In this document: piece after piece, positions 1 to 63,790 of the stretch
Layout of the letters: every line of letters starts with the position of its first letter
Position numbering within the stretch: the stretch's first letter is position 1
IMG/VR virus record: IMGVR_UViG_3300036852_000142
Span: 1-63,790 of that record
Origin: a virus
Lineage: Duplodnaviria; Caudoviricetes
Length of the DNA: 63,790 nt
Reading direction: 5' to 3' (one strand)
The notes under the pieces: generated by a model
Database searches by the model: none
What the model was told of the DNA's origin: nothing
The model's input: only the letters and a program-made list of their open reading frames with translations
Program-made: the position numbers and the translations under genes

Positions 1-127
1 GCCGAAACCGAAATGATCGCCAAGTTGCTCCGTGAACAGGAGCGCGATGGTTGGCGAGTCGAAACCAATATCGAGAATGTGCCGAGCGAAACAGGTCAGT
101 ACGCCTTGCGAGACGGTCTCGCTAGTA
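1..127. repeat. Terminal direct repeat, copy 1 (circular-assembly overlap)
   Basis: gccgaaaccgaaatgatcgcc...ctcgctagta is identical to 63664-63790. Confidence 0.95.
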
Positions 128-378
128 AGGGATGGGGTGTTAGTTGGAACATGCGGAAGTCCATTGAGCAATCCTCATGGTTCAATAACATGAAGCGCCC
201 GATCTTCATGTGGCTTCCTGATACCGATGGGAGCGCAGCACTATGGCTCGACAATAAAATTCGCTGCTCGCGCTGCGAGGGTAAGCCAATTATCGATCTG
301 TTTGAAATAGACATTCACAACCGCGAAGTCCACGGGGATCTAGAAGATTTGGACTGTTGCGAACATTGTTGGCATTGA
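13..378 (+). CDS. Hypothetical protein; probably starts across the circular junction (GTG at 63643)
   Basis: In-frame GTG AGC AAT TCA GAA ATA CAA GCC GAA ACC GAA ATG across the repeat; CxxC motifs. Confidence 0.55.
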   Translation: MIAKLLREQERDGWRVETNIENVPSETGQYALRDGLASKGWGVSWNMRKSIEQSSWFNNMKRPIFMWLPDTDGSAALWLDNKIRCSRCEGKPIIDLFEIDIHNREVHGDLEDLDCCEHCWH

Positions 379-379
379 A

Positions 380-739
380 GTGATCCACAACTCCACTTTA
401 TCCCGCTCTACACCTATGAAGCGCAGCGGAAGGCTGCGGCCTAAGAAGGTCTATTTGTTCGTAGGCAAGAAGACGAGAGCCTGGGTCAATGCCCGCGCCA
501 GGTTAAAGAAGAAGTTTGCGGCAATGGGGATCACGACCTGCGAGTTGAAGTACCCAGAATGTACACACGATAACTTTTTGTCCTTTGCTCATGGAAAAAA
601 GCGGCGTCATTTAGTAGGCGATGAATTAGAAACTCTCGTTTGTTTGCTCTGCCAAAATTGCCATTCCAGAATAGAACAAATGCCAGAGGCCGCGATGGAA
701 GCGATTGTTAGGAGCGTGATAGCGGAAAGAGCCATGTGA
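380..739 (+). CDS. Small Zn-binding HNH/NinG-like protein
   Basis: CELKYPEC...FAHGKKRR...LCQNCH pattern. Confidence 0.5.
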   Translation: MIHNSTLSRSTPMKRSGRLRPKKVYLFVGKKTRAWVNARARLKKKFAAMGITTCELKYPECTHDNFLSFAHGKKRRHLVGDELETLVCLLCQNCHSRIEQMPEAAMEAIVRSVIAERAM

Positions 740-1383
740 TGACACTAACTGTGGAATCAATCAAGGAGATGCTGAAGAAGATTACGCCCGATTGGAAATT
801 AGAGCGTTCAGAAGGCTCAGACATTTGCAAGATCGTGGTAGGGAACGGGCGTTGGCGCGATTTCGAGCACCATCTACCAGAGAACGCTGAGTTCATCATC
901 GCCTCACCCACTATTGTCCGATACCTACTGGAGAGGCTGGAAGAAGCGGAGCGTGAGAAAGAAGAAGTCAATGGTCATATCGAGGGCTTGCTACGGCGTC
1001 TATCAGACACGCAAGGTCAACTTGACAAATGGAAAGGCCGGGCAAAGGCATTCCATGAAGGCTATCTCGATAAGGCATTTGAAGTGACCGCGCTTGAAAT
1101 TCAGAAGCTAGACCTCCAGGCGCACGGTGTTGATAAAGTGACGGCTCGCGTCAACGAGTCACTAAAAACAAAGATGCTGGCTGCGTGTATCGAGCGCAAC
1201 GAAGCAAGGGAGCAAGTCGCCGAACTCCGCTCCCAACTCTCTGAAGCAAGGGCTGAGATTGAACAGTTGCGAGAGTTAAGTTATGCGGTGCTTCCGAATT
1301 GTCTTTACGATCAACTACTGATCAGCGCGGCCTATACAGCTTTCTTAAAGCTGCTGCTACAGAAGGAGATGAGTGATGGCTAA
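736..1383 (+). CDS. Coiled-coil phage hypothetical protein
   Basis: NAEFIIA motif of phage early proteins followed by a heptad-rich region; overlaps the upstream stop. Confidence 0.55.
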   Translation: MMTLTVESIKEMLKKITPDWKLERSEGSDICKIVVGNGRWRDFEHHLPENAEFIIASPTIVRYLLERLEEAEREKEEVNGHIEGLLRRLSDTQGQLDKWKGRAKAFHEGYLDKAFEVTALEIQKLDLQAHGVDKVTARVNESLKTKMLAACIERNEAREQVAELRSQLSEARAEIEQLRELSYAVLPNCLYDQLLISAAYTAFLKLLLQKEMSDG

Positions 1384-2880
1384 GACAAGAATGTGCAAAC
1401 TGCCCGACCATGATGTTTTTGAGTTGATTTGTGGCTATCCGCTCCCGTGCCCGTGGCATGATAAAGCGACTTGGCTTGATGAGTTATTCGCTGATTGTAG
1501 AGAAGGTAATCACGGAGAATGTCTATTCCAATGGCCTAATCCACTACTGACCTGTGACTGTCCATGCCATAAAGAATCTTGGGATGCAGGTTACATCAGG
1601 CGGGCAAAGGAAAAAGATGAAAAAGAGCGCAACGATGAGTCCGAAGGACAGCAACCATGAGTAAGCCAGAGAAAGCACCTGAGAAGATTTGGATCACCTG
1701 GGATGACAGGTATGCGTGGGACATTCCTGAGACGGGCGGAACTGAATATGTTCGTGCCGACCGCACCTACGCAGACGGAGTAAGAGACGCAATGAAGGTC
1801 TGTAATGACGTGGAGGCGGAATGGCTAAAACTAGCGCAAGGTAGTCTACCAGATGATGACGTTCAAGGATATTTTCGCGGGGGTCAACATGGAATCGCGG
1901 AGGCGGTCAAACAAATCCGCGCCCTGCTTCCTGCTGACGTAGTAGAGGAGAAACATCTCACTAATGCTGCCGAAGTGGAGAAATAAAAATGAAACCGTTT
2001 CATTGGCTTTGGTGCGTACTTATTGCTGGGCACAATTGGAGCGATGCTGGCGATTGGTTTATGTGTTGGCGTTGTAAGAAGCTGGTAAAACTCCCATCGT
2101 GGAAATGAAACGACAGTATTCCAAAGAAGAGTTGGAGGCGCTGCCATTTCGCCCGAGCAAGGACATGGAGCGAAAAAAAGCAGAGTGGAAAAGGAGACTC
2201 TCCGAATCTAAACGGAGGCGTGATGCTCGAAAGCGGCTTAAAACCGAAGGAGAAAACGATGGCAAATAGAAAACGTGGTAAGAACAAAGAGTTCAGATGC
2301 GACACGATTGATGAACTGCGTCGCGCTTTCGATGAAATCAAATCCGTGGTCGCGGGCGACACGCGGTTTATGGCACAAGCCCTAATGTTTCTTGCGGAGC
2401 GATCCGTGGTGAGCATTCCGCGCGTTCAGCGCAAGCCTACCGAATGGCAACGATTCTTCGCTAAAGGCATGAAGGCCGGTAAGAGTCCGGCCCAGATTGC
2501 CGAAGAGTGGCGTACACGGCCACGTCTGCGGAAGGCGGGTTAACAAATGCCGCGCAGACCGTCACTGATCGATCTTGAGAGGCAATGCCAAGTAACGCTC
2601 ATGCTTCTTCCCTACGTTGCGGGGTTACCATTCCTAAATGATGAAGCAATCGCCAGAGTGTTTGGGCAAACAATGGCGATACGTAACTGGCTGGATGCAA
2701 TCCCGACCATCCCGACTCTGCCAGAAGTGATCCTGCAAAAGCATCGTCGAACTAAGGAAGAACAGCGGGCTCACTGGCGAGAGAAGAAACGAGAAGAACG
2801 AAGGCAGAAACGAGCACGTGAATATTTTGAACAACTCGAAAGCCTTGGATACAAAGTTATAGTTGAGCCACAGAAGTAGC

Positions 2881-3294
2881 GAGCAGTCGTAAAACCGAAG
2901 GAGAGGTGAATGATGACTAAAGAGATGGATAACTTAAACATTGAGCTAGTCCATGTTGATGTAGAGCCATTTCATGGCGTTCATAAGAACGACTTAGTGT
3001 GTTGGCCCGGCCGTAGCAAAAACTGTGGAAGACCAAGGGAATGGGCTGTATTCCATGATGAAAATGAGGCGAAAGCCTCCTTCGACTATCTCACCTCCAT
3101 TTACATTGGAACGTGCTCTGAACACTTACCGCTGGCTTTACACTATCACCCAACTGCGTTGAATTACATACGACCATATCCCGGCCATATCCCTACCACT
3201 CAAAAGGACGTTTGAGCCGCGGAAGTAGAAACCGAGATTTGACCTTCGCCCCCAAGGGTGAGCAGTCGTAAAACCGAAGAAGAGGTGAATGATG
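2881..3294 (+). repeat. 35-bp direct repeat containing RBS and start codon (2881-2915 and 3260-3294)
   Basis: gagcagtcgtaaaaccgaag(g/a)agaggtgaatgatg, one mismatch. Confidence 0.85.
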
Positions 3295-4349
3295 GAAGAA
3301 CAGCTTAGAATTATTTCTTCACAACTATTGGTTATTCAGTTCGTGTTGGGCGTTCAGTTAATTATCGTCGCTGCTTTACTAGCAGGCATCCGCAAGGCTC
3401 TGACCACTTAGAAGGGAAGTAACGCCTTCGCTTCTTCCAAAGGGGGCAGAGGGAAAGGAGAAAAATGATGGGAATGAAATTTTCAGAGGACCATGGTCAT
3501 CTATACGACGTAGTAGCCGTCAGTCTTGATGACCATAGTGTTATTTGGGTTGAGGAAAAGAAGACTCTACCTAATGCGGAGGCGGTTGTTGCAATGGCCG
3601 TGATGCGGCAAGGCGTTGAGGATAGGTTCTTTGTGCCAGTAGCCGCAGGGCAATACAAGGAAGGTGATAATTATATCGGCGAGATCAAGAAGGAGAATTG
3701 AAAATCTCTCCGCTCGCACGGCGGAGATAGGGAGGAAGCTTGCGGCGGTCATTGAGGGTGGTAGCCGTCAACGGTGCATGGGCGTTGGATGATTGAGCAG
3801 TACAACGAATGTCCAGCCAAGCGACCTGAGCCGCCGCAGTTCTCTCTTCTCTTTTGAAGGAATGGGAAAGGAAGCGATGAGAAATTATCTATTAGCCTTT
3901 GGCGGCGTGTTTTTTACCGTGTTATCTGCGAGTACGTCGATAAGTATCGTGCTCAAGAATTACGGACTTTATGAGGACGTCTCAAGGCCCGTATTGGCAT
4001 TGCTGTGCTTTGTTTGGATGCTTTTGGCAGCGTTGTGTTTCGGTTCGCTGACCACCGCGCAGCAGAGGAAGGAGTAAGAGTATTTTGATTTGGTAAATAT
4101 GAAGCTGGTTACGCAGCAAGTGGCATCTCAACGAGACAGACAAGCAGAAGAAGAAACAGCGAAAGCGGAATGCGTACGTCGCTGGCCGACTCTTAACCTA
4201 CGCTGCGAGGCACGCTACTACAACGGGAAGGTTGAGGGCTACGTTATCATGCAGGACAAGTTGGACTACGGTCGTCCGCGGTCGGTTGGTTATGGCAAGT
4301 CTGCGTCCGATGCTTGGCGTGATGCTCTTGGGCGGTTGGATGACTAAGC

Positions 4350-5020
4350 AGCCTTCAACGTGAAATGAAAACCAAGAATCTTTGTTACGATCAAGGTAAA
4401 GCAGGAAAAGAACTCGCTACCGGATCGGGTTTGAACTCTCCGAGCCGCGAAGCGACGGAGTAACTTGAATGGAGGGGAGGTTGCGGTGAAAATTAGTGAA
4501 CAGGCCAAGCGCCTTGAGAACGACGGGCAACTAGACGACGCGGTTGTTTGCTACTGGAAGGATGAAGACGGGCTTTGGTGGGTGTACCTTCCATATTGCG
4601 GCTCGGGCGTCATATCGAAACATACAACCGAGGAACATGATGACGGAACGATCAGCGTTACACCTTCCATCTTAATGACAGGGCATAACCACGGCGAGCC
4701 CGTTACAAGGCACGGTTATCTTACTAAAGGCGTTTGGAACGAATGCTGACAATTTAGGTTATGGCAAAGCTAATCAACAACAAGGTCTATCTATCACCGT
4801 TCGAGGCAAGCGCAGTGCTGGGAATTAGCTACAAGACGTTAGAGCGTTGGGTTGACGCTGGGGGCATGAATGTATGGGCACAACAAGGAGCGCGGCGGAA
4901 GAGAGTTTGGAAACGCCTTGCTATAAAGCGAATCGTGACGCCGACCGGCTATCGGCTTTACGAACAAGCGAGCATTGATGCGTTACGAAATTCGTTTGAG
5001 AAGCCTTCAACGTGAAATGA
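4350..5020 (+). repeat. 19-bp exact direct repeat (4350-4368 and 5002-5020)
   Basis: agccttcaacgtgaaatga at both gene junctions. Confidence 0.85.
4761..5015 (+). CDS. MerR/excisionase-type HTH DNA-binding protein
   Basis: LSPFEASAVLGISYKTLERWVDAG...TPTGYRLY. Confidence 0.7.
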   Translation: MAKLINNKVYLSPFEASAVLGISYKTLERWVDAGGMNVWAQQGARRKRVWKRLAIKRIVTPTGYRLYEQASIDALRNSFEKPST

Positions 5021-6436
5021 TCGCAAACTTAATACGTGGAAAGCCACGGTTCTTTGCAACCTAAAACTTAAATTCTTGAATTGAGGGTTTGTATGTCCAC
5101 TAATTCAGTAGAAGCTATCAGAGAGCGACGGGCGAATAACTACGTCAAGATAGCACGAGCAAGTCACTACGCCACTGTAATGCTGGGCGACATCGGTTAT
5201 CTTCTCTCTGCTTTAGAAGCAGCACAGCAGGAGAATGAACGGCTGCGAAAATGGCAGGCAGGTTTGCAGGCTACAACGCTTTCCACGCGCAAGCGAAAGC
5301 GGTAATAATCGGGCTGTTGGAAGCGATGAAAGGAAAGTAATGTCCACCAATGAAGAAGATAGAAAGAAGGCCGCAGAGATTCTGCTTGCCAATAATTTGC
5401 CAACACGATTTACGGAACGGCATGTCTCCGCACGCAATAAACAATTAGCTGAGGACATCGCCGCTGCCCTTTCAGAAGCCCGCAGCCAGCAACGAGAGGT
5501 AGGTAGACAAATGTTAGCCGCTGAATTATTGGGTCATCTGGATCGTACAACCAGCACCACGGCGGCGTTCCATTTAATCAAGAGTCTTTGTCAGGTTGAG
5601 TTGGGACTTGAACCGAATTCGTTAGGAGTGGTGATTGAAGAAGAAGCGCACAACAACGGTTGAGATTATTGAAATCCCGCTTGAATTCGACGGCGCAATG
5701 AACGTTGCGTGGAAACGGGCACGGCAACTCAGTTGGGGAATGCCACTCTTCATGCTGGAGGCAATGAAGCCGATGCTAGTTTCGATCTACATGCAAGGAT
5801 GCGTTGACGGCTACGAGGCGGCTATTCGCAGTGAAGGGAAAGGTTGAAAATGACTAAACCAAACGATTTTGTTTCTCAACTAGCACACGAGGCAGCAGAG
5901 AAGATCGTCGCTGCTTTGTACGCACCAACACGATTGCCAATGGCAGAACTCCAAGAGCAAGTCGCTTCCATTATCGAATCAGTCTTTGCTGGCTCTCACG
6001 TGCCCAATAGACAGAGTATCTTTCCAGAACCAATACCGACTGAACCTGCGAATACTTCAATTGTGACTCTGGAATCACATCAAACGTCGCGAAAAACTTG
6101 GCCATAGACAATTGTACATTCGAATCGTGAAAGGGTCAGTAAAAGTATCCAACTATATCTACGGAACAGATTTCTGTGCTTCCATAAGCTGCATTCGGTT
6201 AAGACGTGGTATATCTTTCCACCAAGTCCTTCAACCATTGGAGTTGTGACTCTACTGGCGAGTAATACGGGTGTGAAGCTTGGCTTATTTCACTCAAAAA
6301 GAACTTCCTATCTTCCTCTGTCATTTGGGCGTAATTTGGACGCAGTAATTCAATGCACCGCCGAGCATCTGCTGCACTTTCTCTGTCAACCACTATCATT
6401 CTGCGTTCCATATTATTTACCTCTCTCCTTAATCAT

Positions 6437-8443
6437 CTAATAGAAATATCCGAAAATATCTACCGTGCAGAATCTAGAACTGCCGTAAGCTAAGTCAGCT
6501 TGCACTTGAACTTTTGCCCCATTAGCAACTACTCGTGGTACATTACTGCCCGGATTTGATGTTAAGGCGACAAGGAAATGAGCTGCATTGTTAGCATTGG
6601 TTGTCGCCACCCCACCACCAAGAAATGTGCCACCAGCGCTCTCCTTGATATAAAGTGCGGTAGTTGAGCCACCGTTGAATACTCCAGATGAAATAGATCT
6701 AAACCGAGCGAAGGTAGGCACGAAATTCAGACCAGAATTATTAGTCCAAGCATCTTGAACAGTTCCTATATTCAAATTCATTTCAAAGCTGGCAACCAAA
6801 GTTTCAGCATATCGAGACACTTGTGAAATTTTGGCACGAAAAGCAATGCCATCCCAGACCTTCCCAACAGCTAATGTCGAATCCCAAACCTCGACACCAA
6901 CATGATCAGCCTCTTCGCCCGAGTAGAGGCCAGCAAGAATTGCAATCTGTGCGGTAGTCAGTCTCTGAGGCCAGCCAATCGAAGGCATTAAGTAACCAGG
7001 AGTACTAACACGGGTAATCGTGCCGCTGAGGGGGATAAGTACATTTGTATCATCCATGGCAACATAACGGAACTTCTGGGTGTCGTTGTCTATGAATATT
7101 GACCCGTTAGCGCCGTCCATGCGATTGCCGGTAAATATGAAACCATTCCCAGCTCCTCTCATTCGCACGGCTGTGTGCGTCACATTGGTGCCTACAGACA
7201 TATAACTATCTATTAAAGTAAGACCGTTGCCCCTCCACTCTATGCACACCCCACCATTAACATTGGCGTCCCACCAGCCGCAGTTTTCCAAGATCAACTT
7301 GTCAGCGTTAGCCCCCGCACCGGCGCCATCAAGCACACCCGATTCATTGACGCCACATGCTATACCTTGAGCTTTTCCACTAGCTCCCGGTTCAAACGTA
7401 AGGTTCTCCCCTTTCCAATGGATGCGGGGGTTAGCTATCGCATAATAATTATAAAGGCCGAACCACACATCATTGATCTTGTTATCATTAGAGTAATCGC
7501 CTCCGAAATTAGAGATACCGAAATTGGACCAATAGAATTGCCCATCACTGATTACCGCGCCATTCATGCGGGCAAGGTTTACTCCGCTTCGTGCGTTGAT
7601 TGCGCTTGGGAATGCGCCGCCACCGCCAATGAAGAAGTCATTAACTTTTAGGCCATAACTATGTCCACTTGGAGGATGGCCGATAACATCACCAGTGAAA
7701 CTTGAATGTGTGTAACGAATCTCGATCCCGTGGATTGTGAGGCTATCACTCAGATCATCATCAATCAGCGGGTTTGAACCGGAAACGTTGAAGATCAAAG
7801 CGGACTGTTTTCCACTTGGTGAATTTGTACGTCCACCACTTGTAGTAGCGCGAAGCTCCATTGACGATGTGCTGGTAAGATCTAACGATGAAGTTGAATA
7901 ATAGGCTCCTGGGCCAAGCTCAACCGTGACCGCGCCGATGGTTTTTGCCGCTGCAATTGCTGCTCGTAACGCGGTTCCGTTATCTGTGCCTGTTATGCCA
8001 TTCCAATCACCAACAGTACCCCACCAACAAGTGTGGATTACTCTTAATAAGTGATTGTCAACGAAAGACATTGTTCCTTGTGAGGCAAGAGCATTATAAA
8101 AAATCTTTCGCAGTGGCCAGTTAGAACCATCACTTAAAATTATCACTGTCTGCCCGGTAGTTATATTGAGCGAACCAGCCCCTACAAACTCCAGCGTCAA
8201 AGTTGTAGGGACTGTGACGTTTGCTCCATTAGGAAATAGAGAGGTAGAGATGCGAAGGGTCGAAACTGCCGATCCAATAGCTGTGATCGCGGCAGACAGA
8301 CTAGCGTAGGAAGTATCTCTGTAGACATTTGCGTCCAACCATAAAGAGTTATCTACCGCTAAAAGACTCTCTCTAAGTTGAGGAACCAGATTGTGAGGAT
8401 CGGCATCTGGAATGGGTATTGCTAAATTTGGAGTCGTATCCAT
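6437..8443 (-). CDS. Tail spike / receptor-binding protein with pectin-lyase-like beta-helix
   Basis: WWGTVGDWNGITGTDNGTALRAAIAA...VELGPGAY motif; Asn/Gly-rich; last gene of the tail module. Confidence 0.75.
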   Translation of the reverse strand: MDTTPNLAIPIPDADPHNLVPQLRESLLAVDNSLWLDANVYRDTSYASLSAAITAIGSAVSTLRISTSLFPNGANVTVPTTLTLEFVGAGSLNITTGQTVIILSDGSNWPLRKIFYNALASQGTMSFVDNHLLRVIHTCWWGTVGDWNGITGTDNGTALRAAIAAAKTIGAVTVELGPGAYYSTSSLDLTSTSSMELRATTSGGRTNSPSGKQSALIFNVSGSNPLIDDDLSDSLTIHGIEIRYTHSSFTGDVIGHPPSGHSYGLKVNDFFIGGGGAFPSAINARSGVNLARMNGAVISDGQFYWSNFGISNFGGDYSNDNKINDVWFGLYNYYAIANPRIHWKGENLTFEPGASGKAQGIACGVNESGVLDGAGAGANADKLILENCGWWDANVNGGVCIEWRGNGLTLIDSYMSVGTNVTHTAVRMRGAGNGFIFTGNRMDGANGSIFIDNDTQKFRYVAMDDTNVLIPLSGTITRVSTPGYLMPSIGWPQRLTTAQIAILAGLYSGEEADHVGVEVWDSTLAVGKVWDGIAFRAKISQVSRYAETLVASFEMNLNIGTVQDAWTNNSGLNFVPTFARFRSISSGVFNGGSTTALYIKESAGGTFLGGGVATTNANNAAHFLVALTSNPGSNVPRVVANGAKVQVQADLAYGSSRFCTVDIFGYFY

Positions 8444-11400
8444 TATGGCAAAGTTATCCTAACTGGAATTCCATCAGGTTGAGGCGATTTGCCTTTTTGG
8501 TAAATTTCGAGATTTAAGCTCGACTGTAAACTTCCGAAGTCTGCTAGTTGTTGCCTGCCAGCATAGATTGTACTCGGCAACAATGCTCCACCAGCGGTGA
8601 TGTTTCTGACAGAAAAAAAGTCATTCGTTTTTACTGTCAACCTCAAGGGGAATGGAAATGTTCCCGTGCCCGCTAAAATCAGTATAGGTTTTTGCCCTTG
8701 ATTTGGGTTGAAATTCACATAGACACGATATTCCGTACCACTGAGCAGGAAAGTGTATCGTGGTCCGAGTCTGATATAAGTAGTTTGGCCGTACAGAATT
8801 GGCCCAGCTCGACCAATATCAACATTGTCGCGAGTCCACACTATGACCCCAAAACTCTTATAAGTTTCCAACGCAGTTCCAGGTTGCGTACCTTCAGTCC
8901 ATTCTATTGATATTGGCGCATTTACCAATGTGGGCACGAATGGAGCGGTCGTATTGGTTCTCGTCTCCAAAGCAAGCATCGGGTTTCCGAAGTCATGCGC
9001 CCAGGCATTGGCTTGATCTACTAATTCAACGGTAGAAGGATTCTGGAACGTAAAATCGAACCGGGAGAATGTTTCAACCAACGGTTCCACGGTCATCGCT
9101 GTGACATTTCCGACTACATTATTTTTGTTGAAAGTGCCGGTTGTATAGCTGCCGGGCCAATTACCTTCCCAACTTTCTTCTGCAACTAATAGCTGAACCC
9201 CGTGATTGGTTCCAGTAGTTGCAGGTAGCGTGCGCTTTAGAGTGACGAATCCGCTGGTCCATACCCCTACGGCATATTGAGCGGGCTCTTCGTCAGGTTT
9301 TGGGTGACCTGTGAATTGTGTAAACCAATCACCACTACCATCCTTGCCTCCTGTTATGTCGCTAACCTTGCGCGGTCTCCAAGTGTTACCTGTCCATGTG
9401 AATGGAACGATGGCAGCGTCATCCAACGACTGCCCAGAGGTTACTGCCCGATAGTTATTTTCAATGTTTAGATCCTCAATCAGCAAAGGTACAAACCGGA
9501 CTGCCGCGTCCAGAAAGACAAACCGCTTTCCTGTAAAAGAATCCGCGACACGGTCTTCCGTATCCCGCAGGCCGTTTAATAAAGTAGTTAACTGCCAGCG
9601 GTTTGGATAGCCACCTAACTTAGTGGCAGTACCAAAGCGAAAGACCATATCGCCAGCCAAACCCGGATTAGCACCGTTAAGTACATCGGCTTTAGTAACG
9701 CTCGACAGACTCTGAGTCGTGTTGTAAAGATCAACGACAATCTTTCCGAGGTTAATGAAGTTGGTTCCTGTTCCATTTGAGGTGAGATTGATTGCCGTTC
9801 CGCCCAGCGTCGCTGCCAGCTTGAAAGTATCGCTTGACTTGTCGCGCACAAAATACGGCGTTCCAGCAACTAAAGGCGCGGGCAGAGCGCCTCCGGTATT
9901 ACCAACAGTCACTTCATTACCGTTAACTAATTGATTGCTAATGCTGGTCAGTAGATCCGTTGTCGAGTCTGCCGTGAATACGATGTCTATAACTTCCGGA
10001 TCGGGATAAAGATCCGAAGCACTAACAATTGTTCCCATCGTCCCTGGTAAATTAGACTCAGAGAGCTGATACCACTCATTGTTTCTTTCAATATCGAGTG
10101 CAAAGCCCGGCCACGATTGCCCAACGTTTGTACGTGGCGTGCCGACCATGTAAAACCCAACCCCATTGTTAGTTGTTTCATCGCCGTCTCGAAGCAGAGG
10201 TGTATCGAGAAACAGCGCAACGGTCATCGCCGGGATTGGAACTACAGGTTTTTCATAGGAGTAAGGATCTACAACTGCTGATTGATCGAACAATGGCTCG
10301 TCTAAAATAATTCCTTCGCACTCTCGTATTCCTATCCCACCTGAATCCTTTGCGTGCAGGATCGTATAAGTAAATCCATCTGATAACGTGGCGGTGAAGA
10401 TAGACCCAACATTGATCCATAGATGCTCCCAGGAAAGAACATACTTGCAGGGCTTTTCAGTGTAGCGGCGGTAGACCTCTTTTTGGGCTAAGGCTTGGGC
10501 TTCTTCGCGGGTTAAAGTCCACTGAAGATCCAAAGTGGCGCTATCTTCTCCAACGGTAATCTGTCTCCCATATCCCTGAAGTCCTGGCTCGCCATCTCGA
10601 TCGAGATCGACATACTTAACATCTACCCTTCTCACTAGATCGGTTTCGTTTGGCTCAATCGCGTCGATTAAGGTCAGCGGGCCATCTTGGGTTTCTTCAT
10701 CATCACTCCAAGCAAAATCTTTATCCGTTAGAGTGGCAACAGAAGTAAATGGGTACTTCGGTTTACCAACTAAGATCCCCTCTTGTTCTGCGTAAATGAC
10801 ATCGAAAGGAATTTCCGCCGACTGCATTGGTTCGCGCGCCTCGAACTTCGACCCCATGATTCTCAATCCCCGAGGTGTAATTGTCTCCAGAGCCGAAAAG
10901 TCATAATCCCCAGAGTCAATTCCTACCCGCGAACACATGAATGCGCACATTTGGGCCAGGTTCTTTATCGTGTCATGCTCTAAAAGCGCGATACGATTCG
11001 GAATTACGCCTCCCCAACGTGTTAGATAAAATGCTGAGTCAACCTCATAGCACCTGCCTCGATAAGCAGGAGTAGATCCAGCGCCATACTGAGCATCTAT
11101 TGCGGCCTCATAAGTAGGATCAGGGAGTTGAGTTGTGTTGCCAGGATAGATTGCAAACTGAGCGTTGCCACCATGATTTATTGTCCCTGTATCACCTCCA
11201 GTTGGCTCTCTATCCGGTAGTCCATTCCATCGATCAAACGGCACGTCATAATCGGTAGTTGGATCGGGCGGCAGCTCAGGATCGTAGGTTGTATCGGCGC
11301 CAATCGCCGGATCAAGCACCCCGGTTGTGCCTGTGGTGTGGCCAGGGAAAGCGTAAATCTTGTCTATTCCGACGTTGTAAGTTGAGGACTTGTTCTGAAT

Positions 11401-12297
11401 CTTGACCGTGTTATCGCCATCATTGAGGGAGACTGCTACCGTATGGGCAAGATAGACCTCATTCGTTGGTGCTAGGTTGATGCTTTGGGGCGCTCCACCA
11501 TTGATCGTAAGCTCGATCGGGAACGTGCCGCCCGCGGATGTGCGGTAGTAGATTGAGAGTTGGCGGGTAGCAGCTCCATTAGACTTCACATTATTCCATT
11601 GAACGCTTCCTCCATTTCCTCCTCCGCCATTCTGTAAAGTTACCTCATTGCCGCCAGAAGCATTGTCGTAGGCAACAATCTGATACGGAGTTGTATAGCT
11701 GGAGGCTGACTCACCTTCATAACTTGAGACTTGGCCGTATAGATCAAAGATCACGTCTGAATTTGCTTTACTTCTCAGAACTCTGTATGGCCCTTTATTG
11801 GCCAAGAGCAGAAGCCAGTCGAGATCATAAGTGGTGGTTCTGGTTTCCGTGGTCGTACCACCACCACCGAATTTGCCTCCACCTGATTGTTGGGTCGTAG
11901 TCGAAACGTGTTTGCGAATTCCACTCGTCCATCCAACTATCGCCGGCACCCATGACCCTCCATAGCCATCCGAAAGCATCCCAAAATAAACTTCAGGAAT
12001 AAGGACGCCAAGTTCAGAGTTGATAACTAATTCGCCAGTACGACGGCCGCGCTCTTCGACGATCTTCTGACGAGGCGTTAGCAGGGTTGTGAGGATCGTA
12101 GTTGCGGCTGTAGTGGCAGCACTGACAATCAATGAAGTAAGAATGACTGAGCCAGTGATCGGGTCAGAAACCCTACCGCGTTCTAAAGCTTCCTCAAATT
12201 CTTGCTTCTTCTTTTCAGCATAAAGTTCTAGGCGTTCGAGCAAGGCTAGGGGCTTAGGCTCGTATTTTATGAGGGCTTGCGACTCGTCTTTATTCAT
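8443..12297 (-). CDS. Central tail-tip protein (GTA gp15/gpJ-like) with an inserted carbohydrate-binding module
   Basis: IPEVYFG, IYPGNTTQLPDP, PAYRG, LLNGLRDTE motifs; follows NlpC/P60. Confidence 0.8.
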   Translation of the reverse strand: MNKDESQALIKYEPKPLALLERLELYAEKKKQEFEEALERGRVSDPITGSVILTSLIVSAATTAATTILTTLLTPRQKIVEERGRRTGELVINSELGVLIPEVYFGMLSDGYGGSWVPAIVGWTSGIRKHVSTTTQQSGGGKFGGGGTTTETRTTTYDLDWLLLLANKGPYRVLRSKANSDVIFDLYGQVSSYEGESASSYTTPYQIVAYDNASGGNEVTLQNGGGGNGGSVQWNNVKSNGAATRQLSIYYRTSAGGTFPIELTINGGAPQSINLAPTNEVYLAHTVAVSLNDGDNTVKIQNKSSTYNVGIDKIYAFPGHTTGTTGVLDPAIGADTTYDPELPPDPTTDYDVPFDRWNGLPDREPTGGDTGTINHGGNAQFAIYPGNTTQLPDPTYEAAIDAQYGAGSTPAYRGRCYEVDSAFYLTRWGGVIPNRIALLEHDTIKNLAQMCAFMCSRVGIDSGDYDFSALETITPRGLRIMGSKFEAREPMQSAEIPFDVIYAEQEGILVGKPKYPFTSVATLTDKDFAWSDDEETQDGPLTLIDAIEPNETDLVRRVDVKYVDLDRDGEPGLQGYGRQITVGEDSATLDLQWTLTREEAQALAQKEVYRRYTEKPCKYVLSWEHLWINVGSIFTATLSDGFTYTILHAKDSGGIGIRECEGIILDEPLFDQSAVVDPYSYEKPVVPIPAMTVALFLDTPLLRDGDETTNNGVGFYMVGTPRTNVGQSWPGFALDIERNNEWYQLSESNLPGTMGTIVSASDLYPDPEVIDIVFTADSTTDLLTSISNQLVNGNEVTVGNTGGALPAPLVAGTPYFVRDKSSDTFKLAATLGGTAINLTSNGTGTNFINLGKIVVDLYNTTQSLSSVTKADVLNGANPGLAGDMVFRFGTATKLGGYPNRWQLTTLLNGLRDTEDRVADSFTGKRFVFLDAAVRFVPLLIEDLNIENNYRAVTSGQSLDDAAIVPFTWTGNTWRPRKVSDITGGKDGSGDWFTQFTGHPKPDEEPAQYAVGVWTSGFVTLKRTLPATTGTNHGVQLLVAEESWEGNWPGSYTTGTFNKNNVVGNVTAMTVEPLVETFSRFDFTFQNPSTVELVDQANAWAHDFGNPMLALETRTNTTAPFVPTLVNAPISIEWTEGTQPGTALETYKSFGVIVWTRDNVDIGRAGPILYGQTTYIRLGPRYTFLLSGTEYRVYVNFNPNQGQKPILILAGTGTFPFPLRLTVKTNDFFSVRNITAGGALLPSTIYAGRQQLADFGSLQSSLNLEIYQKGKSPQPDGIPVRITLP

Positions 12298-12796
12298 CGA
12301 TGCCTCGAACCCTCCAGATCGAATGTGTCCGTTTTAGCCACCTTTGATCCATCCGATGTTCCACCACTCCGTGCTTCTCGTTTCCTGAATGGATAACATA
12401 ATAGACTCCATCACCTCTCTGTTCTGTGTAGATACCTAAATGCCGTGGCACATCTGGCGCGCGCAGATGCTCATCGCAAAACGCTAAGATGTCCGCAGGC
12501 TTCGCCTGACTCATGTCTGGCGCTTCCCATCCCACGTTCCCAGTTACAAAGTCGAGGTTCTTTTCAAGTAGGGCGAGCATTAATGAGCCATCTTCGCGCC
12601 GGCGATAGTTGCGGACGATGTCTACTACCTCTGTATGTCCCGCTTCTCGAAAGACGCCTTCAACAAACCCTTCGCAGTCTGCTCCAGTCTCTTTGGAAGC
12701 GCCTTGATGTAACCAGCGCACGCCTTTCCAGGAGCGGGCTATTTCTATAATTTGTTCGCGGGTAGTTTTTACAAGAAGGTCTACACTTGATGGCAT
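12290..12796 (-). CDS. NlpC/P60 tail-tip peptidase
   Basis: ARSWKGVRWLHQG...GADCEGFV...HLGI...IHS catalytic Cys/His/His. Confidence 0.9.
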   Translation of the reverse strand: MPSSVDLLVKTTREQIIEIARSWKGVRWLHQGASKETGADCEGFVEGVFREAGHTEVVDIVRNYRRREDGSLMLALLEKNLDFVTGNVGWEAPDMSQAKPADILAFCDEHLRAPDVPRHLGIYTEQRGDGVYYVIHSGNEKHGVVEHRMDQRWLKRTHSIWRVRGIDE

Positions 12797-13348
12797 GGGA
12801 ATAAATTAGGCAATTGCCCTTTCAAACATTTCATCAAGTTCTCGCTCACGCATCTTTGCAGTTCGATAGTTAAGACGGCAGGTTTTACAGAAAAGCTCTT
12901 TGCGCTTCTTAGGCCCACGACAACCAATGCAATCAATGGGCGTATTGGGCGTATTTCGCCTTTTACCCTTCGGATATATCTTCTTAGGGTGGTTCGTTGC
13001 TATTGGCGAAGCGATATTGTGTGCCATGTGCGCTTTGCGGGTTTGTGCTGAAGCCTTAGTGTTAGCAGAGGTTTCATCTGCCCCGAATTGACCGGGTTGA
13101 CAAGGCGAAGTCAGTTACGCCCGGATTTCAGCTTCAGACCGCCAGTTCCCTAGCTGGCATTTCAAACCACTGGCCCTCACCCAGTGCGCTTTAGGCTAGT
13201 CTGATTTTCAGGGACTCAGACTCTTAAAGAACCTTTGCGCTTTCTCTAGGATCGTGTGTTATGATTATCCCGCTGAGATAGCGCAACTCTTCGCTGAGGG
13301 TTGTTAAGAAAGGGTCAGTCCAGAAATGGCTGGCCTTTTCTATTTCTC

Positions 13349-13375
13349 AGCGTAGCGTGCTTTGGAGATTTATTT
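13349..13375 (-). promoter_or_regulatory. Putative late promoter copy (AAATAAA-N14-TACGCT)
   Basis: Exact spacing match to five other copies. Confidence 0.6.
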
Positions 13376-13428
13376 TGGGCGTGTTAGGTTTGCTTCGTGG
13401 GACACTTTAGAGATAGCATTCCCGCACC

Positions 13429-13785
13429 ATGAAAGCCTTGCCGTTTCTGTTTGGCATACTTCTTATTTGCGGCTGTACGATGCAGTCACCAAACGCAGCG
13501 CAAGATACTTACGATATAACTTACGAAGTACTTGGCTTTGGTGCTAACTCCGCTGACATTGCTTATACAAATGAAACCGGCGGAATGGAGTTTAGGAACA
13601 CGCGGATTCCCTGGGCGCATAACATGGTAGGAAAACAGGGAGATTTCTTATATCTTTCGGCCCATAACACAAAAGGCGTAGGCGGTGTATCAGTGCGAAT
13701 TTCAGTTAATGGGAAGATTCGTAAAAACGCGGTAGTTGAGGGAAGCGGTATTGCCACGGCGGATTATCGCTGCTGCGAATTTTGA
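13429..13785 (+). CDS. Moron lipoprotein (MmpS-like Ig fold), opposite strand to the tail operon
   Basis: Lipoprotein-like signal (LLICGC); ITYEV..ADIAYT..PW pattern. Confidence 0.65.
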   Translation: MKALPFLFGILLICGCTMQSPNAAQDTYDITYEVLGFGANSADIAYTNETGGMEFRNTRIPWAHNMVGKQGDFLYLSAHNTKGVGGVSVRISVNGKIRKNAVVEGSGIATADYRCCEF

Positions 13786-14649
13786 CTAACTCTCGGGATA
13801 TTTTAATGTGAAACCAAGGCTAGGAATATCCCACTCAGCCTGGGCATTGAGAACAGCTTCTGCGCTTATCAACTTACAATCCTCCCGCGTGCCTTTCAGG
13901 CCACGACTTACATCCAAGGTCTCCGCTGCGGTTATCGTTGCGGGTAGCGGTAACTGAGTGACTATTTCAGTGCGTGTGCCGCCATCCGTGGTTGTTGCTG
14001 ACTTAATCTCCATCGGAGGGTAAACAGCATTTGGCCCACTAGTAAAATCCACCAAACCGTTAACTAGGTAATCCGCATAAGGTTGAATATAAAGAACTTT
14101 GAATGTCCGTCGATCTGTAACTGATGACACGCTGGTTGCGTGCGTAAATGCTGCGGCAGCAGTGCTACCTATCAATTCGGTTAGCGTTCTTTGCCGAGCT
14201 ACATTACTCGTAAGATCGCCAATCTTCTGTCTCAGTAAATCAGCGATTGAGCGGAACTCCAGCTTGAAAGCAAAGTTGCCCATTGGTTCGATCTTGCCAA
14301 CATAACCCTTTTGTTTCCTGACTGTTCCCAATGACGTATCTCGATAATCGATGATGATCTCTTTAACAATTGCGGCTCGTTTCCACTTTCCAGCTTCAAC
14401 ATTCGCTTTTGTGACGATGTCATCGAAAACCCCAACCAACTCGGAGCTGTCAGGCTCAAGGCCGATCTGTATTACGGAAGTCGATGGTTCATTTGGAGTA
14501 GCCTTGTAGGTATTGCCGTTATAAACAAGATCGCGAGAATGAGAAGCATATCGCGCGACCGTGGCGTCTCGAGCGGTTATTTCCCAGACATCGCATGGCC
14601 AGATACAATTTCCAGCAAGAGCGTCTTTTTGTGCCTGAGTTGCGGGCAT
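13786..14649 (-). CDS. Baseplate hub protein (DUF2163 / GTA gp13-like)
   Basis: WEITARD...ASHSRDLVYNGNTY motif; between distal tail protein and NlpC/P60. Confidence 0.75.
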   Translation of the reverse strand: MPATQAQKDALAGNCIWPCDVWEITARDATVARYASHSRDLVYNGNTYKATPNEPSTSVIQIGLEPDSSELVGVFDDIVTKANVEAGKWKRAAIVKEIIIDYRDTSLGTVRKQKGYVGKIEPMGNFAFKLEFRSIADLLRQKIGDLTSNVARQRTLTELIGSTAAAAFTHATSVSSVTDRRTFKVLYIQPYADYLVNGLVDFTSGPNAVYPPMEIKSATTTDGGTRTEIVTQLPLPATITAAETLDVSRGLKGTREDCKLISAEAVLNAQAEWDIPSLGFTLKYPES

Positions 14650-15422
14650 TAGTAAGCTATGTTCAACTCGACGTGTGAAATTTCGCGCATGCCAACGCTC
14701 TGTGCCTGTCCGACAATATCTCCGCGCAGATTAAATTGATTGTCAGTGAAGGTCATTGCCAAGTCGAACGATCCCGACCACTTAATGATCGTTCCGGTAG
14801 ATGGCGCCGCACTGAACGTGATGACTCCCGTTGTTACATTGACTGTCCATCCGGTTGTTTGTTCAGTTGAGCCAAAGTAAACTTTAAACACTTCGGCGGC
14901 GTAAGGTGGGGCATTAGCATCACCAACAAACTTGCGTGCGGTAACGCCATCCGGTTCATAGAGAGTCGCGCCTGTAGCCTTGGCAGCCTGAACTACCGGT
15001 TTTGTTATGCGCTTAACATTTGCTCGGGCCGTAACGCCCCGACGAATAGAAGATTTATAGAGTTTGAATGTGGTCAGTGATCCATTGGGAACCTGAATCC
15101 CGCCTGGCCCAGCAATCACTTCCTGTGTAACTGAATTGAAGTGGGGGAAACGTACTCGCAGCCCAACTCCTGAGCCATATCCTCCATTTATCGTGTCTAA
15201 GAGATAGGTAAAGTGGGCTGAATTAAGCAATGAGAGATCGAACGTTCCTCGCTCTAATTCGTCGTAACGAAGTATCGCAGTCTTAGTAACCCCAGTTTGA
15301 CGGTTGGTCATATGCACGTTGGCATATTCTGGCCCACCAACAAAAGGGCCTTGCCCGCCTTCAGGGATACTAAATAAATTAGGATCGAGGAGGGATTCGT
15401 CGAAATCTATGAGTATGGCCAT
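14649..15422 (-). CDS. Distal tail protein (DUF2460 / GTA gp12-like)
   Basis: GGPEY, FKLYK, RITKPV, TTGVITFSAAP, WSGSFD motifs; directly after tape measure. Confidence 0.8.
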   Translation of the reverse strand: MAILIDFDESLLDPNLFSIPEGGQGPFVGGPEYANVHMTNRQTGVTKTAILRYDELERGTFDLSLLNSAHFTYLLDTINGGYGSGVGLRVRFPHFNSVTQEVIAGPGGIQVPNGSLTTFKLYKSSIRRGVTARANVKRITKPVVQAAKATGATLYEPDGVTARKFVGDANAPPYAAEVFKVYFGSTEQTTGWTVNVTTGVITFSAAPSTGTIIKWSGSFDLAMTFTDNQFNLRGDIVGQAQSVGMREISHVELNIAY

Positions 15423-15423
15423 A

Positions 15424-18400
15424 CTAAGTTAAGAGTGCCGCAATCTTTTCTGCCAGTTCTCTCTGGCTGCGCTTCTGTCGGAAAGTCTGCATGCGAGGTG
15501 CAGGTACGGTTACGTTAATATTGTTAACTACTGTCTTATTACTCATGTTTCTGACTTGCGATTGATTATAGACATGTCCGGAGCGAAGAGGCATGAAATA
15601 TTCCTCGCCCCTCTCGTTTACGCGATACAGTTGACCGGCTGATACTGAACCGCCTGACGCGCGTCCGGGAGTGCCAATCGCAGGGATGCCACCGATTCCT
15701 CCTCCTGGACCAGCTCCACCTCCCAAGTGGGTGCCACCGCCAATTCCACCGATAAAGGCACCGATAATTGTACGCAGCAAGCCGCTTAAGAAGCCTCCAC
15801 CACCGCCCGCCGCACCACCACCGGCAAAACCCTTCGTGATCGCATCAGCAATTGCCGTTTCAAGATTTAACAGAGCTCGACTCTTGATCATCTCTAAAAT
15901 GCCCTTGATGAATTCAAGAGTTCCGCCCTTGATGCCGGATCGGAAACCTTCCGTTAAGCCGCGATCCAAAGCGTTTGTAAGATCACCTGAAAATCTCTCA
16001 ATACTTTCTCTTAACTCAATTAATTGCCGCTCATTGATTTCCTTGATAAGCTGAACATGCTGAGCCTCCAACTGCTCTCGCTCGGTAATAAACGCACTAT
16101 ATAACTGTTTACGCTCATCAAAACTCTTCCTTTCCATGTCTTTTAGGAGGTTAAGAAAGAGTTCGCGCTTCGCAAGTTCGATGCGAATATTCTCTTGCTG
16201 AATATCAAGCACATCAACTGCGCGCCGTGCCCGACGACCACGACCAAGCCCTGCGCCAGTTATATCTAATTGGTGAAGAATTGATTGTTTCTGAAGCTCA
16301 ATACCTTGTAAGCGAACGTTTGATAGTGTCTGCTCCAACGTAGCATTGAAATCGCGTTGGGCTGCGAGGCGTTCTTTTAGAGCAGTAGCCGCTTTGCGAT
16401 CATTGTCTGCGGATAATCGTCCGATCTCTGATTCAATTTCGCCCATTCGCATGGACGCTTCTATCTGCTTGGTCTTATCCCCACGCGCGCGATTAAATTC
16501 ACTTCGAGCAATCGCCATTCGCTCGATCAAGCCCTGCATTTCGATCTGCCCAATTGCTTTAACAGCCGTTTCCTGGTTAATCACTCGCTGGTCGGCTAGG
16601 GCTTGCCATAAATCTGATTCCTGCCTGCCAACAATTTCATGAACACGCAGCATTCCTTCTTCGCGAATGCGATCCCGGTCAGCAAAGTCTTCCAAAAGAT
16701 TGTCGATATATTTTGTAACCGCATCCGCGCTTTTTCTTTCTGCTTCTCGCTTTCTTAAGTCGATCTCGGCTAAGGCGACCGCGCCACCTTTTTTCAATTT
16801 AGCGGCTTGTTTTTCTTCGTTCTCTAATCCGTTAATAGTTTCGTTTCGTTCTTTAATCGCCAGAGCAATTGCGTCAGTTGTGTATTGTTCAAGTGAGACG
16901 CGGCGAGTAGATAGACTACGGTTTAATGCAGTCTCTTGAGCTTTCAAAGCATCGAGCGTGGCTCTAAGCTGTAGCTCAGCGAGCCGCCTTGCTTCAGCGG
17001 CAGGATCTGGGCCGCCACCACCTCCACCACCACCGGACTGAAGGGATTTAAGTGCGTTTTGTATCCGTCGTATCTCGTCGGCTTCCTTTTGCGCAAGATC
17101 GCGACTCGCTTTTGCTGTCGCGCCGATTTGTGCTTTGGTTTGAGTTGGAATCTTATTGATGTCGACGGGAACTAAGGCGCCTCTTGATCCGGTTGGGGTT
17201 GGTCCACGCCCCATAAATTCTCGGAACTGTCCAAATAATGATTGCCCCGCAGGAGGCCCAGGGGCACCAGTAGGAAAGACATCCTGCACAAAATTCTTCA
17301 GCGTGCGGATAATCTGAATCTCTAGTCTCAGCGGACTAATACTATGAAGAAAACTGGCCAGACTAGAAATTTCCTTAACTAAATTTGCTACTTCTCTGGC
17401 GGTAGAAATCAATTCTTTCTGGTTATCATTAAGCCATCGGGAAAATGTTCTGAGTCCGTCGGTAACGAGCGGGGTAAACTCATTTGCTATTGAGCGGCCT
17501 GTGGCTTCAAACTTTTGTCTCAATCGAGTAATCGTGTCACTTAATTCATCACCTTTCCGAGCCGCACGGGTTGTGATTAAGATCCCCATTTCTTCCAATT
17601 TGGCGGTGAATTTATCGATGTCACCGCCAGCTTCCTTAAACACGCCTTGAACTTCACGTCCCGATCGACCGAACAATTTCATCGAGAGCGCGGATTGCTG
17701 AGCGCCTTGGGGAAGCTTGCTTAAAGTTGTGAAGGACTGGCGCAGAGCTTTTTCGTTATCTTGGAAATCTATATTAAGGGCTTTAAGTAGTCGGGAGGTT
17801 TCTTTGTTTCCTTCGTTGGCTTCTTCCATGTGGCGTTGAAAGATTCCTAACGAAGCGGCAATAGTGTCAATACTCCCGCCCGAGGTTTCAGCCGCGTTCC
17901 CTAAAGCAGAAAGTGTTTCGACTGAAAAGCCTGTTTGCTGACTTAAATCATGGAATTTACCTGTTGCCTCAGATGTTGCAGAGACTAATTTATAAATCCC
18001 AAATGCTGAGCCTCCGATCGCGGCTAAAGCTGCGGCGAGTGCTGTCAATGCGCCGCCACCTGCGGCCAAACTTCCAATGGAAGAAAGACGTCCGGCGATT
18101 CCTCCGAGCGGGCCTTGTAGTGCCGCAATAGAGGTAGACAACTCTTGAGTTATTTGCGTAAACGATTTAGCACCCGTAGCCGCGCGTAGAGCGGAGCGTT
18201 CCTGCTCTTTCCATTGTCGGACTAACGCAGCCGATCGTTGGCGCTGAAGGGACTCGCTCGCCTTGAGTTGTTGGCCTAATGAAAGTTCGCCTTGGCTGAT
18301 ATTTTTTTGTGAAGCATTAACACTTGAGGCGGTCTGCCTCATTGATGAGGCAACACGTTTTGTGGCAGCGTCAAATTGAGCGGTTTCTGCGGTAAAGACC

Positions 18401-18429
18401 GCAATAAGTTTGCCAATTTCCGTTGCCAC
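15424..18429 (-). CDS. Tape measure protein
   Basis: 1001 aa, helical Ala-rich; LSQQTGFSVETLS, LFGRSG, RASGGSV..YRVNERGEE. Confidence 0.92.
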   Translation of the reverse strand: MATEIGKLIAVFTAETAQFDAATKRVASSMRQTASSVNASQKNISQGELSLGQQLKASESLQRQRSAALVRQWKEQERSALRAATGAKSFTQITQELSTSIAALQGPLGGIAGRLSSIGSLAAGGGALTALAAALAAIGGSAFGIYKLVSATSEATGKFHDLSQQTGFSVETLSALGNAAETSGGSIDTIAASLGIFQRHMEEANEGNKETSRLLKALNIDFQDNEKALRQSFTTLSKLPQGAQQSALSMKLFGRSGREVQGVFKEAGGDIDKFTAKLEEMGILITTRAARKGDELSDTITRLRQKFEATGRSIANEFTPLVTDGLRTFSRWLNDNQKELISTAREVANLVKEISSLASFLHSISPLRLEIQIIRTLKNFVQDVFPTGAPGPPAGQSLFGQFREFMGRGPTPTGSRGALVPVDINKIPTQTKAQIGATAKASRDLAQKEADEIRRIQNALKSLQSGGGGGGGGPDPAAEARRLAELQLRATLDALKAQETALNRSLSTRRVSLEQYTTDAIALAIKERNETINGLENEEKQAAKLKKGGAVALAEIDLRKREAERKSADAVTKYIDNLLEDFADRDRIREEGMLRVHEIVGRQESDLWQALADQRVINQETAVKAIGQIEMQGLIERMAIARSEFNRARGDKTKQIEASMRMGEIESEIGRLSADNDRKAATALKERLAAQRDFNATLEQTLSNVRLQGIELQKQSILHQLDITGAGLGRGRRARRAVDVLDIQQENIRIELAKRELFLNLLKDMERKSFDERKQLYSAFITEREQLEAQHVQLIKEINERQLIELRESIERFSGDLTNALDRGLTEGFRSGIKGGTLEFIKGILEMIKSRALLNLETAIADAITKGFAGGGAAGGGGGFLSGLLRTIIGAFIGGIGGGTHLGGGAGPGGGIGGIPAIGTPGRASGGSVSAGQLYRVNERGEEYFMPLRSGHVYNQSQVRNMSNKTVVNNINVTVPAPRMQTFRQKRSQRELAEKIAALLT

Positions 18430-18435
18430 GTGTGA

Positions 18436-18462
18436 AGAGTAACAACATTATCAAGTTTATTT
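18436..18462 (-). promoter_or_regulatory. Putative late promoter for a leaderless tape-measure mRNA (AAATAAA-N14-TACTCT)
   Basis: -10-like box 6 nt before the GTG start; no SD. Confidence 0.7.
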
Positions 18463-18527
18463 TCGAGAAAGACTTAGCAATACGGAGAGTTTTGTAAAGC
18501 ATCAGATCCTGAGATAGGATAGGGTGT

Positions 18528-18728
18528 ATGATTCCTCTAATCGGTATTTTGTTGTGTATCTACCTCGTCTTCAAAGGCTTTGAGATTTTCCAGATTGCTT
18601 GGTGCAGCGAAGATCCACCTCTAAGCGCTTTAATAATTGGTGTTATCGCAGTACTAGCGAGCATTGTCATCGCCGGTTTTTTTGCGACAACGCTCTGGTC
18701 TATTCAGCCTTCTCAGCTTACCCCTTAA
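18528..18728 (+). CDS. Small two-TM membrane moron
   Basis: Two hydrophobic helices; opposite strand, between TAC and TMP. Confidence 0.6.
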   Translation: MIPLIGILLCIYLVFKGFEIFQIAWCSEDPPLSALIIGVIAVLASIVIAGFFATTLWSIQPSQLTP

Positions 18729-18733
18729 GCCAT

Positions 18734-19009
18734 TTACCACTCCGGGAGAATAATTTTCTCAGGTAACTTAAGCTGCTTCGCTAGATCTAATTGGGCCTTG
18801 TATCGCGCTTGCAAAATCGCGCGCGCCTCCTCTTGATAGCGGATGGCAACGCGAGGTAACTCCCAAACTCTTACACCCAAGAAACGGGCGATCAAATGAT
18901 TGCTTACATAATCGGGGCGTTGAACGCCAGTGTGAACTCCTGTGAGCCAGTCTCGGTAATCTCGGGCGTCGTCGGGTTCTGGATCGTCTCTTCTGCCACT
19001 GTTTTTTTT
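18734..19009 (-). CDS. Tail assembly chaperone frameshift extension (gpGT-like C-terminus)
   Basis: -1 frame after the A8 run at 19002-19009; RFLGVRVWEL. Confidence 0.7.
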   Translation of the reverse strand, partial: KKNSGRRDDPEPDDARDYRDWLTGVHTGVQRPDYVSNHLIARFLGVRVWELPRVAIRYQEEARAILQARYKAQLDLAKQLKLPEKIILPEW

Positions 19010-19491
19010 ACCGTAGTTGCCCGGGCTATACAGCGTTCCCACAACTCTTCCACTAAATCGGCCGGCAAGCGCATGAGATTCTCTTTGCTGGGAACAATAT
19101 CCATTCCGTTTTCAGTAATGCTCCACCCCTTTAGCAGTGCGGTAAAAGATCCATCTGGCAATTTGACAGGACAAGAGAGTCGCTCAGCAAAGGCTTCCCG
19201 CTTGATCTCGGCAATCTCTTTTTCCATCGAAAGCAAGGAGACAGATAATTTGGCTTCTGGTTCACCGTCCCTCTTCTTTGACTTTTTAGCCCGCTGCTTA
19301 ATTTCAGCAGTCAAGGCGTCGAACTTGGAGGCTAAAGCTTTATGCCGCTCGGTTACAGGCTTCAAGCGTTCGTTCAATTCCGCGTGATAGTCGGGCGTTA
19401 TGGCATCGATGTTGACGCGCAACTCAACTGATTCGCTGTTGCGCTCAAACGTTTCGATCACGATGTTTTCACTGAAGGACGAAAGTTCCAT
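18904..19491 (-). CDS. Tail assembly chaperone (gpG-like)
   Basis: Between tail tube and TMP; LLKGWSIT motif; slippery A-run. Confidence 0.75.
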   Translation of the reverse strand: MELSSFSENIVIETFERNSESVELRVNIDAITPDYHAELNERLKPVTERHKALASKFDALTAEIKQRAKKSKKRDGEPEAKLSVSLLSMEKEIAEIKREAFAERLSCPVKLPDGSFTALLKGWSITENGMDIVPSKENLMRLPADLVEELWERCIARATTVKKTVAEETIQNPTTPEITETGSQEFTLAFNAPIM

Positions 19492-19500
19492 TCTGCATTT

Positions 19501-20487
19501 TTACAAACTTGTAAGTGTCGTAATCAATTCAATCTCAAACGCTTTGTTCCCGAAAGTAGAGTTGTACTCAGGGGACATCGTGTACTGATAGCCCCACACT
19601 GCGTTATCAATATCAGTCTGAGCCATTGCTTCAACTGAAGCCGCAAAGTCAACCTTCAACGTGTAGTAAGTCGAACTTTCGATCAATGGCCCAGTAATCA
19701 GAAAACGCATTAGTTTCACTGGACTAGAGGTAGGCGAGATCGAGTCATACAATGTACGCGATTCCGAATTGTCTTCCGTAATAAATGAAGCAGTGAGATC
19801 GGCTGGCGTCTCGACCGTCTCAGCGAAGGACGGAAATGTAGTGTTCAATACCCAGAAGGCAACTTGCTTGTTTGCGATCGCAAAATTGGCGGATGAAGCT
19901 CGGGAAACTTTTGTTGTTCCGATTGTTCCGCCAATCGGGTCCATGAAAATGTCCACACCGCGAGGGCTACCAGGTAGTTGAGTAATAGAAGTTGGTGAGC
20001 CAGTTAAAGAGCCGGCTACCGGATTCCGGCCTAATAGCGATCCGGAGACTGTCGCGCCGTCATTAGCAAGTGTGACGCTCAAGTCGGTAAATATCGAATA
20101 GACCATTTGCCGACCGGCAGTAGCATCGCCTTCCTGGATAGTTAAGGTAGTAAACGCATCCTCGCCAGAAGCTAAGGATGTAAATAACCACTTCCGCGCT
20201 AGCGTCGCGCCTCCTGGAGTCGTGATAACTGGAGTAACAATCGTCGAAAGGGGATAAACGATCTCGGTAAAGTTCAGCGGGCTTTCATTGAGTGTTCCAC
20301 CGCCAAAATCTTTTGTGATCTGCTTAACTGTGGGGATCTTAAATCCCATCCCGCGAAACTTTGCGATGTCCAAAGTTCGGGAAAGGCGAAGATCCATTGA
20401 GGGCAGTTTTTTACTGGCAGCAATAGCAGTGCCTTTGGTGGTTTCAGCACCAACCTGCACGAGCCTGTTAACTAATGATCTGGCGAT
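19501..20487 (-). CDS. Major tail tube protein (possibly starting at ATC 20487)
   Basis: VQVGAETTKGTA N-terminal motif; SD GAGGAGG 6 nt before an in-frame ATC. Confidence 0.8.
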   Translation of the reverse strand: MARSLVNRLVQVGAETTKGTAIAASKKLPSMDLRLSRTLDIAKFRGMGFKIPTVKQITKDFGGGTLNESPLNFTEIVYPLSTIVTPVITTPGGATLARKWLFTSLASGEDAFTTLTIQEGDATAGRQMVYSIFTDLSVTLANDGATVSGSLLGRNPVAGSLTGSPTSITQLPGSPRGVDIFMDPIGGTIGTTKVSRASSANFAIANKQVAFWVLNTTFPSFAETVETPADLTASFITEDNSESRTLYDSISPTSSPVKLMRFLITGPLIESSTYYTLKVDFAASVEAMAQTDIDNAVWGYQYTMSPEYNSTFGNKAFEIELITTLTSL

Positions 20488-20737
20488 GGCGCACCTCCTC
20501 GGTAATTACTCGGGCTTTGCTTTTTCCGCCGGAGGCGACGGGTTTGCAGTGAACGTCACTGAATAACTACCTGATTCAATCTGTGCGTTCGCTGGTAGAT
20601 GAATCACAAAATTCATGTATGGCTCACTGTTGGTAACAAATACCTCTTTTGCCGCGCTTGATGGAACCACTTTGATATTTACGTTTTCAAACTTCATAAT
20701 CGCCTCTCTTCAGCTTTCTTCAGTAACTCAGCTTTAA

Positions 20738-21184
20738 TTACACCGTCTTGCTAATGAATAGTCTGAACAGTCCGCCCAGGTTGAGATAGTGCTTTCCGGT
20801 GGCTGCATTGAATTCTTCCCGGTTAATCGGCTGTTCTCTGCGAGCAGTGAAGTAGTAATCTCCTGACGGTTGATATACGGCGACTCCAAGAACATCGTCG
20901 ATCCGCTTATCGACTTTCTTGACTGTGGCTGTTGGGCGGCCTTCGGTGACAACCCGGACTTGGAAGAGTGGTAAGGTTGCGAGCCTGACCGTCCCCAACC
21001 CGTCAATGTCTGAACCAGCCATAAAATTGAATAAACAATAAGGAAACACGCGACGGTCAGGAGGACTAGGAACAAAATCAGCATAGATCCGAGTGCTAAC
21101 CTCGGCAGTGATGTCCGCGTTTCCCGCGAGGGCAGCAGCGATCCATATTTTTGCTTGCTCAATTTCTGTGATGTCTCCGGCCAC
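20738..21184 (-). CDS. Tail terminator protein (DUF3168-like)
   Basis: ALAGNADITAEVSTRIY...FPYCLF; position in the neck module. Confidence 0.7.
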   Translation of the reverse strand: MAGDITEIEQAKIWIAAALAGNADITAEVSTRIYADFVPSPPDRRVFPYCLFNFMAGSDIDGLGTVRLATLPLFQVRVVTEGRPTATVKKVDKRIDDVLGVAVYQPSGDYYFTARREQPINREEFNAATGKHYLNLGGLFRLFISKTV

Positions 21185-21185
21185 A

Positions 21186-21512
21186 CTAGAAAATTCTCCC
21201 GATGCTCAATAACTGCTTCTTCGCGCTTTCATAAGCTGGCGTCATAAAAGGCTGTGCCTCTTGATCTAAAGTTCCATATTCAACAAATTCTGAGTAGTCA
21301 GCTTCTGACTCGGTAGCTGAACGGAGACTCGATTCACTAGCTTCCTCTGTTTGGCTTATGTGATCGCGCATGAATCCAGTGTCTACGGGTGCTAGTTCCT
21401 GAGCTAGAACAGCACAGGACTGGGCCGCAGAGTTCAACTGAAATACCGCTACGCCTTTTAGCTTCTCTGAGGCGCGTTGCAATTGTTCCAAGCCTTTTAG
21501 TTCAACTCTCAT
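21186..21512 (-). CDS. HK97 gp10-like tail-completion protein
   Basis: APVDTGFMRDHI...YSEFVEYGT...AQPFMTPA. Confidence 0.88.
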   Translation of the reverse strand: MRVELKGLEQLQRASEKLKGVAVFQLNSAAQSCAVLAQELAPVDTGFMRDHISQTEEASESSLRSATESEADYSEFVEYGTLDQEAQPFMTPAYESAKKQLLSIGRIF

Positions 21513-21886
21513 ATCTGTAAAGTAGCTTCTACTCTCACGAATGGACTGAGTGAATCAAATACCGGAACTGGATTTAGAAACGTTCGCGCTGATACGAGGC
21601 CATTGGCCCTCACCAGGATTTCATAATGCGGCTTGATGGCCATCGTCTTTGTTGTTGCCGGAAGTTTAAGCTCATGGTCTAAAGTAACAATCCCTTGTCC
21701 AGCTATCACCACTTGACGAGGACGAGAAGATTTATAAGAACAGGGAATTTTGCTTGCGCGACTTGTCGGCAGTTCCTCGTCACCAACTTTCTCTTTGAGA
21801 TCGCACAGATCCGGAAAGATCTCTCCTGCTACTTCAGCGAGTTCGCTTCTTACTTCGTCAATGGCTTCGGCGACGTCGTTCATCAA
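21509..21886 (-). CDS. Head closure / head-tail joining protein (putative)
   Basis: Size and synteny. Confidence 0.55.
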   Translation of the reverse strand: MMNDVAEAIDEVRSELAEVAGEIFPDLCDLKEKVGDEELPTSRASKIPCSYKSSRPRQVVIAGQGIVTLDHELKLPATTKTMAIKPHYEILVRANGLVSARTFLNPVPVFDSLSPFVRVEATLQI

Positions 21887-22200
21887 TAATCACATCCATT
21901 TGCGTAACTCGCGCTTACGGGAATATGAAACAAACCACCTGTTGTAGTCGTTGCTAACCCCAACCGTTCTGTAACTCGCTTGCGAATTGCGCGTCTGGCC
22001 CGCTCATTGTCAATGTCAATACCGTCTGCGCCGCCGACCATTCGCAAGTGTTTATCTTTAATCTCTTCCCATTTACCGACATCGTCATTCATGGCCGATT
22101 CTTGGGCTGAGTTGAGTTCTCCGCACAAAGACTCGATGGTTTCAAAAGTCTTGTTACCAACAATCTCCCGCACAGTCTCAAGTGCTGACTGATCAAGCAT
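21883..22200 (-). CDS. Head-tail adaptor (putative)
   Basis: Size and synteny after the capsid genes. Confidence 0.5.
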   Translation of the reverse strand: MLDQSALETVREIVGNKTFETIESLCGELNSAQESAMNDDVGKWEEIKDKHLRMVGGADGIDIDNERARRAIRKRVTERLGLATTTTGGLFHIPVSASYANGCDY

Positions 22201-22372
22201 TAGTCGTAACTTCCGTCTCCCTCTTCACCCTGCATGGCTGCTCGTGTTCTCTTCAATAACTCTTGATAAGCGAAGTCATCGCCTTGCAGTTTTTGTTCGA
22301 GAAACTCCTGAAATTCCGCACGTCTCTCGCACTGTCGCCGATATTCAAGTGCTCGTTCTTCTTCGGCAGTCA

Positions 22373-23128
22373 TCACGATCTCGTTATCTCAACCTCAACA
22401 TGACCCCCCGGATCGGCAAGGCCGGTTGTGCCAACGTGCGTTGAGATAAATGCTAATACATCACCAGCCGCGACTGCCCGATCATCAATGGCACCATCAC
22501 CCCCAGCAACTGTATTTGTGGATGTAGGGGCGTCAGTCAACCCCGCGCATGTACCATTGTTGATGTCAATGTTCATGGTCTGATCATCGATGGCAGCCTC
22601 TTTTGCAGTAAGAACGACATTGGCACCCGTGCCGCTAACATCGAAGAAATCGGAAATGTCGGCATCGGCCGCAAGTGCAGTGCGGATCTTTCCACCTACT
22701 TTGTTAGCAGTGTCGCCTAAAGCCACTGCCACTGATTTTGTTTTAGGCGAACCCGTCATCCCGTCTGCCGTTACGATTACCGTGGCATTTCCGGCCGTAG
22801 TAATGGTTCCGACAACGGTTGCGGTTTCGACTTGAAGCGTACCCGCGAGATTTAGAGCAGTTTCATCAGCAGCAGGAGCATTTACTCCACTGATAAATGC
22901 CTTGGCCGCAATCTCATCGGTTCCTGAACCTGCTTGACCCTTATTTACAATAGAGAGCGTACGAGACTCGGTGTCAGCGCCCGTCAGTACGGCGCTTGCC
23001 ATAAAACTGACAGCCGTAACAACTCCATCAAAAGGAGCCTCCCCAAGTATGGTGGTTTTATCTGCGTTGGCAGCTACAGCTGGCGCATCAGCAGTTAACG
23101 ACCTGACAAGCGGTGACTGTTCACTCAT
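22373..23128 (-). CDS. Virion structural / decoration protein
   Basis: Ala/Thr/Gly-rich beta protein downstream of the MCP. Confidence 0.55.
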   Translation of the reverse strand: MSEQSPLVRSLTADAPAVAANADKTTILGEAPFDGVVTAVSFMASAVLTGADTESRTLSIVNKGQAGSGTDEIAAKAFISGVNAPAADETALNLAGTLQVETATVVGTITTAGNATVIVTADGMTGSPKTKSVAVALGDTANKVGGKIRTALAADADISDFFDVSGTGANVVLTAKEAAIDDQTMNIDINNGTCAGLTDAPTSTNTVAGGDGAIDDRAVAAGDVLAFISTHVGTTGLADPGGHVEVEITRS

Positions 23129-23339
23129 TCTGCTTTACTCCTCTTTTCGGTGTAACCCTTGTCTGTGTAGTTCCCCCGATGGGCAAGTTTGCGATTAACA
23201 TTCACGGTCTTGCCATCAGGCCGAACCATGGGAACAGAAGTTCGCTTGATCGAATTCTTAAAACTCTCGCTTGCTTCAAACCGTTGGCTTACTACTTGGC
23301 CATCGGCATTTTTAATAGGGATAGACTTTACGGAGGCCA

Positions 23340-23582
23340 TTATTTCTTCTCCTTAACAGGTTGGGTTCCAGTGAACTTAGTGCCGCCAACCTTTTCAGCC
23401 ATCTTCGGATCTGTTTCAGGAGTCGGCGCCCCGCTCGTCACACCTGCAACTGAGTAGTTCTCGTCCGGCGTAGTGTCCACCTTGACGCCGCGATAGCCTT
23501 GATCTTGTTCCTTGTCCATCTTGGCTTGCGCTTGCTCACCACCTAGATCGCCGCCTTGCTTGGCGGTTCCTTTATCTGCCAT
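23340..23582 (-). CDS. Small capsid-adjacent hypothetical protein
   Basis: QGYRG..DTTPDENYSVAGV..PTPETD; SD GAGGGAGG. Confidence 0.55.
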   Translation of the reverse strand: MADKGTAKQGGDLGGEQAQAKMDKEQDQGYRGVKVDTTPDENYSVAGVTSGAPTPETDPKMAEKVGGTKFTGTQPVKEKK

Positions 23583-23598
23583 TTTCTTCCTCCCTCGG

Positions 23599-24540
23599 TT
23601 ACGGAGTTACAAGAACGCCGAATGGATAGCGATCCGCTTCAGTTGGCTCTTGATAGTTGATTACATTGGCAACCTGCCAAGCCACCCGGAAAGTCAAGCG
23701 CATTGCAACCATATCTTGTTGGGCAAGGTTGAATACAATCGCTCCGGTGTTGTCTTGAATAACTGCCTGGTCGAGAATCTTCCAAGTGAAGTCTTTACGA
23801 ACGCCAATGATTGAGTTTGAGAAGTCACCTGCAAAGAGTTCAGCGGAATTGGCCCCAGTGGGCCAGAGGCCATCCATCGAAATCTGGTACTTCGCGCCTT
23901 CAACCATCTGGGCATTAAGATCAACATCAAGCAATCTCTCGCCTTGCGTTGATCTTACCTGCCGGAATCGGCCGAGGTAGCTTCGCTGGGTAACTATTCC
24001 GGTAACTGCGAAGCCGTCGGCTTCGACCGTTGCCATAACATCGGAGATGTCGCCAGCCAACCCGCCTGTCGCAGCCGCGTTTGTTCCACGATTCACTGTA
24101 TTACCCGCAGCCGCTGCAGCTGTCGCGACATCGTCAGGCCAAGAAGCGGGCTTGTTGACCCCGAAGAAGATCGCCGCATCCAGAGTTCGCCCGGCAGCCT
24201 GTTCGAGTAGCGGTCTCACCGTACCCCAGATGTCAAACGAAGCATCATCCAAAACGTTTTCAGGGATTGGCACAATAGCGGCAATCTCTTCAACGTTCAG
24301 ATACTTATTCGCCCAATTGACTTCCGTTGTCTGCTTGAGGCCAGTATCACCATTAACAAAATAGGCAGTCGGCAAAGCAGACAATACTGGCATGCGCGTT
24401 TGCGCCGTGGACATAGCCACACGGATCGACAACGCGAGTGCCGCTGATTGGCTTTGAAGGTTTTTGAGGATCTCATTCGACACTTGCTCGGGGACAAGCG
24501 CCGCTGCCTCAGTTCGAGAAATAATATTTGTGTAAGCCAC
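23599..24540 (-). CDS. Major capsid protein (HK97 fold)
   Basis: LVPEQVSNEI, EEIAAIVPIPENVLDD, GDFS, NLAQQDMVAMR. Confidence 0.93.
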   Translation of the reverse strand: MAYTNIISRTEAAALVPEQVSNEILKNLQSQSAALALSIRVAMSTAQTRMPVLSALPTAYFVNGDTGLKQTTEVNWANKYLNVEEIAAIVPIPENVLDDASFDIWGTVRPLLEQAAGRTLDAAIFFGVNKPASWPDDVATAAAAAGNTVNRGTNAAATGGLAGDISDVMATVEADGFAVTGIVTQRSYLGRFRQVRSTQGERLLDVDLNAQMVEGAKYQISMDGLWPTGANSAELFAGDFSNSIIGVRKDFTWKILDQAVIQDNTGAIVFNLAQQDMVAMRLTFRVAWQVANVINYQEPTEADRYPFGVLVTP

Positions 24541-24552
24541 CTCTTATCTCCT

Positions 24553-25146
24553 TTAGGCACCGTAGCCGGCGCGTTGGCGGATCAGCGTGTTCATATCAGG
24601 AGAGCCGCTTGAACGAGCGCCTACGCCGCCGTCAGCCGATCCTGTTATTACGCCGAAAAGTTCTGGAGCCTCTACCTTTGCCTGGGTAACGAGGTCTTTA
24701 AGGTTTACGACCTTACCCTCGTCGTCGAACTCGAAGTCGTGTTCGATGAATCGCACTAAAGCACGTGTATTTCGTACGGTCACGCCATTGCGCTTGTCGG
24801 CAATATAAGCCTCAACTTGATCACGCGCCCGGAAGCGACGTAACTCTGTTTCAGCGGTTTCGGCTCGGGTTTTCAGCTCTTCCGCAGTTGGTTGGCCCTC
24901 TTTCTCGCCGCTAACCTCTTTCGCAATCTCCTTCCGTGCCTGCTTGTGAAGCTGGGGCATCTTGGCTCTTATTGCGTTTTCGAGAGCGGTCTTGAATTCG
25001 GGCGTCTGCGTAATATCGACTTTTGCAGCCTCAGTTTTTGCGGCCTGAGTTTCCGCGCCCGCTTTGGAGTCATCCGTTTTTTTACCGTCATCGGCTGACG
25101 TTTCTTTCGACTCCTCTTCGGTGGTGGTCTTTTCTTCTTCTGCCAT
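24553..25146 (-). CDS. Capsid scaffolding protein
   Basis: Acidic N-terminus, coiled coil, PELF...GSADGG..DMNTLIR; directly upstream of the MCP. Confidence 0.8.
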   Translation of the reverse strand: MAEEEKTTTEEESKETSADDGKKTDDSKAGAETQAAKTEAAKVDITQTPEFKTALENAIRAKMPQLHKQARKEIAKEVSGEKEGQPTAEELKTRAETAETELRRFRARDQVEAYIADKRNGVTVRNTRALVRFIEHDFEFDDEGKVVNLKDLVTQAKVEAPELFGVITGSADGGVGARSSGSPDMNTLIRQRAGYGA

Positions 25147-25181
25147 AGATTCCTTTCTTGGCCTAGCAAACTAGCACGGAA

Positions 25182-25358
25182 CTATTTTTTACGTTTTCCA
25201 CGACGGCTGAGCTTGGCCTGTTTGAGCGCAATAGCAATCTTCTGCGCGCGCGGGCGCCGCTTACTGCCCTTTGAGCTCAACTCATGCATTACCCGGCTTA
25301 CAACACGGCGCTTGGTGGCTTTCTTCATTCCTTTCCTAGCTTTTGGAAGCGGCATCAT
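25182..25358 (-). CDS. Small highly basic protein (DUF6496-like)
   Basis: RVMHEL...QKIAIAL. Confidence 0.55.
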   Translation of the reverse strand: MMPLPKARKGMKKATKRRVVSRVMHELSSKGSKRRPRAQKIAIALKQAKLSRRGKRKK

Positions 25359-25639
25359 CCAACTCCTATGTCTTGAAGAATCCCATAATATGTTCAACAG
25401 AATAGAACAAAACTTCCTTTAATTTCGGGTCACTTGGCTCGAAGACTTCGTTGCGTTCAGTTAGGAACCTTCTGACAATCTCTTTTCCGCCAAACGCACG
25501 GACTTTGATAAGGCTTCCTCGTTTGAGGCTCATAAAACCACCCTCCTATGAAGCGGCATCATGTCAATACCGAAAAGTAAAATCCAAGATAATCTGCACA
25601 GGGTATGTGCGGGTATGTGCCATGCGCGCACGGCCGGAA

Positions 25640-25987
25640 TTAGGGTATAACACCCTTGGCATCCATAACGAAGGCGTGATGATGTTTCGGCTTATCGACA
25701 AATTGCCTGACTGTGACGATGTGAATGGGGGCGAACGGGATCATCATGCGTTTGTTGTGTTCCCTGAGATCGATATAACCAGTTCCGCGCTTTTCAATTA
25801 CTGAATAACCGTGATCACAAATGAACTCTTTCGCAAAGTCTGTATTGATTCCTGCCTTGTTGAAATCATTTTGGAACTCTGTGGCTACCTCGTCATAACC
25901 CCAGCCCAGAACCATTGCTATACAAGCAATAACGCATCCTTTATCATGCTTGGCAACAACATGCTTAACTCCCTTTTTAACCGTCAC
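25640..25987 (-). pseudogene. C39-like cysteine peptidase, apparently interrupted near its C-terminus
   Basis: GCVIACIAMVLG and HAFVMD motifs; ends abruptly at GVIP*. Confidence 0.45.
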
Positions 25988-27321
25988 GCAATCACCTCTG
26001 ATTGCCCATTAGTCCTCTCTTCTTCCTTAGGTTCGGACTCTTCAGATTGAACCGCATTCTGCATGTCTTGAATCTGCTTTTCTGAATATCCAAGTTCACT
26101 CCAGACAACTTCCTGCGGAATGCCTAAGTCCTTCACTTTCGTTGACGCCTGCTTTATCTGCTCGCCTTCGTTTCTCGTTTCAGTATTCAGCCATTTAGCC
26201 TCTGGTTCGTATTCACCTTTGCCAGCAATTTGTAGCGCAAAGCGCATGGCATCAGACCACACTCCGCCCCAAGCCTCAGACTTGTCGTTAATCTTTGCCG
26301 TCAACGGAGCTTCGGCAGTCTTTAATGATTCGCCTGACGGATATGTACCTTCAAGAGAAAAGAAGTGGAGAGGAGTGCGGCTGACGCGAGCGATCTCTTT
26401 ACGAAATCCGTCAATAATAGAAAGATAATGTGAGACGTCAGATGGCTCAAATTGCCCAAACTTTATATCTTTAGATGTGGAGCCCCATACTCCGCCAGCA
26501 AGTAGCGGATACTTCTTCTTGGCCTCTGCAAGCGTCAGATCGTCCTCAAGTCCAATGGCCCACCTCTGGGGCACTCCGTAGAACTCAGAAGCAACAAGCA
26601 TATCGGCAATAGACTTGTTCAACGCATCTTGGACGGGAATTGCCTCTTGCAGTTCGGAGATCCCGAGTGAGCCTATGCCGGTACGATTGCCGAAGTGGAA
26701 TACAGGAACCTTGTCATAATTGTTTTTAATGGGCCAGGGCTCGCCTTCAGCTTCGAATCTAATAAAAGCCTCGGCACGATCTGGCAACCCACCATGAACT
26801 TTCTCTCGGGTGATGTACTTTTCTATCCGATCTCTAAAGTAGAGTGTAAGCCTCGATTTATTTTCAACTGTCCAAGCCTTTGCCGCCCGAGTGATATAGC
26901 CTGGTTGCTCATCGTCATACTCTGTGACAATCGCAGTCGCGCGGTTTGGGTAGAACGTTGGGAAATCCTCTTTGTCGGGCCAGATTATTAAATACCCATC
27001 GCCCTCAATCAAACTATCAAGATGCACTTCGTTTGCCCTGACCTTCAATCGGTTACGGCGCCAGATCTCATCTATGGAAGGCCGAACATCTTGCCCTTGT
27101 GGAACGGTAAAGCCATCGAGTTTGAGCCGATCTTTAACGGTCTCGCAGACACATGGGCATAGATTGTCCGCGAAGGCTTTGAATAGCCTTCCAAACGCTG
27201 ATTGAAGTTTTTCAGAGGCAAAAGCTAAGCGATGATTACCATCGTAGTAGTTGCGGGCTAAAGTATAGGAATTTCTGCGTGAGGCAAACTCTGTGAGCGC
27301 CCATTTAATGTCATCTGTCAC
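25984..27321 (-). CDS. Portal protein (SPP1 gp6-like)
   Basis: NYYDGNH, VPVFHF, GISEL, PQRWAIG, PSGESLKTAE. Confidence 0.9.
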   Translation of the reverse strand: MTDDIKWALTEFASRRNSYTLARNYYDGNHRLAFASEKLQSAFGRLFKAFADNLCPCVCETVKDRLKLDGFTVPQGQDVRPSIDEIWRRNRLKVRANEVHLDSLIEGDGYLIIWPDKEDFPTFYPNRATAIVTEYDDEQPGYITRAAKAWTVENKSRLTLYFRDRIEKYITREKVHGGLPDRAEAFIRFEAEGEPWPIKNNYDKVPVFHFGNRTGIGSLGISELQEAIPVQDALNKSIADMLVASEFYGVPQRWAIGLEDDLTLAEAKKKYPLLAGGVWGSTSKDIKFGQFEPSDVSHYLSIIDGFRKEIARVSRTPLHFFSLEGTYPSGESLKTAEAPLTAKINDKSEAWGGVWSDAMRFALQIAGKGEYEPEAKWLNTETRNEGEQIKQASTKVKDLGIPQEVVWSELGYSEKQIQDMQNAVQSEESEPKEEERTNGQSEVIA

Positions 27322-27327
27322 ACCCGA

Positions 27328-27354
27328 AGAGTAGCAAGAACTCGAACTTTATTT
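27328..27354 (-). promoter_or_regulatory. Putative late promoter for a leaderless portal mRNA (AAATAAA-N14-TACTCT)
   Basis: -10-like box 6 nt before the GTG start. Confidence 0.7.
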
Positions 27355-27357
27355 CTG

Positions 27358-28779
27358 TTACCAGTTTAGTGAACGACCTTCTCTGGCTTCTGAAGCCTGA
27401 TAAGCCATCGCGCCAGCCACAAACGAATCGGGTGGATGCCCAGACCCTCCTAAATCATCATTAGTACAATATCGGTGCTCGCCTTCGCAGTAACGGATCT
27501 TTGGCGATACGATCGATCCGTTCTCAATTGCGGCAATATAGTCTGTAAACACGTCAGCGCGAACCTGCCCAACTAAGACAATGCCCTCGGCCTTTACAGT
27601 TAGATAGTCATCTACTACGTTCCCGATTCCTGTCTTATCGTGACATGCCCTACCACCATATCGTTCAACCCGTTCATTGAATTTTTTAATCATCATCGGC
27701 CAAGCCATGCGCCCTAACCTGATCCAAGAAACGCGCTTCATTGGGCGACAGTCAATCCGCCAAGTATCAATAATCGTCCAGTCTTTTTCTTTTGCCCAAT
27801 CACAGCCGTGAGCATACTTTGCGCCTTGGACAGGAACTTCTATCTCAACTTCCCGCCCTGCTTCACCTGTATACTCACCTAGATTCTTTTGAAAACATGC
27901 ATCGACCTTTTCAGGAAGTATCGCCCTTCCTTCCGGACTGGGCTCCTGAAGATCATATTCAGCCTGCCACATTGAGGCGGTCACTTCACCGCGCTTGGAT
28001 TCGATTTCGCTTTGTGTTAGCCATCCATCAGGTTCCGCACTTGTTTCCTTCCAGCACCATTCCTGCACTGGCCATCCGTTCTCGCTAGCTCGCTTTAATA
28101 CTTCCGTAAACGTTGCATCTGCATAATGGTGGGTGGAACTCAATACTGTCTGTTTCGGCACCGTTAGAGTTGACATCGGTTGCCCCATCGCGGCATCGAG
28201 AATTTCCAGATCCATTTCGTCAACCTCATCGCAGCGAAGCCTGGAAGGGTGCGGACCGCGAGCTGACTTGCTCGAAGCCATAAGTGCGGTAACAATCCCA
28301 CCACCGCGATAGCGGGTTCTGCGTTGAATATTTTCTTCACCGCTTGACCACTTCTGTAAGTATTCGAGAACGCGAGTTGACTGCTCTCCAGAGCCACCAA
28401 GAATTGTTACCTCAGCACCGAGCGTGTCGGCTTCGCAGTGGCCTAATAGAGCTAACAGATAAGTCTTGCCGCCAAAGCCCCGGCTGGCCTTCCATATCGT
28501 TACTCCATGGCGCGCAAAGTACGCGTCTGCGAACGCACGGAATGGCGTTGTGTGGTTTGGACAAACTTGGTTATCAGGAATTCGCAGTCCAAAGGTATTA
28601 AAGAGAAAGGCCTTTAATTCAGCATCATTATGTGGCCCTTGTTGGGCTGCGCGGACTGGCTCAATGTCCGTTGGATTCAGCCAATTGGCGACTTCCTGAA
28701 CCAACGAGTCTTGTAAATTCGCTTGAGGCAGAGGCGAAGATGGAATTTCTAAGGGTCGTGTCTGTGACATGCTTCTCAA
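27358..28779 (-). CDS. terL: Terminase large subunit (true start probably somewhat downstream)
   Basis: Walker A SRGFGGKT, Walker B LRCDEVDE, nuclease GCDWAKEKD, DKTGIG, HPPDS. Confidence 0.9.
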   Translation of the reverse strand: MRSMSQTRPLEIPSSPLPQANLQDSLVQEVANWLNPTDIEPVRAAQQGPHNDAELKAFLFNTFGLRIPDNQVCPNHTTPFRAFADAYFARHGVTIWKASRGFGGKTYLLALLGHCEADTLGAEVTILGGSGEQSTRVLEYLQKWSSGEENIQRRTRYRGGGIVTALMASSKSARGPHPSRLRCDEVDEMDLEILDAAMGQPMSTLTVPKQTVLSSTHHYADATFTEVLKRASENGWPVQEWCWKETSAEPDGWLTQSEIESKRGEVTASMWQAEYDLQEPSPEGRAILPEKVDACFQKNLGEYTGEAGREVEIEVPVQGAKYAHGCDWAKEKDWTIIDTWRIDCRPMKRVSWIRLGRMAWPMMIKKFNERVERYGGRACHDKTGIGNVVDDYLTVKAEGIVLVGQVRADVFTDYIAAIENGSIVSPKIRYCEGEHRYCTNDDLGGSGHPPDSFVAGAMAYQASEAREGRSLNW

Positions 28780-29338
28780 CGGCGCGCTTCAATCCTTCTG
28801 TAATGGCGCGCATCATCTCCCGAACAGCCTGTGCAGTAAGCATTTCTTGGTTTTCAACGGCGCGCTTCCTTTGCGATTCTACAACCTTTGTCTTTTTGAT
28901 AACGAGTTCTTCAATCTTTTCCCACGCGTCCCAATCCGCTGCGCCTTCCACTAGCAATTCACCGAGCGCATTCAAACTTGCCGCCATGGCCACGGTGTTG
29001 CCTGCCTGTCGCGCTTCTCGCGCATCATTGTAATTCTGAAGAGCCTGCTTCCACTTTTCCCCTGATTCGCCAGAGTCAACCCGTTTGGCAACGTCCATTA
29101 AGCGAGAATGAAGAAGTTTGATGTCTTCAGTTAGATCGAGAAGATCACGACCTTCTAACGCCTGAAAGAGTTCAGCAAAGCGAGTGGGCAAATATTTCGA
29201 GTAAAGTCCGTGTTTGAATGACGGAGCCATTGGGCCGGCGAGGGACTTTCCGCCGTGGTGGTAGCAAACATCTTTACCGCGCATCGCATTCGCGCCGCAT
29301 TTTTGCTTCGTTCGCTTGCTTGTTCGAATACACTTCAC
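28661..29338 (-). CDS. terS: Terminase small subunit (HGGxSTG-type)
   Basis: C...CYHHGGKS...KHGLYSK; directly upstream of terL. Confidence 0.75.
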   Translation of the reverse strand: MKCIRTSKRTKQKCGANAMRGKDVCYHHGGKSLAGPMAPSFKHGLYSKYLPTRFAELFQALEGRDLLDLTEDIKLLHSRLMDVAKRVDSGESGEKWKQALQNYNDAREARQAGNTVAMAASLNALGELLVEGAADWDAWEKIEELVIKKTKVVESQRKRAVENQEMLTAQAVREMMRAITEGLKRAVEKHVTDTTLRNSIFASASSEFTRLVGSGSRQLAESNGH

Positions 29339-29365
29339 TCAAGAGGGTTCCTTAAACTCATACGG

Positions 29366-30505
29366 TCACGCAGCACGGGTTATCTTCTCAGATATTAGTT
29401 TCGGAGAGAGACCAAGAGCGGAGAGACGTTCAAGACAAACCGCCACGTAGGAAGCGGACAGTTCAACGGCATAACACCTGCGATTTAGGTTTTGCGCGGC
29501 CACTAATGTTGTGCCGCTCCCGCTGAACGGTTCAAAGATTAGTTGTTCGGTTTTTGGACTGAGACGCTCAACTAACCATTCCCACACTTTAATTGGTTTC
29601 GATGTCGGGTGTATTTGCTCGCCCTCTCGGTCTACCGCCATCACAATGGAGTCGGGTCTACCGCCTAATCCATGCGCCAAGTAAGGGTCTTTCCCATAGA
29701 CAAGAATCGGGTGAAATTGAGTAAAACCCCACGAACTATTACCCATACCTGCTGGGTGTATCCATGCCATTACCCAGTTTGGCCGGGGATAGTCCCACAT
29801 AAGCCTGTGTCCGCTCGTGAGCGCGATTGGGCAGTTAAGCGATAGAAGTATCGGCATGAACTTATTGACGAGCGCTAGAGCGTTTTCTGTTGAATCATGA
29901 AAGTCCGAATAAGCAATCCCCACACCATATGGGGGGTCCGTTACTACAGCGTCCGGTGTTTCGCCATTGAGTAGCCGCTTAATATCATCAAGGTTAGTAC
30001 AGTCACCGCATAACAAGCGGTGCTTTCCAATTTCCCAAAGCTGTCCGCGTTGAACTTTCCACTTCTCTTGTAGTTCAGCCGCCTTATCGATCATTTCAGC
30101 AACGGCTGATTCATCTTCTTCAAGCCTATGCCCGTTTCCAGTCCAGTCGTCAGGAATATCAACGCCCCAATCAGAAAGCGGAAGGTCTGACCATTCATTT
30201 GCAAGGCAGTCCCAATCCCATTCGCCAAAGCCAGCATTATCTTTAATGATGAATTCCTGCTTCTGTTCGGGAGTGAGTTCGGAAACTTTCTTAATCCATT
30301 CGTCAGGAATGTCTTTATAGCCTAAAGACTTAAGGGCTTGGAGGCGCATGTTCCCACCCAAGACAATCCCTTGATCGTCTACCACGATCGGCCGGAGGTT
30401 CATCATTTGCGGAAATTCTTGGAGGGACTTCTTCAGGCGAGTAAACTTTTCGTCTTTAATAATTCGAGGGTTCTGCGGATTGGATGTAATTTCAGCAAGC
30501 CTCAA
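29366..30505 (-). CDS. ParB-like nuclease domain fused to an N4/N6 DNA methyltransferase
   Basis: NPQNPR, PIVVD..GGNMRL, DNAGFGEWD; TDPPY, HPTSKP, EPFSGSGTT; likely TTG start at 30505. Confidence 0.88.
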   Translation of the reverse strand: MRLAEITSNPQNPRIIKDEKFTRLKKSLQEFPQMMNLRPIVVDDQGIVLGGNMRLQALKSLGYKDIPDEWIKKVSELTPEQKQEFIIKDNAGFGEWDWDCLANEWSDLPLSDWGVDIPDDWTGNGHRLEEDESAVAEMIDKAAELQEKWKVQRGQLWEIGKHRLLCGDCTNLDDIKRLLNGETPDAVVTDPPYGVGIAYSDFHDSTENALALVNKFMPILLSLNCPIALTSGHRLMWDYPRPNWVMAWIHPAGMGNSSWGFTQFHPILVYGKDPYLAHGLGGRPDSIVMAVDREGEQIHPTSKPIKVWEWLVERLSPKTEQLIFEPFSGSGTTLVAAQNLNRRCYAVELSASYVAVCLERLSALGLSPKLISEKITRAA

Positions 30506-30642
30506 AACAACCCTCTCCCACCATAAAACCAGAGAGTAAAAGCTAAGCCAGTCCAGTAGGCAATTCTGCCTGCCTCTGATGGCTTGCCCTCTGTTGCTAG
30601 ATAGATGACGAGTCCTATTACGCAGATGATTAAGGCGATCAT
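30502..30642 (-). CDS. 46-aa membrane peptide (not in the ORF track)
   Basis: MIALIICVIGLVIYLATEGKPSEAGRIAYWTGLAFTLWFYGGRGLF; its stop overlaps the methylase TTG. Confidence 0.5.
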   Translation of the reverse strand: MIALIICVIGLVIYLATEGKPSEAGRIAYWTGLAFTLWFYGGRGLF

Positions 30643-30990
30643 CCTTGCACCGACTCCTCAGAAGCGATCCCGCCAATGCCAATTACCGTTTGCGGCTCGG
30701 GCAATCCTAATACCTTCCGTTCCGCTGGAGACATTGCTTCAAGTTTCTTTTGCGCTGATTCTCTTGCCGCCAATTCATCACGTTGGGCAGTCAAGGCGCG
30801 CATGGCCTCTCGAAGGGCATCTTTCTCCGCACCTAGTTCCAACAACTTGGCTTCGATTTCTTCAATCGTCATCCTTATCTCCTTAGTGTTAAGCGGCCAC
30901 CCTTTGTCTTTCCCGAAATGCGTGCGAGCGAGCGGCGGCGCACTTACGACATCGGCGACGTCCGCCGTCACAGATTTTCAAGTTGTCGCT

Positions 30991-31398
30991 TCAGAGCTTG
31001 AATATCTTGTTCGCACCATTGTCAAACTGTACGATCACGTCCCCGCCATTCGGAGTTACAGGAAGTCCCGTGGCTGTATCTACATAGGCAATAAGGCGAG
31101 AAGTAGATTCTGTTCCCGTATCTTTGTAGAAAACAATTGCCTCAGAGGCATCGCCAGAGACGGCTGATAATGTTACGTCAGCGGCGTCCGCCACACCGGC
31201 TGTTACTGTTTTCGACGCTAAAGCACCCGACGTGGCCACGCGCGCTGCTGCTGGTACGTCATCCAAATTGTCGTGGGTTGCTAAATTGACTGTGTAGTCC
31301 GCCACATCAACTAAAATCAATTTGATTGTGTCAGTGTCCCAATCAATAGAGCCTTCCAAGAAGCCCTGACGGCCAAAGTCGTAAAGCGCATTTGCCAC
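30991..31398 (-). CDS. Conserved phage virion-associated protein
   Basis: MANALYD...IDWDTDTIK...LIAYVDTATGLPVTPNGGD. Confidence 0.7.
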   Translation of the reverse strand: MANALYDFGRQGFLEGSIDWDTDTIKLILVDVADYTVNLATHDNLDDVPAAARVATSGALASKTVTAGVADAADVTLSAVSGDASEAIVFYKDTGTESTSRLIAYVDTATGLPVTPNGGDVIVQFDNGANKIFKL

Positions 31399-31420
31399 GG
31401 TGCTGTCCTCCTAACGTTAC

Positions 31421-31447
31421 AGCCTACAACAACCTGCAATTTTATTT
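31421..31447 (-). promoter_or_regulatory. Putative late promoter copy (AAATAAA-N14-TAGGCT)
   Basis: Exact spacing match; upstream of the 31398 gene and the packaging genes. Confidence 0.6.
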
Positions 31448-31802
31448 ATCCCAAGTCATCCTGAACCCTGATTAACAGATAAGGCTTATCTACGTCTGTG
31501 GGAAAAGTAACGACCACGCCCCCAGGCAAAGTGGTTTGAAACTCCATTTCATAATCTCCAACTGTGTCGAGATCCGCAGCGGCCCATTGGTATATAAATT
31601 TCCCTAACGCTACGTTACTAAAACTAAAACTTGTTCCGTTGATCTTCAGCGTAGTTCGCCCTTGTCTCCGCATGAACACTTTTCTCGAAGTGTTTCCAGT
31701 ACAATCCACTACCGCATCATTCGCATCCCTGAATTGACCGGAGATGGTTCGGCCTACGTCATTCTGTTTGATTGTGTAATCGATTTTGTAACTCTCTGCC
31801 AT
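31446..31802 (-). CDS. BppU-N-like baseplate/fibre adaptor
   Basis: IKQND...GKFIYQW..DLDTVGDYEMEF..TFPT. Confidence 0.65.
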   Translation of the reverse strand: MAESYKIDYTIKQNDVGRTISGQFRDANDAVVDCTGNTSRKVFMRRQGRTTLKINGTSFSFSNVALGKFIYQWAAADLDTVGDYEMEFQTTLPGGVVVTFPTDVDKPYLLIRVQDDLG

Positions 31803-33226
31803 TACTCCAACTCCGCTCGCAGACTTCCATCGGTATCTAATATAACCGAGGTCGCACCGTTAGAATCTAAGCTAATGATCAATGCTCCGTTCGAGTCCAA
31901 GACAATGCTTGTTGGATTCAGAACCTGGCTTATCAACCCGCCACTTATAACAATGCTTCCGAAGGCTTCCTGGCTTACCACTCCGGTTAATGAGATTGTT
32001 GTGGTCGCATTCAAAACAAACGCGCCAAAAGCCTCGGCTGACCCAATCCCGCTAATAGCAATAAGATGATTAACCTTGAGAATGCCAAACGCTTCGCTGG
32101 AAACTATTCCGCTCAACCCAATTGAGACAGCGCCACGTAGAATTTCTGGTGTTCCAAACACTTCACCAGATCCGATTCCAGTCAAACTCACGAATACTGG
32201 GCCACCTGTGAGGATCGAAGAACCAAAAACCTCGCCGCTTCCTATACCCGGAAGCACAATAGTGCGATTCAACTGTGATGTGCCAAAGGTTTCTAGTGAA
32301 CCAATCCCTGTGAGTTGAATTGCTCGGTTTATCTGTGCTGTCCCAAAGTTTTCAACCGAGCCTATCCCTGGCGGACTTATTGTTACTGCGCCTGGTTGTA
32401 GGGCTGGAGTTCCGAAACTCTCTTGAGACGTAATCGCCGAAAGGCTAATAACAAATGCGCCGCTATTAACGATCAATGAGCCGAAAGTCTCTCCACTGGG
32501 AATACCAGTCAGCGAAATCGTTACGCTTCCCACCTGAATTGTTGTACTTCCGAAAGTTTCAGTACTGGCAATCCCGCTCAGTAATAATCGTAGATTTATT
32601 TGAGGCGTGCCAAAGCCTTCAGACGAGCCAATTCCACTGAGAGTAATGGTGCGATTGACGTAGTGAGATCCAAAACTTTCGGATGAGACGATTCCTACCA
32701 GATTGATCGTGTGATTGATCTGAGGCGCGCCAAATAGTTCTTGTGACGCAATTCCACTTAAAGTAATCGTTACTGCCCCACCGGAAAGCGTAAGAGTACC
32801 AAACGCTTCTACGCTTCCTATTGCGCTCGGCGAAACTGTCTGGTTCAGCCTGAACGTGCCAAACGTTTCTGCCGAACTAATGCCCGAAAGTGACAGGGCT
32901 TGATTGATCTTGGCGGTTCCAAAAGACTCGCCTGAGGTGATGGCCGTTGGGAATATTGAGACAGAACCACGCGCGACGGTGAGAGTCCCAAAAGCTTCTG
33001 CTGAACTTATTCCACTGGCTGTTATGTTTCGATTGATCTTGGCTGTACCGAAGGCTTCCGCCGAAGCGATTGCAGAAGTTGTGAGGTTACGGTTTAGCTT
33101 ATTGGTTCCAAACGCTTCTGCGCTGGCAATAGCGCCCACGCCTGAAACCGTTTGACTTACAGGCGGGAGAACGGCCGCAATTGGTTGGCCTTGCTGCGGC
33201 TGAGGAGGTGGATAGAATAACGCCAT
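31802..33226 (-). CDS. Repeat-rich fibre-like structural protein
   Basis: About 20 copies of (G/A)IxSxExFG at 19-23 aa period. Confidence 0.65.
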   Translation of the reverse strand: MALFYPPPQPQQGQPIAAVLPPVSQTVSGVGAIASAEAFGTNKLNRNLTTSAIASAEAFGTAKINRNITASGISSAEAFGTLTVARGSVSIFPTAITSGESFGTAKINQALSLSGISSAETFGTFRLNQTVSPSAIGSVEAFGTLTLSGGAVTITLSGIASQELFGAPQINHTINLVGIVSSESFGSHYVNRTITLSGIGSSEGFGTPQINLRLLLSGIASTETFGSTTIQVGSVTISLTGIPSGETFGSLIVNSGAFVISLSAITSQESFGTPALQPGAVTISPPGIGSVENFGTAQINRAIQLTGIGSLETFGTSQLNRTIVLPGIGSGEVFGSSILTGGPVFVSLTGIGSGEVFGTPEILRGAVSIGLSGIVSSEAFGILKVNHLIAISGIGSAEAFGAFVLNATTTISLTGVVSQEAFGSIVISGGLISQVLNPTSIVLDSNGALIISLDSNGATSVILDTDGSLRAELE

Positions 33227-33232
33227 CCTATC

Positions 33233-33736
33233 TTATGTCAGTTCTTCGTAGGTAACAGTGATCGTCCAACCAGTAGTAGTTCCTGGCGCCGCCAGAAACC
33301 TTACGCACCAAACTGTGCTGGGAGGAATGATGATTCTCTCTTCAGGGGTAGGAACCCAGAACCATCCATTCAAATTATTAGGATTAACAAGATAGTGATT
33401 TGTGTATGTACCCCCAGAGTCGGCAGAGGAGTTGATCCCAATCCGGCCTGCGCCACCAATAACGCTTGTGTTTCCAACTAGTCCTGAGGCTGGGCCACCT
33501 AGTGGAGAAATATTTTGAGGCGTGACGGAAGTAGTTGTCAGAGTGCCAGCAGTATCGCGAGTTGAACAGGCAATTCTAACCTGAGCCGCTGTTGCGGTGG
33601 CGTTCTGCGTAATTTCAATCCGCCGAATCGCAATCCGCGCTCCTGCCACTACGCCCGCTGCTGTTTGCAAGGCCAGTAAAACATTCCCGGTGCCTAGAGT
33701 CATGTTCTCGCCAGGAGCTGTATAGATTCTGCCCAT
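33233..33736 (-). CDS. Putative virion structural protein
   Basis: GWFWVPTPEERIII motif; Thr/Gly-rich. Confidence 0.5.
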   Translation of the reverse strand: MGRIYTAPGENMTLGTGNVLLALQTAAGVVAGARIAIRRIEITQNATATAAQVRIACSTRDTAGTLTTTSVTPQNISPLGGPASGLVGNTSVIGGAGRIGINSSADSGGTYTNHYLVNPNNLNGWFWVPTPEERIIIPPSTVWCVRFLAAPGTTTGWTITVTYEELT

Positions 33737-33746
33737 TTATTTCTCC

Positions 33747-34700
33747 TTACTGTGCTAATAATGCTTGCATCTTATGTGAAGGTGGTGGATAAATTCCTGC
33801 GGCTGCCGCAGTGAAATAGCCAACCAAGAAAAAATCATTAGTAGTCGCCGCTATTTTCCCTTGGATCAGTTGCGAACCGTCTGCTTCCACCATCGCCATT
33901 GGATGACGATCTGCGAGTTTGTAAATATCTTCCGCTGAGCCGTTCTTTCGTAGAGCATAGTTACTGCTGCTAGCAACAGTGACTTCTATGAGTCCACCGA
34001 TAGCGCCAGCGGGAAGGGCGGACAAGGCAGCATAAGCACCCGTTGAGCCGAGTGATAAATCGGTAGCATTGTCTAAAAAAGTTGCGTCTGACTTGATGTA
34101 GCCAACCAAGAAGAAATCAAGACTAGTGTTGCTGATGTAACCTTCACAAATCTCGGAACCATCTACACCAATAATCCACCCACCAGCAGAGTGATTAGCC
34201 ATTTGGCTTATGCGGTTGTCTGTCGATCCATTCTTGCGTAAACCAAAATCGTATCGAGTTGGCCCATTGATAATTTCAAAGATCGCGCCGATGGCCGTGT
34301 CGCCGCCTGTGTCTCCACTAATGTTTATCGCTGTCCAAGCAGCAGTAGCGGTAAGAGATTTGTTGACAGCATTGTCGAAGAAAACCGCGTCGGTGGTGAA
34401 GTAGCCGACAATATAAACATCAATGTTTGTTGTGTCACCGACATAAGCCTCAAAAATTCCGCTGCCATCTAAACCAATCGCCGCCCAAATATGGTTGTTA
34501 CGCGACAGAATAGGAATACGATTGTCGGTCGAACCGTTCTTCCGCCAACCAACAGCGTAGTCGGTCGTGCCAATGATATTAACAATATGAAGCATTACCC
34601 CCGAGGCACCGGAAGGTACACCAAAAGAAGTTGCGTCAACGTCAGTCCATGCCGATGCTGAGCCGGGGGTGACTTCTACGGGTGTAATGAAAGCTGCCAT
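33747..34700 (-). CDS. Structural protein with three internal ~100-aa repeats
   Basis: RKNGS(T/A) and (Y/F)(I/L)VGY each recur three times. Confidence 0.55.
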   Translation of the reverse strand: MAAFITPVEVTPGSASAWTDVDATSFGVPSGASGVMLHIVNIIGTTDYAVGWRKNGSTDNRIPILSRNNHIWAAIGLDGSGIFEAYVGDTTNIDVYIVGYFTTDAVFFDNAVNKSLTATAAWTAINISGDTGGDTAIGAIFEIINGPTRYDFGLRKNGSTDNRISQMANHSAGGWIIGVDGSEICEGYISNTSLDFFLVGYIKSDATFLDNATDLSLGSTGAYAALSALPAGAIGGLIEVTVASSSNYALRKNGSAEDIYKLADRHPMAMVEADGSQLIQGKIAATTNDFFLVGYFTAAAAGIYPPPSHKMQALLAQ

Positions 34701-35111
34701 CTCAAGCTAAGATTATTTCCATACCTTGCAGCTTGGCAGTATCCATTTGAAGTTGAGCCTCGGTCGAGTAAGTCATAACCACTAAGCCCAAGTCGTTGGT
34801 TATATCGTTATAAAGCGAAGTGTCTATTTTTTCACCTATCGGCTGCTTCATATTTTCGTTATGAAATTCAACTGTATAAAGCCAGAAAAGATAAGCATGG
34901 AGTTTGTCAAAAAGAGCCTTCGACTGTACTGGCGTGGCTCCAAGATCATAGATCTTCCCATCAGCTTTGAAGGGCTTCGATAACCCCTGCTTCCAGAAGT
35001 TGTAATAGCAATCTGAAAGCTCGTCATGCAACACCTCGAACTTCTTATCAACAATTGCACGAAGTTCCGCAAATTGTATGTTTGTACGGTTTCTTTCAGA
35101 AGACTGATACA

Positions 35112-36650
35112 TCACTTCTTTATCAGAACAAACACCCCGAATTCCGGTGCTGTGTGCGCGTTGACATTCGGGAAGTGGGTGATCTGCGATGCTCCCAACA
35201 GCGGCACGGCAATTAACCCGGTCATAGGAATATTAACTGTGGGATTACTCGCCGAATATGTTCCTGTCGCTACCGGTGGGCCATAGAAGTTCTGCGCATC
35301 GCGAACTTCATACTGCTCGCCGTCCTGCAAGCCAGAAGTGGAAATGTTGACTTGAACAGACAAGAGGTTGTCCCAGTTATAGATAGCGATATTCGCTCGC
35401 CCGCGTTCATACTGATTGGGACGAATGAAAATTTGATTTCCGCTAGTCGGATAACCAGTGGTAGCCGTAATCAAAGTATTGTTGCTCTGCGTGATTGTCT
35501 GCCAAGGCCCAAAATACAATGCACCGTTGGCATTTGTTCCGTTAACTAGATAGTTGCCCGTGGCTGTCACGTTGAAATGTGTCGGCGTTGGGTAGTACGA
35601 CAGCCATGCTCCTCCCATGCTTTCTGTTCTCCGGTTGTAAGTTCGGTTGTTCATGATCACCAAGTCGTGCATCGGACAACAATCCCGTGTGTAGGTGAGT
35701 AGGTTCCACTGCCCATTCTCAAACAGAATGTTGTTATCAAAGGTGGTGGAGTTGACGTAAGCCGAACCATCAGAACTCATTTTCAGCCCTACAGTGAAGT
35801 TCTTGAACGAAATGTTGTCGCGTAACATGCGAATCGTAGTGGACGTGTTCTGTCCATACACCGCGCTGCCTTCCTTGGTGTTGTTAATTCCTCTATACGC
35901 TCCAATGCCCCAGAAGAGAGAGCCGTAAATCTCACCTCCCACAGCAGTTTTCCAGAAACCAATTCCTGGATGCCCAGTGTCATGGATGACCATGTTGATG
36001 GCCTTGTTGCCTACTCCGAACATGGAGATCCCTGGAGAATGGTCGGCAGAGTTGACCACATTCCGCGTCACACTTGCGGAATTCGTAATCTCGAATCCCC
36101 ACCACCACGCATAAGGCCCGTTAGACGTAATGCCCCCGTTCACTGTGGCGCGCTCTCCCGGATAGCCTCTTATAATTACCGGAGCCGCTGCGGTGCCGCC
36201 TAAGTTGCTGGCGAAGATTGTTGCGCCACCTGTCCCATAACCGCCCCCACGCAGACAAACAGTTTTGCCAGGCTGCGAGCCCTTTTGCAGCGCTGCCGAT
36301 AAACTCAATGGACTAGCGAGCGTCCCGGTTCCGGTGGCACTACCGTTCGCAGCAACATAGTAGTCGCAGGTAAACGCTATCGGTGACGGGCTGGGCACCG
36401 GCGACGGACTCGGCACCGGAGTTGGTGTGGGCGTTGGCTCAGGTGTTGGTGTTGCTGTCGGCGTTGGGGTCGGCGTTGCTGTTGGAATTGGTGTCGGCGC
36501 AGGCGTTGGTGTTGGCGTTGCGCAGGGCACAATTTGAGTTACCTGCGACTGCCGATCCGCCGCAATCACTGTCTCAAGACACTTCTCCTGGGCCTGGGTT
36601 GAGATGCTAAGAGAAAGAATAAACGTGCAGAGGAAGGGAATAACTTTCAT
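35112..36650 (-). CDS. Secreted right-handed beta-helix (polysaccharide-lyase-like) protein with Pro/Thr linker
   Basis: Signal peptide, (PT)n linker, [37 protein letters not shown]. Confidence 0.75.
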
Positions 36651-36656
36651 TCCCTA

Positions 36657-36683
36657 AGAGTACTAACTATTTGATGTTTATTT
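36657..36683 (-). promoter_or_regulatory. Putative late promoter for a leaderless mRNA (AAATAAA-N14-TACTCT)
   Basis: -10-like box 6 nt before ATG 36650. Confidence 0.7.
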
Positions 36684-36931
36684 GTGAGAGGCTACTTCGT
36701 CGGCTTCCGTGCGCCACCCTGCTTCAAGGGCTTCAACTTCAGTTTGCGGCGAATCAAGTTTGAGTCCGACTCGCCGTCTTTCGCCTGCCTCCGAAGTCGA
36801 TCAAGCTCTTCGGGCAACAGAGTAACTTTAATTTGTGGTTTTGTAGTAGGCATTTAGTTTTTTGGCCCCCGCCCCAAGCGAACGACTTGCGCCGCTCACG
36901 CTTTCGCGTTGGAGACTTGGAACGGGGATAG

Positions 36932-37243
36932 CTAAAACTCGTCGTCCTGTGGATCGGTTTGTAGGCCGACCCGCTCGTCGTACTTCGCTTCGACCACTGG
37001 ATAGCCCTCGTGAATCCGATAACCTCGTAAGACGTGCTTCACTGGGACGGGACAGAGCGATTGCCACGATTCGGTTGACGGATCGAACCGACCTTCAATT
37101 AGACAGAGAATTGAGTGACCGCCGTCTGACGTGTAGCAATACCATTGACTCAATTCGGTTGGTAGTTCAGAGTGATACGCCTTCCCTCGAATGAGAAAAG
37201 ACGTACCCTCAAAGAACTTCTCGATTATCTGAGCAGTGTTCAT
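36932..37243 (-). CDS. Hypothetical protein
   Basis: ORF coupled to the VWA gene. Confidence 0.55.
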   Translation of the reverse strand: MNTAQIIEKFFEGTSFLIRGKAYHSELPTELSQWYCYTSDGGHSILCLIEGRFDPSTESWQSLCPVPVKHVLRGYRIHEGYPVVEAKYDERVGLQTDPQDDEF

Positions 37244-37247
37244 TTCT

Positions 37248-37829
37248 TTAAGCTTTCAAAAGTAATTGTCGCACTGTTGGCGCTAGCGCGTGGCCGTTTG
37301 TGCGCCCCCAGTCAGTACGCACTACCCGACCACCGGCGCTTCGCGCTAGACGGTGCATAAAAGCAATGGCTTCCTTATCTGAGTCTGGACCACAATAAAC
37401 CACGTCGATAATTCCGGTTAGTTTCTCAGCGGCCTCCAAAGCAGCGGCTTCGTCGTCCGGCTGTCCATCGGAAATTACTATTGTATGCCTTGGTCGATAT
37501 TGCCGACCGTACTCAAGCGCGTAGTGAAGTGCGGTGCTACCGTCAGGCTCAGGCAGGCTCTCAAACATTTCTTGAGCTGTGGAATTGAAAGCGATTATCC
37601 GAGCAGCTGGAAATTGCGGTCGTATCTGGTCCAAGGCTTCCTGTAAAACCGTGATCTTTTTCCGACTCCCAGCCGATTCGTCCATTGACCCGGACACGTC
37701 GCAAAGTAGTAGTACCTCTTTGGTAGCCCCGTCCAATCGCTTCTTAAACCGTGAAGTCTCGCCAGTGTCGGGAAGTTTAGACGCTTGCTGTAACAGCGAC
37801 TGAAGCGGATTAGCTATTCGAGTCTCCAT
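37248..37829 (-). CDS. VWA (MIDAS) domain protein
   Basis: LLCDVSGSM, GSTALH, VISDGQPDD; start at METRIA after SD AAGGAGGAG. Confidence 0.85.
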   Translation of the reverse strand: METRIANPLQSLLQQASKLPDTGETSRFKKRLDGATKEVLLLCDVSGSMDESAGSRKKITVLQEALDQIRPQFPAARIIAFNSTAQEMFESLPEPDGSTALHYALEYGRQYRPRHTIVISDGQPDDEAAALEAAEKLTGIIDVVYCGPDSDKEAIAFMHRLARSAGGRVVRTDWGRTNGHALAPTVRQLLLKA

Positions 37830-38526
37830 TGCTTTGCTCCTCCTTTTCAAAGTAATCACAACCAGCAAGAAACTTCGTTCCTGGGCGGTCGTAGGTTGGG
37901 TGCTCTTGTCCTTTAGCCTTGATATACCGCGCCCGAAACTTCGCACAAAATTCAATTAACTCAGGTTTGCGCGCCATTAAACCGCGCGAAGTCTTAATCT
38001 TGTTTTCGTCCGCGTTCCAGTCCACCAAGTGCGAATCGTCGTACTGATTACAGGTTGGATTGATTAAAACACGGACACCGTAGCGCGACTTCCAGTAGTT
38101 AATACTGATCGTGGCGGGGTCCCGTTCAACCAGTGCCGCAGCTTGTTTGAGCCAAGCGCGTTCTTCGTCCTCACGGATTTGCGCCTCTACCACTTTCTTC
38201 TTAGCTTCGGTGGCAAGTTCCTGTTCGCGTATCTCTTGCTGCTTGCGCTGGCGTTCAGTGTTTGCAGCAGACTCTCTTGCTTCGGTTTCTCGTCGTACTT
38301 CCTCTACCGCTTCCTTCGCTAACCGTTCACGTTCCAGCGCCCGCAGTCTGGCGGCCTCGCGTTCACTGGCCTCTGTGCGAATACGAGCCTTCTCGGACTC
38401 GTCCAAAACAGCGCTACGAGAAGCTGTGGCAACGGCTGGATTACGAGAAACGGCTTCCTGGCAAGCCTCACGGATTAGAGTGACAAGTTGATCGTCGGTG
38501 AGTTGGGAAAAGTCTAAGGAGGTCAT
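37810..38526 (-). CDS. Coiled-coil hypothetical protein
   Basis: E/R/A-rich helix; translationally coupled to its neighbours. Confidence 0.6.
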   Translation of the reverse strand: MTSLDFSQLTDDQLVTLIREACQEAVSRNPAVATASRSAVLDESEKARIRTEASEREAARLRALERERLAKEAVEEVRRETEARESAANTERQRKQQEIREQELATEAKKKVVEAQIREDEERAWLKQAAALVERDPATISINYWKSRYGVRVLINPTCNQYDDSHLVDWNADENKIKTSRGLMARKPELIEFCAKFRARYIKAKGQEHPTYDRPGTKFLAGCDYFEKEEQSNGDSNS

Positions 38527-39101
38527 TACGCCACCTCCTTTTTCTCGCCAGTCGCTGAAAACTCAGCAGCCGCCGTAGGGCAAAGCGTGTCAAGTCTGGC
38601 TTCCAACTGCGCGGCCACGTACTGTTGGCCAGAGTGATCGCGTCCGTCAATCCACTTGCGACTCTCAATCCAAGTGCGAGGCTCGTCCTGCAAAAGCACT
38701 AGCGCGTCGTTGATCTCTTGCGTCGCGGTTTTGGTAAACTTAAAACTCTTTTCTACTTCCCAGTCCCAATTTCCATTGATTGCCCCAAACAGTTTTAAGT
38801 CTCGCAGCGCGGACGCGAGATCGTATTGAAGGGCGGAAGCAAGGAAACTGGCGCGCAGTGTCTCAGCCCAAGCAATTTGCTTCGGGCTTCCGGTTAATTC
38901 GGGTAGGCCAGAAGCCTTAGCAGATTCGGCTGCTTGTGCAGACTGCTCCGCGTGCTGTTTCTGCTTTTCTTCCTGAAAACAGTCAGAACACAGGCGACTT
39001 GGGCCTACGTTCTCTAGCCACCACTCTCGGTTCTTGTGTGGGCCCGTTAGGTTGTGGGTTTCGGTGTGTCCGCAGGCGTGTTCAACTTCGTATTTTGCCA
39101 C
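38526..39101 (-). CDS. Conserved phage Zn-finger hypothetical protein
   Basis: HACGH...LCSDC...LPELTGSPKQIAWAE; GTG start after AAGGAG. Confidence 0.65.
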   Translation of the reverse strand: MAKYEVEHACGHTETHNLTGPHKNREWWLENVGPSRLCSDCFQEEKQKQHAEQSAQAAESAKASGLPELTGSPKQIAWAETLRASFLASALQYDLASALRDLKLFGAINGNWDWEVEKSFKFTKTATQEINDALVLLQDEPRTWIESRKWIDGRDHSGQQYVAAQLEARLDTLCPTAAAEFSATGEKKEVA

Positions 39102-39176
39102 TGTTTTATCTCCTTTTTTGCTCTTTCGAGCGCCCCGCGTTGGTTCGGTCGCGGCCCCGTGTTTTTCAATACTGGA

Positions 39177-39206
39177 ATTATCCCACAGGTAGGCCACTTG
39201 AGTCAA
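39177..39206 (-). promoter_or_regulatory. Sigma70-type promoter (TTGACT-N18-GATAAT, extended -10) for the 39101-36932 cassette
   Basis: Near-consensus boxes with A-tracts upstream. Confidence 0.65.
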
Positions 39207-39475
39207 GCGAAATCGAAAGATTTTTTCGATTTATTTTGCGTATTTTAGTAAGGAATCTCAGACGCCAAAGGCCCGTTTTTGCTGGCTTTTTGGGCGATTT
39301 TTCAAGCGATTTGGCCCTATCTGGCTAACTATTGCAAACATTAGCTTTTCAGTCTCGATTTAAGGCGTTTTCCAGGGAAGGGCGGTACAAGTAGGCTACT
39401 TGCGAGGAAAGAAAAGTGCAGGGCTTTCTGGCTAGATATTTGTGAGAGAGGCTTCAAACTCCCAAAGATCCCACC

Positions 39476-39769
39476 TTAACGACCTTTCCGGGCCTCACGT
39501 ATATCTGTTTTGATTTCCGACAAGTCGTTCCGCGTGGCATCAATAAACTGCTTGAATTCTTCCCTAGTAATCTGTCGATCCATGATCTTATTCAAGTCGT
39601 CGCGATCAGCTTTTATCTGCCGTTCTAAATTATCAATTCGCTGCATTTGCTCTCCCGCAGTATATCTGACAGTTCCGTAAGCTCCCGCGATAGCAATGAT
39701 TAGCGGCAAGACAAATTGAAGCACGAGTAATGCGGTCTTTCCATTTAGTGAGCGTGGCTCGTTTGTCAT
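39476..39769 (-). CDS. Membrane-anchored coiled-coil protein (possible lysis accessory)
   Basis: One TM helix followed by a coiled coil. Confidence 0.45.
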   Translation of the reverse strand: MTNEPRSLNGKTALLVLQFVLPLIIAIAGAYGTVRYTAGEQMQRIDNLERQIKADRDDLNKIMDRQITREEFKQFIDATRNDLSEIKTDIREARKGR

Positions 39770-39793
39770 TCATGGAAACCTCGCCGCAAATCT

Positions 39794-40216
39794 TTAGTGG
39801 ATGCACAACAATTTGAACGCTTCGCACATAAAACGGTTATTCGCGTCCTCAATCTTTCGCCTTAAGGCGTCACGTTCTGCGGTAAGAGACGCGATCAATT
39901 CCTTTTGGGCCGCGAGTTGGGCTCTCGTCCCTGTTTGCGCTTCTTCATAAACCACCACGAGCGCTGCGGTATTTTTTTTTCCTGCCGCCACTTCCTGTTG
40001 CGCGGAGTTTAGTAACACTCGCTGAGCGACATTCTCCCGCTCAAGGGCTTCCACGCGCAATGCTTTTGCTTCAGCTTTCGCTTCAGCGACTGCGGCTTTC
40101 ATTGCCTCTATTGCCGCCTTCAGCTCATCGGGTGAACAAGGGGCAGCGGGAGATGGTGCCGGCGTCTGGGCCATAGCGCCTACATAGAGAACCAGCAATA
40201 GGAGAAACGTTCTCAC
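39794..40216 (-). CDS. Exported coiled-coil protein (spanin-like candidate)
   Basis: Signal peptide plus a long Ala-rich coiled coil. Confidence 0.4.
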   Translation of the reverse strand: MRTFLLLLVLYVGAMAQTPAPSPAAPCSPDELKAAIEAMKAAVAEAKAEAKALRVEALERENVAQRVLLNSAQQEVAAGKKNTAALVVVYEEAQTGTRAQLAAQKELIASLTAERDALRRKIEDANNRFMCEAFKLLCIH

Positions 40217-40879
40217 TTCGGTTTCTCCTGCACGCCGTCATCGCCTTGTTGTAGTTCAGGTTGCTGCTTCCCGACGACTGTAAGCCCAGTGAGACCGGCT
40301 GGGTTATCAGCATCGAGTCGAGCCATGTCAAAAGCTAACTTGAACATTTGGGCTTTAGCCTGTTCTCTTGGCCGCATGTCTTCGCTTATATCTTCGCTAC
40401 GATGATCCAGCCCCGCAAATAACTGCTCTTTCTTCTCCGCCGGCAAAGGTACACCTGGGTCCAGCAAAGACTCGGCTATTAACCTATCCAATGGTGCATA
40501 TCTTTCGTGAGGGTGCGTTAGCTCAGCCGCTAGCACCGTCTTGACGTATCCCCAGAACGGGACCACGCTTACGCCGAGCTTGCCCTCAAGGACAGCCATG
40601 CGGTCAGCTTGTGCCTTGAGACGCGCTAACACCAAAGCGGCGGCAATCGCCACGACAAGAGCAAATACCACCAAACCAATTCCAATTAGGCGAGGATTCA
40701 TAGGTTTAATTCAGCGGAAACACTTTCAGGGCGATAAACTTTTCTTCTCCGGTCTGATTGTCTACTCACAGGACAGGGTTACTGTATTTAGTTTTTCTTT
40801 CGAGTTCTTCCTTTCTCAGTCAAAGCCATTCCTACAGTTCCCGGCAACCGAAAACTCATCGCCCTGAAATTCTTTTAGT

Positions 40880-41224
40880 CTACGCGGGCGGCTCTTCAGT
40901 CAGCCCTGGGATGGTCAGCGACACGTCGCTGATGGCCGCAGGATCGCCAGTTGTGATCGTGAAATCCGCGGCGCCGCTGCCGAGAATTTCGCCCTTAGCG
41001 TTAGTGACTGAGGCTGTAACCGAAGCCACGCCAGGAGCACCAAAAGACAGCGTGCCAGACTTAGAGGCAGCGTCAAAGCTAACTTCGACTACCTCAGGAT
41101 CACTGGATTCGACGGCCACGGAAAGACCGCTGACGTCTGCAATTGGATGACCTTCGGCGTCAGTCACGCCGCCAATGTTGATTGAGAATGATTCTGCCTG
41201 ATTATCGTCTGCTACCTTAAACAA
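40880..41224 (-). CDS. Ig-like small protein
   Basis: DAEGHP..VESSDPEVVEV..APGVASVTASV. Confidence 0.55.
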   Translation of the reverse strand: MFKVADDNQAESFSINIGGVTDAEGHPIADVSGLSVAVESSDPEVVEVSFDAASKSGTLSFGAPGVASVTASVTNAKGEILGSGAADFTITTGDPAAISDVSLTIPGLTEEPPA

Positions 41225-41267
41225 ATTGCACCTCCTTATGTGTGCTCAATGGTAAAATTGAGGAACC

Positions 41268-42038
41268 TTGACGATTCCAAAATTGAAGATTTGCGCATCT
41301 TGCGAAACCCCTAAGCCAGTTTCTGAATTCTGGCTGAAACGAGATCGCAAGGATGGGCGCGACAGGGAATGCATTTTCTGCGGGAAGGCACGGAACGGAC
41401 GAAAACACGCCGCGCGAGCTGCTAAGAAAGTCTACAAACGTAGTCGCAATGGTGAAGTGCCGCACGGCACGAATAGCTGCTATGTGAACTATCGTTGCCG
41501 CTGCGACCAATGCCGCGCAGCGCGTGGCCGTTTTATGTCGGCACTCTACGCTCAGAACCCTGAACGGTTTATTGCGTACACCAAAAAGTCCGAAGAGAAA
41601 AGTGTTGATAGAAGGCGGGAGTATCGTAAAACATATTACCTGGAACACCGGGAGCAGCTTCTTACTAAAAGCCGCACTTATGCGCAAACGCAAAGAGGTC
41701 GCCAGTGTCAACGCAAAAAGCATCTTGCCCGAAAGGCGCGATTCACTGGAGCATCCGGCACGGCGTCGATAGACCAAATTGCGGCGCGATGGGCCTACTA
41801 TGGCGGCCGGTGTTGGGTATGCGGAATAGCCGCTAATGCGCTCGATCATGTGATGCCTATCTCCCGTAACGGTTCTAACTGGCCCGCCAATCTTAGACCC
41901 ATCTGCAAAAGCTGTAATTCGAGGAAACGCAATCATCCGCCTACTCGCTTTCTTTCAATCCGGGAAAAACGAATTTCACAGACCCCACCTTCGCCGGCGG
42001 TCCGGGCGGTGGCGGCTGCTGTTGAGCGTTTGCGATAG
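41268..42038 (+). CDS. HNH homing endonuclease, antisense to the late operon
   Basis: CASC..KPVSEF, CRCDQC, CWVCG..LDHVMPISRNGSNWPANLRPICKSCNSRK. Confidence 0.88.
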   Translation: MTIPKLKICASCETPKPVSEFWLKRDRKDGRDRECIFCGKARNGRKHAARAAKKVYKRSRNGEVPHGTNSCYVNYRCRCDQCRAARGRFMSALYAQNPERFIAYTKKSEEKSVDRRREYRKTYYLEHREQLLTKSRTYAQTQRGRQCQRKKHLARKARFTGASGTASIDQIAARWAYYGGRCWVCGIAANALDHVMPISRNGSNWPANLRPICKSCNSRKRNHPPTRFLSIREKRISQTPPSPAVRAVAAAVERLR

Positions 42039-43241
42039 CTTCCGCCACCTGTGCGAAGCCCGCTAGAATTGAATCGTTCTGTATTGATAGCCACTTGCCG
42101 TTATCTTTCGTGAACTCCTGAATTGCGTCCCCAATGTGAGTAAGCAGCAAATGGTATTGATCAAACTGAGTTTGATCTAATTTAATCAATGTCGGCTGAG
42201 GAGTTGGCGGCATCAATTTAACCCCCGAAACGCCAGCGAAAGAGTCCGCCAACACTTACATAGATCGCGAGTGCCACGGCCCACCATGGCGATCCGATGA
42301 GAATCAGGAAGCTAATAGCCGCCCCGAAACAAGCTAGTAAGATCACTAATCCAGTCCATTCCGGCAGTGGCTTCGAAGGCCCTCGATGCTGTGTGCCACC
42401 TTGTCCTGGTCTCCAGCTCATCACCTTGAAATCTTAGTCTTGTCTCGGATTATGATTCCTCGTTCCTTGATCTCTTTCCAGAACTCGCGGATGAATTTCT
42501 CTGCCTTCTTCGGAGTCAAAGTCAAAACCTCCGTGATGAATGTGTTGTCGGAGCTGCGCCAGAGCTTGATCCTGATTCCGCCTTTAGCCTTTACGATGTC
42601 TGCGAATACTGGTTTGCTCATGACGGATCTTCCTCATCGTCGTCAGATTCTTCATCCGAATCTGTAATGTTTTCACCCCTGGCCTTATGCTTGGCATATT
42701 CTGCTTTCCGTCGTGCCTTATCAGCTTCTTTCTCTTCCTGAAGTTTGATGATCTTCTCGACTGTAGCGCGCCGCTTCTCGTCTATCGTTAAGACCACGTG
42801 TAACGGATAGTCGTTAGACAAACAATCCTCTGGAAGCATCCAAGATGGGAACATAAGGCTGAACCATTTATTCTTGGTTTTGCTTTCGGGAAAGGCGCAT
42901 TTGAGTGTCGAGGTTTCGCTTCCCGTTTCCGAGGTTTTGCAGTTAATGTCTTGAGCTAATCCCGTATTCTCCGGCACAATCGAAATCAGAACCGGGTCGT
43001 GAATCTTTAGCCCACCTGCCTTGGAAAGAGGAATTTTCTCAAACTCCCAGAACTCATCTCCGTCTGAACACTTGAGAGCTAGGTAACTACCGAGAGTCGC
43101 TTCATGCGTGCCAGAGACGTAACACTTCATCTCCGGCGAACTGAATAAAATGAGGATTAAAGCTAATAGCATTGGCGTCAGTTGGTCTATCTCTTAGTTG
43201 TGCGTTTCTCTCATCTCTAAGATGTCTCGCGGTAAATACCA

Positions 43242-43959
43242 CTACTTAGCCCGAATCACCTGAATCGTTGGCACGGCGATTTTCCAGAAAGCTTGGCTCC
43301 AGGGGCCATCGAGAAACTCGAGAACTTTTCCACCAAACCCGCCAACTTTGCCGTGGGGAATAAACTGCATTGCTTCTGTTCTTAACTCGCGCTCTTTCTC
43401 ATAAAGGCTCATGGCTCTAACAAAGTTGCCATGTTCGATCTCGGTTTTCTGATTTGCAATTGTCACGTTTTGATCGGCAATCTTGATTAAGTCCTGGAAT
43501 CGGTTTTCATTAGTTCTGCAAACTTGCAATTTATCTTTCTGGTTTGCGAGCTCTTCCACCTTTTCGGGCGAGAGGGCGCGAAAACGTTGACCATCAATCA
43601 AAACCACATGCGAGCCGTCAGGCAAACTCTTAACGTATTCGACAGTCTGTGCGCTACAAGGGCAGCTCAACTTTATCAGCGTCAGACAGGCGAGCACGGT
43701 CAGCAATACGCTTTTCAAGTTCTGCCTTTTCGTGGCTAATAGCATTTTCAAGCTCAATTCGTTTCCGCTGGTTCTCGCTTAAATCCCGGCTTAGTTTTAT
43801 TAACTCTTGTTCACTGGCTCTGAGTTGCTCTAAAAACCGCGCTCTTTCTAATTCCTGAAGGGCTACTTTGTTTCTTAACTCCTGAACCCGAGCCTGTAAG
43901 TCAGGATCGAGCGACTGTTCAAGCCATGACAGCAATCGAAGGATAATTTGGCGAAGCAT
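43242..43959 (-). CDS. Two coupled coiled-coil/exported genes after the holin (43654-43959 and the 3' part of 43242-43757); possible spanin pair
   Basis: Coiled coils; hydrophobic segment ending CPCSAQ; position after the holin. Confidence 0.4.
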
Positions 43960-44255
43960 TAAGGTTGAGGGGCTTGTTGTCCAACCACTTCCCCTTCACG
44001 GTTTGTCACAATGCCAGAACTATCGACCGACTTCGCTGCCGTGCCAGTCCCTGTGACGTTTTGGTCTTTGGCTGTTAGTAAGCCAAAACCAGCAATCAGG
44101 ATGCCGACAGTTTCGAGGATCAGCTGTCCGTCACTGAGAATTGCTTGAAAATCTTTTGTTCGATAGGCGACGGCAATGCGACCAACAGCCGCGACGATCA
44201 CAGCGAAGCCGGCTAGGGTTGTCCGCCAGTTAATTCCTAATAGTTTGCTCAACAT
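43959..44255 (-). CDS. Holin (putative)
   Basis: NWRTTLAG...two TM helices...AKDQNVTG. Confidence 0.7.
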   Translation of the reverse strand: MLSKLLGINWRTTLAGFAVIVAAVGRIAVAYRTKDFQAILSDGQLILETVGILIAGFGLLTAKDQNVTGTGTAAKSVDSSGIVTNREGEVVGQQAPQP

Positions 44256-44372
44256 TCAGCTATTCTCCTTCTTGCGTTAGCGTCAACTGCCCGGCGAATA
44301 CGGGGGATTCAGCAGATCCGCTAACCGCTCGTCCGTAATCCCCCCAAACAGAAAGGTGGAAAGCACCCTTTC

Positions 44373-44399
44373 AGTCTACTTTGGTTTCAGGATTTATTT
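44373..44399 (-). promoter_or_regulatory. Putative late promoter copy upstream of the holin (AAATAAA-N14-TAGACT)
   Basis: Exact spacing match. Confidence 0.62.
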
Positions 44400-44593
44400 C
44401 GGAGTGTTGATAGTAGAAACAGTAAAGCCGCCTGATTTCTCAAGCGGCTTCACTTCTGGCAGAACCTACCCGCGCCTCAGTGGACGCTCTCGGCCCTACA
44501 TCGTGCTCGTGTCTCCGATTCTCGCGGAGTAGCGCAAAGTTTACATTCGCATCGAGCGACAGCCGTTAACGGCCAATGCGCACGCCTTATGCG

Positions 44594-44866
44594 TCACGTT
44601 TTCGGATGAAAACTCTCTAAAGGCTCTGGAATTTCTTGCCCCAACTCAATCACGGCCATAAGCCAATTCATCGCAGCATCTAACAGGTTGTAATAAGCCT
44701 GTTCCAGCGATTCGCCTTGGCTATAACAACCAGGAAACTCCCGCACATAAGCAGCGAACCCGCCATCTGATTCGCGCACAAAGCAGAAGGAGTATGGTTT
44801 TGCTAAATGCGCTAAAGCGTCATTCGCTTTCTCAGTTTCTTCGATAACGCCTTGGGTAACGAACAC
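44594..44866 (-). CDS. HicB-like antitoxin domain protein (no adjacent hicA seen)
   Basis: ESDGGFAAYVREFPGCYSQGESLEQAYYNLLDA...GQEIPEP. Confidence 0.8.
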   Translation of the reverse strand: MFVTQGVIEETEKANDALAHLAKPYSFCFVRESDGGFAAYVREFPGCYSQGESLEQAYYNLLDAAMNWLMAVIELGQEIPEPLESFHPKT

Positions 44867-45998
44867 GATTCATTTTACCTCAGAAACACCAACGCCGCTA
44901 AAGGGAAAGTTTGTTCAGGACGCGGGACGGTTATGCTTGAGTGAGAGGGTTAGACATAAAAGATTCTTGGTATTCATTACCAAAGAGGCGCAGCCAATCG
45001 TCCTGACATTCCTTACAGTCTTTTCTAAGCCGATCAGAGGTGCAGTGGCAAATGTTACAGCGTTCGACTTCCTGCCTTGCGCGATGAAACCAATCTTCCC
45101 ACTCAACGAGTGAGACAGTGTTATCGAAATGAGCATAACGACCCCAGGCCTCACCGCCGCTAAATGAGATTTCTTTGCCGTCAAATTCAATCTCTCTAAA
45201 AGGTGAGAAGTCATGCCACTTGACTCTAAAATGAACATTGCCAAAATCTATGTCAGAGTCTTTATCCCATGGCTGCTGACGAGAATTCCAATAAACTATT
45301 GTCGCCTCTTCAACCAACGCATGGCATAGCGCCTCAACAAACCAATTGGCACGAAACGACTCGCCGCAAGCGCGTTCCCATCCGATTTCCTTAGATCGTT
45401 CGGCGAATTGACTTGACATAACAGTCTCAAAAGTTTGAGAACCTAGCTGCCGCGAAGTCTCATGCGGTAATTTAGATACCTGAAAGAGGTTAGGCTATCA
45501 AACCGATCTGAGATTTTGACGGATCGCTGGAACGGTTTGATAGCCCTTAGGGATTTCTTCATGCGTAAGATAACACATCCTAAAGCCTCACGTCTATAAC
45601 ACAAGGCTGTAGATTGGACGCTAGAGTTAGCTAGGGTTTTTGTTCAGAGCTGCTCTTCATCATCTCCGTAGTCATATGGCGAGGTTGTAGATTGAATGGT
45701 GGCTCGTTCCATTGCATTGGAGTACCGCTGGAAAGCGTCAGCAAGCCGCGCAAATGACGCGCCTGCCGCTTGCGCACTTAGCCCAATCTTCCGCCAAGCA
45801 ATTCTCATTTGCTCGCAGAATTCTTCAACGCGAGCTTTAATTTCATCATCAGTGAGGATAGACGTGTCATAGCCGAATATATTAAGAGTGAAGCGTATCT
45901 CAGCAATTGCTCGCCGCTCGCGCCGCTTCCAATACCATGCCGTTAGTCGTGTGAGCATGTCCCTCATTTTACTCCGACTTGCGGTGCCCATTCTATCT

Positions 45999-46889
45999 TT
46001 AGGCTGCATTTTCAAGTTGCGCTTCGTAATCAGGATGAAGGGCATAGAGATCAATCATCACCCCTCGCCGACCTTCCTGCCTGCTATCTTCCACGCTCAT
46101 AACTTCCAGCATTTTCTTTTCAACCATCAAGTCCAGCCGCTCATCTAATTCCGAATTGCTCATAAAATAACTACAGGTTTCAAGCCATGCTGCAATCTCA
46201 TCCCGGCTCGCTCGCTCAAGACCTGGCGAGCCTTCGTCGAAACTAAACAATCCAACAATAGCGCCGTAGTCTGCCTGCCTAGTACGGTTCTTTTGCCACT
46301 GTGCGCGATGGCCTTGCCAATAAACCATGCTTTCGATTGATGGGCAGCTTTCAGGGATTTCTTCTGCCAGCTTCGCCAATTCTTCCATGTAGTGATCAAG
46401 ATATGCGCGAGCTTCTCTTGATAACACGAGTTCGCTATCTTCTGGCTTCTCTTTCTTTTCACGACGAGCACGATCGGCTTCGCGCCGCACGCTCCGCTGA
46501 CTAAGTTGTTCCTTAGCAGCTTTGGCTAAAATCCTATCCTGCTGCTCAGGATCAAGACTGGCGACCTCCGCATGAGTAGAGAAGTCAACAACGTCCCGGC
46601 GCCGGGATGGATCAATAGCCTTTGCGACATAGGCATAATTCATCAATGTCTTTTTGGCACGGCCTGTCTCTTCAATTGCTTGGGCGTACTTCTCATCATA
46701 TTTTCTCTCACCGTAGTTTAGCCAATCTCCAATCCACCAACGAATCGCTAAGTCCGCGAGTTGCAGTTGCCTGCCAAGCCGCTCCCAGTGCTCAAACTTT
46801 AATTCTTCAGGCAGCGTGAGACTTGTCGGGGTAAACTCACAACCTGGAATATCGAATGGTGTCACAGGCCGCTCAGCGATAGCACTCAT
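45999..46889 (-). CDS. LmbU-like DNA-binding protein with a possible C-terminal winged helix
   Basis: WERLG..WWIGDWLNYGE..Y..Y..A..FSTHAEVA. Confidence 0.6.
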   Translation of the reverse strand: MSAIAERPVTPFDIPGCEFTPTSLTLPEELKFEHWERLGRQLQLADLAIRWWIGDWLNYGERKYDEKYAQAIEETGRAKKTLMNYAYVAKAIDPSRRRDVVDFSTHAEVASLDPEQQDRILAKAAKEQLSQRSVRREADRARREKKEKPEDSELVLSREARAYLDHYMEELAKLAEEIPESCPSIESMVYWQGHRAQWQKNRTRQADYGAIVGLFSFDEGSPGLERASRDEIAAWLETCSYFMSNSELDERLDLMVEKKMLEVMSVEDSRQEGRRGVMIDLYALHPDYEAQLENAA

Positions 46890-47285
46890 TTTCTTAATTT
46901 CTCCCGCGTTTCTCGCTCCCGTCCGATTCGTTTAGTCCATAAAAGAAATAGAAATAGAAAATATAAAGTAGCCTTCATCTTAATTACGAGCGATCATTCA
47001 ACGATTTGAGAAAGCGCCGCTTCGCGGACGCAGTTGCTTGAATGCTGCCGCAACGGAATCAATCCCTCGCGTCTCGCGCTCCATTTAATGCTCGCGGCAA
47101 CTTCCCACCATTGATAGAAACTGCCAACTCTTGAGCGGGCAATCGGATGTCGTGCCACATAGCCTTGAACCGCCAAACATTTGCCGCAGGCTTCGACTTC
47201 CTTTTTCGTTTCTTCAACAACTAAAATATCGCGGCCCTTCTCACGTTGGCGCTTAACCCATTCTGGCGAACGAATACTCGTCACG

Positions 47286-47726
47286 CTACTTCTCCTTACC
47301 TTCTATAGCAGCAAGCGCAGCGCGGGAAATTGCCAGAGGTAAAGAATCTTCTACTGCAAACGCTGTAACAACGTGATCTTCGTTGTACGGCTCAGCCCGA
47401 GTAAATGAAACCTTCCAAACATAATTAAAGTCCGCGTGAAGATCGATACAACACCACTCTCCGGATTGGCGCATTTTCTCAATCAGTTTCATTGCAGCGG
47501 CTGTGTCGGTTGAGTAGTGCGGAACGTAGTTGAGTGCTCCACCGAAATCCATGTGCATATCGGGCGGACAGTAAAGAACATCGCCAATGGTTCTGTTATC
47601 TGTAGGGTGAACCGCTTTCTCCCATCGCGTCCAGCCCATAACACGTTCCGCGACAGCCGCGTCTAGTTCGCGCCCTGCCAAGCCCTGTGCTGGCGGTTGA
47701 GGGGATTCAGACGATCCGCTTCCAAG
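47286..47726 (-). CDS. Phage ABA-sandwich domain protein (start approximate)
   Basis: GRELDAAVAERVMGW...PHYSTDTAAA...AISRAAL. Confidence 0.65.
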   Translation of the reverse strand, partial: LGSGSSESPQPPAQGLAGRELDAAVAERVMGWTRWEKAVHPTDNRTIGDVLYCPPDMHMDFGGALNYVPHYSTDTAAAMKLIEKMRQSGEWCCIDLHADFNYVWKVSFTRAEPYNEDHVVTAFAVEDSLPLAISRAALAAIEGKEK

Positions 47727-47743
47727 ATGTTTTTGGCTTTCCA

Positions 47744-48418
47744 TTAACCTAATAACTCCCAAGTTGCTTCGTCGATTATTCCTGTCTCTGGTAATTCATA
47801 TTTCTTCTGAAACTGCTTAATTATGGATTCCGTGATTCGACCATACTCACCATCAACGGAAAGAGAATATCCTTTTGCTTTCAATGCAGCTTGGGCAATC
47901 CGTACAGCCTGGCCTTTGTCTCCGAGTTTTAGAGTTGGTCTGGAAGGCACTTGAGGCGAACTGGGCTCACCATCTACTTTAGCCCATACTGCTTGCAGTC
48001 CGCCCTTCACATATAAGGCTCGGCATTCTTTAAGTGTTGGGCCTTTCAGTTCCACATGCGGCAGATCAATAAACTTTGTCCAGTCCCCACCCCACAAAAG
48101 CCCCACTTTCTCCGCCTCATCATTGATCGCTAAGAATGCTTCGCGCCAGTTCCAGTCAATTTTTCCATTAGGAACCGGAGCAATATCGCAAGCGAGCCCG
48201 AAGTTATGGTTGCTGTATCCCCCTCGCGCGCGTGTGACGATCTCTCCAGGCTTCGTTCTGCCCTGGGTAAATAGAAGATCTTGCTCTACGTAGGTTCGCA
48301 ACCCTTGGACAACTTCAAATGGAAACCCATTAGCGCCCAAGCCCGCGATTAGCAAGCGGACACGCGCCGCTAACTTGGGATGAACTTTAGAAAGGCGATT
48401 TTCAGAGGATTGATTCAT
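47744..48418 (-). CDS. Endolysin: M15 family L-Ala-D-Glu peptidase plus peptidoglycan-binding domain
   Basis: GLRTYVEQ..SNHNFGLACD..WGGDW..DLPHVE; LKLGDKG..VDGEYG..FQ. Confidence 0.92.
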   Translation of the reverse strand: MNQSSENRLSKVHPKLAARVRLLIAGLGANGFPFEVVQGLRTYVEQDLLFTQGRTKPGEIVTRARGGYSNHNFGLACDIAPVPNGKIDWNWREAFLAINDEAEKVGLLWGGDWTKFIDLPHVELKGPTLKECRALYVKGGLQAVWAKVDGEPSSPQVPSRPTLKLGDKGQAVRIAQAALKAKGYSLSVDGEYGRITESIIKQFQKKYELPETGIIDEATWELLG

Positions 48419-48693
48419 GCTCCAATTGTTCGCAAGGCATCCTCAAGCGACCTCCAAATATGGACGGGCGCTTTCGGCACGAATTCTTCGTACCAAACCC
48501 GCTGATATATTGTTAGTCGTTGTCTACTTGGCGATTTCTCTCCATCCTTAATTTCAGCCACATACCACAAACCGTGGAATGCGACGAGAAGGTCTGGTAC
48601 ACCTTTCCCAACTGAAGCAATAGACTGAACTCCCGCACCCACCGCACGAAGGCCGCTTACTATCTCACTGTGATTGGAATCTATTTTCTTCAT
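48415..48693 (-). CDS. VRR-NUC / Holliday-junction-resolvase-like PD-(D/E)xK nuclease
   Basis: KIDSNHSEIV..GVPDLLV..EIKDG..LTIYQ. Confidence 0.78.
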   Translation of the reverse strand: MKKIDSNHSEIVSGLRAVGAGVQSIASVGKGVPDLLVAFHGLWYVAEIKDGEKSPSRQRLTIYQRVWYEEFVPKAPVHIWRSLEDALRTIGA

Positions 48694-48736
48694 TCCCGAA
48701 TCTGTAAAGCTAGATTGTTTTCTAGATCGCTTATCA

Positions 48737-49417
48737 TCAATTCCCGTACATTGCTCCCAGAACCATCTTTTCAACGTCAGTCAAATCCCAATGCGCCATG
48801 ACCGCGTAGAGTCCTGTTTGAGCCAGAGGCTTGAGCAGCATTGGGTCACCCGGCGGACGCTGAGGTTTTGGCAACGATTCCCACTTTTCCACTTCCCAGA
48901 GAATTGAGTATTCGCCCAACGCCCCGGTTTGCGGACGATGTTCGGGCGGGATAATCGGCACCGTTGCTTTGACCGTCTCTAAATAAAGCGGGATCTCCCA
49001 TTGCTTTCCCTCTGCAACCCGTGGGAGTGTACCCACGCCAAAGACGAATTGATCACGCTTGGCTTGAGCGCTCTTATTGGGGGCCGACAGAAAGAACCGC
49101 TCCGATGAAGAGAAATACGCCACGTTGCTCCAATGATTACGGCGAAAGAAAACCGTGTCTCGATCGGCGCGGGATAATGCCAATCGCGGGTGATAGTTTT
49201 CCGGTTCAACTCCAGCCTTCACAATTGCCGCGCGTGGGTTGATCACGCCCAGCCCTTCGGACAGTGCACCATAGACTGCCTTCATCATTCGATCATGCTG
49301 TGAACGACTGACGCGCAACGCTGCTTTATATTCATTGAACTTCGCAAGCGCGTCCGTCTTATCAAGAGTTACAACTTCAGCCGCATCGGATAGCGGCCCT
49401 GATAGTTCTGTATTCAT
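48737..49417 (-). CDS. Conserved phage hypothetical protein
   Basis: PRLALSRAD..VPIIPPEHRP..ILWEVE..DPMLL..HWDLTDVE. Confidence 0.6.
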   Translation of the reverse strand: MNTELSGPLSDAAEVVTLDKTDALAKFNEYKAALRVSRSQHDRMMKAVYGALSEGLGVINPRAAIVKAGVEPENYHPRLALSRADRDTVFFRRNHWSNVAYFSSSERFFLSAPNKSAQAKRDQFVFGVGTLPRVAEGKQWEIPLYLETVKATVPIIPPEHRPQTGALGEYSILWEVEKWESLPKPQRPPGDPMLLKPLAQTGLYAVMAHWDLTDVEKMVLGAMYGN

Positions 49418-49594
49418 AAATCCTCCTTCTCAATCGGCAGGCTCAGGTCATCTGAAATCTTGAGCTTGGTCATCGAAAGTTCGAGTCCGAACAAAGCCCA
49501 CCTGCATCCTGATTGTCCTCATTATCCGCATAGTCCTTTGGCGTTTGGCTGCTAAAATATCCTAGATTTCCGCTAAGTGAAGACATGTGAATGG

Positions 49595-50833
49595 TTAGGC
49601 TTTTCGGCGCTTACGTCCGACCTCCGGCACTATATTCCCTTGATTTCCTTCGGAAAACACTGCGTTATTAAAATTCTTGTCCAAACCGAGTCCAAGATTT
49701 TCATTTCCCGCGAAGTTTTCCAGCACTTCCATAGCTCGATCTTTGCTCTCAGTTGACGCGTGACCATAATGCAGAATTAGCGTCTTGTCTGCATGGCCAG
49801 TAATCGATCCAATGGTCGCCAAGTCGCGTCCGGCTTGAAGCATTCGCGTGACTGCTGTGTGGCGCGCGTCATGAGTAACAAACCCGCCAGGCACATCGCG
49901 GCCGTATGTAACCCCCGCCGCTTCGCAGGCCTCGGCAAAGATTTCGTAATAGTCAGTGACCTCCTTACCATCCCGCGTGAAGACGTAGGCGCTCTCTGAC
50001 TGGCCTAACCTCTCACGCAGTATTTCCGCCAAAGTTTTCGTGATCTTCAGATAGCGAACTGTTTGCTCGGATCTTTTCTCTGTCTTCGTTCCGACGATTT
50101 GCATGACCATTGCGCCCCAATCAACCTGGTTCCAACGTAACTTACACAACTCGCCTTTGCGTGCGCCGGTCAACAATGCTGTTCTGAATACATGACCCAC
50201 ATTACGTCGGTTGGCAGCTCTGAATTCAGTTTCATCCTCACGCTTTTCGCTGTAGAGCCAAGTCAGCACACGAGTTACTTCTGAGGCTGAGATAACGCGC
50301 TCGCGTTTCCGTTTGGATCGCTTCGGACGCGGGATCTTCGGTGCATTCCAGTTCTTCAGTTCTGGATAGTAGTCAACTGCGGAATGTAATGCCGATGAGA
50401 TAATGTTTAGTTCCCGGTCAATGCTTGATGGCGCTTGACCATCGCGCTGGCGCCGCTCAACAAAACTGTTGAGATGCGACGTTAGCACTTGGTTAATCCT
50501 CAACCCTTGCGGAATCTCTTCGCAGAGAGTGTTCAATACTCTTCGCGCTCGGACTTGCTCATTGCGATTCAAGAATTGTGAAACGTGCTTATCAGCCAAC
50601 TCCCGCATGGTCGGCAAATCTTTCGGTATCAGAAAGCCGTAACGTAAGTCTTTTTCGGCAAGTCGGATTCTCGAAACAGCCGCTTCAACTTCCGCTTGAC
50701 TCAAAAATCCTGACTCACGTTTGCGCCGACCGTCTGCGAGTCGAATATCAAACCCCCACGAAAAGTATTTCTTTTTGCGCGTGTCATATTTCCATCCTAT
50801 GCGCTGTCGGTTCGAGTAGAACTTCTTGATCAT
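49595..50833 (-). CDS. int: Tyrosine integrase
   Basis: TGARKGEL (R), KTE (K), HDARH, GHAD, HY catalytic residues. Confidence 0.93.
   Translation of the reverse strand: MIKKFYSNRQRIGWKYDTRKKKYFSWGFDIRLADGRRKRESGFLSQAEVEAAVSRIRLAEKDLRYGFLIPKDLPTMRELADKHVSQFLNRNEQVRARRVLNTLCEEIPQGLRINQVLTSHLNSFVERRQRDGQAPSSIDRELNIISSALHSAVDYYPELKNWNAPKIPRPKRSKRKRERVISASEVTRVLTWLYSEKREDETEFRAANRRNVGHVFRTALLTGARKGELCKLRWNQVDWGAMVMQIVGTKTEKRSEQTVRYLKITKTLAEILRERLGQSESAYVFTRDGKEVTDYYEIFAEACEAAGVTYGRDVPGGFVTHDARHTAVTRMLQAGRDLATIGSITGHADKTLILHYGHASTESKDRAMEVLENFAGNENLGLGLDKNFNNAVFSEGNQGNIVPEVGRKRRKA
49615..49632 (+). other. Putative attP core resembling a tRNA-Leu 3' end
   Basis: gtccgacctccggcacta reads as T-stem 3' strand, acceptor 3' strand CTCCGGC and discriminator A. 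Confidence 0.6.
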
Positions 50834-51105
50834 TTGGCTTGGCCTACCAGTCTGAGAATGTCAGTACGTCGCCGCGCATCTTCTATCAAAATTCGTCTGT
50901 GAGCAATGATTTCACCGCGAACCAAAAACAGTTTTTTGCCTTGCGGAATAATCGTCAGCTTTTCCGTGCCGGCCTTCCGCTTGCGAACAGTTGACGGATC
51001 TAGCCCAAGCATCCGGGCAGCTTCGGCCAAAGGAATCAGATCGTCCATATCGGATTCAAGTGCTTTTAGTTTCACGCTCACTAGCTCACCGCCCACCAAA
51101 GACAA
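50830..51105 (-). CDS. Excisionase-like HTH protein
   Basis: LIPLAEAARMLGLDPSTVRKR; coupled to int. Confidence 0.7.
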   Translation of the reverse strand: MSLVGGELVSVKLKALESDMDDLIPLAEAARMLGLDPSTVRKRKAGTEKLTIIPQGKKLFLVRGEIIAHRRILIEDARRRTDILRLVGQAK

Positions 51106-51386
51106 TCGTTACTCCCTATCTCTGTCCGTCTCACAAGTTTCATTTCCAAAAGTTCAGGCAACCGTCTTGCGATCTGGTATCTGTCCAACGTTCCAAGTTC
51201 TGCGAGCTCTTTACTGCTGCGACCGGGATATTGCTTCACAAGCTGAAGTGTTAGGGCTCTTTGCCCTCTCAAAGTTCCTGAACGCTCAATATCCTCTGCT
51301 GCCCTTCGAGATGAAGGAGGGTCTGTGCGGCGCGATCGCGATCTGGGAAAGTCGAGTTGGTATTGCACGCTCAAACCACACTCCAA
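51081..51386 (-). CDS. Winged-helix phage protein
   Basis: RRTDPPSSRRAA..PGRSSKELA..RRLPEL. Confidence 0.6.
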   Translation of the reverse strand: MECGLSVQYQLDFPRSRSRRTDPPSSRRAAEDIERSGTLRGQRALTLQLVKQYPGRSSKELAELGTLDRYQIARRLPELLEMKLVRRTEIGSNDCLWWAVS

Positions 51387-51760
51387 TTAAACTTCTTAGT
51401 CTGTTTTCTTAAGAATGGGTTTAGAAAACTTTTCTCTTCAATGAAAACAACAACATCTTCCTTAACTTCCGGGCTAGGTTCCCGCGTCCCGCGCCGGTGC
51501 GTTATCGCAACTTCTTCCTGCCGGCGTTCAATGTGTCTCTCCAAGTAGCCATCCTTTGGCGGAGTTATCTTTACTGGTAGTCCTAAAGCCCGACGCTTGG
51601 AGCGCCTGCGTTCCTGATTAACGGTTGCCCGGTCTTTGTGACAAGTCTTGCAATAGCTGTGTAGACCGTCAGGACTTTTACGGTGCCTGTAGAAGTCCCA
51701 CACAGGAACATGCTGCCGGCAATCGCCACAGAACTTTGTTGCTATTCCTTCTTCGTTCAT
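51371..51760 (-). CDS. Zn-finger protein
   Basis: KFCGDC..FYRHRKSPDGLHSYCKTC. Confidence 0.55.
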   Translation of the reverse strand: MNEEGIATKFCGDCRQHVPVWDFYRHRKSPDGLHSYCKTCHKDRATVNQERRRSKRRALGLPVKITPPKDGYLERHIERRQEEVAITHRRGTREPSPEVKEDVVVFIEEKSFLNPFLRKQTKKFNWSVV

Positions 51761-51769
51761 CGGCAGCGT

Positions 51770-52114
51770 TTAACTCTCCCCATCGTCGTAAAGCTCATCG
51801 TCAGTAGGTTCGAATTCAGAGCGAGAGCCGACGGACAGTTGCGGCGCTGTGGGCATCTCCCAGGGCTTAACTGGTGCTTGTGCAGAGCCGTTCCCTACAC
51901 GTCTTGCGACTTCCTCAGTTACCGGAGTCATGGAGTAGATCGCGCCATTGCCGAAGTAGCGCGTGAAGTCAATCTCACCATCCGGCTTTGGCACATCAAC
52001 ACGAAGGAATGAGCAGCCACCAATACTCGCCTCAGTTACGCGCCCCGCTAACCGGACGTGCCCGAAAAGTTCCAGTACGGCCCAACAGTCAAATTTCAGT
52101 TCTGGTTCATCCAT
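51770..52114 (-). CDS. Conserved phage hypothetical protein
   Basis: WAVLELFGHVRLAGRVTE..FLRVDVP..AIYSMTP. Confidence 0.6.
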   Translation of the reverse strand: MDEPELKFDCWAVLELFGHVRLAGRVTEASIGGCSFLRVDVPKPDGEIDFTRYFGNGAIYSMTPVTEEVARRVGNGSAQAPVKPWEMPTAPQLSVGSRSEFEPTDDELYDDGES

Positions 52115-52504
52115 TACTTTGCCTTTGTTGTTTAACTGGAGAGCGACTAGCTAAGTCGCCCTCCAGGTTAGAGTGCCCAGACCCAAAGCACTTGCTTCGG
52201 GCGTCCACAGTGCATGCTTTCTGTGAACGGTTAATTGGCTTCATCGTTAAAAATACCTCTCAATCTTTGCGGGCAGTCCGCTCTTATCCGCACTGCTTCC
52301 AACAAACTCCTTCCCGACCGGAATTAGATGAATGCGCTCACCGCACTGCTTACACTGTCGCCAATACTTACTCGTCTTGCGCGTACCGTAGCCGCACTTC
52401 GGGCACATTGAACCGTCAAGCAATAACAAGGCAATAAGGTTCTCAAAGTTCGGTCTATCAGCAATGGAAAACTCGCGTGTGGTTTTTAGTTTCATCTGTG
52501 ACCA

Positions 52505-53272
52505 TTAAAAGAAATCAACTTCATGGCATTCTTGTAGTCGTGTCATTATCGAATTGCCCCAGATTTCATCTATGCGACCCCAATGAGTGCGCAGTGCCTC
52601 AGCGGAAAAGTTGCTCGTCACGACAATCTGGTGCTGAAATGAGCGCGCGGCATCTATCACGTTGAAAAGTTGTTCCGAAGCAAACTCACTTGGACGCGCT
52701 TTCTCAAACTCGTCAAGAAATAACAACCAAGGCTTGCTAGATTTTCGTAACTCATCGGCAGTTACTCGCGGTGCTTTTAATGTCTCGCCTTCTGGTACGC
52801 CAACTTCAACACGCCGAAAATCAGCAAGTAGATCGCGCACCGTACACGCTACAACTGGGCGCCGCTGGGATACGGCATAACGATAAAGCGCCCACGCGAT
52901 ATGACTTTTGCCAGTTCCGTTCTTACCAACAAACAGATATGAGTCATTAGGATTGGCTCGAATAAACGTAATCGCGGCTGCTTGCCCTGGATGTAAATCA
53001 GCGCGTGGACTCAATCGGGATAGTCTTGGGTTATTAAATACCGGCGGAATGATTGCGAGCTGCGCTTGTGCCATTCTGCGTTTAACACATTTACAGTTTC
53101 GCGCCATGATCACCACACCATCGCGTCTACTGCGAACCGGCTTGCCGTCTGCGATAAGTCGAACTCCAACCCCAAGACAACGCCAGCACTTAGCAGATTT
53201 TGGACTTTGGTTCGAACTTGAAATCGCTTTTTTGAGGATTTCCGTTTCGAGTGTTTTGCTTATGATTTCCAT
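52505..53272 (-). CDS. DnaC/IstB-like AAA+ helicase loader
   Basis: CxxC..C.C, GKNGTGKSH, LFLDE, VTSN, RL. Confidence 0.88.
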   Translation of the reverse strand: MEIISKTLETEILKKAISSSNQSPKSAKCWRCLGVGVRLIADGKPVRSRRDGVVIMARNCKCVKRRMAQAQLAIIPPVFNNPRLSRLSPRADLHPGQAAAITFIRANPNDSYLFVGKNGTGKSHIAWALYRYAVSQRRPVVACTVRDLLADFRRVEVGVPEGETLKAPRVTADELRKSSKPWLLFLDEFEKARPSEFASEQLFNVIDAARSFQHQIVVTSNFSAEALRTHWGRIDEIWGNSIMTRLQECHEVDFF

Positions 53273-54002
53273 TTCCGTTTCTTGATAGCCATGATCCGAT
53301 CTCGCTTTTAACAGACTGCCACGTAACCCGCGCCCGCCACTTGTCTTTTAGAAGGTCGCTATAGCAAGCCTCGCAGACTTCTGGTTTGTAGGTAGCAAGA
53401 AGCCAGTTAATCGCCGCGCCTTGCGCTTTGGGATCGGGGATTGGACCAGCAATGTGCTGATTGTGAAAATCCATAAGCCGCGAATGCGGCGATGGTGTTT
53501 TTAGTTCTTCTTCTCTTAGTTCTTCTTCTACGTTATTCTTTATTTCCACAGTGGAAATTGGTTTGGAACTTGGATCAACTTCCACTGGAACTTGGTTTTG
53601 TCCCTCAACTTCCACACTGGAAGGCGCAACTTCCACTGTGGAACTTGTAAAGCGATCCGTATTGATCTTCCAAATATCAGTGATTGTGATTTCTTGAAAC
53701 GGCTTTCCGCCACGCGGGTTTGTGACTTCTCTGGTTCGGATTAAGGGCCGATTTCCTAATTCTAGGCGTTTAGCTTCCAAGGCACTTTTCGTTCTACTGA
53801 CTGTTCCCACACCCATGCCCGTTTCGCGGGCAAGAGTCGCCGTGGATTTGCGGCATTTACCATTCGCAGTTGCGCCGGCAGCGCGTTTGAGATGTGCGTA
53901 GAGCACTAATTCCAACGGCTTCAATCCAATTTCAAAAACAATGTTCGGTATCTGTGTCCAGTATTGTCGGGCGTCACCCTCGTCAGTTACTTCGTGCCTC
54001 AT
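53190..54002 (-). CDS. Replication initiator (HTH, lambda O-like)
   Basis: WTQIPN..LYAHL..STATLARETGMG..TV; internal iterons; coupled to the DnaC-like gene. Confidence 0.8.
   Translation of the reverse strand: MRHEVTDEGDARQYWTQIPNIVFEIGLKPLELVLYAHLKRAAGATANGKCRKSTATLARETGMGVGTVSRTKSALEAKRLELGNRPLIRTREVTNPRGGKPFQEITITDIWKINTDRFTSSTVEVAPSSVEVEGQNQVPVEVDPSSKPISTVEIKNNVEEELREEELKTPSPHSRLMDFHNQHIAGPIPDPKAQGAAINWLLATYKPEVCEACYSDLLKDKWRARVTWQSVKSEIGSWLSRNGNGNHKQNTRNGNPQKSDFKFEPKSKIC
53500..53644. promoter_or_regulatory. Replication origin: four palindromic iterons plus an A/T-skewed tract
   Basis: TTCCAC...TGGAA at 53544-53556, ~53580-53590, ~53610-53622 and ~53631-53643. Confidence 0.75.
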
Positions 54003-54499
54003 GTAAACGAAAAGCCCTCAACTTTCGAGACGCTAGAGCGTTAGCAAGGACTCCGCATAGTGGTACGAAGTAGCTGCCAGCGCCCCGAAGGTTCAAGGCT
54101 CTGTCTCCACTATGCTATACGCCGGTTGCTTGCCGTCGCCCGCATCGCGGGATTTATTAACCACCATCACACTATCTCAACTCTCAGATTTAAGTTTTTA
54201 GCTGTCACGTTGCTGTAGGCCAATACCGATTTAGTGGCTCAGGCCATTCTCCGTCGTATGTTCCGAACTCGATTTGCGAATACATCACAACGTCTAGGCC
54301 AAGTTGTTTTGCTTCATCCCGCTGGCTCACGTTTCGACTCAGACGATCCGCACACAGTGCCTTTCCTATATTAATTTTAAGTAATCGCTGGCCATTGATT
54401 CGGCCTGAGCCTTTACAAGTCGAGCACTTGAAATCGCCAGTCCGACAACCAGAAGGCCCGCAAACACTCAATAAGCATTCAACCTCCGGTGTCTTTCGG

Positions 54500-55340
54500 G
54501 ATAACGATCTGGGAAAGCCAGGATGCTTTGCCCCCTCGTAAAACTAAAAATGCTTTTCAAGAGTGAAATCCTTGAATCGCCGTCTCCGACTTTCACGGAG
54601 CAGCGCCAAGTACTAAGTCCCCGTCTCATCGGACGGTCGAGACACACGCTTTCGCGTCAGCGACTCAGGATTGAATTGCGCGGGGCCGAATTGGATACCG
54701 ACCTAGAGGAGCCTTGTACGGTAAACTCCGTCAGGGTTTTGCAAAACCCACGGCTGCTCGTCCAATATCTGACCTGCTTACGGGGCTTGGCCCAGCCTCG
54801 GAGTGCGAACAGCGTTTTCTCCGCATGATGCATCATGCCTGCCCGCGCAATTACGACGAGCCTTTGAGCGACCGTCTTTCAGATCGCCTTATCTCCCGTC
54901 GCAAACTTTTCAAATATCAAGCTGGCCGTTTCTCTCCCACGGCCAAAGTCACACCACTTGCAGGGCCAGTCTCGGTGTCCAAAACGGGGTTTCACCGTTC
55001 ACCCGAGCTTGGTTCTTCCCTGTCTCCGCGAGGTGTCGCGCGACCCGCTTGCGCTTTGGCACGACCATCTTTCAGACCGCGCTACTTGCCGCCGCGCTAT
55101 CGTTAGCACCGGAGTTTCGCTTGCTCCGGTAGCGCCGATTCTTACGCCTTATCGGAGGCCCGCAGTCAGCCTTACGGCCCAGCATGTTGCCCGTTGGTCT
55201 GCGACACCATGATTCGCCGTTTAGTAACACACGGCGAAACTCAAAGAACTCTTTTCAAGTAGGCGGGAACCTTTTAGCCCTCCCGAACCTCTAGATTCCC
55301 GCCCTCTGCCCGATTGCTGTTGCCATAGAATTAGCAATCG
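54500..55340 (-). ncRNA. Candidate large structured non-coding RNA (or RNA cluster)
   Basis: No minus-strand ORF in an otherwise gene-dense arm; many hairpins, with GNRA loops on the minus strand. Confidence 0.5.
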
Positions 55341-55347
55341 AGAGAAA

Positions 55348-55815
55348 CTAACTCTTTTCAACTGAGACGTAAGGAGCGCGATCCTTCGTTTTCATTGCCT
55401 CACGAAGGATCTGTTTCGCCGTCTCCGTCCGTTCGCTACTTGATACCGTATTCAAGAAGCCGTTTAAGTTTCGCTTCTTTGCGGTAAACTTGATCTCAGT
55501 CTTAAATAGTTCGTCAAACACTTCTTTGCCCAATAACTCCGCGGCTGTGAACATCTGCTCGTTGTCAAATTCGTAGTCGATCCCAAACTCGACTTTCAGC
55601 CGTATGCCGCCAGTGCTTTCCAGGTGAACCGTCTTCTGTGTCCCTTTGTTTTCAAACGCGATGCCGGCCAGTTGTAAGCCAATCTCCCTTCTCTCTGTCG
55701 CCTGCTCTTTTACCTGCCTATCAAGTTGAGCGAACCGCTTAATCAGATCGTCTTGACTTAGGCCAGCAACCGCCGACTTCGGGGCGTCCGTGTCCATTGC
55801 TTCTGCGAATGTCAT
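55348..55815 (-). CDS. Hypothetical protein coupled to the recombinase
   Basis: SD GAGGGAGG; helical N-terminus. Confidence 0.55.
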   Translation of the reverse strand: MTFAEAMDTDAPKSAVAGLSQDDLIKRFAQLDRQVKEQATERREIGLQLAGIAFENKGTQKTVHLESTGGIRLKVEFGIDYEFDNEQMFTAAELLGKEVFDELFKTEIKFTAKKRNLNGFLNTVSSSERTETAKQILREAMKTKDRAPYVSVEKS

Positions 55816-55829
55816 GTGATGCCCCTCCC

Positions 55830-56936
55830 TCAAAATGGAATACTTACATCACGATCGATTGAGTCGAGCTCGCTGATACTTAGTTCCTCAAGCGGCTTCA
55901 GCCCCTTCTCATCCAGATACGCTTGCAGGTGCTTATCAGAGTCGAAGTTTGTTTTGATTGATTTGATAACACCTGCCTTCCTGCTCCCAGATTTGAGGTT
56001 GTCAACACGCTCGCTTAGGAGTTTCAGCAGATCGCTAACCTGTCCATCGTCTAGCCCGTCAACATCGGCAACGCCTTCAAAGTTCTGTGCCACAAAAGCG
56101 TTTGCGGTTTTCTGTGTCCACTTAGGTTGATCGCCCAGCTCATTAAGCAATTTGAACGCATCCGCAACTGACTGAATAAGAGTCTTGCGAACTTTATCTA
56201 TCTTGGCGCGCGGCGCCGACTGCTTGCTAGTTACTTTCGCCTCTGTCTTTGTCTCTACGGGCTTTTCACCATTTGCGCTCGCTGTAATGTCCGTGAAGTC
56301 TTCAAGATCCTGGGTAAAGAATTCCGAGGCGTTGACGGCCAAGAGCGTAGCCGCGATCAAGGCTCGTTTTTGAGCCATCTTCTGCATGGTGTTGACTTGA
56401 TCCGCGATGTCAGGATTCGGAACCCGTTCAACCACCTGTGATGTAATTCGTTCGTCGGTGTCGTGAAACTTTGCCCCACAGCCATTCTTTTTTGTCCAGC
56501 ACAGCCATCCCCCGCCATATTCCTCTTTGCCCTTGATTACAGAGCCTTCTACGCCGCAGCTAGGGCATTTCCGCTCACCTTTGCGCCAGCGATATTTCGT
56601 CTCGTGACTGTTGCACGATCCGTCCGCCTCAGCAACTAATAGATCGCCGCGATAAAGAGAGCAGCGATAGAGATAATTGAAAAACGGTCGATCCCATTCT
56701 TCTGTGTGATCAATGAGCTGAAACCGCTTGCTTAAGCCGAATAAGGTGCAAAGTTTCTCTGCTCCTGGCTTGAGTAAAGTATTTTTTTCTGTGCCTGGAA
56801 TCTTGCCAAAGTCCGTCCCTTCGTTCATCAATTCCTGAACGTAAGTAACGATTGTTCGATAACGCTGTGTTGCCGTGGCAATATCCATTATCGGCATCAA
56901 TGCGTCGGATTCTCTTACTGTGATTGCTTCTGTCAT
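55830..56936 (-). CDS. Single-strand annealing / recombination protein with Zn ribbon (putative)
   Basis: DFGKIPG..LLKPGAEKL..GSCNS.E..CPSC..NTMQKMAQKRAL..SEFFTQD. Confidence 0.65.
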   Translation of the reverse strand: MTEAITVRESDALMPIMDIATATQRYRTIVTYVQELMNEGTDFGKIPGTEKNTLLKPGAEKLCTLFGLSKRFQLIDHTEEWDRPFFNYLYRCSLYRGDLLVAEADGSCNSHETKYRWRKGERKCPSCGVEGSVIKGKEEYGGGWLCWTKKNGCGAKFHDTDERITSQVVERVPNPDIADQVNTMQKMAQKRALIAATLLAVNASEFFTQDLEDFTDITASANGEKPVETKTEAKVTSKQSAPRAKIDKVRKTLIQSVADAFKLLNELGDQPKWTQKTANAFVAQNFEGVADVDGLDDGQVSDLLKLLSERVDNLKSGSRKAGVIKSIKTNFDSDKHLQAYLDEKGLKPLEELSISELDSIDRDVSIPF

Positions 56937-58496
56937 CTGTTTTCTCCTTGTGAATTGCCTCAATCGCGTGGTTTTAGCTCTGAGGCATTGTTACTTGGAA
57001 TTAACTTTCAACTTTTGACTGTCGGCGCCTTGCGCCGCTTTCTCGATCCGTGGAAAAAATTCATTTTATTAAGACGCCGGACAGTTCTAACGTCACGTTG
57101 TTATCCCTCAATTCGCAGGCGTCTTGAGTGCTGCCGCTGCGTTCCAAGCCGCGCGCAGGATTTCAGTGGCGCGCGGTATTACAGCAACAGCCTCGTCCAT
57201 AGTGACGCTATAAACCTTTAGCGTTACCCAGTGGTCATGGCCCACCTCGCCGGTAACTTCAAACTCAACTGAGCGCCAAGGCCGAACACGATCAGCATGC
57301 TCCCACGGAAAAATTGCGATATGGGGCGGCTTCTCATTGCTGCTACAATCCGCAAACCCTTCAAAGGTTTTCCATGCCCACCATTCAACACCCATATGCT
57401 TCCACTCATATCCATGCCACTCAACACGCCAGCCATCAGCGGTTAGAATTTCTTTGAGTTGTTTTGGCGTAGTAATCACCCAATCTCCTGCGTCCGCTTC
57501 GGCGCTCTCCCTAAACGTAGAAAGATCGCCCGTCGTATTACTTGAAAAACCAGTCGTAAATCCGCTGTTTAATAAGATGGAATCGTGTGTGATTCACGGG
57601 ATGATCAACCTCTCGGGTAGCCTTCCGGATCGTTCCGTCTACATCCTGAATCTGCACTGGAACTTGCAGCGTCCATCTCTTTTGATGTTTGTATCTGGCT
57701 ACTTCTATTCGAGCTATATCGCGCGCGTGTTCGTAGTCAGGATCAACAACTCTTAAATTTGGTTTCATGCTGCAAAAAACTCCTTTTTCGTAACTACTGA
57801 GTGCCCGTATTCACGCGCTGGCCTCTTGAATGATTTTGTCGATCACACGCGCGGCTTGCTTCGGAGTTTTAAGGTCGTAGCGGTAGAATAGTCCCTTAGT
57901 TCCTTGCGCCTCCTCCTTACTAAGCCCAAGTAGTTTTTGGGCGGCATCCAGCGGAGACTCGACTATCCGACCTGACGGGCTAAACCACTCAAACTCATTG
58001 AAGCTATTCCAACGGGGCTTGAATCCAGCGAGGCTTAGGGCGTGTCCTGCAATGCACATAGCCGTGCCGCACTCCGTCTTATGTGCGAGGACATTCATAT
58101 TGAAATGCTTCCTATGGCGCATCCGCAAGAACCGCGTTCGTAGTCGTTTCAGCAACTCAACGTTTGTCTTTGTCATCGTAATCACTCAACCTTTCTGGCT
58201 CGCGCGAAGCGCGGCCTTTCCTAAATAATTCGATTTCTACGCCGCGATGCTTTAGCGATCCGATTCCGCCGACGCCATTTGCATACGCGATTCCATTTTG
58301 TGTTATTGCGCGGCATCTTGTGCTCAGCGTATTCTCGAAATAATGCTTGTCCTGTTTTCACTAAACTTCTCCTACCGTCTCATTTCCTTAACGTTAGAGG
58401 GACTTGCTTTGAGTTCTAACTGCTTCCCTAATCCGGTTAGGAATTGTTGAAGCGCAGTAATAATTGCTAAAGTCTCTTCTCTCTGAACTGGTTGGC

Positions 58497-58525
58497 TTGA
58501 CTCTTTTCCCGCGCCTGATTACGAT
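58497..58525 (+). promoter_or_regulatory. Sigma70 promoter TTGACT-N17-TACGAT, antisense to the early leftward transcript
   Basis: Near-consensus boxes with a 17-bp spacer. Confidence 0.6.
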
Positions 58526-58587
58526 CCTCGCCTCTCTTCCAACCGTGCGGCGTCTCGTGGGCGAACCTGTGAGGCGTTTTCGTGTCT

Positions 58588-58788
58588 TTAGGCCGGCATC
58601 TCTACGCGCTCATACTTTTTGGGAAATTTCTTGATATAGCGCGGGAAACCCAGCTTTAATATTTCGTCCAACGCCTGCGACCGCGTATGCCCACGCAGTT
58701 CTGCGGCCTCGTCCAATCTGGTTTTGAATTCCAGAGTGCTTCGCGTTGAAATGATTGGATTGTCTTCTTGTTTAATCTGTTCGCTCAT
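58588..58788 (-). CDS. Ribbon-helix-helix Cro/Arc-like regulator
   Basis: IISTRST..FKTRLDEAAELRGHTRSQAL; first gene of the leftward arm. Confidence 0.7.
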   Translation of the reverse strand: MSEQIKQEDNPIISTRSTLEFKTRLDEAAELRGHTRSQALDEILKLGFPRYIKKFPKKYERVEMPA

Positions 58789-58789
58789 A

Positions 58790-58844
58790 GCGTATACCAA
58801 TATACCGTATATCGGTATATGTCTGCAAGCGTCAATGTGACCGA
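58790..58844 (-). promoter_or_regulatory. Leftward promoter/operator block
   Basis: tcggtcacattgacgct plus four TATA boxes at 7-8 bp spacing. Confidence 0.7.
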
Positions 58845-58877
58845 TGGTGTTTTACGGACTTGGAAAGGAGCGTTTAC

Positions 58878-59201
58878 ATGTATACAGTTCTCGGCAACGG
58901 TATGCCGCGAAAAAAGCCAGTAGGCCCGGTAGTTAATTTCCAACTCAAGCTGTACGGCGAGGAAGCAGAACGTTGGCTGAAAATCAGAGACCAAGCAAAG
59001 AAGCGGAACAACTACATAGGCGATACTGGCATCAATAGACGGTTGCTAGGACTCGATCCTGATAAGGCTGGGGAAGTCACGGAGAGAGACCGTGCGTTCT
59101 TTTTAGGCCCCCAATCAAGCAAACCAGCGGAAATGCTTGGCCGCACGCCTAGCGGCAAAGCCCATATCAAGGACGTGTCCCCCAAAGTTAGACACAGATA
59201 A
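58878..59201 (+). CDS. Putative repressor
   Basis: Divergent from the Cro-like gene, between the two operator blocks; SD GGAAAGGAG. Confidence 0.5.
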   Translation: MYTVLGNGMPRKKPVGPVVNFQLKLYGEEAERWLKIRDQAKKRNNYIGDTGINRRLLGLDPDKAGEVTERDRAFFLGPQSSKPAEMLGRTPSGKAHIKDVSPKVRHR

Positions 59202-59222
59202 GATCAAGGGTATTCCTTTTCA

Positions 59223-59489
59223 ATGGAAAGTTGTAGCGATCCGGCCTCTTACGAGGTCTCGGATACTGTTGTTTTACCAACACTTGACCTCAACGAGTTG
59301 CTTCTAGAGCATCCCGCCGCTAGCTTTGTGTTTCGCTGCGACGAAAACCTGCTCATAGTTGACCGCGCCCAAAGACCCTACGAAGGATGCCTGGTTCTCG
59401 TAAAAACGTCTCACAGCTACCTTGTCGAGCTGTATACAGGCCAACAGACGTGGGGTGTCGTAACCTACCAACTCCACAAAACTGCCTAA
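59223..59489 (+). CDS. UmuD-like (S24) protein lacking catalytic residues
   Basis: LDLNELLLEHPAASF..LLIVDR..WGVVTY, but no GDSM and no TVKR. Confidence 0.7.
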   Translation: MESCSDPASYEVSDTVVLPTLDLNELLLEHPAASFVFRCDENLLIVDRAQRPYEGCLVLVKTSHSYLVELYTGQQTWGVVTYQLHKTA

Positions 59490-59508
59490 GCTAAAACCGA
59501 AAACGAAT

Positions 59509-59562
59509 TCGGTCACATTGACGCTGGACTTGTATACAAATATAGCGTATACATCTATACGC
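59509..59562 (+). promoter_or_regulatory. Rightward promoter/operator block (inverted twin of 58790-58844)
   Basis: Identical 17-mer tcggtcacattgacgct plus four TATA boxes. Confidence 0.7.
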
Positions 59563-59594
59563 GAATCCGGCAGGGCCAAAAGGTTAGGTGTTGG

Positions 59595-59870
59595 GTGACT
59601 GAGAAACAAGAAATCAAAAAGAGCGGTTCTGAGGATTGCCCTCATTGCGGAGGCCGGCGAGAGCGCGAGCTCAGAGGCGTGCTGGTGCTCCTAATCGTCC
59701 TGCTCACCTTCGGAATCGGATACATCAAGTTATTAACTGGAGCCGCTGACGACACTCTTGTACCGCCGTGGGCTGCAGGTCTTAGCGGAGCCGCCGTGTC
59801 GATGTATTTCATGTCTCGTTCAGGAGAGCGGATGAGGGAGATGACGCGAGAGATATGTCGGAAACAATAA
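59595..59870 (+). CDS. Two-TM membrane protein, first gene of the rightward operon
   Basis: CPHC plus two hydrophobic helices. Confidence 0.55.
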   Translation: MTEKQEIKKSGSEDCPHCGGRRERELRGVLVLLIVLLTFGIGYIKLLTGAADDTLVPPWAAGLSGAAVSMYFMSRSGERMREMTREICRKQ

Positions 59871-59891
59871 AGCAGAAACAAGGGCGTCAAT

Positions 59892-60235
59892 GCTATGGCC
59901 CGGAGCTGGTTCGGTGATTCATGGTGAGGTTCGGGCCGGCAGTCTAGGCGATGTTTGGTACGTCATGGATGGTCGCGGTTAGGTTCGGTACGTCAGGCTC
60001 GGTTCGGAAGATTAGGCCGATCAAGGCAGTGTTAGGTAAGGCGGGGCAGGCGAGGAGTGGAATCCCAGCGGCGAGTCAAGGAGCGGGTAGGAATGGCACG
60101 GCAGGTGCGGCGGGGCAGGCGAGGAGAGGACACGCTTGGATCGCAGCGGTGTTGTCCGGTTTGGCAAGGTAGACAGGGAAAGGCGGCGATTGGCCTGTAA
60201 GGGCGAATCGTGGCGAGGAAAGGTAATTCAATTCA
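59892..60235 (+). repeat. Pentamer GG(Y/A)-NN array 1 (candidate guide-RNA array)
   Basis: 5-nt periodic G-rich triplets with variable dinucleotides; junctions at 59938, 59992, 60045, 60100, 60114, 60172. Confidence 0.8.
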
Positions 60236-60255
60236 ACTTTACTGAAGGAGAAAGA

Positions 60256-61035
60256 ATGGGAACGAAAGCAACAAAACAATTAGCAGATAACGCAGACGAA
60301 ATGATGGCTAACGCAAAATCGTTAGTCATTCAGCAACCAACAATTTTCAGCGTGTCATTAGAGGTTCAAGGCACGGCTGACTTAATTCAAAACCGATTCA
60401 GTCAGAAGTCGGTTGAGCAGATGCTTCGCAAACACATGGGCATCAGCGTCCAACGTGAAAGCAAGAAACCTCGCGAAGTTTTGGAAGATGCGACGGTTCT
60501 CAATACGGATGGAAAAGTTTGTATTCCGCCCACGTCATTCAAACTGGCAATGATCGCGGCGGCGAGTCAGGTTAAGAATCTCAAGAAAACACAGCTCCGC
60601 ACAGCTTTGTTTATTCAGGGCAACTCGATCCCTATCACTTACCGCGAAATGGTTCCGCGCATGGATATTACGCGCACGTCCGGTATCGGGCGCACGCCAG
60701 ATGTTCGCTTCCGTCCGTCATTCCAAGACTGGAAAGCAAGAATGACGATCCAGTTTGCCGACACGCTGTCAGTTCAAAGCGTGGTCGATTTACTCAACCG
60801 CGCGGGGCAAGTTGGGGTCGGGGAATGGCGCCCTGAGAAAAACGGCGTGTTTGGAACATTCAAAGTTTCCCGTCACGTTGATACGCCAAAAGAGATTAGC
60901 GAAATCGAAGCACAGTGCGCGGTTCCGTTAGTGCCGTTGCGAATTCCTGATTGGGCACTTGACATGGACATTAACCCCGAAGTCTTGCAGAAGATTTTCG
61001 CGGCTCAAGGCGAATCTGAAGAAGTTGCCGCGTAG
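60256..61035 (+). CDS. Stand-alone Cas7/RAMP-like RNA-binding protein (Vipr-like)
   Basis: LEVQGTADLI (beta1), IPPTSFKLAM, RFRP.F.DW, C-terminal G-loop GVGEWRPEKNGVFGTF; ATG 60256 after SD GAAGGAG. Confidence 0.8.
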   Translation: MGTKATKQLADNADEMMANAKSLVIQQPTIFSVSLEVQGTADLIQNRFSQKSVEQMLRKHMGISVQRESKKPREVLEDATVLNTDGKVCIPPTSFKLAMIAAASQVKNLKKTQLRTALFIQGNSIPITYREMVPRMDITRTSGIGRTPDVRFRPSFQDWKARMTIQFADTLSVQSVVDLLNRAGQVGVGEWRPEKNGVFGTFKVSRHVDTPKEISEIEAQCAVPLVPLRIPDWALDMDINPEVLQKIFAAQGESEEVAA

Positions 61036-61037
61036 TA

Positions 61038-61370
61038 GCAGAGGCAACGCAATTCGGGGCACGGCTTGTTGGGGCACGGATTGGCAGGCGGGGCTTATTT
61101 AGGCTTGGCATTAGAGGCACGTGAAGGCACGGTAAGGCGGGTGGGGCAATGAGTGGATGGTTAGGATTGGCTGCGTCTGGAGAGGTGAGACAAGGCAGGC
61201 GAGGAGAGGCACGACGCGGGAGCCTGGGCGTGGATTCGGAAGGGCTGGGCGAGGCAGGCAGGGACAAGCTAGGTCGGGTTTGTACGGGCGAGGAAAGTCC
61301 GGGTAAGGCAATCACGGCAGGCATGGCTAACTAGGACAGGCTTGGAAAGGACGGGCGAGGCCCGGCACAC
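61038..61370 (+). repeat. Pentamer GG(Y/A)-NN array 2 (candidate guide-RNA array)
   Basis: Same 5-nt code; GGCAGGC junctions at 61083, 61194, 61253, 61316 and a variant at 61136. Confidence 0.82.
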
Positions 61371-61393
61371 ATCAACTTTAAGGAGACAAAAAC

Positions 61394-61903
61394 ATGAGTA
61401 CAGATATAACCAAAATTGCGGGCACGGAAATTCAGTATCTGCCGACAGAAGTGAAGCGCGAAAGGAAAGCGGTGGTTGTAGATCGTGAGCTAGAACGCAT
61501 CTACAGCCAACACCAAAGAATTACCGTTGATGATGTTCTGGCGGACGCTTTGAACGATGAAAGCCCACTACATAGTTACTTTGAATGGGATGACGCAGCG
61601 GCCGGTGAAAAGTACCGGCGAGTGCAAGCCTATTCACTAATTATGAGCAGCAAGTTCATTGTTCAACTTGTACAAGATGGCAAGGTAGAACCCAGAACAA
61701 TTTCTCAGTCAGGACAAGTCCGCAAGCTCGTTAGCGCATTTCGGGGTGAAGGATTCCGAATGCGAAATGAGGCACTAGCGGACGGTGAAATGCGCCAGGC
61801 GATTATCGAGGGCAAGAAATCTGTCTTGCGCTCTTGGTGCGAGTCCACCATTGACATTCAAGAATTGCAACCATTGCGCGAGTCGATTCTGGCGAAGTTG
61901 TAA
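61394..61903 (+). CDS. Conserved partner protein of the RAMP-like gene
   Basis: SPLHSYFEWDDAAAGEKYRRVQAYSLI motif; directly after array 2. Confidence 0.65.
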   Translation: MSTDITKIAGTEIQYLPTEVKRERKAVVVDRELERIYSQHQRITVDDVLADALNDESPLHSYFEWDDAAAGEKYRRVQAYSLIMSSKFIVQLVQDGKVEPRTISQSGQVRKLVSAFRGEGFRMRNEALADGEMRQAIIEGKKSVLRSWCESTIDIQELQPLRESILAKL

Positions 61904-62205
61904 TGATCGAAATTACGCAAAACTTTCGAACTAAATATCGCTCCTCGGTTCAAAAGGCGAGGCGGGAGAAGATCCGCGTAGTTCGACTGGAAAACGATCT
62001 GTACTACGTCGCACGCCGTGCATCAGGGCATGGACGTTATCTCGTCCGTTTTTTCCATAAGAGCGATTCAGTCAGCGCGGTATGTGCCACGGTCTACAAC
62101 GAATCGTGTAAGGGATGCTGGCAAGGGCGGTGCTGTACGCATATCGCCGCAGCGGTTGAGCGCGGGATTAAGCATGGCCGAGAGAAAAGAAAGAAGGCAG
62201 CGTGA
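61903..62205 (+). CDS. SWIM-like Zn-finger protein
   Basis: YLVRF...CKGCWQGRCCTHIAAA. Confidence 0.55.
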   Translation: MIEITQNFRTKYRSSVQKARREKIRVVRLENDLYYVARRASGHGRYLVRFFHKSDSVSAVCATVYNESCKGCWQGRCCTHIAAAVERGIKHGREKRKKAA

Positions 62206-62883
62206 ACTTTCCTTTAGAACACACAAAATTACCTCTTACAGATGAGGAGAGATGGCCAGAAGAAATGAACGACGATCCTGTTAATGAAAACCAGAACCAA
62301 GGCATTCCAACGGGTAAGGTTTCCGAAAACAGTTCGGTGAGCGTTGCTCCGTCCGATCTGATTACGGTTTGCGATCACTGTCTACAGGCTTCTTGCTGGC
62401 AGGCAATCTTCTTCTGAGATGCCGAACTAGCGGCTCTTTGAAACCTGAATCCTGACTCGTACGGGCTTAGCCTGTCGGGAGCGCAAGCGGCGCGGAACTC
62501 GATCATAAACCGGGACGCTGGGGCGATTGAGAATGACCACTTAATGCGCGTTCGGGATTCAGGTTTGAGAGAAGCCTGATACCAGCGAACAAAAGGGATA
62601 ACAGCCGCACGTTAGAAGAATGTAGTTTGCCGGAATTAAAAGAAAGAGGATTTGAAATGTTAGAACTTGAACTTCCAGAACTAATCGAAGTCGTTGAGGA
62701 CTGCTCTGTTTGTGATGGGAAGGGTGAAGTCGTTGATGATTGGCCGCGCCGAGCGAATCGCCCAGGTGAAGAGCAGATGATGAATTGTGCCAACTGCGGC
62801 GGAACCGGTGAGCTAGTAAAAGAAATTTGTCATATATGCCAGAAGTCAGAATTCGAGTGCAAGTGTTTTGATGGAGGAGCCAA

Positions 62884-63333
62884 ATGACCACAATCACAAT
62901 GAACCAAGCTAACGAATCAGAGCCGACTGCGGCTGTAGAAGAAACGCATACGCCAACGCCATGGACAGTGCAGCGACTTCATCACGCTAACGACGAACTA
63001 TGGTTGCAAATAGGTTTCTTCGATAACGATGGGCGTGAGATCGGCCCTATCTGCGAACTTGTGGGCGGCGCGGTGAAGATGTATCGGCCCGTTGCTGAGT
63101 TTCAACACTTAATTGCTCCAGAAGCAGAAGTGCGAGCCAACGCTGAGTTAATCGTTAAGGCTGTCAACTCCTACGCCACCAACCGACAGACTATCGCCAC
63201 CCTGCGGGATGCGGCACGGATGGTTGTTGATTGGTACGAAGGCACAACTAAGGATCTGCCTGATAGAACCGCGATGTATAACGCGGCCTGCGCTGCGCTC
63301 GCTATGCTCGCTATGATCGAGAAGGAGAAGTAA
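62884..63333 (+). CDS. Phage hypothetical protein
   Basis: HTPTPW...ANAELIVKAVN motif. Confidence 0.6.
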   Translation: MTTITMNQANESEPTAAVEETHTPTPWTVQRLHHANDELWLQIGFFDNDGREIGPICELVGGAVKMYRPVAEFQHLIAPEAEVRANAELIVKAVNSYATNRQTIATLRDAARMVVDWYEGTTKDLPDRTAMYNAACAALAMLAMIEKEK

Positions 63334-63663
63334 TGGGAGTTGATCTAAGGCTGCTACCGTTCGATGCCGATCACGGCGATGGCCTTTCGTTCTCGCATAC
63401 GATTCTGGAAGTCGGACGCAATTACGATCTGCACGACAAGATTAGAAAGTTGCGCTCAATGCCTGTGCCTGCGAACTTCACGAGCTTTTGCGGTCTTGGT
63501 GATGACGGCGAGCTTACCTATGGAGTAACGATCGAAACTCCCTATGGTGAACCATTGGAATACGTGCTAGCAGGCGAATTTATTGGCACTGAGTTCCAGT
63601 AATGACTTTTGTTCAGGATAAGTTGGAAGAGGAATAGAACAGGTGAGCAATTCAGAAATACAA

Positions 63664-63790
63664 GCCGAAACCGAAATGATCGCCAAGTTGCTCCGTGAAC
63701 AGGAGCGCGATGGTTGGCGAGTCGAAACCAATATCGAGAATGTGCCGAGCGAAACAGGTCAGTACGCCTTGCGAGACGGTCTCGCTAGTA
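63664..63790. repeat. Terminal direct repeat, copy 2
   Basis: Identical to 1-127. Confidence 0.95.

Follow-up and report, generated by a model that had tools for sequence, protein, structure and literature searches.

Does a lone RAMP-like gene, set between two G-rich tracts of 5-nt units and followed by a small partner gene, make up an RNA-guided system of a phage? The sequence-only reading of this DNA had proposed as much, and had named VIPR as a match for the layout. VIPR (Viral Interference Programmable Repeat) is a CRISPR-like RNA-guided DNA silencer that was first described in 2026, in a preprint that reports seven types and 667 representative systems (bioRxiv 10.64898/2026.04.26.720920). 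Its gapped RNA reading of DNA, in which two bases in three are read, is newly described, and VIPR has been proposed as a forerunner of CRISPR. We conclude that the locus is very probably a VIPR system. This reading is supported by homology to the Vipr protein of Escherichia phage SUSP1, by the RAMP fold, by the arrays and the partner gene, and by one guide whose code could be matched.

The window (the whole stretch of 63,790 nucleotides that was analysed) is a complete virus record, a 63.8-kb soil phage genome with direct terminal repeats. A family search of this genome gave no match to Cas1 or Cas2 (the same search detected each of them in control genomes), and the genome contained no CRISPR-like tandem array. 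Of the sequencing runs listed for this DNA, two soil DNA runs contain the stretch and may be its source, and none is an RNA run. The locus therefore has a VIPR-like viral setting, without a CRISPR array and without Cas1/Cas2. The earlier claim that the genome lacks cas1/2/3/5/6, a nuclease and a CRISPR repeat-spacer array stood as far as Cas1, Cas2 and the repeat array go, these two being the families that the search covered. A blastn search of the locus against a phage collection gave no match. The features of the locus are collected in Table 1.

Table 1. Features of the locus. Module limits are inferred from the GGCA/GG junctions and are not RNA ends; the slash marks the step between modules.
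Feature	Position	Strand	Details
Putative vrRNA array 1	59894..60233	+	upstream of vipr; about 8 modules, 2 of them short remnants; HMM tract 59908-60224
Array 1, inferred module limits	59905-59941, 59942-59995, 59996-60028, 60029-60048, 60049-60103, 60104-60117, 60118-60171, 60172-60233
Array 1, GGCA/GG-type junctions	59938, 60045, 60100, 60114, 60168
Guide common to related-phage locus L081	60179..60233	+	11 units; same variable dinucleotides as a guide in L081
vipr	60256..61035	+	259-aa RAMP protein; ATG at 60256, stop ends at 61035
Own copy of the anti-vipr site	60835..60860	+	codons E194-F202; reads KNGVFGTF; Val198 (GTG) against rivals' Thr (ACN)
Putative vrRNA array 2	61038..61369	+	between vipr and vap; about 6 modules; HMM tract 61055-61366
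Array 2, inferred module limits	61038-61086, 61087-61139, 61140-61197, 61198-61256, 61257-61319, 61320-61368
Array 2, junctions	61083, 61194, 61253, 61316		a degenerate one near 61136
Candidate anti-vipr guide	61040..61084	+	9 units; dinucleotides GA AA AA GG AC TT GG AC TT
vap-like accessory gene	61394..61903	+	169 aa; motif PLH..FEWDD..AA.K.R..QA..LI

The Vipr homologue and its neighbour

We observed that the protein encoded between the two tracts is, on sequence comparison, a homologue of the solved Vipr of SUSP1 (type II VIPR; KT454805.2, vipr 28474-29061, vap1 28031-28471; PDB 36pp). The single sequence retrieved PDB chain 36pp_D, 'SUSP1 Vipr protein', with phmmer at E 2.6e-4, the G-loop being included in the match. 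A profile of 56 family sequences matched the same chain at E 2.2e-13, covering residues 4-191 of 202. When it was compared with the SUSP1 gene product, hhalign gave 97.65% (E 2.6e-12, 166 columns), and BLASTP aligned 63 residues at 33% identity. The gene has a Shine-Dalgarno-like GAAGGAG immediately 5' of its ATG. Searches of Pfam and NCBIfam gave no family for the protein; it falls into phrog_4652 (function unknown, E 1.7e-18). We found 330 relatives, mostly nameless, and many of them lie on viral contigs with the same pentamer arrays.

The fold was examined on a model. Prediction from the single sequence gave a pLDDT of only 33.3, and an AF2 model from the 56-sequence alignment was used instead (pLDDT 89.5, pTM 0.79). 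This confident model predicts a RAMP fold of the Cas7/Csm3 type, and the comparison with Cas7 and Csm3 that the sequence-only reading had suggested as a check bore out its RAMP-like gene, with Cas7, Csm3 and Cmr4 as the top fold matches. Foldseek gave 48 PDB matches at E <= 0.001, and the matches listed were RAMP subunits of type III and type VII CRISPR systems. The best 30 rows of VIA-align were all CRISPR-Cas RAMPs (Z 7.1-11.1), the top one with Z 11.1 and an rmsd of 3.5 over 155 residues. Besides its RRM core, the model contains a helical insert and a thumb hairpin (about 131-157); the G-loop spans 184-202, a helix lies at the N terminus, and an extension specific to the clade covers the C-terminal residues 206-259. 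The RRM core, thumb hairpin and glycine-rich loop are shared with the Class 1 CRISPR RAMPs Cas7, Csm3 and Cmr4 (Z 11.1 and 11.0 for Cmr and Csm subunits), although sequence identity to these fold matches is only 4-14%. Unlike those systems, the locus has neither CRISPR array nor Cas1/Cas2, and its RNA step is 5 nt and not 6.

The residues of SUSP1 Vipr that hold the GGY triplet are H17, R138, D177, W178 and R179 (preprint.720927). The thumb residue R138 aligns to R153 of the window protein, and the G-loop GVGDWRP aligns to GVGEWRP, so that W178 and R179 correspond to W191 and R192. These three residues are invariant in the 56 sequences, as is Glu190 in the place of D177. H17, which contacts the first G in SUSP1, corresponds to Asn46. 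The window protein thus shares the thumb arginine and the G-loop Trp-Arg with its SUSP1 homologue. It is longer (259 aa against 195), and adds an N-terminal helix, a 4-residue insert in the G-loop (EKNG) and the C-terminal extension of about 55 aa.

The partner gene downstream of array 2 had also been singled out from the sequence, and it proved to be a conserved neighbour: a tblastn homologue directly adjoins vipr in 70 of the 78 viral loci. The protein belongs to phrog_15946 (function unknown, E 2.6e-16). No recognisable domain was found in it, and Pfam, NCBIfam, PDB profiles and the named families of a protein atlas gave no match. Of the VIPR accessory genes vap1-6, the comparison covered the vap1 of SUSP1, to which the partner appears unrelated: BLASTP gave no alignment with Vap1 at E <= 100, and hhalign of the 35-sequence partner family against Vap1 gave a probability of 0.14%. 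A 100-aa Cys-rich protein that follows (61903-62205) was not counted as part of the system; it had no tblastn match in the 78 viral loci and no family.

Pentamer arrays on both sides of vipr

The intergenic flanks of vipr (59871-60255, 385 nt, and 61036-61393, 358 nt) contain 40-44% G on the plus strand, and carry units of period 5, made up of GG plus variable bases, on the vipr strand. We estimated the periodicity by lag-5 autocorrelation, with mononucleotide shuffles as the null. Tract 1 gave 0.433 against 0.294 +/- 0.024 for the shuffled sequences (z = 5.9), and tract 2 gave 0.404 against 0.300 +/- 0.024 (z = 4.4); the two coding sequences gave z = 0.2 and -2.0. We also scanned both strands of the whole window with a 6-state HMM, in which an NNNGG period-5 model was set against background. 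On the plus strand the HMM found only the two tracts flanking vipr (317 nt and 312 nt), and on the minus strand a single 44-nt stretch (20980-21023). The flanking tracts are, by this model, the only long period-5 tracts in the 63.8-kb genome. In phage SUSP1, our positive control, the HMM returned one upstream and three downstream tracts, matching the preprint's description. Both methods thus confirmed the two strand-biased periodic tracts noticed earlier.

The arrays are irregular. We phased 106 pentamers by hand. Position 1 was C in 51, A in 27, T in 24 and G in 4, and is better described as non-G than as strict Y; positions 2-3 were mixed. Position 4 was G in 91/106 and position 5 in 87/106, counts that are partly circular, the phasing having favoured GG. 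Strict YNNGG runs reached a maximum of 3 units and NNNGG runs a maximum of 7, where the array caller of the preprint requires at least 4. Tandem Repeats Finder reported no period-5 array in the window. Units of 4 or 6 nt occur in several modules, and the two shortest modules measure just 14 and 20 nt.

The modules run directly into one another at a GGCA/GG step, which lacks one base of a full pentamer, and non-periodic spacers are absent. In 21 loci of the close clade, the consensus GGCA/GGCgaGG was seen at 140 of 189 phase shifts. In the staggered arrays of the first VIPR preprint, neighbouring vrRNAs are described as overlapping by 1 nt, the end of one being the start of the next (10.64898/2026.04.26.720920, legend of fig. 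S18), and therefore a start-to-start spacing of 5n-1 is predicted from that legend. Segment lengths in the relatives peak at 54, 49, 44, 59 and 64 nt; each of these exceeds a multiple of five by four (5k+4), in accordance with this prediction. The window agrees in part, its start-to-start spacings being 53-63 nt and including 59 and 59. These spacings, together with the 44-64 nt of the relatives, fit the earlier estimate that there are about a dozen guides, each taking 10-11 protomers.

Array layout separates the locus from SUSP1. The guides of that phage have 12-16 clean T/C-NN-GG units followed by non-periodic sequence (about 60-70 nt between the downstream tracts with the same HMM). Every vrRNA of type II, the type of the SUSP1 and P. 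fulva clades, carries an invariable tail of about 40 nt at its 3' end, which forms a pseudoknot in the SUSP1 clade. We observed neither such a tail nor a pseudoknot in the modules of the window, and an Rfam search of 59500-62300 (E <= 1) gave no family, hammerhead included. Membership of type II was accordingly rejected, as the window lacks the 3' tails and a vap1-like accessory gene. The layout fits the staggered arrays, as far as the first VIPR preprint describes them, and not the tailed type II arrays of SUSP1; systems with staggered arrays also have the same parts as the window, namely Vipr, an accessory gene and guides made of pentamers.

The association holds in relatives. Among 236 related loci from three collections, 210 carry a tract of 80 nt or more close to vipr and on its strand; any minus-strand tract was seen in only 8, and full flanks yet no array in another count of 8 of the 236. 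Arrays on both sides of vipr, as in the window, were found in only 15 of the 210 loci with arrays.

One module could be compared with that of a related phage. The last guide of array 1 has the same variable dinucleotides as a guide in the related-phage locus L081. In an in-phase comparison, 22/22 of the NN positions were identical and 19/33 of the other positions (Fisher exact p = 2.7e-4). In this shared guide the variable dinucleotides are thus conserved over the scaffold.

Guide targets and competing readings

The first guide of array 2 starts 5 nt past the vipr stop codon. We observed that its dinucleotides are the first two bases of the codons E-K-N-G-T-F-G-T-F, which is the Vipr G-loop. 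An 8-unit core of this guide matched 16/16 when one base was skipped after each pair, in 45 of the 236 loci and always within a vipr homologue, and the guide matches 43-45 rival vipr genes perfectly. The wobble bases, which are the skipped ones, differ among these perfectly matched sites. The rule was specific, since skips of 0, 2 and 3 gave 14, 14 and 13 of 16, and shuffled guides gave 14 at most. When every start position was scanned, this guide was the only match outside G-rich low complexity. In IMG/VR, the exact pattern had 22 matches, of which 21 were on vipr contigs; the remaining one was an unrelated site reading DNNGTLGTL. Guides of other loci behaved similarly: exact 7-unit matches between guide and vipr numbered 213 when one base was skipped, compared with 66, 65 and 65 for skips of 0, 2 and 3. 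These comparisons support the view that, of the approximately 12 guides, one follows the 1-nt-skip rule as published when it is set against vipr of rival phages. The rule could thus be checked from sequence alone, with one guide and a nine-codon motif in dozens of diverged genes. SUSP1 follows the same rule, its skipped base also being the codon wobble position.

Targets for the other guides were sought in the same way. Exact 1-nt-skip patterns of the guides at 60120, 60174, 61259 and 59944 (10 units each) had no match in IMG/VR, and neither had a 9-unit core (60179) of guide 60174; these scans, a kind that had worked for the anti-vipr pattern, were exact-only, where the preprints use 80% identity, and the blanks carry little weight. 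For the shared guide, its 11-unit pattern was compared, allowing <= 2 mismatches, with 401 genomes from the phylum to which the nearest genome match belongs, and had no match; this says little, as that phylum may not be the host's. Five related genomes or contigs (310 kb) and the window gave no 16/16 match under skip 1. Guides of the relatives carry no signal on the window genome, because the 19 that reached 0.8 identity under skip 1 resemble the 17, 14 and 14 under skips 0, 2 and 3. The search of phage genomes with NN patterns, which the sequence-only reading had suggested as a check, thus gave a candidate target in competing phages for the one guide that spells the rival G-loop; targets of the other guides were not found, the other long guides having no exact match in IMG/VR.

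Guides against the vipr genes of rivals are already published (bioRxiv 10.64898/2026.10.15.759431). As that preprint describes them, they are mostly solo vrRNAs on SUSP1-like Enterobacteriaceae phages without vipr and vap1. Its guides, like ours, aim at vipr and match their own genome less well than other phages, and its scoring is alike, with an ungapped count of informative positions and a shuffled-guide null. The present case differs from these solo guides, in that the phage keeps its own vipr, the site lies in the G-loop codons and the own allele differs by one amino acid.

Could the arrays be largely dead? A partly decayed VIPR, with an intact protein, many eroded modules and few guides that still work, is a rather doubtful reading. 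The window has more internal frame slips, two very short modules and GG-less units in comparison with the related loci L081, L082 and L086 and phages Donkeykong and UmaThurman, and its arrays add up to about 650 nt, where those of the nearest relatives reach 700-1000 nt. However, the anti-vipr guide keeps a perfect code with 3 of its 9 units lacking GG. The loss of GG need not mean lost function, because the shared guide keeps its 22 variable bases while the scaffold drifts. Moreover, the reading frames of vipr and vap are unbroken, and both are strongly conserved in their families.

We also evaluated whether the anti-vipr guide might be an autoregulator, binding its own vipr at 60835-60860 despite two mismatches and damping vipr and vap, and so not directed (only) at rivals. 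The own site matches at 16/18 (0.89), which is above the 0.8 identity used by the preprints to call targets, and the escape of the own gene from the guide is therefore a candidate at most. Only 1 of 200 shuffled guides reaches 16/18 anywhere in the phage genome, and this guide is the only one that beats its shuffled controls within its own genome. Its position directly behind vipr would also place it in the same transcription unit. Against autoregulation, both mismatches fall together in one central dinucleotide, and the allele that the guide fits perfectly is Thr198 (ACN), the most frequent variant of the G-loop (42 loci), and not the phage's own Val198 (GTG), which occurs in only 2 sequences. 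The October 2026 preprint, where it reports a self-match lower than the non-self match, reads this as avoidance of autoimmunity (10.64898/2026.10.15.759431). We consider autoregulation unlikely, and a guide against rivals the better reading of this module.

A much weaker proposal is that the tracts are G-rich regulatory or structural DNA (such as G-quadruplex spacers) or small G/R-rich proteins, with the RAMP protein being unrelated to them. A GG every 5 nt could form two-tetrad quadruplexes, and the tracts contain open frames of 47-117 aa, which gave 39 weak tblastn matches in other loci with the low-complexity filter off (E 1e-3 to 5e-7). However, period 5 cannot hold a reading frame. The best 25 of the 39 matches were about 40-49% identical and in distant loci, none in the closest relatives (one was checked against an array), and we attribute them to a common base composition. 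The strand of the tracts following that of vipr in the 210 loci, the rival gene spelled under the published skip rule and no other, and the variable bases conserved over the scaffold in the shared guide all speak for guides, and make this proposal very improbable. Least probable of all is a stray Cas7/Csm3 fragment of a type III or type I CRISPR system, which would account for Cmr4, Csm3 and Cas7 subunits being the best structural matches, but not for the sequence results, since the PDB search returned the Vipr chain of SUSP1 without any Cas protein and no Pfam Cas family matched at E <= 1, nor for the array-bearing viral relatives and the complete genome with no Cas1/Cas2 or CRISPR-like repeats.

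Proposed mechanism and place among VIPR systems

In the VIPR reading that we prefer, array 1, vipr, array 2 and vap are probably operon-like and transcribed on the plus strand, possibly as one transcript. Simple scans gave no sigma-70-like promoter in 58500-62500 and no terminator-like site on the plus strand of 59094-62030. The two arrays would give about a dozen tail-less guide RNAs of approximately 9-12 pentamers each, and the GGCA/GG step would separate the guides, with neighbours overlapping by 1 nt as in the staggered arrays of the preprint. By homology with SUSP1 Vipr, one protomer would bind each pentamer, using the arginine of the thumb and the Trp-Arg pair of the G-loop to bury G-G-(non-G) and leaving the two variable bases exposed. 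The dinucleotides would then pair with double-stranded DNA, every third target base being skipped, and transcription of the bound gene would be silenced without cutting. The partner would serve as the Vap of the system. As in SUSP1, the guides lie on the gene strand, both upstream and downstream. The guide at 61040-61084 would be aimed at the G-loop codons of rival phages' vipr, and the own gene, which differs at the central codon (Val198 against Thr), may be protected by the two mismatches.

It is possible, though we would not call it probable, that this soil-phage clade forms a VIPR subtype of its own. Such a subtype would be marked by the C-terminal extension of Vipr, Asn in place of the His that contacts G, a new accessory family with the FEWDD motif, tail-less GGCA/GG guides, tolerance of GG loss as long as the dinucleotide code is intact, and an arms race at codon 198. 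That codon could be an arms-race site in a near-invariant G-loop, where guides hit the common Thr allele and carriers escape by a change of that residue.

The locus is a further VIPR system, in a field where guides against rival vipr are already in print. It is a clear example from nature that lies beyond the two clades with bench tests, and it comes from a soil phage that is uncultured. It also provides a case for two open questions, namely how many mismatches (here in one codon) protect the own gene from the own guide, and to what extent a guide can shed its G-G-Y scaffold and still be retained by selection. Related arrays were also observed in Mycobacterium phage Donkeykong and Gordonia phage UmaThurman, where the present annotation shows protein genes in their place. 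Standard laboratory hosts support the growth of both phages, which are therefore culturable systems for tail-less staggered arrays.

The pentamer tracts and their surroundings

The virus record is complete (63,790 bp) and carries direct terminal repeats; the VIPR locus lies near its right end with every part on the + strand. The sequence-only reading had described 5-nt periodic tracts on both sides of a RAMP-like gene, and we found these to be real and specific. Both intergenic stretches flanking this gene (vipr) show a G content of 40-44% and a periodicity of 5 nt. The lag-5 autocorrelation was 0.433 in the upstream stretch and 0.404 in the downstream one (z = 5.9 and 4.4), against 0.29-0.30 +/- 0.024 in shuffles; the vipr and partner genes, taken as controls, gave z = 0.2 and -2.0. 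A small HMM (NNNGG period versus background) was run over both strands of the whole genome, and on the + strand it called these two tracts and no others. Its sole further call, a 44-nt stretch far from the locus, is probably due to chance.

The window arrays are not a clean repeat. The longest strict YNNGG run is 3 units, the frame is broken by several 4- or 6-nt units, and Tandem Repeats Finder detected no period-5 array in the window. Besides the VIPR arrays, the sole sizeable tandem repeats of the genome are nested repeats of periods 6, 12, 24 and 30 (GGTGTT-like units), with a period-18 repeat adjoining. Just upstream of the locus, an 88-aa protein showed a weak match to a UmuD-type autoproteolytic subunit (NF007621, E = 2.1e-5; 24.5 bits, below the cut-off of 110). 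Among the small genes downstream, an 86-aa protein carries a DnaJ-type CXXCXGXG zinc-finger domain (PF00684, E = 3.7e-8, exceeding the family cut-off).

Coordinates of the VIPR locus, its guides and the related features
Feature	Record	Position	Strand	Remark
Nested tandem repeats	window	36381-36520
Period-5 HMM call	window	20980-21023	-	44 nt
88-aa protein	window	59223-59489
Intergenic stretch (array 1)	window	59871-60255	+	385 nt
HMM tract, array 1	window	59908-60224	+
Shared guide	window	60179-60233	+	last of array 1
vipr gene	window	60256-61035	+	259 aa
C-terminal extension of Vipr	window	60871-61035	+	residues 206-259, ~55 aa
Intergenic stretch (array 2)	window	61036-61393	+	358 nt
Anti-vipr guide	window	61040-61084	+	8-unit core 61045-61084
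HMM tract, array 2	window	61055-61366	+
Partner gene	window	61394-61903	+	169 aa
100-aa gene	window		+	overlaps stop of 169-aa gene
86-aa protein	window	62627-62887
GGCA|GG steps	window	59938, 60045, 60100, 60114, 60168, 61083, 61194, 61253, 61316	+	plus degenerate ones
Sphingomonas soli prophage guide	L171	4083-4198
Donkeykong array	L280	1319-1666		gp48 CDS, 1304-1690
UmaThurman array	L281	2386-2701		gp40 CDS, 2398-2721
Distant tracts	G002	9414-9527; 38454-38650
Distant tracts	G003	32552-32632; 33056-33150; 36251-36394
Distant tract	G004	102682-102775

The Vipr protein and its module

The 259-aa protein had no family in Pfam or NCBIfam, and its PHROGs match was to phrog_4652 (E = 1.7e-18), a group of unknown function. 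Among PDB sequences the sole significant match was 36pp_D, 'SUSP1 Vipr protein', from the Escherichia phage whose type II VIPR has been characterised (E = 2.6e-4 with the single sequence as query, 2.2e-13 when a profile built from 56 relatives was used). With hhalign, the 56-sequence profile matched the SUSP1 gene product (KT454805.2, 28474-29061) at 97.65% over 166 columns. A structure predicted from the alignment (pLDDT 89.5, pTM 0.79) ranked Cmr4, Csm3 and Cas7 subunits at the top in both Foldseek and VIA-align (best Z = 11.1 and 11.0 in the latter, where the first 30 rows were all CRISPR RAMPs), which bears out the earlier description of the protein as Cas7/RAMP-like.

The structural preprint (10.64898/2026.04.26.720927) gives the SUSP1 Vipr residues contacting the GGY bases as H17, R138, D177, W178 and R179. 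In the profile-versus-36pp alignment R138, W178 and R179 align with R153, W191 and R192 of the window protein, which are invariant across the 56 aligned sequences; D177 is replaced by Glu190 and H17 by Asn46. The window protein has features that SUSP1 Vipr lacks: a helix at the N terminus, an insert of 4 residues within the G-loop, and an extension at the C terminus. This extension, predicted as three short helices in the structure model, is restricted to near relatives (Pro231, Trp233 and Ala234 are invariant in 34 close ones), and most family members end at ~195-205 aa, soon after the G-loop.

A large protein collection held 330 relatives at E <= 0.001, nearly all unnamed. We compared 236 loci (78 from IMG/VR, 78 from genomes and 80 from metagenomes, the last being the best 80 of 275). 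In 210 of them an HMM tract of at least 80 nt ran close to vipr and on its strand; 184 loci carried tracts just downstream of the gene and 11 just upstream, and 15 had them on both flanks. The remaining 26 loci lacked a tract; the downstream sequence was shorter than 600 nt in 18 of these, and the other 8 had full flanks. A homologue of the 169-aa partner directly adjoined vipr in 70/78 viral loci, and a homologue of the 100-aa protein was present in none of the 78. Because of their co-occurrence across loci, vipr, the 169-aa partner and the pentamer array form a conserved module. The partner showed no recognisable family and no solved relative in family and structure-database searches, and it is unrelated by sequence to SUSP1 Vap1.

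A guide that matches the vipr genes of rivals

We aligned the two variable bases of successive Y-N-N-G-G units to DNA, skipping 0-3 target bases after each pair, over 1.35 Mb of related loci plus the window; the VIPR preprints use the same dinucleotide-with-skip method. Under skip 1, the published rule, the 8-unit core of the anti-vipr guide matched 16/16 positions, as compared with 14, 14 and 13 under skips 0, 2 and 3, and at most 14 for 20 shuffled guides. Perfect matches were found in 45 loci. Each lay in frame within a vipr homologue, and every site encodes K-N-G-T-F-G-T-F, with third codon bases varying by locus; 12 further loci matched at 15/16. The match extends one unit upstream, to E194 (the guide segment beginning at 61040 matches 43 loci). 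When all start positions of both arrays were scanned in five phases, skip 1 gave only the anti-vipr guide and two G-rich low-complexity strings, and skips 0, 2 and 3 gave 0, 2 and 2 strings. In IMG/VR the 18-base pattern occurred in 22 stretches, 21 on vipr contigs that were already among the compared loci and one at an unrelated site.

The phage's own vipr encodes K-N-G-V-F-G-T-F and matches 16/18 guide positions, a score that 1/200 shuffled guides equalled anywhere in the genome. Among the compared loci Thr is commonest at codon 198 (42 loci); the window and locus L083 are the two sequences with Val.

In other loci, with the window's anti-vipr guide left out of the tally, skip 1 yielded 213 exact 7-unit matches of array segments to vipr genes, as compared with 66 (skip 0), 65 (skip 2) and 65 (skip 3). 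A guide of the Sphingomonas soli NBRC 100801 prophage (identical in sequence to IMG/VR locus L038) reads as E-D-M-V-R-V-G(M), a stretch conserved in Vipr; over 7 units its match to 40 vipr genes of other loci was perfect, against 12/14 positions in its own gene. Among eight recurrent guides, no carrier had a perfect self-match. The October 2026 preprint (10.64898/2026.10.15.759431) describes guides that target the vipr of rivals and match the carrier's own gene less well, and the April preprint likewise mentions them (10.64898/2026.04.26.720920). Such targeting is already known; in the window phage the particulars are the G-loop as the site and a difference of a single codon.

The search with variable-dinucleotide patterns proposed earlier found rival vipr genes for this guide. 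Five exact patterns from four other long guides had no match in IMG/VR. One guide, allowing up to 2 mismatches, had no match in 401 genomes, and none of them had one in five related genomes or contigs. In the phage's own genome, no guide besides the anti-vipr one exceeded shuffled controls. A look through sequencing runs turned up no RNA run containing this DNA.

The shared guide was compared with a guide of the related locus L081, whose Vipr is 78% identical. All 22 variable bases were identical, as against 19/33 scaffold bases (Fisher p = 2.7e-4). The window copy has lost GG in its last two units, and 3/9 units of the anti-vipr guide are without it; on these sequences, scaffold erosion alone does not mark a guide as dead.

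Array type and relation to known VIPR systems

The arrays are cleaner in close relatives (proteins 72-80% identical) than in the window. Across 21 close-clade loci one kind of frame shift, consensus GGCA|GGCgaGG, accounted for 140/189 shifts, and segment lengths between shifts peaked at 54, 49, 44, 59 and 64 nt, all 5n-1. These are the lengths that a 1-nt overlap of neighbouring guides describes, as 'staggered' arrays are worded in a VIPR preprint legend (10.64898/2026.04.26.720920). In the window the steps imply about 14 modules, of which two are very short. With the same HMM, SUSP1 gave four tracts that stand apart from one another; each has 12-16 clean units, after which the sequence is non-periodic. 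Because its array anatomy differs from that of SUSP1, the window locus does not belong with the characterised type II systems. Rfam gave no family match at the locus, hammerhead included.

The VIPR assignment made in the sequence-only reading holds, as does its observation. The proposed mechanism is transferred from SUSP1 by homology; for this locus it rests on the protein fold, the base-contacting residues, the anatomy of the arrays and one guide obeying the published code. The VIPR class itself is already published, in preprints from the Doudna laboratory, and a separate paper recovers 99 period-5 clusters.

Clean staggered arrays with GGCA|GG steps were also seen in Mycobacterium phage Donkeykong (NC_051648.1) and Gordonia phage UmaThurman (NC_031249.1), adjoining the Vipr homologues gp49 and gp39. 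They coincide with the CDSs gp48 and gp40, annotated as 'hypothetical protein', which probably represent guide arrays rather than protein genes. Both arrays are cleaner than those of the window, and the two phages have culturable hosts, M. smegmatis mc2 155 for Donkeykong and G. terrae 3612 for UmaThurman. Further same-strand period-5 tracts of 80-200 nt lie several kb or more from vipr in related virus records (G002, G003 and G004), and these may represent solo guide RNAs such as the October 2026 preprint describes (10.64898/2026.10.15.759431).

Follow-up and report, generated by a model that had tools for sequence, protein, structure and literature searches.

What does a tract of short G-rich repeats encode in an intergenic region of a soil phage genome, and why is its rhythm of five nucleotides interrupted at intervals by units of only four? 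An earlier note on this DNA had resolved the tract at positions 59938 to 60178 into modules of about ten pentamers, and had proposed that the four-nucleotide junctions between them mark guide boundaries or processing sites and that the modules are shuffled by recombination at these junctions. The frame for this question is VIPR, a CRISPR-related DNA silencer that was first described in 2026 (10.64898/2026.04.26.720920, also PMC13142463) and that is treated in two further preprints (10.64898/2026.04.26.720927, on structures, and 10.64898/2026.10.15.759431). According to the portions of the VIPR preprints that describe the repeat code, each YNNGG repeat is held at its GGY by a Vipr protomer, which presents the NN bases for pairing with DNA having one skipped base after each pair, and guides comprise 9-16 repeats; filament assembly on GGY, a gapped R-loop and transcriptional silencing are described there as established for other VIPR loci. 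Staggered vrRNA arrays have already been published in the legend of fig. S18 of 10.64898/2026.04.26.720920, a paper in which this layout, unlike two other layouts, is presented without confirmation by small-RNA sequencing. Here, repeat analysis, homology searches, structure modelling and searches for natural targets were used for the analysis of the phage locus. The tract at 59938-60178 is very probably the core of one of two vrRNA (guide RNA) arrays of a phage VIPR system, and the locus belongs to the already described staggered-array kind. As a VIPR locus it is known from sequence alone, namely by the family of its protein, the code of its arrays, the limits of complementarity and two classes of targets.

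Sequences and searches

The window, that is the whole stretch of DNA analysed, comprises 63,790 bp and represents the complete genome of a phage from a soil metagenome, with direct terminal repeats of 127 bp (1-127 and 63664-63790). The identical phage was found in two soil DNA sequencing runs, which may be its source; none of the runs listed as carrying it is recorded as RNA. Related loci were fetched from IMG/VR, 78 of them with the 259-aa protein encoded at 60256-61035 and 11 with the protein of the neighbouring ORF at 61394-61903. The fetched loci together with the window yielded the set for the junction statistics, which comprised 56 non-redundant arrays (16.5 kb). For target searches, guides were read as NN dinucleotides joined by single wildcards, following the published rule of reading two bases and skipping one. 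All features of the locus given below lie on the + strand.

General searches around the locus were negative within their respective scope. No match was obtained by blastn of 59400-62400 against GenBank phages or with Rfam at E values up to 1, Pfam returned nothing relevant for 15 neighbouring ORFs, and a scan of 59200-62300 for sigma-70 promoters gave no site. Two terminator-like sites were detected in the scan of 59200-62300, neither of them at the arrays.

In two runs of another study, contigs match only positions 59606-59889, a small upstream ORF, at 95-99% or better. One such contig turns to unrelated sequence from 59889, exactly where array 1 begins, and this divergence may indicate that the VIPR module was inserted here, as compared with a related phage.

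Repeat structure of the two arrays

On the + strand of 59898-60232, GG recurs every five bases with the phase slipping by -1 at intervals, and the signal of G peaks at a period of 4.9 nt and not at 5.0 nt. The G-indicator power near this period is 6.3 for 59938-60178 and 7.4 for 59898-60232, compared with maxima of 2.9 and 2.5, respectively, in 1000 shuffles each, none of which reached the observed value. The array coordinates given by the earlier note thus describe a real array, but one that is wider than 59938-60178 and that is accompanied by a second: array 1 covers 59898-60232, upstream of the vipr gene, with about 67 GGY-NN units and -1 register shifts, and array 2, of the same GGY-NN repeat type, covers 61038-61384 on the 3' side of vipr. 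The G periodicity of array 2 was likewise reached by 0 of 1000 shuffles. Both arrays are degenerate, with about 70% of the units beginning with GG, and neither was reported by Tandem Repeats Finder. Over the 120 five-nucleotide units of the window, the entropy is 1.0, 1.15 and 1.8 bits at the three GGY positions and 1.98 and 1.9 bits at the two NN positions. Intergenic GGY-NN (YNNGG) tandem repeats with fixed GGY and variable NN, as they characterise VIPR loci, were therefore found beside vipr in the form of two flanking arrays.

All six junction strings listed earlier for array 1 were recovered at 59938, 59992, 60045, 60100, 60114 and 60172, with spacings of 54, 53, 55, 14 and 58. The list proved incomplete, since the unit parse contains an extra 4-nt unit near 60006 and a 6-nt unit at 60059; these additional register shifts are without junction-like sequence. 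The first junction, GGCA at 59938-59941, is followed by a guide whose ten 5-nt units occupy 59942-59991, as had been stated before, and this guide is closed by the degenerate 4-nt unit GTCA at 59992-59995. Further GGCA junctions are located at 60045-60048, 60100-60103 and 60114-60117. The latter two enclose a stub of two units (60104-60113), and the last of them is followed by a guide-like module of ten units at 60118-60167. The final register shift of array 1 falls within 60168-60175, where its placement is ambiguous between GGTA at 60168 and GACA at 60172. The GGCA family consensus is accordingly present in four of the six junctions only, the others being GTCA and GGTA/GACA. The hexamer GGCAGG occurs eight times in the 682 nt of the two window arrays and again eight times on the + strand outside them (63,108 nt).

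The 18-mer noted earlier at 60040 and 60109 is also present, as eight consecutive 11-mers repeat at an offset of +69. Its first copy (60040-60057) contains the junction at 60045-60048 and its second copy (60109-60126) the junction at 60114-60117. The repeated sequence takes in the closing unit of a module, the junction behind it and the two opening units of the module that follows. A third copy of a 16-nt part of the 18-mer is found at 61194, in array 2.

The Vipr protein and a candidate accessory gene

The ORF of 259 aa at 60256-61035, located between the two arrays, belongs to phrog_4652, a family of unknown function in PHROGs, and gave no hit in Pfam. A profile built from the window protein and 47 relatives matched one solved structure, PDB 36pp_D, annotated as 'SUSP1 Vipr protein', with an E value of 2.6e-15. 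The window protein alone matched SUSP1 Vipr at an E value of 2.6e-4, with its GVGEWRP aligned with the GVGDWRP of the SUSP1 G-loop. An AlphaFold model of the window protein (pLDDT 88.8) found its best Foldseek matches among the Cas7-family subunits Csm3/Cmr4. Profile, single sequence and model agree on a stand-alone RAMP homolog of the SUSP1 Vipr family, and the ORF was assigned as the vipr gene, encoding a Cas7-like RAMP.

The residues by which SUSP1 Vipr holds GGY are given in the structural preprint as H17, R138, D177, W178 and R179 (10.64898/2026.04.26.720927). R153, W191 and R192 of the window protein align to R138, W178 and R179 of SUSP1 and are invariant in 48 sequences. The position of D177 is taken conservatively by E190 in the window protein and by E in all 48 aligned family members, while the position of H17, which contacts G1, carries N in the window protein and H in the family consensus.

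Downstream of array 2, the ORF at 61394-61903 encodes a protein of 169 aa (phrog_15946), a homolog of which adjoins vipr in another fetched locus (L002). A fold search with this protein gave no confident match, the best being RctB winged-helix domains with an E value of 0.04. From its neighbourhood the ORF is a candidate accessory (vap) gene of vipr.

Punctuation of related arrays

A same-strand GG array of at least 80 nt was present in 55 of the 78 loci fetched with the Vipr protein and in 8 of the 11 fetched with the neighbouring protein, and all 12 arrays examined had their spectral peak at 4.84-4.94 nt. Within the 56 arrays, the 5-nt step was counted 2979 times and the 4-nt step 293 times, next to four steps of 6 nt, five of 3 nt and one of 7 nt. 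Of the 293 units of 4 nt, 199 read GGCA; C occupies position 3 in 90% of 4-nt units versus 63% of ordinary units, and A occupies position 4 in 77% versus 33%. The base 5' of a 4-nt unit was never parsed as G, a result to which the parsing itself contributes in part. Successive 4-nt units most often lie 54 nt (40 cases) or 49 nt (38 cases) apart. A secondary interval of 9 nt (24 cases) corresponds to junctions separated by a single unit, an interval of 14 nt was counted 7 times, and the unit that follows a junction has a mild sequence preference.

These statistics bear on the possibility that the 4-nt units arose by accident, through loss of single bases from a pentamer tract in decay, and play no role as boundaries. 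Such decay would fit with the approximately 30% of window units that lack GG and with the shifts near 60006 (4 nt) and at 60059 (6 nt), where nothing resembling a junction is seen. It is nevertheless highly improbable, given that the shifts run almost entirely in one direction, that the short units have a consensus of their own with enriched C and A, that they keep preferred spacings, and that complementarity to targets (see below) ends at them. The bias in direction, the own consensus and the spacing together indicate that the junction is sequence-defined, directional and quasi-regular and not a product of random decay.

The same set of arrays was used to weigh the proposal that modules have been shuffled by recombination at the junctions, with the stub at 60104-60113 left behind as a scar. 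Recombination of this kind would be compatible with a punctuated guide array, and the exact 18-mer, which spans a junction at 60040 and again at 60109 and of which 16 nt return at 61194, speaks in its favour; with roughly seven free positions, by a rough estimate, the identity of the two copies is improbable by chance, so that duplication or gene conversion across a junction is plausible. The stub, on the other hand, does not bear out the proposal. Stubs between paired junctions are common in relatives, where they account for the 9-nt and 14-nt intervals, and in one locus (L006) a junction doublet stands between nearly all guides, with 9 nt alternating with 44-49 nt throughout. Stubs being normal among related arrays, the one at 60104-60113 is in itself no evidence of a recombination scar. 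The preference in the unit after the junction also counts against shuffling, which is on balance rather unlikely; between the two DNA runs that carry the phage no variants were found, their copies being identical.

Two further observations concern the diversity of the arrays. One locus (L065, 4160-5691) has a single array that runs without interruption for about 1.5 kb; its period is 4.9 nt, and it contains 36 junction units and hence about 35 guides. In seven vipr loci (L007-L010, L039, L044 and L077), CC-periodic tracts occur in addition or instead, i.e. arrays on the strand opposite to vipr.

Natural targets of the guide at 59942-59991

The search with the NN code of 59942-59991 that had been suggested by the earlier note was performed and returned 67 natural sites at which all 20 read bases match, 49 of them in metagenome contigs and 18 in bacterial genome contigs; in viral contigs the pattern gave no hit. 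All 67 sites lie in one gene family, at one motif and on the antisense strand, in the codons for the peptide VDYAQIVKSY (one site has H for Q). They represent 51 distinct 29-mers, and the skipped base is the wobble position of the codons. The target ORFs scanned (6 of 6) matched Pfam DDE_Tnp_IS1 above the cut-off and NCBIfam IS1 below it; because of the latter, the target gene is named IS1-like and not IS1.

The 18 genome hits are from metagenome-assembled genomes (MAGs) labelled as Pyrinomonadaceae and other Acidobacteriota, Dehalococcoidia, Myxococcales/Kofleriaceae, Thermodesulfobacteriota/Desulfomonilia and similar. Three MAGs contain two copies of the transposase each, and the copies of a pair, compared within these three MAGs, are only about 79-82% identical. 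The DNA common to target loci comprises roughly 1 to 2 kb around the transposase gene. Among 36 ORFs neighbouring the transposase, few phage-type matches were obtained (a terminase fragment, a methyltransferase and a regulator), and the phage's own genome contains no homolog of the target transposase. We tentatively read the guide at 59942-59991 as a VIPR guide that could be aimed at a transposon gene, an IS1-like DDE transposase, and not at a phage or satellite, and we give this reading somewhat less than an even chance.

The extent of the match is informative about the junctions. It runs into neither the GGCA at 59938 nor the GTCA at 59992, so that 59942-59991 behaves as one complete guide with its match confined between two junctions, in support of the earlier proposal that junctions are guide boundaries. 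The complementarity also stops at a junction at the 3' end of the guide at 61038-61082 and at both ends of a guide of another locus (L040), both described below. Since natural target matches stop exactly there, the one-base-short units are probably true guide boundaries. Tailless adjacent guides offset by one base, as in the staggered arrangement, are accordingly present here in the form of -1 shifts at GGCA-type units. Pairing of the CA of GGCA with the target was also considered and was rejected: it is matched at none of the 67 transposase sites and half-matched in L040.

Guides directed against other VIPR systems

Array 2 begins with a guide of nine units at 61038-61082, which is directed against G-loop codons of rival vipr genes, and the match ends at the GGCA junction at 61083-61086. 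All 18 read bases of this guide match in 21 of the 89 fetched loci, in every case inside vipr at EKNGTFGTF, and four further loci match at 17 of 18. The phage's own vipr, which encodes EKNGVFGTF, reaches 16 of 18 and differs from the rival vipr at the target by one codon, V versus T. The guide therefore appears to aim at a rival VIPR and to spare its own by one codon. In controls, other skip rules and shuffled orders of the NN dinucleotides each gave 13-14 of 16. A scan of IMG/VR with the pattern returned 22 hits, 21 at the vipr motif and one elsewhere, the latter being the chance level expected for 18 fixed bases. Other VIPR systems are a target class that is named in 10.64898/2026.04.26.720920. 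Taken together, natural targets that obey a 1-nt skip at the wobble position were found for two guides of the locus, at the 67 transposase sites and in the 21 vipr loci.

The rival vipr target is also matched, at W and R codons, by two units that lie inside vipr close to its 3' end (61023-61032), and within 61023-61037 only the unit over the vipr stop codon mismatches it. The anti-vipr guide may thus start inside the vipr ORF, which would give 22 of 24 read bases over 12 units.

The guide of L040 matches another vipr motif, EDMVRVGM, over exactly eight units, which lie between two GGCA units. Guides of L086 and L087 match each other's locus, with 17 of 18 and 16 of 16 read bases, and the L086 guide is flanked by two GGCA units; the scores are near chance for an all-against-all search, and reciprocal targeting is therefore regarded as a lead only. 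The all-against-all search of guides gave 141 hits, of which 51 originate from the anti-vipr guide of L040 and 45 are low-complexity hits from L039. This leaves 45 hits, a number near the approximately 41 estimated by chance, and these were not used.

For the remainder of the two window arrays the yield was small. A candidate guide at 61106-61155 agrees at 18 of 20 read bases with an ORF that belongs to the same rival lineage and is of unknown function. The module at 60118-60167 yielded no target, with no hits in viral contigs (searched with nine units) or genome contigs (ten units), and the module at 60172-60216 gave no hit in viral contigs. When all registers of both arrays were compared with the transposase loci, the loci fetched from IMG/VR and the entire records of five rival phages, nothing exceeded chance or shuffled controls apart from the guides at 59942-59991 and 61038-61082 and the candidate at 61106-61155.

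Array ends and the downstream genes

The 9-mer TCAACTTTA is found at both array ends, a few bases 5' of the ribosome-binding site of the next gene. In array 1 it occupies 60233-60241, directly ahead of the vipr ribosome-binding site, and in array 2 it occupies 61372-61380. It occurs three times in the genome, a number reached by 0 of 100 shuffles, and it could serve both arrays as a 3' end signal or else belong to the region of translation start.

The TRAP binding site in leader RNA consists of 11 triplets. An RNA of this type, wrapped by a ring- or filament-forming protein and controlling translation downstream, would offer another explanation of a G-periodic tract, one in which there is no guide array at all: the modules of about 54 nt resemble the 11-triplet site, and both arrays, each with TCAACTTTA, stop about 25 nt before a strong ribosome-binding site. 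A leader of this kind was dropped as extremely improbable, because the neighbouring protein is a Vipr homolog and because the NN positions, read in another register (3 nt versus 5 nt), give exact natural targets, which is not expected of a purely structural leader.

Proposed mode of action

For the locus as a staggered guide array, the following course of events is proposed. The + strand would be transcribed, and one Vipr protomer would hold each GGY triplet and present the two following bases. Pairing of these NN bases with target DNA, with one base skipped after every two, would silence transcription. Tailless guides of about 8 to 11 units each would succeed one another in the staggered layout, each guide ending with a unit that has one variable base, with the consensus GGC-A, after which the register of the next guide is shifted by -1. 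Such a register break would end one Vipr filament and start the next, and the exposed link between the filaments would be the site where the transcript is cut or trimmed. The GGCA unit may be a sequence-defined stop and start signal for Vipr filaments.

With respect to the transposase, the phage may silence host transposition and thereby protect its own genome from insertion sequences during replication. It may instead immobilise a parasite that is moved by this transposase, a possibility modelled on the published case in which the excision recombinase of a satellite is silenced.

Comparison with known systems

As in the staggered VIPR loci described in 10.64898/2026.04.26.720920, a vipr RAMP gene is flanked by long intergenic GGY-NN tracts, in which guides abut without tails and neighbours are offset by one base. 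Also in agreement with the descriptions in the VIPR preprints, the targets follow the rule of skipping one base, which falls on the wobble position of the codon, and one guide is directed at other VIPR systems. The locus differs from the main texts of two of the VIPR preprints in its IS1-like transposase target, which is unmentioned there: the word 'transposase' is used a single time, in a sentence on another matter, by the main text of 10.64898/2026.04.26.720920 and is absent from that of 10.64898/2026.10.15.759431, the published target tables being located in supplements.

Escherichia phage SUSP1 carries a type II VIPR, represented by PDB 36pp (10.64898/2026.04.26.720920, 10.64898/2026.04.26.720927). 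The locus shares with SUSP1 a homologous Vipr with the W-R pair of the G-loop and the thumb arginine, the GGY/NN code and the placement of arrays to either side of vipr. In contrast to SUSP1, whose vrRNAs are presented in the preprints as discrete, about 100 nt long and provided with an invariant 3' pseudoknot tail, the guides here are tailless and punctuated by 4-nt units. Moreover, the acid of the G-loop is E here versus D, N stands in place of H17, and Vipr has 259 aa here versus 202 aa in SUSP1.

The Cas7 backbone of class 1 CRISPR systems (Csm3/Cmr4) resembles Vipr of the window in its fold (Foldseek E values of 4e-7 to 1e-4, probability 1.0) and in the use of one protomer per fixed guide step. 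Unlike class 1 CRISPR systems, the locus has neither CRISPR repeats nor other cas genes, and the sequence identity is about 10%. The step here is 5 nt with three bases hidden, as opposed to 6 nt with one base flipped in Csm3/Cmr4.

Conclusions

The locus is a complete and well-delimited example of the staggered array, which is the least characterised VIPR layout, and the published VIPR mechanism is unchanged by these findings. The bias of 293 to 4 in step lengths, the GGCA consensus, the spacing of 49 and 54 nt and the paired junctions are figures that go beyond the main texts on VIPR. The guide at 61038-61082 exemplifies how a phage may spare its own vipr by a single codon, V versus T, and the transposase family may be a new class of natural VIPR target.
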